A stretch of DNA of 11,957 nucleotides from a virus. Made by a program: the position numbers and the translations under genes. Shown in pieces: positions 1 through 11,957 of this stretch. How positions within the stretch are numbered: position 1 is the first letter of the stretch; the number at the start of each line of letters is the position of its first letter. A model generated the notes under the pieces. That model did not search any database. It was not told the origin of the DNA and worked only from the letters and a program-made list of their open reading frames with translations. The stretch lies in the UHGV virus genome UHGV-0339357. One strand, given 5' to 3'.

Positions 1-2
1 CA

Positions 3-1203
<1,201 letters not shown>

Positions 1204-1207
<4 letters not shown>

Positions 1208-1440
1208 TTATTTTTCTCAACCAATGATTGAATATAATCATGTAGGTCTTTAGATGCTTTACCCCACTTATTTTGGTATTCATTTTTGAGATTAGCGCGT
1301 GATTGAGCTAATAAAACATCATTAGTTGGAGGTAAAGATTCTAATCGTTGAATCTGTCGTCCATAAATCATTGCAGCCATCTCGGATTCATAAATTAATC
1401 CTTTGAGATGTTCAAATTGATACCAAGAAATCATTTGCAT
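1204..1440 (-). CDS. Hypothetical protein, 78 aa (alternative start at 1434 gives 76 aa)
   Basis: Minus-strand ORF; AAGAGGA Shine-Dalgarno 4 nt upstream of ATG at 1440; a second in-frame ATG at 1434 overlaps the upstream ORF stop as ATGA. Confidence 0.55.
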
Positions 1441-1730
1441 TTATCCTCTTTTAAATCTGCACGATAATAACATATCATAGTTTTCTGGTCATGTACATAT
1501 CGTTTTACATCATTAAGCCAAATACGAAATTCCTGAGAATCTTCAAATGGCATACCTACCCAAGCTTTACCATCAATAACTTTAACTTGCCAAGATAGTT
1601 TAGCTTCGTCATATGACTTTATTTGCACAGGCCAATTAGGATGAACTGTTTCTTTCTTTACTTCTAGAGGCTTTGTCGAACAACCAACTAGAAGACCAAT
1701 AGATAATATTACTGCAGATAATTTAATCAT
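1431..1730 (-). CDS. Predicted outer-membrane lipoprotein, probable o-spanin (Rz1 equivalent), 99 aa
   Basis: N-terminal lipoprotein signal MIKLSAVILSIGLLVG|C with lipobox LVGC; lies immediately downstream of a type-II membrane protein ORF; position matches the T4 pseT.2 o-spanin as I recall it. Confidence 0.65.
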   Translation of the reverse strand: MIKLSAVILSIGLLVGCSTKPLEVKKETVHPNWPVQIKSYDEAKLSWQVKVIDGKAWVGMPFEDSQEFRIWLNDVKRYVHDQKTMICYYRADLKEDKCK

Positions 1731-2080
1731 TTAGAAAGGTCCTGGATGTCTTCTGCGAACTTGTTGAAGGAGTTGTTGATTTGTTTTTCAACCAATCCTG
1801 GCTTACGAGCCACCACATCCGCCTTCTTTGCATCTTTGCGCAGTTTTTCATTTTCACGCTCAATAGCAGCAATCGCCTCACGATTTTTATTATTCATCGC
1901 ATCAATATAATTATACTGAATTCGCAAATTATTTAATGCTAAGGCGTTTTCATTGGCCGTTTTTGTAATTTCTGCAACAGACGTTTCTAATCTTTCTACC
2001 TTATTTTTTAAAATAATAGATGTTCCGCCAAATGCTATTACAAGTAATAGCAATCCAGCTGTAAAATTACTTACATGCAT
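1727..2080 (-). CDS. Predicted inner-membrane protein with periplasmic coiled coil, probable i-spanin (Rz equivalent), 117 aa
   Basis: N-terminal hydrophobic helix AGLLLLVIAFGGTSIIL followed by a charged, heptad-like, coiled-coil-prone region; directly upstream of the lipoprotein ORF with ATGA overlap; position matches T4 pseT.3. Confidence 0.6.
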   Translation of the reverse strand: MHVSNFTAGLLLLVIAFGGTSIILKNKVERLETSVAEITKTANENALALNNLRIQYNYIDAMNNKNREAIAAIERENEKLRKDAKKADVVARKPGLVEKQINNSFNKFAEDIQDLSK

Positions 2081-2574
2081 AAAGTTTTAATAACCTCTAT
2101 AATATCGTCTTGAGAAAGACCGTTAATTAAAATATGATGTTCAGCCGGAGATTTAGAAATTTTAAAGCACGCCGCAACATCTTCTGCCATATCCGATGCG
2201 CTACGATTTGGATTACTAATTCCAAGACGATGCTTTCCTGTCAAAGGATTAACGATGATATAGCATTTGCAGCTATTGATATGAACATTAGGTTGAGTCT
2301 GATTAATAAACACTTCACAATCATACTTAGCGAGTTGATTTTCTAAAAAGACTTTCATCTCCTCAACCGCATCAGGAAGCATATCACGGGCTTGCTCAAG
2401 ACGACGATTTCGATATTCTTTAATGGTCGTTTTCCGCTTGACTTGCTTAGCTAAATCTTTCTTAAGATCGGTGATATATCCAACTCGACGATTTCCTTTA
2501 AATACAGAAATCCCATCTGTAGTATCACCGTATGCTTCAACGACCATCTCAGTAGTAATAAGCTGCAAATCCAT
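2071..2574 (-). CDS. alc: Alc protein (blocks transcription elongation on cytosine-containing DNA), 167 aa
   Basis: Position between rnlA and the spanin pair as in T4; translation from MDLQLITTEM matches my recollection of T4 Alc; GAGGGG Shine-Dalgarno 7 nt upstream of ATG at 2574. The ORF-track start at 2589 is too close to the SD to be used. Confidence 0.75.
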   Translation of the reverse strand: MDLQLITTEMVVEAYGDTTDGISVFKGNRRVGYITDLKKDLAKQVKRKTTIKEYRNRRLEQARDMLPDAVEEMKVFLENQLAKYDCEVFINQTQPNVHINSCKCYIIVNPLTGKHRLGISNPNRSASDMAEDVAACFKISKSPAEHHILINGLSQDDIIEVIKTLCM

Positions 2575-2606
2575 CATAAAGCCCCTCATGTTATGTCAGT
2601 AAGATT

Positions 2607-2636
2607 ATTATAACACAGCATAAGGGACTTGTAAAC
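2607..2636 (-). promoter_or_regulatory. Candidate T4-type early (sigma70) promoter upstream of alc
   Basis: Minus strand reads GTTTAC - 18 nt - TATAAT (with TGTG immediately upstream of the -10), the T4 early promoter pattern; lies in the rnlA-alc gap. Confidence 0.5.
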
Positions 2637-2639
2637 AGC

Positions 2640-4227
<1,588 letters not shown>

Positions 4228-4254
4228 AATAAAATGGGCCTTGCGGCCCACTCC
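4228..4254 (-). promoter_or_regulatory. Shine-Dalgarno + GC hairpin (GNRA loop) + U-run immediately upstream of the denA start
   Basis: Minus strand reads TAAGGAG-TGGGCC-GCAA-GGCCCA-TTTTATT-ATG. The 6-bp GC stem with GCAA tetraloop lies between AAGGAG and the denA ATG and is followed by a U-rich run; the nrdB stop TAA overlaps the SD. Confidence 0.5.
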
Positions 4255-5433
4255 TTAAAAATATTTTTTAAAACTCATCATAACTTTATCATCAACATCA
4301 TTATCAATCTGTGCTACAAGGTAAGATGACAGTTCTACTTCTTGCGGCGCGGATTGAACATTATCAGAATTAAGGTATTCACGAATCCAAGGATACGGAT
4401 GTTTAACCGGAGCATCGGTAATCGGGCATGGAAGACCACACTGTTTCATACGAGATACGGTTAAGTAATCAATAAAGCTCCACATGCTATTTGTATTTAA
4501 TCCAGGAACATCGCCATCTTTAAATAAATGAACTGCCCAATCTTTTTCTTGGCGGTTAACTTCCATGAAAATATCAACTGCTTCTTGTTCACACTCTTTG
4601 GCAATTTTAACCCATTCATCACCATCAGTACCGGATTGAAGTTGACGAATAATATATTGTGTACCTTTAAGATGAAGCTGCTCATCACGTGCAATAAATT
4701 TCATAATCTTCGCATTACCTTCCATGATTTCCATGTTCTTATGGAAGTTGAAAGTACATGCAAAGGATACATAAAAACGAATAGCTTCCAGAGCATTGAT
4801 AACGTGCAGACAGAGATAAAGCGACTTCATCAGGTCTCGTTTACATTCTTCCAAATGAGTGAGACTGTTTGAATATGCTTCTAAATCATATTCATTTTCA
4901 GCAAAATAACTAAAGTTTTCTTTGGCGTTTTCCCAAATACGTGTCTTGTCCAGAACATCATCATAATAACGACCAATAGATTCAGCACGTTTCATGATAG
5001 CTTTATCTAATACAATCTCATCAAATACCTTTGACGGATCAGTATAAAGATTTCGCATAATATGAGTGTATGAACGACTGTGAATAGTTTCACTAAAAGT
5101 CCATGTAGCAACCCATGTATCAAGGCTTGGGTCTGAAATCAATGACATAAGTACAGCAGACGGTGCACGACCCTGAATGCTATCCAGAAGTGATTGATAC
5201 TTCAGATTATTAGTAAAAATATTCTGCTGATATTGAGGAAGCTTATTAAACTGTGCAGCATCCATCATTAAGTTTACTTCTTCAGGACGCCAGAAAAATG
5301 ACAACTGCTTTTCGGTTAAATCTTCAAAAACTTTATGACGTTGAATATCATAACGCGCAATACCAAGACCTGAACCAAAAAACATAGGTTCTTTTAAAAC
5401 ATCAACTGGATTTGTATTAAAAACTGTGCTCAT
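4255..5433 (-). CDS. nrdB: Ribonucleotide reductase class Ia small (beta) subunit, 392 aa, uninterrupted
   Basis: Di-iron / tyrosyl-radical protein signatures (SRSYTHI, RDEQLH-type carboxylate-His motif); strong similarity to T4 NrdB as recalled; continuous ORF with no intron-like gap. Confidence 0.9.
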   Translation of the reverse strand: MSTVFNTNPVDVLKEPMFFGSGLGIARYDIQRHKVFEDLTEKQLSFFWRPEEVNLMMDAAQFNKLPQYQQNIFTNNLKYQSLLDSIQGRAPSAVLMSLISDPSLDTWVATWTFSETIHSRSYTHIMRNLYTDPSKVFDEIVLDKAIMKRAESIGRYYDDVLDKTRIWENAKENFSYFAENEYDLEAYSNSLTHLEECKRDLMKSLYLCLHVINALEAIRFYVSFACTFNFHKNMEIMEGNAKIMKFIARDEQLHLKGTQYIIRQLQSGTDGDEWVKIAKECEQEAVDIFMEVNRQEKDWAVHLFKDGDVPGLNTNSMWSFIDYLTVSRMKQCGLPCPITDAPVKHPYPWIREYLNSDNVQSAPQEVELSSYLVAQIDNDVDDKVMMSFKKYF

Positions 5434-5484
5434 AAATTTTCCGCTTAGTTAATAGTTGGTGACTCGTCCGTGAGTCAAATTATA

Positions 5485-7749
5485 TCATAATTTACAGGAT
5501 GAACAATCTTCAGCTTTTGGAGTTTCTATTTCATAATCATCAGTACCAGAACCGTCACGGGTATTATGATAATAGAAATTTTTTCCGCCAAAATACCAGA
5601 AATACAAAAGGTCATCAATCATTATTGACATTGGAACCTTGCCTTTAGGGAAGATTTGGGGGTCATAGTATGTATTCGCCGAAGCTGATTGACAAACCCA
5701 TTTCAGCATAATAGCTACCTGCGTAAGATAAGGTTTATTACCTTTCTTAGCTAATTTCCATGTATAATCATAAAGGTCTATGTTATGCTCAATATTGGGC
5801 ACGACTTGATTAAAGGAGCCCTCTTTTGATTCTTTAACAGAGACTGGTCCACGTGGAGGCTCGATACCGTTTGTACTGTTAGAAACTTGGGAAGATGACT
5901 CACATGGCATAAGTGCTGATAATGTGCTATTACGGATGCCAAAGAGCTTAAGGTCTTCCCGCAGCGACGACCAGTCACAAACGTATTTTGGAGCTGCGAT
6001 TTGGTCAATCTTTTTATTGTACCAGTCGATAGGTAATTCGCCTCGAGACCAACGAGTGTCTGAATAATATTCGCAAGGTCCTTTTTCTTTGGCGAGCTTA
6101 ATGGATGCTTTAATGAGTCCATACTGTAATCTCTCAAATAGTTCATGTGTTAAATCGTTAGCATCTTCATAAGAAGCAAAGTTACTTGCCAGCCAAGCTG
6201 CATAGTTGGTAACACCTACGCCAAGATTTCGACGCTTTTTAGCTTTTTCTGCTTCAGGAACCGGATATCCTTGGTAATCCAAAAGATTATCAAGAGCACG
6301 AACTTGAACTTCTGCCAATTCATTAATTTTATCTTGGTCTTGCCAGTCAAAATTATCTAATACGAATGCAGAGAGAGTACACAATCCAATTTCAGCATCA
6401 GGACTATTCACATCATTTGTTGGAATAGCAATTTCACAGCACAAGTTACTCTGACGAATAGGTGCCTTTTCACGAATAAACGGAGTATAGTTATTCGTAT
6501 TATCAATGAACTGTACATAAATCCTTGCTGTTCCTGAACGTTCAGTCATGAGCAATTCAAATAGTTCACGGGCTTTAATACGCTTTTTACGAATATTAGG
6601 GTCTTTTTCTGCTGCTTCGTATAATTCACGGAAACGGTCTTGGTCTTTAAAATAAGAATAATAAAGCTCTCCACCCATTTCATGCGGACTGAACAAAGTA
6701 ATGTAATCGTTCTTTCCGAATCGTTCCATCATCAAATCATTCAGCTGAACACCATAATCCATATGACGAATGCGGTTTTCTTCTACGCCTTTGTTATTTT
6801 TCAAAACGAGAAGATTTTCAACTTCCAAATGCCAAATAGGATAATAAGCAGTAGCAGCGCCGCCACGAATTCCACCCTGTGAACATGATTTAACAGCAGT
6901 CTGAAAATGTTTCCAAAAAGGAATAACACCAGTATGGCGTACTTCACCCATGCCAATCTTAGAACCTTCGGCACGAATCATACCAACGTTAATACCAATT
7001 CCAGCGCGTTTAGAGATATATTCAACAATCGAAGCGGAAGCCTTATTGATAGACTTCAATGAATCTCCTGCCTCAATAACAACGCATGAACTGAACTGTC
7101 GAGTCGGAGTACGGCAACCAGCCATAATAGGAGTTGGCAGTGAAATCTGTCGAGTAGATACTGCTTCATAAAAACGAATAACATGTTTTAATCTATCAAC
7201 AGGTTCATCTTGATGCAATGCCATTCCAATAGTCATAAATGCAAACTGTGGAGTTTCATAAATTTGACCAGTGGTTTTATCTTTAACTAGATATTTTTCT
7301 TTTAATTGCATCGCCCCGGAATAAGTAAATTCCATATCCCGTTCGTGCTTAATTTTTGATTCTAAAAATGTAATTTCTTCTGCTGAATATTTTGACAATA
7401 ATTCGGGGTCATATTTACCTTCATTTACACAGTAAGAAATATGGTCAATAAATGAACGTGGTTCATATTGCCCGTAAACATGCTTACGAAGAGCAAACAT
7501 TAAACAGCGTGCAGCTACGTATTGATAATCAGGCTCTTCAACTGAAATAGAATTCGCAGCAGCCTTAATGACAATAGTCTGAATGTCATCAGTGGTCATT
7601 CCATCACGGAGATATGATTTAATATTTTCATATAATTCATAAGGATCTACAGATGTTCCTTCAGCTGCCCAAGATAAAACTTTAATAATTTTTTGTGGAT
7701 CAAAGCTCTGAGAAACACCACTACTTTTGATAACATTAATTAATTGCAT
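5485..7749 (-). CDS. nrdA: Ribonucleotide reductase class Ia large (alpha) subunit, 754 aa
   Basis: Catalytic NLCCEI motif and C-terminal cysteine pair (CSSCKL) in the translation; 754 aa as in T4 NrdA; GAGGA Shine-Dalgarno 5 nt upstream of ATG at 7749. Confidence 0.9.
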   Translation of the reverse strand: MQLINVIKSSGVSQSFDPQKIIKVLSWAAEGTSVDPYELYENIKSYLRDGMTTDDIQTIVIKAAANSISVEEPDYQYVAARCLMFALRKHVYGQYEPRSFIDHISYCVNEGKYDPELLSKYSAEEITFLESKIKHERDMEFTYSGAMQLKEKYLVKDKTTGQIYETPQFAFMTIGMALHQDEPVDRLKHVIRFYEAVSTRQISLPTPIMAGCRTPTRQFSSCVVIEAGDSLKSINKASASIVEYISKRAGIGINVGMIRAEGSKIGMGEVRHTGVIPFWKHFQTAVKSCSQGGIRGGAATAYYPIWHLEVENLLVLKNNKGVEENRIRHMDYGVQLNDLMMERFGKNDYITLFSPHEMGGELYYSYFKDQDRFRELYEAAEKDPNIRKKRIKARELFELLMTERSGTARIYVQFIDNTNNYTPFIREKAPIRQSNLCCEIAIPTNDVNSPDAEIGLCTLSAFVLDNFDWQDQDKINELAEVQVRALDNLLDYQGYPVPEAEKAKKRRNLGVGVTNYAAWLASNFASYEDANDLTHELFERLQYGLIKASIKLAKEKGPCEYYSDTRWSRGELPIDWYNKKIDQIAAPKYVCDWSSLREDLKLFGIRNSTLSALMPCESSSQVSNSTNGIEPPRGPVSVKESKEGSFNQVVPNIEHNIDLYDYTWKLAKKGNKPYLTQVAIMLKWVCQSASANTYYDPQIFPKGKVPMSIMIDDLLYFWYFGGKNFYYHNTRDGSGTDDYEIETPKAEDCSSCKL

Positions 7750-8066
7750 AAGTCCTCAACTTGAAAATCGTCTTTAAACAATCGGTTAACTATATGAGCT
7801 ATTATATCACCATGACACGGCTTTGGTTTACATGTGCATCCTAGCCTCATTCCACGTAAAGGCTCTAAATGTGCTTTAGTTATTTCTCCGGATTTAATTC
7901 GACGTATAAAATCTTTTTTGAATAATTCAATGGCAGCCTCCCGGCTGCCAGCATCTTTACCGACGTAATTTCCCCAAAATGTACCACGGTGAATATTAAC
8001 ATCAAAGTCGGATTTATATTTATTCACTACCTGGCATAGACGGCCCGCGCGGTGATAATTCGTCAT
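7740..8066 (-). CDS. Hypothetical protein, 108 aa, with Cys/His-rich C-terminal motif (position of T4 nrdA.1)
   Basis: Minus-strand ORF with ATG start; contains [12 protein letters not shown]; its stop overlaps the nrdA start region; its first 47 nt overlap the upstream ORF. Confidence 0.55.
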
Positions 8067-8283
8067 ATTGTTTTTCCGTTAAAACAGTAATATCATAATA
8101 ACAGTCAGAAGAAATTTTAATGGTGGAAACTTTATTATCAAAATACTCACGGGTCATTTTATGAGTATAATATTTTTTACCATAAATGATAATAGGCTGA
8201 TTTGGTCCTGGAACTTCTAACTCGCTTGGGTTAGGAAGTGTAAAAAGAACAACGTCAGAAGTATCTTTAAATCGTAAAATCAT
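8020..8283 (-). CDS. Hypothetical protein, 87 aa (position of T4 nrdA.2)
   Basis: ORF-track start is TTG at 8295; an internal ATG at 8283 (MILRFKD...) has a GAGGA Shine-Dalgarno at the right spacing, 20 nt downstream of the td stop. Confidence 0.55.
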
Positions 8284-8303
8284 AAATCCTCGCAATAATA
8301 AAA

Positions 8304-9163
8304 TTATACCGCCATCTTTCCTTTAATTAGCGGGTGAGATACATAGTCGTTAAGAACAAAATTATGCGGCTTTGCGAATTGACTCAACCAAAATACCTGT
8401 GATTCTGTGTCCCATTCATCAAATTCATCTGGGAATTTTAATTGTAATTCGCATAAATCCATAGGTTCACGACGCAAAATTTCTTTACATTGTTCTACGT
8501 GATTCATATAGATATGAGTATTACCGCCAGAAAATATCAAATCTCCCGGAATATGATTACATATCTTAGCTACAATATGAACTAACGCAGCATATGATGC
8601 AATATTAAATGGAAGACCGAGGAAAACATCTACTGATCGTTGATACCACTGAAGGTCAAGGTATCCATTACGAACATTAAATTGATAGAACATATGACAA
8701 GGTGGTAATGCCATCTGCTTGAGTTCAGCTGGATTCCATGCTGAAACAATTTGACGCCTATCATTTGGCAGTTTTTTAATACGATCAATAACTTCTATAA
8801 TTTGGTCTACACCACCAAAATCACGCCACTGTTTTCCATAAATTGGACCAAGTTCACCGCTATGGTATCCTAAATCTTTTGCTTGATTTTCGTAATTTTC
8901 ATCCCAAACTGTTTTGCCTTGGATTAACGAATCATGTTGAATTAATCGCAAATCATTGACATTTGTGCTTCCCGATAAAAACCATATTAGCTCAGCAATG
9001 CAAGCTTTCCAGGCGAGCTTCTTAGTTGTTACTGCAGGAAAACCTTTAGTTAAATCCCAGCGTAATTTAGTACCGAACAAAGCAATTGTTCCTGTGCCTG
9101 TTCGGTCATCGGTTTTGTAGCCATTTTCCAGGATATCTTTAATTAAAAATTGGTATTGTTTCA

Positions 9164-9164
<1 letters not shown>
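8304..9164 (-). CDS. td: Thymidylate synthase, 286 aa, uninterrupted (no intron)
   Basis: Catalytic-cysteine motif [11 protein letters not shown] plus other ThyA-conserved blocks; 286 aa from MKQYQ; N-terminal two-thirds match my recollection of T4 TS while the C-terminal quarter differs; start ATG overlaps the upstream ORF stop (TAATG). Confidence 0.9.
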
Positions 9165-10189
<1,025 letters not shown>

Positions 10190-10193
<4 letters not shown>

Positions 10194-10549
10194 ATTACCT
10201 CCCACTGAAAGGGGCCAGAAGCAAATCCGCTATCTTTAATCATTTTAACTAAAGTTACCATTCCTCTGTTAACTGCTTGTGCGATTTCATCAAAAACTTC
10301 ATCACTATCATCGTAAAGGTCATTAAAAAGTTCTAATACATTCTTCTGAACTTTTAATTTACAGCCAACAAATTCGCCTACAGTAAATTCGTTTCCGCCA
10401 AATCCAGCGTAAAATGTAATTACACCTGTTAACTGTCTTTCACTAGAACATAGGTCGTGTGATAAATTAATATAAGCCGTCCCAGGTGCAGTTTTAAGTT
10501 GGCAACGAATACTTACTCGAGCAATTCCAGCTACACGAATGTCAGACAT
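10190..10549 (-). CDS. Hypothetical protein, 119 aa
   Basis: ATG start at 10549 preceded by a GAGGAAAA Shine-Dalgarno; the upstream ORF stop lies inside this SD region; uninterrupted ORF. Confidence 0.55.
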
Positions 10550-10559
10550 ATTATTTTCC

Positions 10560-10802
10560 TCAAACAGACTTTTTCACAATTTTCCAATCAGCTTTAAACT
10601 GCTCGACGTCAGAATGGTAAATCCAAAATCCTGCGCTTTCTCCATCCTCATAAAGAGGGCATCCATCACATTCATCTTCCCACCCCATATCGCGTAAAAG
10701 GTGTTCAGCTTTTTCAACAAGTTCAGAATCTTTACCGATGATATTAAAATACCATTTACCTCTAACTTCTGAATCTTTGATACTCTGACGTTGTAATCTC
10801 AT
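10560..10802 (-). CDS. Hypothetical protein, 80 aa
   Basis: ATG start at 10802 preceded by an AAGGAG Shine-Dalgarno at 7-nt spacing; uninterrupted ORF. Confidence 0.55.
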   Translation of the reverse strand: MRLQRQSIKDSEVRGKWYFNIIGKDSELVEKAEHLLRDMGWEDECDGCPLYEDGESAGFWIYHSDVEQFKADWKIVKKSV

Positions 10803-10812
10803 TTTATTCTCC

Positions 10813-10881
10813 TTAGCAAGCTTTAATCAAAAGATATAAACAGACCAACATAACTGCTGCCATAATATAAGGTGCGAACAT
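10813..10881 (-). CDS. Candidate small hydrophobic peptide, 22 aa (MFAPYIMAAVMLVCLYLLIKAC)
   Basis: Not in the ORF track (too short). ATG at 10881 with a GGAG Shine-Dalgarno 8 nt upstream; single predicted transmembrane-like segment; its stop TAA is embedded in the SD of the downstream 80-aa ORF; lies just downstream of a candidate early promoter. Confidence 0.35.
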   Translation of the reverse strand: MFAPYIMAAVMLVCLYLLIKAC

Positions 10882-10911
10882 TTTCTTTTCTCCATTAGTT
10901 TTGATAGGGTA

Positions 10912-10941
10912 ATAGTATCACACTACTACCCTGATGTAAAC
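10912..10941 (-). promoter_or_regulatory. Candidate T4-type early promoter
   Basis: Minus strand reads GTTTAC - 16/17 nt - GATACTAT (imperfect -10 with TG upstream), preceded by an A/T-rich stretch; located in the gap between the 128-aa ORF and the small peptide / 80-aa ORF. Confidence 0.4.
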
Positions 10942-11327
10942 TACTTTTTGAAAGTTTTTCGCAAAAGTTCAATGATTTCATCTACATTGTTTTCGTCAAC
11001 AATGCAGTGAATTTTTGTTACGCCAGAAACCTTGTCTTTGACTTCATCCTCTTCAGAAGTCGGTTCTTTATATTCGAGGAAACAATAAAACTCTTCTTCA
11101 CTAAGTTCAAAATAATCATCACCCATACCATCATCATTATAGATTTCACCATTAGCACAAATGATTTCGGTTACATAATCAAAGCCATCTAAACTTGATA
11201 TTGATTTAACTTCAAACCAACCGCCATTTTCTTGAATGATGCCGACCATACTAGCATTTGATGAACTAATATCAATGAAAGATTTAATACGATGTGGATT
11301 TAACTCGTATTTTTTGCCGATTTCCAT
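10941..11327 (-). CDS. Hypothetical acidic protein, 128 aa
   Basis: ORF-track start at 11342 lacks a Shine-Dalgarno; the second ATG at 11327 (MEIGKKY...) is preceded by GAGGAAAA at the correct spacing. Confidence 0.55.
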   Translation of the reverse strand: MEIGKKYELNPHRIKSFIDISSSNASMVGIIQENGGWFEVKSISSLDGFDYVTEIICANGEIYNDDGMGDDYFELSEEEFYCFLEYKEPTSEEDEVKDKVSGVTKIHCIVDENNVDEIIELLRKTFKK

Positions 11328-11372
11328 TTTGATTTTCCTCATTTTAATAGGAGCTTAATAGCCCCTTGATAA

Positions 11373-11576
11373 TTATTGTTCAATCAGTCCCATGTAAAAT
11401 TCTACGTCTTCAGCATCCATACCATCGCAGTATTCATTAGCCATAAACCGCTCAAGAACTTCTAAAGGACCTTCAATAACGATTTGAATACTCCAAAACT
11501 TAGAATCTTGTACACTTGTGATACTAAGTTCAGGATAACGATTACGAATAATTTCTTCAATTACAACTATCGGCAA
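11373..11576 (-). CDS. Questionable ORF, 67 aa, with no ATG start (TTG only) and no Shine-Dalgarno
   Basis: The ORF track initiates at TTG; the only in-frame ATG would give a 23-aa product; no purine-rich RBS upstream. Kept as low-confidence. Confidence 0.25.
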
Positions 11577-11605
11577 TACTGCTGATAATTAAAGAGGAAA
11601 ATAAT

Positions 11606-11716
11606 ATGGCTAAAGTTGATATTGACATCGTTGATTTTGAATATATTGAAGAAATTATTAGTTGTATAGTACCATGGAAGGACAAGGATGTAAACCGTTT
11701 TATGAAAAATTTTTGA
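11606..11716 (+). CDS. Candidate small plus-strand ORF, 36 aa (MAKVDIDIVDFEYIEEIISCIVPWKDKDVNRFMKNF)
   Basis: Strong Shine-Dalgarno AAAGAGGAAA with 8-nt spacing to ATG at 11606; stop TGA at 11714-11716 abuts the GC hairpin; opposite in orientation to all neighbouring genes. Confidence 0.35.
   Translation: MAKVDIDIVDFEYIEEIISCIVPWKDKDVNRFMKNF
11666..11695 (-). promoter_or_regulatory. Candidate early promoter downstream of the gene 32 terminator
   Basis: Minus strand reads GTTTAC - 18 nt - TACTAT, preceded by an A/T-rich tract immediately after the terminator; the -10 is imperfect. Confidence 0.3.
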
Positions 11717-11744
11717 AATAAAAAAGGGGACCTCTAGGGTCCCC
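11716..11744 (-). terminator. Rho-independent terminator downstream of gene 32
   Basis: Minus strand reads GGGGACCCTAGAGGTCCCC (7-8 bp GC-rich stem, short loop) followed by TTTTTTATTT, 22 nt after the gene 32 stop codon. Confidence 0.75.
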
Positions 11745-11766
11745 AATTAATTAGTAATATAATCTA

Positions 11767-11844
11767 TTAAAGGTCATTCAAAAGGTCATCCAGGTCTGTG
11801 TCATCAGCACTAGATGAACTGCCAGAGCTTGAGCTCATAAAATC
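11767..11844 (-). CDS. 32: 3'-terminal fragment of gene 32 (ssDNA-binding protein), last 25 codons plus stop; upstream part not contiguous on this strand
   Basis: Minus-strand translation [25 protein letters not shown], the acidic C-terminal tail of T4 gp32; the reading frame stays open upstream of 11845 but no longer encodes gp32-like sequence. Confidence 0.75.
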
Positions 11845-11957
11845 AAAAGCTGATAAAGTTGCTGATGATTTGGATGCATTCAATGTTGATGACTTCAATA
11901 CAAAAACTGAAGATGATTTTATGAGCTCAAGCTCTGGCAGTTCATCTAGTGCTGATG
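11802..11957. repeat. Perfect 43-bp inverted repeat (arms 11802-11844 and 11915-11957) separated by a 70-bp spacer
   Basis: 11915-11957 is the exact reverse complement of 11802-11844, verified base by base; the right arm ends at the window edge, so the repeat may be longer. Confidence 0.9.
11846..11957 (+). other. 32: Gene 32 internal coding segment in plus orientation ([37 protein letters not shown]), running off the window edge
   Basis: Plus-strand in-frame translation gives gp32-like C-terminal-domain sequence ending in the same [13 protein letters not shown] codons that occur on the minus strand at 11802-11844. Confidence 0.6.

Follow-up and report, generated by a model that had tools for sequence, protein, structure and literature searches.

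A probable split ribosome-binding site of the gene 38 type at the nrdB–denA junction of T4-like phages

Split start signals in bacteriophage T4

There are two genes of bacteriophage T4, 38 and 25, for which the Shine-Dalgarno (SD) sequence and the AUG lie 22 and 27 nt apart in the linear sequence, respectively, and for which an intervening RNA structure reduces these distances to 5 and 11 nt (PMC3014915). In both cases mutations that destabilise the structure cut initiation (PMC3014915). For gene 25 the original studies (Nivinskas 1999; Malys and Nivinskas 2009), as they are summarised in PMC3014915, identify the SD sequence as GAGG and the shortened distance as approximately 11 nt once the stem-loop is taken into account, and the arrangement is limited to close T-even phages, being absent in distant T4-like phages (PMC3014915). 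Papers published in 2010 and 2020 (PMC3014915 and PMC7297116, respectively) cite just these two genes as sites where SD and AUG are split in this way, and the naming of both in a preliminary description of the present locus agrees with the review (PMC3014915). For gene 38 the translation initiation region, as it appears in the T4 genome sequence (NC_000866), reads TAAGGAG-AGGGGC-UUCG-GCCCUU-CUAAAU-AUG.

The subject of the analysis described here is the start of denA, the gene for endonuclease II, where it follows nrdB. Comparison of sequences suggests that this is most likely a third split start signal beside those of genes 38 and 25 and, more specifically, that the nrdB–denA junction is probably a split (i.e. 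non-contiguous) ribosome-binding site of the gene 38 type. Nothing specific on denA translation or on T4 3′-end maps was found in the literature searched, an older mention being possible (Sjoberg 1986; Tseng 1990; Miller 2003; the 1994 T4 book).

The nrdB–denA junction

The DNA analysed (referred to here as the window) is a stretch of 11,957 nt from virus genome UHGV-0339357, and shares about 99% identity with Tequatrovirus genomes (Shigella phage ESh25, RB51 and T2-like phages). On its minus strand, to which all coordinates given below refer, the order of genes is the end of gene 32, frd, td, nrdA (7749-5485), nrdB, denA and rnlA. The nrdB coding sequence (4255..5433; 392 aa) is intronless, as indicated both by the list of open reading frames and by the annotation of nrdB in near-identical phages, and its stop codon, TAA at 4257-4255, is fused to the proposed SD of denA so as to give TAAGGAG (4257-4251); within this, AAGGAG, the proposed SD itself, occupies 4256-4251, and GGAG 4254-4251. 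There follow a hairpin, UGGGCC-GCAA-GGCCCA (4250-4235), made up of a 6-bp stem, with arms at 4250-4245 (5′) and 4240-4235 (3′), and a GNRA tetraloop, GCAA, at 4244-4241; then a U-rich spacer, UUUUAUU (4234-4228), that runs from hairpin to start codon; and then the ATG of denA (4227-4225), the coding sequence of which (3817..4227) specifies 136 aa. Read from 4257 to 4225, the strand is TAAGGAG-TGGGCC-GCAA-GGCCCA-TTTTATT-ATG, matching to the base what had been reported in the preliminary description.

The identity of the 136-aa product is clear from its full-length alignment with the endonuclease II of PDB entry 2WSH (E 1e-85), from which it differs at three positions, the E118A mutation among them; the 2WSH chain carries 7 extra residues at its N-terminus, ahead of the region that aligns with DenA. 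According to the supplement of PMC9697503, DenA protein is detected during T4 infection.

A conserved hairpin between SD and AUG

Folding of a 71-nt region around the junction gave a free energy of -16.8 kcal/mol (z = -2.9), with a core stem of probability close to 1.0, in keeping with the hairpin proposed in the preliminary description. The core hairpin itself (4250-4235) has a ΔG of about -11.6 to -12.2 kcal/mol, and the near-certain pairing of its 6-bp stem was obtained in three sequence contexts. The minus strand of the 12-kb window contains only three hairpins as strong as this, the other two being the terminator of gene 32 (11744-11726) and a helix within nrdA.1.

For a comparative analysis, junctions were sampled from 36 and then 59 IMG/VR loci, together with GenBank records. 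Phages with a DenA 60-100% identical to that of the window yielded 27 distinct nrdB–denA junctions bearing a hairpin; 26 of these made up the alignment used for covariation, while an earlier set comprised 22 junctions. Every one of the 27 variants has the same succession of elements, namely a stop codon, an SD-like purine motif, a GC stem with a tetraloop, a pyrimidine- or AU-rich spacer of 6-10 nt, and an ATG. Most of the loops are C(UUCG)G; junctions of the T4 type carry GCAA or GUAA instead.

In the 26-junction alignment 96.8% of stem cells are standard pairs and compensatory (two-sided) changes are seen at four of the six stem pairs, although, as the variants come from related phages, the independent covariation events must be fewer than such cell counts suggest. 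The closing pair occurs as AU, UA, GC or CG, the next as GC or AU, and the fifth as GC, CG or AU. The covariation score was 0.47, as against 0.16 ± 0.03 for shuffled alignments (none of 500 shuffles scoring as high), and registers slid relative to the proposed one scored 0.20 or less; RNAalifold predicted the same helix independently. The hairpin at the nrdB–denA junction is real, and has been kept by compensatory change. It corresponds to no known RNA family at the Rfam gathering threshold, the best match being L20_leader with 23 bits against a required 58.7.

In the minimum free energy fold of the T4-type sequence the stem is lengthened through wobble pairs between GGAG and UUUU. Were this extension to be conserved it would constitute a helix sequestering the SD, a possibility that was rejected, as the alignment contains no double changes for it and 11 of the 22 variants cannot form one of its four pairs; the pairing thus looks compositional in origin, though it is thermodynamically predicted in the T4 type. 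It is worth about -4.2 kcal/mol, as compared with -8.5 kcal/mol for the duplex of SD with anti-SD, and each SD base is predicted to be unpaired with a probability of 0.00-0.40, depending upon the base and the folding window. According to these models the SD may be partly masked in free RNA of the T4 type, so that the net effect of the hairpin could be less initiation and not more. A structure that damped initiation as well as positioning the start codon could plausibly suit a nuclease gene.

The start codon of denA

In the RefSeq genome of T4 (NC_000866) denA is annotated with a length of 435 nt (144 aa), starting from an in-frame GTG equivalent to 4251-4249 and lying upstream of the ATG used here. 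This GTG was considered as a start and rejected: it overlaps the last G of the SD, leaving no spacing whatever, and sits in the 5′ arm of the stem. Among the 22 junction variants checked for alternative starts an in-frame upstream start is present in only four, the distance from stop to ATG spans all three reading frames, and the ATG at 4227-4225 is the only start that is conserved.

A second candidate was the AGG in the GCAA loop and 3′ arm, which is annotated as a ribosome-binding site in phages Ac3 and Ge15. This too was rejected, being base-paired, and being absent in all relatives with a UUCG loop; the weak AAGG that runs across the loop and 3′ arm is found only with the T4-type GCAA loop and is likewise missing from those relatives. 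The RefSeq GTG start and the 3-nt “RBS” that automated annotation has placed inside the stem are probably both wrong. As predicted from the alignment, the conserved form of DenA is the 136-aa protein that starts at the ATG.

Position of the SD relative to hairpin and start codon

In the window the duplex of the proposed SD with the anti-SD has a calculated energy of -7.9 to -8.5 kcal/mol, and it is the sole strong site in the 45 nt that precede the ATG. In the first alignment (22 junctions) the GG just past the stop codon is at least 90% conserved, and an SD-like purine motif (AAGG, AAGGA, AAGGAG or GAGAG) is present in all 27 variants; in nearly all of them an AGG-containing SD lies 0-2 nt ahead of the stem. 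The best anti-SD site is at, or just before, the 5′ side of the stem in each of 22 variants, with energies of -4.4 to -8.4 kcal/mol, while no SD-like site was found between the 5′ arm and the AUG in any of these, the best anti-SD energy there being -3.7 kcal/mol or weaker. The claim that denA has its only SD upstream of the stem was in this respect borne out, and the gap between SD and ATG, given previously as about 25 nt, is 23 nt when measured from the last G of GGAG to the A of ATG.

This linear distance of 23 nt, which exceeds the roughly 13 nt taken as the limit of normal reach, compares with a range of 22-28 nt in 22 variants. Subtracting the hairpin leaves 7 nt in the window; 21 of the 22 variants are left with 6-10 nt, the one outlier (14 nt) being a junction with a mismatched stem; five further variants follow the same pattern of SD, stem and AUG, and the distance from stem to AUG is 6-10 nt in all variants. 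Taken together, the conserved SD, the covarying hairpin, an effective spacing of 6-10 nt, the layout of gene 38 and a scan of the T4 genome (these last two are described in the final section) argue for the reading of the junction as a split ribosome-binding site that was put forward in the preliminary description.

A strong target site for the endoribonuclease RegB was also considered at this position. The strong-site consensus for this enzyme is GG*AGRAYARAA (PMC3014915), and the junction lacks a strong RegB site, since in the window GGAG is followed by UGGGCCGC, which belongs to the stem, and not by the A-rich context of the consensus; in the alignment the relatives often have GGAU, GGAC or GGAA in place of GGAG.

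A rather different interpretation of the same spacing is that denA is translated by termination and reinitiation, with ribosomes that have finished nrdB remaining on the mRNA to restart 27 nt downstream, at the AUG. On this view the hairpin and the SD-like sequence would merely tether or pause them, and de novo entry of 30S subunits would be negligible. Nearly all variants do have a stop codon that overlaps the SD, and from stop to ATG there are 29-31 nt in 21 of 22; so constant a distance is equally what termination-reinitiation would need. In addition, a ribosome at the nrdB stop would, to judge from its footprint, melt the stem. Against this, a scanning subunit should be impeded rather than helped by the stable GC hairpin that lies in its path from stop to start, and in one variant (L055) the stop codon has been parted from the SD, lying 4 nt further upstream, yet AGGAG still adjoins the stem; moreover the review (PMC3014915) treats gene 38, the layout of which matches, as a split ribosome-binding site. 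As a full account of denA translation reinitiation is considered unlikely, but the two are not exclusive, and reinitiation and a split ribosome-binding site may operate together.

Relatives in which the element is lost or altered

Yersinia phage fHe-Yen9-01 has a clean deletion of 32 nt that removes stop codon, SD, hairpin and spacer, leaving the TGA of nrdB overlapping the ATG of denA (ATGA). This exchange of the element for an ATGA overlap, a classic arrangement for coupling, is a point in favour of reinitiation. In Krischvirus the hairpin and U-run are followed by an additional 17 nt containing GAGG, 8 nt before the ATG, while in Aeromonas phages, Slopekvirus and other distant phages there is a different gene upstream and no hairpin. 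Where the element is lost, or is followed by a longer spacer, another initiation device appears, in the form either of an overlap or of a conventional SD.

These relatives bear also upon the view that the hairpin is an element of RNA stability or processing, protecting the 3′ end of nrdB or acting as a barrier to RNases, with denA initiation proceeding independently of any SD by way of the AU-rich spacer. Hairpins with UUCG or GNRA tetraloops are very stable, regardless of any U-run, and Tuerk and co-workers are said to have reported in 1988 that C(UUCG)G hairpins are frequent between T4 genes; it is conceivable, too, that protein S1 could bring ribosomes to the AU-rich spacer by itself, no SD being needed. 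Such a role would, however, predict neither the spacing of 0-2 nt between SD and stem, nor that of 6-10 nt between stem and AUG, nor the absence of an SD past the stem, and in Krischvirus the combination of a hairpin with a longer spacer comes with a normal SD. A stability or processing role of this kind is regarded as very improbable.

Possible termination at the junction

The preliminary description had also seen in the hairpin and U-run an intrinsic terminator, acting as an attenuator distal to nrdB. In its strongest form this would make the element primarily a terminator or attenuator of nrd transcripts, with denA expressed by read-through and the GGAG incidental. The T4-type element certainly does resemble a modest intrinsic terminator, having 6 U in the 8 nt right after a GC-rich hairpin (as against a criterion of roughly 5 or more), and TAMU-CPT have annotated a terminator here in two GenBank records, those of phages Ac3 and Ge15, in one of them on the wrong strand. 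On a score of the d'Aubenton-Carafa type, which used ViennaRNA energies and gives values that are indicative only, the window and T4 element came to +25, while the gene 32 terminator, also in the window, reached +40. The terminator of gene 32 (11744-11726) is like the denA element in comprising a GC-rich hairpin and a U-rich run straight after a stop codon; the latter differs in having a stem of 6 rather than 7 bp, and a U-run that is shorter, interrupted and not conserved in relatives. Unlike at the gene 32 terminator, a start codon is found 7 nt past the denA stem, and no promoter of their own was detected for the genes downstream.

The relatives count against termination as the main function. 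Among those that keep the hairpin the U-run varies from 2 to 7 U in 8, and in most lineages other than the T4 type the terminator score is +6 or less, or negative, reaching -38 in two junctions (L033 and L034) that have 2 U in 8 together with a perfect hairpin. A consensus terminator scan found none at the junction, where it stretches the stem into the U-run. Termination would also leave unexplained both the conserved AGG ahead of the stem and the lack of an SD after it. A further consideration is that the stem starts just 4 nt past the nrdB stop, such that a terminating ribosome would cover it; the tR2 terminator, when placed in this way after a stop codon, was “almost completely repressed” in vivo (PMC4824070). 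By analogy with that case, because the stem would lie under the terminating ribosome, termination at the T4-type element on translated RNA is likely to be partial or weak. That the junction is primarily a terminator is accordingly judged quite improbable. Since termination is expected to be weak and the U-run is not conserved, attenuation would, if present at all, be secondary and confined to the T4 type, and might be no more than incidental. Of the original proposal, then, the likeness of the T4-type element to a terminator stands, while attenuation is plausible for T4-type phages alone, where its effect would probably be weak.

Searches for a sigma-70-like promoter near the junction, for a MotA-box pattern in the whole of the window and for a late TATAAATA on the coding strand were all negative. 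The absence of a promoter-like site between nrdB and denA is what the terminator interpretation would expect, and it also makes it probable that denA, like the genes beyond it, depends on read-through. In the T4 omics data (according to the supplement of PMC9697503) denA RNA falls in the class “middle” and that of nrdB and rnlA in the class “early”, a difference that is not decisive as to attenuation.

A proposed mechanism

If the junction is indeed a split ribosome-binding site, initiation at denA would proceed as follows. In the linear sequence the SD (AAGGAG), overlapping the nrdB stop and 23 nt from the AUG, is out of normal reach. The very stable 6-bp tetraloop hairpin, however, takes up 16 of these 23 nt, such that in the folded RNA only the 7-nt U-rich spacer would part SD from AUG, and a 30S subunit bound at the SD would then place the AUG in its P site with the hairpin looped out. 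As there is no convincing promoter between nrdB and denA, the promoters serving denA would probably be situated ahead of the nrd genes or within them; and, the SD sharing bases with the stop codon of nrdB, ribosomes that complete nrdB would probably feed the denA site too. The comparisons described above establish the sequence, the structure with its covariation, the conserved geometry and the layout held in common with gene 38; enhancement of denA translation by the hairpin, coupling to nrdB and any attenuation are inferred from these.

A more elaborate version of these ideas would be a ribosome-gated dual switch, in which the ribosome terminating on nrdB melts the hairpin and so prevents termination of transcription, following which the refolded hairpin hands SD and AUG to the same ribosome or to a new 30S subunit. 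This is considered unlikely, but were it true, both transcription and translation of denA would be permitted only once ribonucleotide reductase had been translated successfully, and the breakdown of host DNA (a supply of dNMPs) would be tied to the capacity for making dNTPs.

Value of the system

The denA site offers a compact hairpin of 16 nt, 27 natural sequence variants of the junction, a natural deletion mutant (fHe-Yen9-01) and an outgroup with a conventional SD (Krischvirus). Together they form a comparative series with which to ask by what means a helix can be fitted into the 30S subunit between the P site and the SD duplex. Programs that predict genes or terminators will systematically mislabel split sites of this sort. 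The gene itself is non-essential, and for that reason the practical stakes are modest.

Comparison with known systems

One of the described systems that merit comparison is that of E. coli thrS, which (in the work of Sacerdot 1998, as conveyed by PMC7297116) resembles the denA junction in having a hairpin, tolerated by the 30S subunit, that breaks up the ribosome-binding region. As presented there, the thrS hairpin lies between a single-stranded upstream enhancer and a normally spaced SD, and serves as the operator for a repressor; the denA hairpin, by contrast, lies between SD and AUG, and no protein ligand is known for it.

The gene 26–25 junction has an SD, a stem-loop and an AUG in the same order as denA, in an arrangement kept in close relatives and missing in distant phages. 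Its stem is AU-rich (-6.4 kcal/mol) and is situated in overlapping coding sequence, whereas that of denA is GC-rich (-11.6 kcal/mol) and strictly intergenic.

Gene 38, as the work of Gold (1988) is presented in PMC3014915 and PMC7297116, shares with denA a TAA fused to GGAG, a GC-rich tetraloop hairpin immediately following, a short AU-rich spacer and then the AUG. The linear distance of 22 nt in gene 38 is shortened to 5 nt, and that of 23 nt in denA would be shortened to 7 nt; one denA variant (L036, with TAAGGAG-AAGGGC-UUCG-GCCCUU) has almost the gene 38 sequence. There are nevertheless differences: gene 38 belongs to the late class and lacks a U-run in its tail (CUAAAU), while denA in the window has a GNRA loop and a terminator-like tail, UUUUAUU. 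According to the review the effect in gene 38 was shown by mutation; that in denA is a predicted one.

The three T4 genes emerge together also from a scan of both strands of the T4 genome for a 4-nt SD core followed, after 0-3 nt, by a hairpin of at least 5 bp with ΔG of -5 kcal/mol or lower, and then, 3-11 nt after the hairpin, by an ATG or GTG opening a reading frame of at least 40 codons. There were five matches, comprising gene 25, gene 38, denA and two weak intragenic ones, each at an internal methionine (in nrdC.6 and in gene 37), while 20 block-shuffled T4 genomes gave a mean of 0.3 matches. With the threshold tightened to a ΔG of -10 or lower there were two matches in the real genome, denA and gene 38, against 0.1 in shuffled ones. 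The rule recovers both of the documented cases, and adds to them exactly one new gene start, that of denA.

Shine-Dalgarno sequence and start codon of denA

In one of the related phage loci compared (L055), the nrdB stop codon (TAA) is set apart from the Shine-Dalgarno (SD) sequence, the arrangement being TAAATTAGGAG-hairpin; since stop and SD are separate there, conservation of the SD beside the stem is no mere side effect of the stop codon. The denA SD itself, GGAG at window 4251-4254 (-), is a formal match to the motif of the RegB endoribonuclease, although what follows it is a GC stem and not the A-rich context of the RegB consensus.

In the RefSeq T4 genome denA is annotated as starting at a GTG and encoding a 144-aa product (NC_000866 137517..137951). 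The equivalent of this codon in the window, 4249-4251 (-), sits in the 5' arm of the hairpin and touches the SD. The sole denA start kept among the relatives is the ATG, giving 136 aa, and it is this version of the endonuclease that was crystallised (2WSH); the GTG start is probably a mis-annotation.

Relatives with other start layouts

Yersinia phage fHe-Yen9-01 (KY593455; L031:1380-1530) shows a clean 32-nt deletion comprising nrdB stop, SD, hairpin and spacer, which leaves the junction TTATGA, where the nrdB stop overlaps the denA start. This junction is a natural “hairpin knockout” with predicted translational coupling. In the Krischvirus Ec_Makalu_001 (L040:1400-1500), and likewise in loci L056 and L057, a different gene precedes denA; TAAGG, hairpin and U-run are all present upstream of it, together with an additional 17 nt in which a GAGG of the conventional kind stands 8 nt ahead of the ATG, a layout that may be ancestral or alternative.

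Similar elements elsewhere and gene layout

Two weak SD-hairpin-ATG arrangements occur in T4 NC_000866, at 52539 (-) and 157598 (+); their ATGs encode in-frame methionines inside nrdC.6 and gene 37, and both matches are probably due to chance. Within the window, the positive control for terminator likeness was the canonical intrinsic terminator of gene 32, GGGGACC-CTAGA-GGTCCCC followed by TTTTTTATTT (11726-11744 (-)), a little past the gene 32 stop codons. A strong GC hairpin of 8 bp, TGGCAGCC-GGGA-GGCTGCCA (7931-7950 (-); dG about -15.9), lies within the nrdA.1 ORF some 180 nt upstream of nrdA and has no U-run; T4 carries an identical copy at 142881.

The gene arrangement over 4255-9176 is T2-like: nrdB (392 aa) is intronless, td apparently so, and the 51-nt nrdA-nrdB spacer lacks mobE and nrdB.1. 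T4 differs from the window on each of these points.

Follow-up and report, generated by a model that had tools for sequence, protein, structure and literature searches.

The stretch of viral DNA analyzed here, 11,957 nt of UHGV virus genome UHGV-0339357 (the window), is very probably a Tequatrovirus segment near Shigella phage Sf21 with ordinary, T2-like empty intron sites in td and nrdB and a nrdA-nrdB spacer free of mobE; judged from its sequence, the region would be expected to behave as a recipient of mobile introns. Both td and nrdB encode complete enzymes without any splicing, and their annotation in the window needs to provide for none.

All substantial ORFs of the window lie on the minus strand (ORF listing), and the 3' end of gene 32 is located at the window's end. 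Pfam and PHROG searches, together with nucleotide identity, revealed the one-strand order pseT-alc-rnlA-denA-nrdB-nrdA-nrdA.1-nrdA.2-td-frd-frd.1-3, which is the nucleotide-metabolism block of Tequatrovirus. The genes and spacers to which we refer below are the following:

3-908, minus strand: pseT (Pfam/PHROG search)
905-1207, minus strand: 100-aa ORF between pseT and pseT.1 (phrog_2364), not in T4, present in Sf21 and Yersinia phage PYPS2T
1431-2080, minus strand: two spanin genes (Pfam/PHROG search)
2071-2589, minus strand: alc (Pfam/PHROG search)
2640-3800, minus strand: rnlA (Pfam/PHROG search)
3817-4251, minus strand: denA (endonuclease II), GIY-YIG fold, 143/145 identical to T4 DenA (phrog_1111)
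4255-5433, minus strand: nrdB, ribonucleotide reductase small subunit, 392 aa, uninterrupted (Pfam Ribonuc_red_sm, PF00268, 3.1e-37)
5434-5484, minus strand: nrdA-nrdB spacer of 51 nt, near-identical to the T2 spacer; T4 carries mobE and nrdB.1 there
5485-7749, minus strand: nrdA, ribonucleotide reductase large subunit, 754 aa (Pfam ATP-cone, Ribonuc_red_lgN, Ribonuc_red_lgC)
7740-8295, minus strand: nrdA.1 and nrdA.2 (Pfam/PHROG search)
8304-9164, minus strand: td, thymidylate synthase, 286 aa, uninterrupted, intron-less allele (Pfam, 1TIS, T4 collinearity)
9164-9370, minus strand: optional 68-aa ORF between frd and td, without T4 counterpart (phrog_9550, no Pfam match)
9367-9948, minus strand: frd (Pfam/PHROG search)
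9948-10549, minus strand: two ORFs between frd and frd.1, of 85 aa (phrog_3183) and 119 aa (Pfam DUF7247), not in T4
up to 11576, minus strand: frd.1-frd.3 (Pfam/PHROG search)

When the window was compared by megablast with 50,697 phage records, 1007 records matched and 485 covered at least 80% of it. The best match was Sf21 (NC_042077), which showed 97.2% identity over 98% of the window and an identical gene order. This nearest sequenced genome shares the empty sites, and its td is 99.8% identical to that of the window. Because the Sf21 nrdB reaches only 93.4% identity to the window's nrdB, compared to 99.4% for that of Shigella phage ESh25, the window is a mosaic and not Sf21 itself. The nearest relative switches within 4 kb, td (8304-9164) being Sf21-like and the nrdB region (4255-5484) ESh25-like, an instance of local mosaicism. 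At the far end, the last 112 nt of the window (11846-11957), encoding the C-terminal part of gp32, were not aligned to Sf21 by megablast; the final 25 aa are those of T4, and the sequence upstream of them differs or shifts frame.

The td ORF is listed as 8304..9176 (minus), and the ATG at 9164 yields a protein of 286 aa. Its product matches Pfam Thymidylat_synt (PF00303) from end to end (2.8e-93 over residues 2-286) and the T4 thymidylate synthase structure 1TIS over residues 1-286 (9e-173). In local blastn alignments, the gene is collinear with spliced T4 td: T4 exon 1 corresponds to nt 1-549 and exon 2 to the sequence from nt 550, with the 1017-nt intron skipped. The junction between nt 549 and 550 abuts without a gap, placing the empty insertion point between window positions 8616 and 8615. 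The locus thus combines what defines an empty-site td allele, namely a full-length ORF, directly abutting exons and a region free of intron or I-TevI sequence. For nrdB, nt 1-674 and 677-1179 align either side of the 598-nt intron of T4, and the empty insertion point follows nt 676, between window positions 4758 and 4757; NrdB has the same length in the window, T2, Sf21 and PYPS2T. The alignment to T4 therefore shows exact empty junctions in both genes, bearing out the claim of the sequence-only reading that td (286 codons) and nrdB (392 codons) are continuous, with no intron-sized gap.

The same junctions coincide to the nucleotide with the T4 splice sites, as they would if the window were T4 or a T4 derivative from which the introns had been precisely removed by a pipeline or an engineered deletion. 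We give this explanation next to no chance. Compared with spliced T4 td, the td gene reaches an identity of only 85.8% across its length, with 93% in exon 1, and nrdB identity to T4 ranges from 82 to 96%, its 3' part reaching 96% and its 5' part only 82.5%. Moreover, the window has four small optional ORFs that T4 lacks and is itself without mobE and nrdB.1, and contiguous genes also occur in independent records, including Sf21, T2 and hundreds more. The possibility that a pipeline had deleted the introns from T4, raised at the outset as a refutation, is thus answered by the alignments of td and nrdB: the window is a pseT-to-gene-32 segment of a Tequatrovirus and not an edited T4.

To search for remnants of the mobile elements, the T4 td intron, the nrdB intron, the mobE/nrdB.1 segment and the I-TevI, I-TevIII, MobE and NrdB.1 proteins were used as blastn and tblastn queries. 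Against the window, the T4 intron and endonuclease queries gave chance-level matches only (best E=0.12-0.7), and neither blastn nor tblastn found MobE or NrdB.1 similarity in it; as a positive control, the intron and endonuclease queries recovered T4 itself at full length. This comparison replaced a scan for group I introns at the Rfam gathering threshold, which reported no match in the window and also none in the T4 control, making it uninformative. In T4, the scanned segment was 6500-14800, which holds the td and nrdB introns, and no group I intron was reported there. Introns with large ORF insertions evidently escape the Rfam search, so its negative outcome is not evidence of absence and the test was discarded. 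The GIY-YIG ORF at 3817-4251 was considered as an overlooked homing endonuclease and ruled out, as its near-identity to T4 DenA identifies it as denA. This conserved core gene is the sole nuclease-family ORF in the window. A homing endonuclease gene, in the form of an optional GIY-YIG or HNH ORF, was not found in the window by Pfam and PHROG searches, the small optional ORFs carrying no nuclease domains. The earlier statement that no homing-endonuclease ORF lies near td and nrdB accordingly holds, the only GIY-YIG ORF being denA and the I-TevI, I-TevIII and MobE queries remaining at chance level.

The intron-less state proved to be common. With window td as query, 614 phage records matched, 398 of them contiguous at a coverage of at least 80%, and the T4 td intron matched 260 records, 197 at full length. 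Window nrdB matched 902 phage records and the T4 nrdB intron 191, about 118 at full length, with many of the others representing short matches in unrelated phages. The T4 mobE region detected mobE-like sequence in 143 records, only 20 of them at a coverage of at least 80%. Overall, the intron is absent from about 60% of the td-matching and about 85% of the nrdB-matching phage records, percentages that are approximate because duplicate GenBank/RefSeq entries were counted and some short ORF-less introns were scored as contiguous. In the de-replicated IMG/VR set, 74 of 77 T4-like td loci with a locatable active-site motif were contiguous; the only three carrying a td intron (L035, L040 and L065) have it, by inspection, at the identical insertion site. 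Intron-less td and nrdB are the majority, ordinary state among T4 relatives and already known as such, the patchy occurrence of introns among T-even phages having been on record since the late 1980s according to the references given in PMC2988022. The initial view of the phage as a distinct T-even relative stands on other grounds, namely the 85.8% td identity to T4, the extra ORFs and the 97.2% identity to Sf21, whereas the lack of introns, on which it had been based, is no marker of distinctness, being the majority state and also that of T2.

I-TevI recognizes a site of 38 bp, and its cuts fall 23/25 nt upstream from the point of insertion (PMC2988022). Its native cleavage motif is CA^AC_vG (CNNNG), in which C1 and G5 are critical, and the enzyme is described as tolerant of sequence change (PMC5009752). 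The corresponding features of the window are:

8605-8642, minus strand: empty I-TevI homing site, positions -27 to +11, reading CAACGATCAGTAGATGTTTTCCTCGGT up to and CTTCCATTTAA after the insertion point between 8616 and 8615
8638-8642, minus strand: I-TevI cleavage motif 5'-CAACG-3', positions -27 to -23, read from the sequence

The CAACG motif is thus intact in td and keeps its native spacing to the insertion site; the 38-bp site is identical to that of T4 at 33 of 38 positions and to that of T2 at 36 of 38; the T2 site itself matches T4 at 32 of 38. The five differences from T4, at -22, -6, -4, +3 and +6, are all synonymous. Four of them fall in the 20-bp primary I-TevI binding region centred on the insertion site, where three are also found in T2 and the C at -4 occurs in neither T4 nor T2. 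Synonymous changes clustering in the primary binding region might suggest an allele selected to prevent I-TevI binding or cleavage, rendering the phage immune to invasion. We regard such resistance as extremely improbable, as the critical motif and its spacing are unchanged (for the motif requirement, see PMC5009752) and I-TevI tolerates sequence variation (PMC5009752). Furthermore, of the five changes four recur in T2, whose site has a total of six, and T2 is nonetheless an efficient intron recipient (PMC2790892), and siblings on the same backbone as the window have acquired the intron. Progeny of T2 x T4 crosses inherit I-TevI, I-TevIII and mobE each at roughly double the input frequency (PMC2790892, Table 2). 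With motif and spacing intact, a site nearer to that of T4 than is the site of the proven recipient T2, and intron-bearing siblings in existence, the td region is a plausible homing recipient, predicted to be cleavable by I-TevI. The suggestion of the sequence-only reading that the phage is a potential recipient for intron homing is therefore plausible, and its proposal to compare the I-TevI site with that of T4 yielded a T2-like site with an intact cleavage motif. Homing from a T4 donor could be lowered in efficiency by heterologies flanking the site, candidates being the 68-aa ORF upstream and a 99-nt cassette 154 nt downstream of the insertion point.

In group I introns, the end of exon 1 pairs with an internal guide sequence to form the P1 helix. 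In the six intron-bearing td alleles compared (T4, PYPS2T, Escherichia phage vB_EcoM_G2540, L035, L040 and L065), exon 1 ends in TTGGGT or TTAGGT (TTGGGT in PYPS2T and G2540) and the guide sequences GCCTGA, GCCTGG or GCCTAG match these ends. Intron-less alleles vary at this position, showing CTCGGT in the window, CTTGGT in T2, and TTAGGA and others elsewhere. The CTCGGT end would lose two of six pairs with the intron guide sequence, and homing into the window td must therefore co-convert the stretch between cut site and insertion point. Such co-conversion is usual for I-TevI. As an intron-less allele is free of the exon-intron pairing constraint and no selection for resistance needs to be invoked, the synonymous differences around the insertion site at -6 and -4 are best read as drift. 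In two of the more distant T4-like phages from IMG/VR, L065 and L040, the td intron occupies the identical site (at about 6550), and their altered guides, GCCTAG and GCCTGG, can nonetheless each pair with the exon end of the same allele (TTAGGT and TTGGGT, respectively), in what looks like exon-intron co-variation.

These comparisons also bear on how the empty td site arose. The td intron is patchy among very close relatives, being present in PYPS2T and G2540 and absent from Sf21, and degenerate ORF-less introns exist, indicating that gain and loss are both ongoing in the group. An intron-bearing ancestor could hence have lost its introns precisely, for instance via recombination with an intron-less allele or a spliced-RNA copy. 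For the window we consider this history unlikely: the CTCGGT exon end would break the pairing with the guide at two of six positions, and no T4-like co-conversion tract surrounds the td site, whereas the intron-bearing sibling PYPS2T has one. In addition, sites without an intron prevail in distant T4-like genera as well (the 74 of 77 loci above).

Homing of the nrdB intron by way of T4 I-TevIII, implied by the sequence-only reading, did not hold up: the T4 form is defective and MobE mobilises the intron in trans (PMC2790892). More precisely, T4 I-TevIII is an inactive deletion derivative, with the active form found in RB3 (PMC1865063, PMC2988022), and MobE acts by nicking T2 nrdB at nt 122-126 (PMC2790892). 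Since MobE mobilises the T4 nrdB intron, the relevant target is the MobE site together with the empty nrdA-nrdB spacer, and not the I-TevIII site. The two nrdB features are:

5308-5312, minus strand: counterpart of the T2 MobE nicking site, nrdB nt 122-126, from comparison with T2
4738-4777, minus strand: empty nrdB insertion site with 20 nt on either side, the region of the RB3-type I-TevIII site, reading TTTTTATGTATCCTTTGCAT before and GTACTTTCAACTTCCATAAG after the insertion point

No difference from T2 is present across nrdB nt 101-150, and in the wider stretch of nt 62-186 the window departs from T2 at 2 of 125 positions and from T4 at 28 of 125. A T2-identical nrdB segment with so few surrounding differences, next to a 51-nt spacer without mobE, means that a predicted MobE target is present at 5308-5312. 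Around the nrdB insertion point, where RB3-type I-TevIII cuts at -14/-16 (PMC1865063), 36 of 40 nt are identical to T4, the differences lying at -8, -2, +5 and +8; T2 has a single difference.

Besides the intron sites, the region contains two hypervariable cassettes. It had been noted from sequence inspection that the C-terminal quarter of td diverges from T4; the divergence is real and its extent smaller, being confined to a single segment:

8363-8461, minus strand: hypervariable 33-codon td cassette, aa 235-267, nt 704-802, an alternative allele to that of T4 and T2

Within these 99 nt, only 32 are identical to T4, compared to 99 of 99 in both Sf21 and G2540, and the encoded protein shows no similarity to speak of to that of T4, yet has equal length; the flanks are 88-93% identical to T4. 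The aa 235-267 stretch is hypervariable in all T4-like phages sampled. The window cassette resembles the widespread 'WPxxFxxWxTxxQLxW' form, whereas that of T4, 'GLPYKFRYLSTKEQL', is the rarer one. A link between cassette type and intron status was considered and rejected because all four combinations exist: intron with T4-type cassette (PYPS2T, T4), no intron with window-type cassette (Sf21, the window), no intron with T4-type cassette (T2) and intron with window-type cassette (36 records). A second hypervariable cassette is located in NrdB at aa ~160-200 (window 4834-4953, minus strand), lying some 80-190 nt upstream from the empty nrdB site. It differs from T4 by 12 nt in length and occurs in at least three types, those of T4, of T2/PYPS2T and of Sf21/window.

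Optional genes add further variation. The 68-aa ORF that separates frd from td shares bases of its stop codon with the start of td (TAATG). It is also found in Sf21 and PYPS2T, and introduces a heterology some 520 nt upstream from where I-TevI would cut. In T4, frd and td overlap with no ORF between them, and T2 and G2540 carry a different ORF of 115 aa. At least three states of the frd-td junction thus exist (a 68-aa ORF, a 115-aa ORF or none), making it a hot spot of optional small genes. At the frd/frd.1 junction, T2 apparently carries only the 85-aa ORF (phrog_3183) of the two. One might regard the cassettes at 8363-8461 and 4834-4953 and the optional frd/td ORF as homology barriers, kept because they limit co-conversion and invasion from T4-type donors and not as neutral surface-loop variation; we consider this very unlikely.

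Considering the window as a segment with T2-like empty sites, the td/nrdB region would act as the recipient if the phage shared a host cell with T4 or another relative that carries the introns. I-TevI is then predicted to occupy the 38-bp site at 8605-8642 and to cleave within CAACG (8638-8642), at 23/25 nt upstream from the point of insertion, and donor-templated repair would copy the intron together with flanking donor exon into td. The copied tract should take in the last six bases of exon 1, CTCGGT here and TTGGGT in donors, which must pair with the guide sequence. T4 MobE would nick nrdB near 5308-5312 and bring in mobE, often along with the nrdB intron. The phage shows a T2-like, endonuclease-poor configuration in this region, and the prediction is that T4 sequence would overwrite it in mixed infection, which is classical marker exclusion.

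Among known phages, T2 (AP018813), which lacks introns and mobE here and is the classical recipient when marker exclusion is studied in crosses with T4, resembles the window in its contiguous td (861 nt) and nrdB (1179 nt) and in its 51-nt nrdA-nrdB spacer without mobE. In contrast to the window, it has the T4-type td cassette, another nrdB cassette (aa ~160-200) and the 115-aa instead of the 68-aa frd/td ORF. T4 (NC_000866) shares the genes, their order and the exon junctions, with collinear thymidylate synthase and NrdB proteins, and differs in its 1017-nt and 598-nt introns, in the presence of mobE and nrdB.1 and in lacking the four optional small ORFs. PYPS2T has the backbone of the window (about 96% identity) including the 68-aa ORF, but carries a td intron with I-TevI. 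Compared site by site, its td is window-like through most of exon 1 and mostly T4-like from 8703 to about 8358 across the intron, as would be expected if an intron had been acquired and the exons on either side co-converted in patches. The PYPS2T record lists nrdA (5702-8093) as a pair of overlapping CDS, 5702-7045 and 7035-8093, and has no entry for nrdA.1, which points to a frameshift or an error in sequencing. In G2540, a td intron with I-TevI stands beside an exon 2 that shares all 99 of 99 cassette nucleotides with the window, and a chimeric query joining the 3' end of the T4 intron to exon 2 of the window was covered contiguously in 36 records. According to PYPS2T, G2540 and these 36 records, alleles essentially identical to the td of the window are invaded in nature.

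Follow-up and report, generated by a model that had tools for sequence, protein, structure and literature searches.

The promoter-early stem-loop (PeSL) was first described in RB49 and phi1 (Arbiol et al. 2010, PMC2839356) and later in PST and T4 (Comeau et al. 2014, PMC4122927). It separates two small genes, beginning after the stop codon of the first and ending at the Shine-Dalgarno sequence and ATG of the second. In the published layout, the stop of the upstream gene falls inside an AT-rich tract ahead of the -35 box, and a stem over the -10 box is one of the two commonest arrangements (PMC2839356). The promoter consensus given for the PST and T4 elements is TTTACW-N17-TAYWAT (PMC4122927). 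Terminator activity has been shown only for an RB49-type PeSL stem.

The locus analysed here lies in an 11,957-nucleotide stretch of DNA from the virus genome UHGV-0339357; this whole stretch is referred to as the window and supplies the coordinates used below. A sequence-only reading of the window had proposed a candidate early promoter at 10813-10941 on the minus strand, driving an unannotated, hydrophobic peptide of 22 residues. Across the 901 bases around this feature, Shigella phage Sf21, of the genus Tequatrovirus, was 99.8% identical, and the minus strand of window positions 10790-10960 corresponded to phage T4 at 100% identity. The locus itself is 100% identical to T4 146005-146142, and a T4 coordinate is obtained by adding 135202 to the window coordinate. 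The minus strand encodes every gene in this part of the window, and the gene context agrees with that of T4, in which the site is the spacer separating the early genes frd.2 and frd.1. The downstream gene, frd.1 (DUF5417; 10560-10802, minus strand), starts with an ATG at 10802 and would be served by the same promoter. On the upstream side, the A/T-rich tract GAAAAACTTTCAAAAAGTA (10942-10970, minus strand) is a candidate UP element as well as the 3' end of frd.2, and the frd.2 stop codon TAG (10943-10941) adjoins the -35 box. The conservation of the tract is confounded by this double role, as it also codes for the C-terminus of Frd.2.

The promoter boxes were identified on the minus strand from the sequence and by a pattern scan. 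The -35 hexamer TTTACA occupies 10935-10940 and reads GTTTAC when the G at 10941 is counted; 17 bp from it, an extended -10 element (10912-10920) is formed by TGa (10920-10918) and TACTAT (10917-10912). The motif had been described earlier as GTTTAC followed by 17 nucleotides. Both of its boxes are present, and the count needs correction: as written, the arrangement is GTTTAC-N16-GATACTAT, and it is TTTACA and TACTAT that stand 17 bp apart. Counted in this way, TTTACA-N17(TGa)-TACTAT at 10940-10912 is an exact fit to the PST/T4 PeSL consensus. Standard sigma-70 spacing places the predicted transcription start at an A, 7 nt past the -10 hexamer, at 10905 on the minus strand (approximately 146107 in T4). 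The GGAG that had been placed about 25 nt after the promoter is found 18 nt from the -10 hexamer.

The form TTTACW-N14-TGN-TAYWAT matched the 11,957-base window at three sites, each of them on the minus (coding) strand, against an expectation of 0.01, and three matches were reached in none of 200 shuffled windows. A second consensus promoter was observed 750 bp upstream of the locus, at 11694-11666. When a relaxed motif was applied to positions 1-50 kb of T4, ten matches fell on the early strand and one on the opposite strand; nine of the ten early-strand matches were intergenic, and one (35697) was within gene 47. A generic sigma-70 scan of the AT-rich window returned 21 sites with 10 expected and does not discriminate.

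The promoter was compared across the same or related junctions of ime09, wV7, and F2 (Tequatrovirus), PhAPEC2 and ESh15 (Mosigvirus), Melville and S16 (Gelderlandvirus), and Shinkou (Jiaodavirus), and at motB-cef in JS98 and MN04 (Dhakavirus). At these orthologous or related junctions in five genera of Tevenvirinae, the -35 box, the 17-bp spacer, the TGn, and a -10 box of the form TAnnnT were in register. The 17-bp spacing and the TGn were found at eight of eight orthologous or related junctions, and the -35 box read TTTACA, TTTATA, or TATACA in Melville, S16, Shinkou, F2, PhAPEC2, ESh15, MN04, and JS98. An extra gene stands between frd.2 and the promoter in wV7, and the promoter remains with frd.1. 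Among the Tequatrovirus copies, the 59 nt of promoter and leader diverged by 2-3%, compared with 18-34% at the synonymous sites of frd.1; all of these frd.1 values were usable, and the ungapped divergence of frd.2 served as a control for T6 and PYPS2T only, as frd.2 carries indels elsewhere. The proposal of an early promoter is thus supported by an exact fit to the T4/PST PeSL consensus and by boxes that hold their register in five genera although the intervening sequence has changed. Taken together, the comparisons argue strongly that the early promoter is functional and that its stem-loop is under selection.

Other promoter classes were considered for the same stretch and set aside. A MotA-dependent middle promoter was rejected because the -35/-30 region reads GTTTACAT, without the TGCTT box, and the review table lists no middle promoter in the frd.2/frd.1 interval. 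A late promoter was rejected because TATAAATA is absent from the sequence. The second promoter annotated within the ORF in phage Lutter (TTGATT-18-TAAAAT) would start transcription inside frd.1 and was taken as a chance match.

The stem-loop lies over the -10 box at 10906-10932 on the minus strand, with the arms AGGGTAGTAG(T) and (A)CTATTACCCT. It is an 11-nt inverted repeat with 91% complementarity, and its arms (10932-10922 and 10916-10906) wrap the -10 box; the repeat had been missed in the earlier reading. Its folding energy is -15.2 kcal/mol (z = -3.8), and six related junctions with other stem sequences gave -14 to -20 kcal/mol (z from -4.0 to -6.4). The spacer and the downstream flank differ among lineages, yet all of them form a hairpin of 7-13 bp, so that the structure is conserved rather than the sequence. 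No family matched the region in an Rfam search. No U-tract follows the hairpin, and thus, it is not a canonical intrinsic terminator. If the predicted transcription start is correct, it falls at the 3' edge of the stem-loop, and the hairpin would form only in RNA reading through from frd.2.

The strength and conservation of this hairpin could be taken to mean that the motif is mainly a stem-loop terminator, an insulator, or a recombination site that ends frd.2, with no active promoter, and that transcription of frd.1 and the small ORF comes exclusively from promoters farther upstream, for example that at 11694-11666. PeSL stems have been reported as terminators (PMC2839356), and the consensus promoter 750 bp upstream also speaks for this reading. 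We consider this reading very improbable, as the -35 box, the TGn, and the -10 box are fixed at 17-bp spacing while the sequence and register of the hairpin change, and the U-tract is missing after the stem. Moreover, the strength of PeSL promoters in reporter plasmids was such that down-mutations were present in most clones (PMC2839356).

The 22-codon ORF with its stop codon occupies 10813-10881 on the minus strand (146083-146015 in T4) and encodes MFAPYIMAAVMLVCLYLLIKAC. The ATG at 10881 is preceded, 8 nt ahead, by the Shine-Dalgarno sequence GGAG (10890-10893, minus strand), so that the GGAG-N8-ATG opening a 22-codon frame is present in full at 10893-10813, as had been proposed. The claim that the stop is embedded in the Shine-Dalgarno sequence of the next gene also holds: in TAAGGAG (10809-10815, minus strand), the stop TAA (10815-10813) overlaps the frd.1 Shine-Dalgarno sequence AAGGAG (10814-10809). 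A Shine-Dalgarno sequence precedes the ORF in every lineage that carries it, in the form GAGG-N8 in ESh15 and GGAG-N7 in MN04. The overlap between stop and Shine-Dalgarno sequence is likewise kept, ahead of frd.1 in Tequatrovirus and Mosigvirus and ahead of cef in Dhakavirus MN04 and UP19. An alternative-frame ORF at 10827-10895 (MEKRKCSH...) was discarded for lack of conservation in ESh15 and MN04.

The description of the ORF as unannotated applies to Sf21, T4, T6, PST, and nearly all other records, with one exception. By tblastn and exact look-up of any variant, the sole annotated copy was ACG-C40_0237a (AFH20202.1), a 'hypothetical protein'. The annotations of T4 and of about 200 related records omit the ORF, which is too short for the length limits of gene callers. 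A literature search for transcript 5'-end, ribosome-profiling, and proteomic data on the 22-codon ORF returned none. Another candidate micro-ORF was observed in the motB-cef spacer of T4.

The predicted product is extremely hydrophobic, in agreement with the earlier description, with a whole-peptide GRAVY of 2.05 and a mean Kyte-Doolittle hydropathy of 2.38 over residues 2-19. A single transmembrane helix is predicted, and the hydrophobic stretch is long enough for a bilayer. The sole charged residue is K20, near the C-terminus, and under the positive-inside rule, this suggests an orientation with the C-terminus in. A lipoprotein was considered and dismissed, as the peptide has neither a lipobox nor a positively charged N-region. 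No match to the peptide was found in Pfam, PHROG, or NCBIfam, and these family searches showed no homology to Imm, Sp, or any other family. Superinfection exclusion and host membrane targeting, the roles that had been raised for small membrane peptides of this kind, are conjectural for this one, and superinfection exclusion gains no support from sequence homology.

The ORF was searched by tblastn in 50,697 phage records and was found in 201, about one third of the 594 records that match the locus. It was present at a single place per genome, full-length and ungapped, and the reading frame was intact in all 201 copies. At the nucleotide level, 131 copies were identical, 50 had 1-3 changes, 17 had 4-6 changes, and three had more. 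At the amino-acid level, 162 were identical, 35 had one change, and four had more; the difference between 131 and 162 implies that 31 records carry silent changes only. Compared with T4, YUEEL01 and UGKSEcP2 have four changes, all synonymous, ESh29 has four synonymous changes and one nonsynonymous change, and the Dhakavirus copies have 12-13 changes.

Selection was evaluated on a set of 13 haplotypes from three genera with 81-100% nucleotide identity. The Nei-Gojobori dN/dS (omega) in the frame of the ORF was 0-0.18, with Fisher p values of 0.001-0.016 from pairwise tests that share data, and the other two frames showed no synonymous bias. Counted as minimal events, there were approximately 12 synonymous and nine nonsynonymous changes, with about 20% (0.205) expected to be synonymous under neutrality (p = 2.4e-4; omega ~0.19); the 66 nt supply only some 21 substitution events for this signal, and any transition bias would lift the neutral expectation above 0.205 and weaken the p value somewhat. 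The variable columns at codon positions 1, 2, and 3 numbered 6, 2, and 11, respectively. The ORF had pS of 0.07-0.30 and pN of 0-0.02, similar to the neighbouring frd.1. All replacements were conservative (A/T/V/I, M/I, L/V, V/I, and F/L) and mostly affected residues 8-13, and the segments MFAPYIM and CLYLLIK were invariant save for F2L. Conservation of the reading frame and the balance of synonymous and nonsynonymous changes had been named as the check on the ORF, and the frame was kept in 201 of 201 copies with changes that were mainly synonymous or at third positions. By these substitution patterns, the ORF is under purifying selection and evolves like a protein-coding gene.

The same data bear on the possibility that the ORF is no gene at all, being a chance open frame in the leader or a remnant of a longer gene, with its conservation reflecting recent ancestry, hitch-hiking with a mobile cassette, or a constraint on the RNA or DNA. 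The near-identity of most of the 201 copies, including the 131 with identical nucleotides, would fit such an origin, and so would the small statistical base, the dispensability of the ORF in most relatives, the lack of a match to any protein family, and its omission by gene callers and nearly all annotators. Chance would not, however, lead one to expect changes clustered at third positions and a synonymous bias in this frame only, nor a start, Shine-Dalgarno sequence, length, and stop that all persist in three genera and at two loci among copies with 81-91% nucleotide identity, while the overlapping alternative frame is not conserved. A remnant is further opposed by the tblastn search, which found no longer homologue of the peptide in the 50,697 phage records. 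We rate the absence of a gene here as rather improbable, and a small protein-coding gene is retained as the preferred reading.

The distribution of the ORF was then compared among close relatives, about two thirds of which are without it; the ORF is thus dispensable, and frd.1 can do without it. Three backgrounds carry the ORF: Tequatrovirus at the frd.2/frd.1 junction, one Mosigvirus at that same junction, and three Dhakavirus phages at the motB/cef junction. In each background, sister phages are without exactly this module, which consists of the leader, the Shine-Dalgarno sequence, the mini-ORF, and TAAGGAG. In Tequatrovirus, T4 carries the module and ime09 and wV7 do not. In Mosigvirus, ESh15, a single record flagged UNVERIFIED, carries the ORF and PhAPEC2 does not. 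In Dhakavirus, MN04, UP19, and Esco_phi_B-01 have the ORF between motB and cef, and JS98 is without it. Phages of the ime09 type lack exactly 84 nt, and the leader CCCTATCAA runs straight into CTAAGGAGAATAAAATG of frd.1. An extra ORF is present at the junction in wV7 and AR1.

One breakpoint zone is the PeSL leader that these phages share (CCCTATCAA...), and the other is the downstream Shine-Dalgarno sequence. These breakpoints match the crossover zones reported for PeSL mini-circles. The ORF of ESh15 differs from that of T4 with a pS of 0.30, compared with 0.66 for the neighbouring frd.1, and the closer relationship of the ORF than of its neighbour hints at recent transfer. Degenerate DNA scans of IMG/VR and JGI metagenomes recovered T4-type copies only, and four of the five new locus entries from the metagenome scans were contigs that also appeared in the frd.1 scan. 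The peptide had no match in E. coli genomes or plasmids. From these comparisons, the module is most likely a dispensable accessory gene that is shuffled horizontally and gained or lost by recombination in the leader and the downstream Shine-Dalgarno sequence.

These junctions also allow an assessment of whether the ORF is translated only as a cis-acting upstream ORF, in which ribosomes that finish at the TAA of TAAGGAG open or load the next start, that of frd.1 or cef, through translational coupling, with no function for the peptide itself. The stop overlaps the next Shine-Dalgarno sequence in all three contexts, and the predicted fold of the T4-type mRNA pairs codons 4-5 (CCUUA) with UAAGG of the frd.1 Shine-Dalgarno sequence. 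That fold is nevertheless weak (-13.5 kcal/mol over 136 nt), and a pure coupling device needs no purifying selection on its amino-acid sequence, for which omega was estimated to be ~0.19. In addition, the same promoter serves frd.1 without an upstream ORF, at the same AAGGAG/GAGGAG site, in the ime09-type and wV7-type phages, PhAPEC2, and Melville. An ORF with a purely cis-acting role is accordingly rated as unlikely.

The reading that we consider probable is that a PeSL promoter produces a bicistronic early mRNA, the first cistron of which is a genuine gene, dispensable and mobile, that encodes a single-pass membrane micro-protein, and that the hairpin affects only the frd.2 read-through RNA and may supply homology for recombination. 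Host RNA polymerase with sigma-70 would initiate right after infection at TTTACA-N17(TGa)-TACTAT, probably at about 10905, and the resulting mRNA would have a 24-nt leader bearing the GGAG Shine-Dalgarno sequence. The first translation product would be the nearly all-hydrophobic, 22-residue peptide, which is predicted to insert into the inner membrane as a single helix, with its C-terminus probably cytoplasmic (K20). Initiation or re-initiation by ribosomes at frd.1 would follow, as the stop of the peptide lies within the Shine-Dalgarno region of that gene. In the RNA reading through from frd.2, the hairpin may attenuate or insulate upstream transcription, as proposed in the published PeSL work, and it may offer a short homology for recombination.

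A more tentative proposal, to which we give distinctly less credence, is that the 22-codon ORF would be the smallest protein-coding gene of T4 and a self-contained, horizontally shuffled PeSL 'micro-cargo', with a peptide that would work in trans at the inner membrane of the host and give a host-dependent fitness benefit. Early in infection, the peptide might, for example, bind a membrane protein of the host or change the energetics of the membrane. A host-dependent benefit would explain how purifying selection can coexist with a presence in only about one third of the relatives, at two loci and in three genera.

A very large group of phages has T4 as its reference genome, and yet the T4 record does not list the ORF. 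If the ORF is translated, the early programme of T4 gains a membrane micro-protein and its smallest protein-coding gene, and PeSL-mediated shuffling would act on cargo down to 84 bp. This is an argument for scanning the PeSL leaders of T4-like genomes for more micro-ORFs. The understanding of T4 transcription is unchanged, as the promoter class has already been described; the new element is the micro-gene.

Bacteria have hydrophobic micro-proteins of about 20-30 residues, including type I toxins (Ibs and ShoB) and regulators (KdpF and MgtS), and the peptide resembles them in its size, near-total hydrophobicity, and single charge near one end. It differs from them in having no homology to them, and no antisense RNA partner is evident here. 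Closer at hand are the small early membrane proteins of T4 (for example, gp47.1 and gp55.8, each a 'predicted membrane protein') and Imm and Sp, with which the candidate gene shares a location in dispensable plastic regions, early expression (predicted here), a short hydrophobic product, and variable presence among relatives. In contrast to these proteins, to which it has no sequence similarity, the peptide has no soluble domain, and its 22 residues are less than half of the smallest of them.

The promoter has the features of the early sigma-70 promoters of T4 with the 'UP/-35/TGn/-10' arrangement (Hinton 2010, PMC2988021), namely a GTTTAC-type -35 box, a TGn extended -10 box, an A/T-rich upstream tract, and a position on the early-transcribed strand directly ahead of early genes, although the -10 box here, TACTAT, matches TATAAT at only four of six positions. 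The closest likeness is to the PeSLs, from which the locus differs in three respects. Its cargo has 22 codons, whereas the smallest annotated ORFs in the PeSL papers are 34 aa (PST) and 26 aa (T4); there is one full PeSL here, and the distal side is merely a Shine-Dalgarno sequence; and the T4-type stem is not of the GGGG/CCCC type used for the terminator measurement. In common with the PeSLs, an upstream stop in an AT-rich tract is followed by a sigma-70-like promoter of the PST/T4 consensus, a stem-loop with a G-T pair over the -10 box, and then a Shine-Dalgarno sequence and an ATG that open a small ORF whose function is unknown. The site also stands exactly at an insertion or deletion between close relatives, with apparent crossovers between the -10 box and the Shine-Dalgarno sequence. 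Taken on this sequence evidence, the locus is best explained as a PeSL cassette with the putative micro-gene as its first cargo.

Two further sequences in the window match the early-promoter pattern TTTACW-N14-TGN-TAYWAT besides the main promoter of the mini-ORF and frd.1. The second promoter found by the pattern scan, TTTACA-N17(TGg)-TACTAT (11666-11694, minus strand), is an exact consensus match and lies directly 3' of the terminator hairpin of gene 32 (GGGGACC...GGTCCCC-T7, 11726-11744, minus strand) and 5' of frd.3; folding revealed no stem-loop of its own at this promoter. The third exact match, TTTACA-N17(TGt)-TATAAT (2607-2635, minus strand), is located between the minus-strand ORFs 2640-3800 and 2071-2589 and showed only weak folding.

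The promoter spacer of phage PYPS2T (L034 among the fetched locus sequences) reads TTTACATAGGGTTTTAGTTGTGATACTATTACCCTAT and carries eight changes, by which the stem was remodelled to ATAGGGT/ACCCTAT, while the -35 box, the TGn motif, and the -10 box were all unaltered. The record of phage Lutter annotates a second promoter, TTGATT-18-TAAAAT (window 10801-10830, minus strand; 552-581 in L011, its locus sequence), which falls within the 3' end of the mini-ORF and has its predicted start inside frd.1. This match was rejected as probably a chance occurrence.

The gene upstream of the cassette is frd.2 (10941-11342, minus strand). An LSm-like fold was recently proposed for Frd.2, and in a dCas13d knock-down screen, frd.2 was the sole T4 gene of unknown function scored as 'Fit' (PMC12152347, PMC11879866). 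In some Tequatrovirus phages, frd.2 and the promoter are separated by an additional inserted ORF of 86 aa that resembles JS98 gp232 (wV7, L013 462-722; AR1, L037 378-638); in AR1 this insertion occurs together with the mini-ORF. Two small minus-strand ORFs between frd and frd.1 (9948-10205 and 10190-10549) are present in Sf21, PST, and T6, whereas T4 lacks both; this difference is a further indel within the same plastic region as the mini-ORF.

A PeSL-like promoter, TATACA-N17(TGg)-TACTAT, was identified by sequence on the minus strand of the T4 motB-cef spacer (NC_000866; L038 6483-6652). Between this promoter and cef lie GGAG and then an ORF of 11 codons (MENSLKVLILF) that is not annotated. 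The junction at which T4 has this 11-codon ORF is the one occupied by the 22-codon ORF in the Dhakavirus phages MN04 and UP19.

Follow-up and report, generated by a model that had tools for sequence, protein, structure and literature searches.

The end of the viral sequence UHGV-0339357 most likely represents a technical chimera, made during sequencing or assembly, and not the genome of a phage. Along the whole stretch of 11957 nt that was analysed (the window), two short pieces of DNA are switched to the opposite strand, one covering the start of frd.3 and the other lying inside gene 32, and no further strand-switched piece was found across the 11957 nt. Both fall in the final 400 nt of the window and the second reaches its last base; this restriction to the very end is one reason to favour an artefact. 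When the two pieces are un-flipped and the overlaps with their neighbours are merged, a colinear 592-nt sequence is obtained across 11300-11957 with the normal C-terminus of gp32 (KADKV...LLNDL*), and the sequence loss across the rearrangements is zero. An artefact is favoured also because un-flipping restores a normal gene in this way: all the native information is present, and only its orientation and the handling of overlaps are wrong.

The window is a segment of a Tequatrovirus (T4-like) genome, in which pseT, rnlA, denA, nrdB, nrdA, td, frd, frd.1-3 and the 3′ end of gene 32 are all encoded on the minus strand. Its closest match is Shigella phage Sf21, with 97.2% identity over 1-11845 and 99.7% over the last 3 kb. 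Over the same last 3 kb, identities to further relatives among the fetched loci are 99.86% (L018), 99.83% (L019) and 99.56% (L017/L031). The uneven identity to Sf21, about 97% over the whole window and 99.7% at its end, is ordinary T-even mosaicism. It is to be noted that none of the fetched genomes has identical copies of PseT, RnlA, NrdB, Td, Frd and others, and that NrdA is identical in hundreds of contigs.

If the end of the window is laid on the nearest relative, L018, oriented as the window, it resolves into four consecutive tiles, A to D (Table 1). Neighbouring tiles share 15, 7 and 44 nt, and they abut without any merging of these overlaps, alternate tiles being flipped; the jumps at the three junctions are 83, 91 and 68 nt. 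The two flipped tiles match L018 with 100% identity. A derivation of the tiles from different strains would have pointed to a chimera of a mixed population. Exact copies of B, C and D occur in L017/L031, and of A, B and D in L018/L019; judged from these sequences, ordinary mosaicism would suffice to explain such a distribution among strains.

Table 1. Features at the end of the window, in order of position; tile coordinates on the reference are those of L018, oriented as the window.
Feature	Position in window	Strand	Position and orientation on L018	Length	Remarks
Tile A			up to 6195, forward	not defined	
frd.3 body	11373-11561	minus			flip of tile B separates it from its ribosome-binding site and start codon; Frd.3 annotated in Sf21 and RB32
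Overlap of tiles A and B	11547-11561			15 nt	inverted duplication with 11645-11659
Junction J1a	11561/11562				microhomology 0 nt
Tile B	11562-11659	plus	6278 down to 6181, reverse	98 nt	flipped; first 17 codons of frd.3 and its ribosome-binding site
Partner of the 15-nt inverted duplication	11645-11659				
Junction J1b	11659/11660				microhomology 1 nt
Overlap of tiles B and C (AGTTGTA)	11660-11666			7 nt	inverted duplication with 11562-11568 (TACAACT)
Tile C			6272-6457, forward	186 nt	
Gene 32 intrinsic terminator	11726-11744	minus			GGGGACC-CTAGA-GGTCCCC, then T run; intact, native orientation, between both events
Gene 32 3′ end (ssDNA-binding protein gp32)	11767-11845	minus			native orientation; last 26 codons and stop TAA (11767-11769); right part of tile C
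Left arm of perfect inverted repeat	11802-11845			44 nt	the 44 nt of genome common to tiles C and D
Junction J2	11845/11846				forward reference ends, reverse complement begins from 68 nt further on; blunt, microhomology 0 nt
Spacer	11846-11913			68 nt	gene 32 stretch due after 11845, single copy, flipped
Tile D	11846-11957	plus	6525 down to 6414, reverse	at least 112 nt	flipped gene 32 codons 255-291 (KADKV...SSSSAD), sense on plus strand
Right arm of perfect inverted repeat	11914-11957			44 nt	final base is the last base of the window

The flip in gene 32 is considered first. An earlier note on this DNA, made from the letters alone, had described a perfect inverted repeat at the window edge, and the repeat is perfect and real; its arms are however 44 nt and not 43 nt long, with 100% complementarity, and by coordinates they stand 68 nt apart and not 70 nt. 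Exact inverted repeats of at least 14 nt occur just three times in the whole 11957-nt window, and by simple counting, which is our own arithmetic, a perfect 44-nt one is expected by chance about 1e-19 times; with only three exact ones of at least 14 nt in the window, the 44-nt repeat is not a product of chance. The same note had read the minus strand from 11767 as the C-terminal tail of gp32, the plus strand past the breakpoint as the gp32 sequence that should precede this tail, and the spacer as the next stretch of gene 32 in flipped form, so that the window would follow one strand up to the breakpoint and the other after it. This structural reading was borne out. The minus strand at 11767-11845 translates to the gp32 tail, of which the note gave 24 residues, and is 100% identical to and colinear with Sf21 gp233, annotated as ‘single-stranded DNA binding protein, similar to T4 gp32’. 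On the plus strand, 11846-11956 gives 37 residues of gp32. Alignment with Sf21, RB32 and L018 places the spacer in gene 32 just where the reading required it. The window is colinear with the reference up to 11845, with 11700-11845 colinear in Sf21, RB32 and all the other relatives, and changes strand at 11846; from there, 11846-11957 reads in reverse complement the 68 nt of gene 32 that should come next, together with the 44 nt that come before. Tile D matches the flipped references at 112 of 112 positions in RB32 and in L018, and at 111 of 112 in Sf21.

As a consequence of the flip, the gene 32 reading frame of the window enters antisense sequence after 26 native codons, and the rest of the gene lies beyond the window. 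In T4, gene 32 cannot be dispensed with. The flip breaks the normal link to the C-terminal acidic domain of gp32 and would inactivate an essential gene, which is a further argument for an artefact. The gene 32 terminator between the two events is left colinear with the references, and one such site was found in the window against 0.1 expected. As a separate observation, the flip lands exactly on the K255 codon boundary, 49 codons from the end of the stop codon and approximately at the start of the acidic C-terminal (A) domain of gp32; the chance to hit a codon boundary is one in three.

A single breakpoint inside gene 32, as the earlier note had it, does not describe the end of the window, since a second private flip, which that note had missed, lies 185 nt upstream at 11562-11659. 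Because of this second flip, the feature must be regarded as a chain of mis-oriented overlapping tiles and not as one breakpoint in gene 32. In reverse complement, L018, L019 and Sf21 all match tile B with 100% identity, and its flip takes away the translation start of frd.3. The 15-nt and 7-nt inverted duplications at the two ends of tile B are missing from un-flipped genomes; the event adds 22 nt to the window relative to the reference and also gives a spurious 36-aa ORF on the plus strand at 11606-11716. The order of the four points on the reference, 6181 < 6195 < 6272 < 6278, is that of a path which leaves one strand, lands nearby on the opposite strand, copies back and returns, as in the four-point model of template switching. 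A one-piece megablast match suggested at one time that RB32, RB33 and T6 share the orientation of the window in frd.3; direct blast shows RB32 in the opposite orientation, the aligner having pushed through the flip, and this candidate was rejected. A 15-nt exact ‘inverted repeat’ between 10547-10561 and 11594-11608 is merely a translation-initiation sequence, GAGGAAAATAATATG, shared by the gene for a 119-aa protein (10190-10549) and frd.3. The two copies are inverted only through the flip of tile B, and the pair would be a direct repeat in normal genomes.

Is this arrangement found in any other phage? Among the 502 phage records that match 11700-11957, none covers even 80% of it in one place, and among the matches listed every alignment ends at 11845. 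Likewise, none of the 692 phage records matching 11535-11685 shares the state of the window in the orientation of tile B. Junction k-mers are absent from all 32 loci fetched through exact-protein look-up, including L018, L019, L017/L031 and Sf21, all of which encode full-length gp32 and Frd.3. Exact scans for J2 and J1a gave zero hits in viral, metagenome and genome contig collections. Exact-protein look-ups of the rearrangement-specific ORFs (36 aa on the plus strand and 43 aa on the minus strand) and of frd.2 of the window returned no record, and those of NrdA, Frd, the 119-aa protein and PseT led to normal genomes or contigs only. An artefact is favoured because the junctions are private to this sequence, even in comparison with strains that are 99.8% identical.

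What kind of event can make such joins? The microhomology at J1a, J1b and J2 is 0, 1 and 0 nt, respectively. When blunt strand-switch joins were simulated on the same locus, the probability of 0 nt was 0.53 and that of 1 nt was 0.29, so that the observed values are at chance level. Within 20 nt on either side of the breakpoint pairs, the longest natural inverted repeat in the un-rearranged genome measures 5 nt. The mean under the null is 5.2, and an inverted match of 5 nt is reached by about 300 of 400 random site pairs. Because both microhomology and inverted matches are at chance level, the breakpoints resemble ends of pieces rather than sites where a 3′ end has annealed. The joins bear on the choice that the earlier note had left between a genuine rearrangement and a fold-back or template-switch chimera. 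The chimera is favoured by the private junction, its place at the window end and the destruction of an essential gene; a template switch by polymerase is unsupported, given the 0, 1 and 0 nt of microhomology and the lack of a natural inverted repeat at the switch points.

Local inverted chimeras and fold-backs have been documented as technical artefacts (PMC1855051; PMC12870357; PMC10908179), and this too speaks for an artefact here. In multiple displacement amplification (MDA), chimeras are mostly intramolecular events, and inverted ones complicate assemblies from amplified DNA (Lasken & Stockwell 2007, PMC1855051). The window resembles them in that the second segment is inverted and the segments are very close (<10 kb; jumps of 83, 91 and 68 nt). 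On the other hand, proximal inverted MDA junctions have a priming complementarity of at least 2 bp in 93.5% of cases (PMC1855051), unlike the 0, 1 and 0 nt in the window; with none of three junctions having complementarity of at least 2 bp, MDA mispriming is disfavoured. Fold-back artefact reads in long-read sequencing have a second alignment within 200 bp on the opposite strand, and they are ascribed to library preparation (Heinz, Meyerson & Li 2026, PMC12870357). The opposite strand is likewise reached within 200 bp in the window (68 nt at J2 and 83 nt at J1a), and J2 is a fold-back by that definition. However, the window lacks the error pattern of long reads, its flipped tiles being 100% identical to relatives, and the event at frd.3 switches back to the forward strand, unlike a single fold-back. 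The PDSM model explains chimeras from library preparation by inverted repeats or palindromes already present in the genome (PMC10908179). The window has in common with such chimeras that the original strand is followed by the inverted complement of neighbouring sequence, and differs from them in that its breakpoints have no natural inverted repeats beyond chance.

Replicative events in living cells offer another comparison. Ripley reportedly proposed a quasipalindrome model for T4 rII, and a four-point template-switch model is said to come from Löytynoja and Goldman. FoSTeS/MMBIR is a form of replicative switching, and inversions with flanking inverted duplications are known in Drosophila. The event at frd.3 is like a four-point template switch, leaving its strand, landing ahead on the other strand, copying back past the point of departure and returning, and its product, an inverted segment flanked by inverted duplications, is the one expected from staggered breaks or template switches. 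In contrast to replicative template switches, neither microhomology nor a quasipalindrome is found at the switch points, there is no population support, and one of the events hits an essential gene. The features of the joins argue against classic MDA mispriming, against PDSM or sonication, and against in-vivo replicative switching at quasipalindromes. Two simpler schemes were rejected as well. Random ligation of sheared fragments would have to bring together four consecutive pieces from one locus of about 350 nt in a genome of about 168 kb, which would be vanishingly unlikely unless the process were local. Read-through from a template to its complement, or around a hairpin tip, does not account for the whole structure, as the centre is flipped and not colinear, and as the event at frd.3 returns to the forward strand.

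How, then, might a technical chimera of this form arise? The last ~400 nt consist of four overlapping tiles of normal T4-like sequence, each of the size of a read or a fragment, which were linked end to end without merging of their overlaps and with B and D in the wrong orientation. The ‘44-nt inverted repeat’ is nothing else than the overlap of C and D, and the ‘spacer’ the portion of D that extends past C. A join from forward to reverse has the geometry of an inward-facing read pair with a short insert or, equivalently, that of a duplex end whose complementary strand has been linked through its 5′ end to the recessed 3′ end. Probably, a few chimeric molecules or mis-oriented reads entered the consensus at a thinly covered contig end; the end of the window may be the end of the contig, and the sequence might stop at the point where the path re-enters sequence that has already been used. 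As for the route, chances are about even that blunt joining or an informatic mis-join was responsible, and strand switching by a polymerase in vitro is a possible but less likely one. Some points weigh against an artefact. The two best-described physical mechanisms, proximal inverted MDA and PDSM or sonication, do not fit well. Three junctions per 400 nt need a multiply chimeric molecule or several mis-joins. In addition, a real inversion by staggered breaks would likewise leave flanking inverted duplications and lose no sequence.

This last point leads to the alternative that survives best, namely a genuine complex rearrangement in phage DNA, in which two short segments, 76 nt in frd.3 and its upstream region and at least 68 nt in gene 32, were turned round in vivo, with inverted duplications left on the flanks of each. 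Possible routes are staggered breaks followed by fill-in and re-joining, or serial replicative strand switches of the four-point or FoSTeS/MMBIR-like type. A genome of this kind would lack the normal C-terminal domain of gp32 and would therefore be defective, surviving only as a passenger wherever co-infecting wild-type phage complements it. The event at frd.3 is closed, in the sense that both junctions are present and that the forward strand is resumed 6 nt before the first landing point, and its layout is the one expected from a staggered-break inversion or from a replication event with two switches. The two events are alike and only 185 nt apart, as in clustered complex rearrangements, and no sequence was lost. 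frd.3 is moreover dispensable in T4. All this would agree with a genuine rearrangement, and still we regard it as improbable: it is private when compared with more than 500 related genomes and with near-identical strains, it disrupts an essential gene, its microhomology of 0, 1 and 0 nt and the lack of an inverted repeat at the breakpoints are atypical for replicative switching, and both events are confined to the outermost part of the window, whose end cuts the second one off exactly. The particular form in which both flips are real and stem from one complex event in a replicating T4-like genome, by serial strand switches or by staggered-break re-joining without microhomology, the gene-32-defective genome being kept by co-infection, has a slim chance of being right. 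If it were true, it would be a natural case of clustered, blunt rearrangements with inverted duplications in a phage that normally suppresses events of this kind by its own ssDNA-binding protein, and an unusual, microhomology-independent complex inversion inside an essential T4-like replication gene; no finding requires this.

The other explanations can be given almost no weight. T4-like phage genomes are linear, circularly permuted and terminally redundant, without closed ends. A natural terminal hairpin or palindromic genome end, such as the covalently closed telomere of N15-type phages, read around its tip, would explain why a perfect 44-nt inverted repeat stands exactly at the end of the sequence, but is extremely unlikely, because read-through of a tip predicts colinearity up to the centre of symmetry where a non-palindromic 68-nt piece of adjacent gene 32 is found flipped instead, because every related genome has this DNA in its interior and colinear, because T4-like phages have no such ends, and because the event at frd.3 is left unexplained. 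Equally far-fetched is a programmed switch operated by a site-specific invertase of the Gin/Hin/Cin type that flips the start region of frd.3 and the gene 32 segment: the frd.3 piece is indeed short, carries a ribosome-binding site and a start codon and is bounded by inverted repeats in the window, whereas these repeats are absent from the un-flipped allele and were created by the rearrangement, which made the window 22 nt longer, the flipped state occurs in none of 692 genomes, the second event lies within essential coding sequence, and the annotation of Sf21 shows no invertase in the corresponding region.

If the end of the window is an artefact, as we favour, annotation should be preceded by trimming of the sequence at about 11561, or at the least at 11845. 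Left untrimmed, it yields ORFs that are spurious and makes gp32 look truncated and frd.3 broken when they are not. The end of the window would also serve as a worked example of a contig-end signature usable for screening, composed of overlapping tiles in alternating orientation, blunt joins and a gene that is restored on un-flipping.

Some minor observations concern the surroundings of gene 32. The region of its terminator (11689-11792) matches the plasmid pCoo (NC_007635), AJ297913, Klebsiella pneumoniae CP017779 and the chromosome of E. coli BE104 with 97% identity, in two places per record, and in pCoo one terminator copy lies about 300 bp from aph(3′)-IIIa. Presumably these matches are engineered cassettes of the Omega interposon type, which have T4 gene 32 terminators at their ends. 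Plasmid and E. coli collections were rejected as a source of the sequence, as the gene 32 terminator is the only match there and apparently belongs to engineered cassettes. For near-identical phages, metagenome and Logan contigs frequently have an end close to the region of the flips: the start of L019 is 124 nt upstream of gene 32, and both L020 and L021 stop between frd.1 and frd.2. An extra ORF of 210 aa, with no Pfam hit, is present in some relatives between genes 59 and 32, the interval that segG occupies in T4. These observations suggest a strain-variable zone near gene 32 in which assemblies tend to break.
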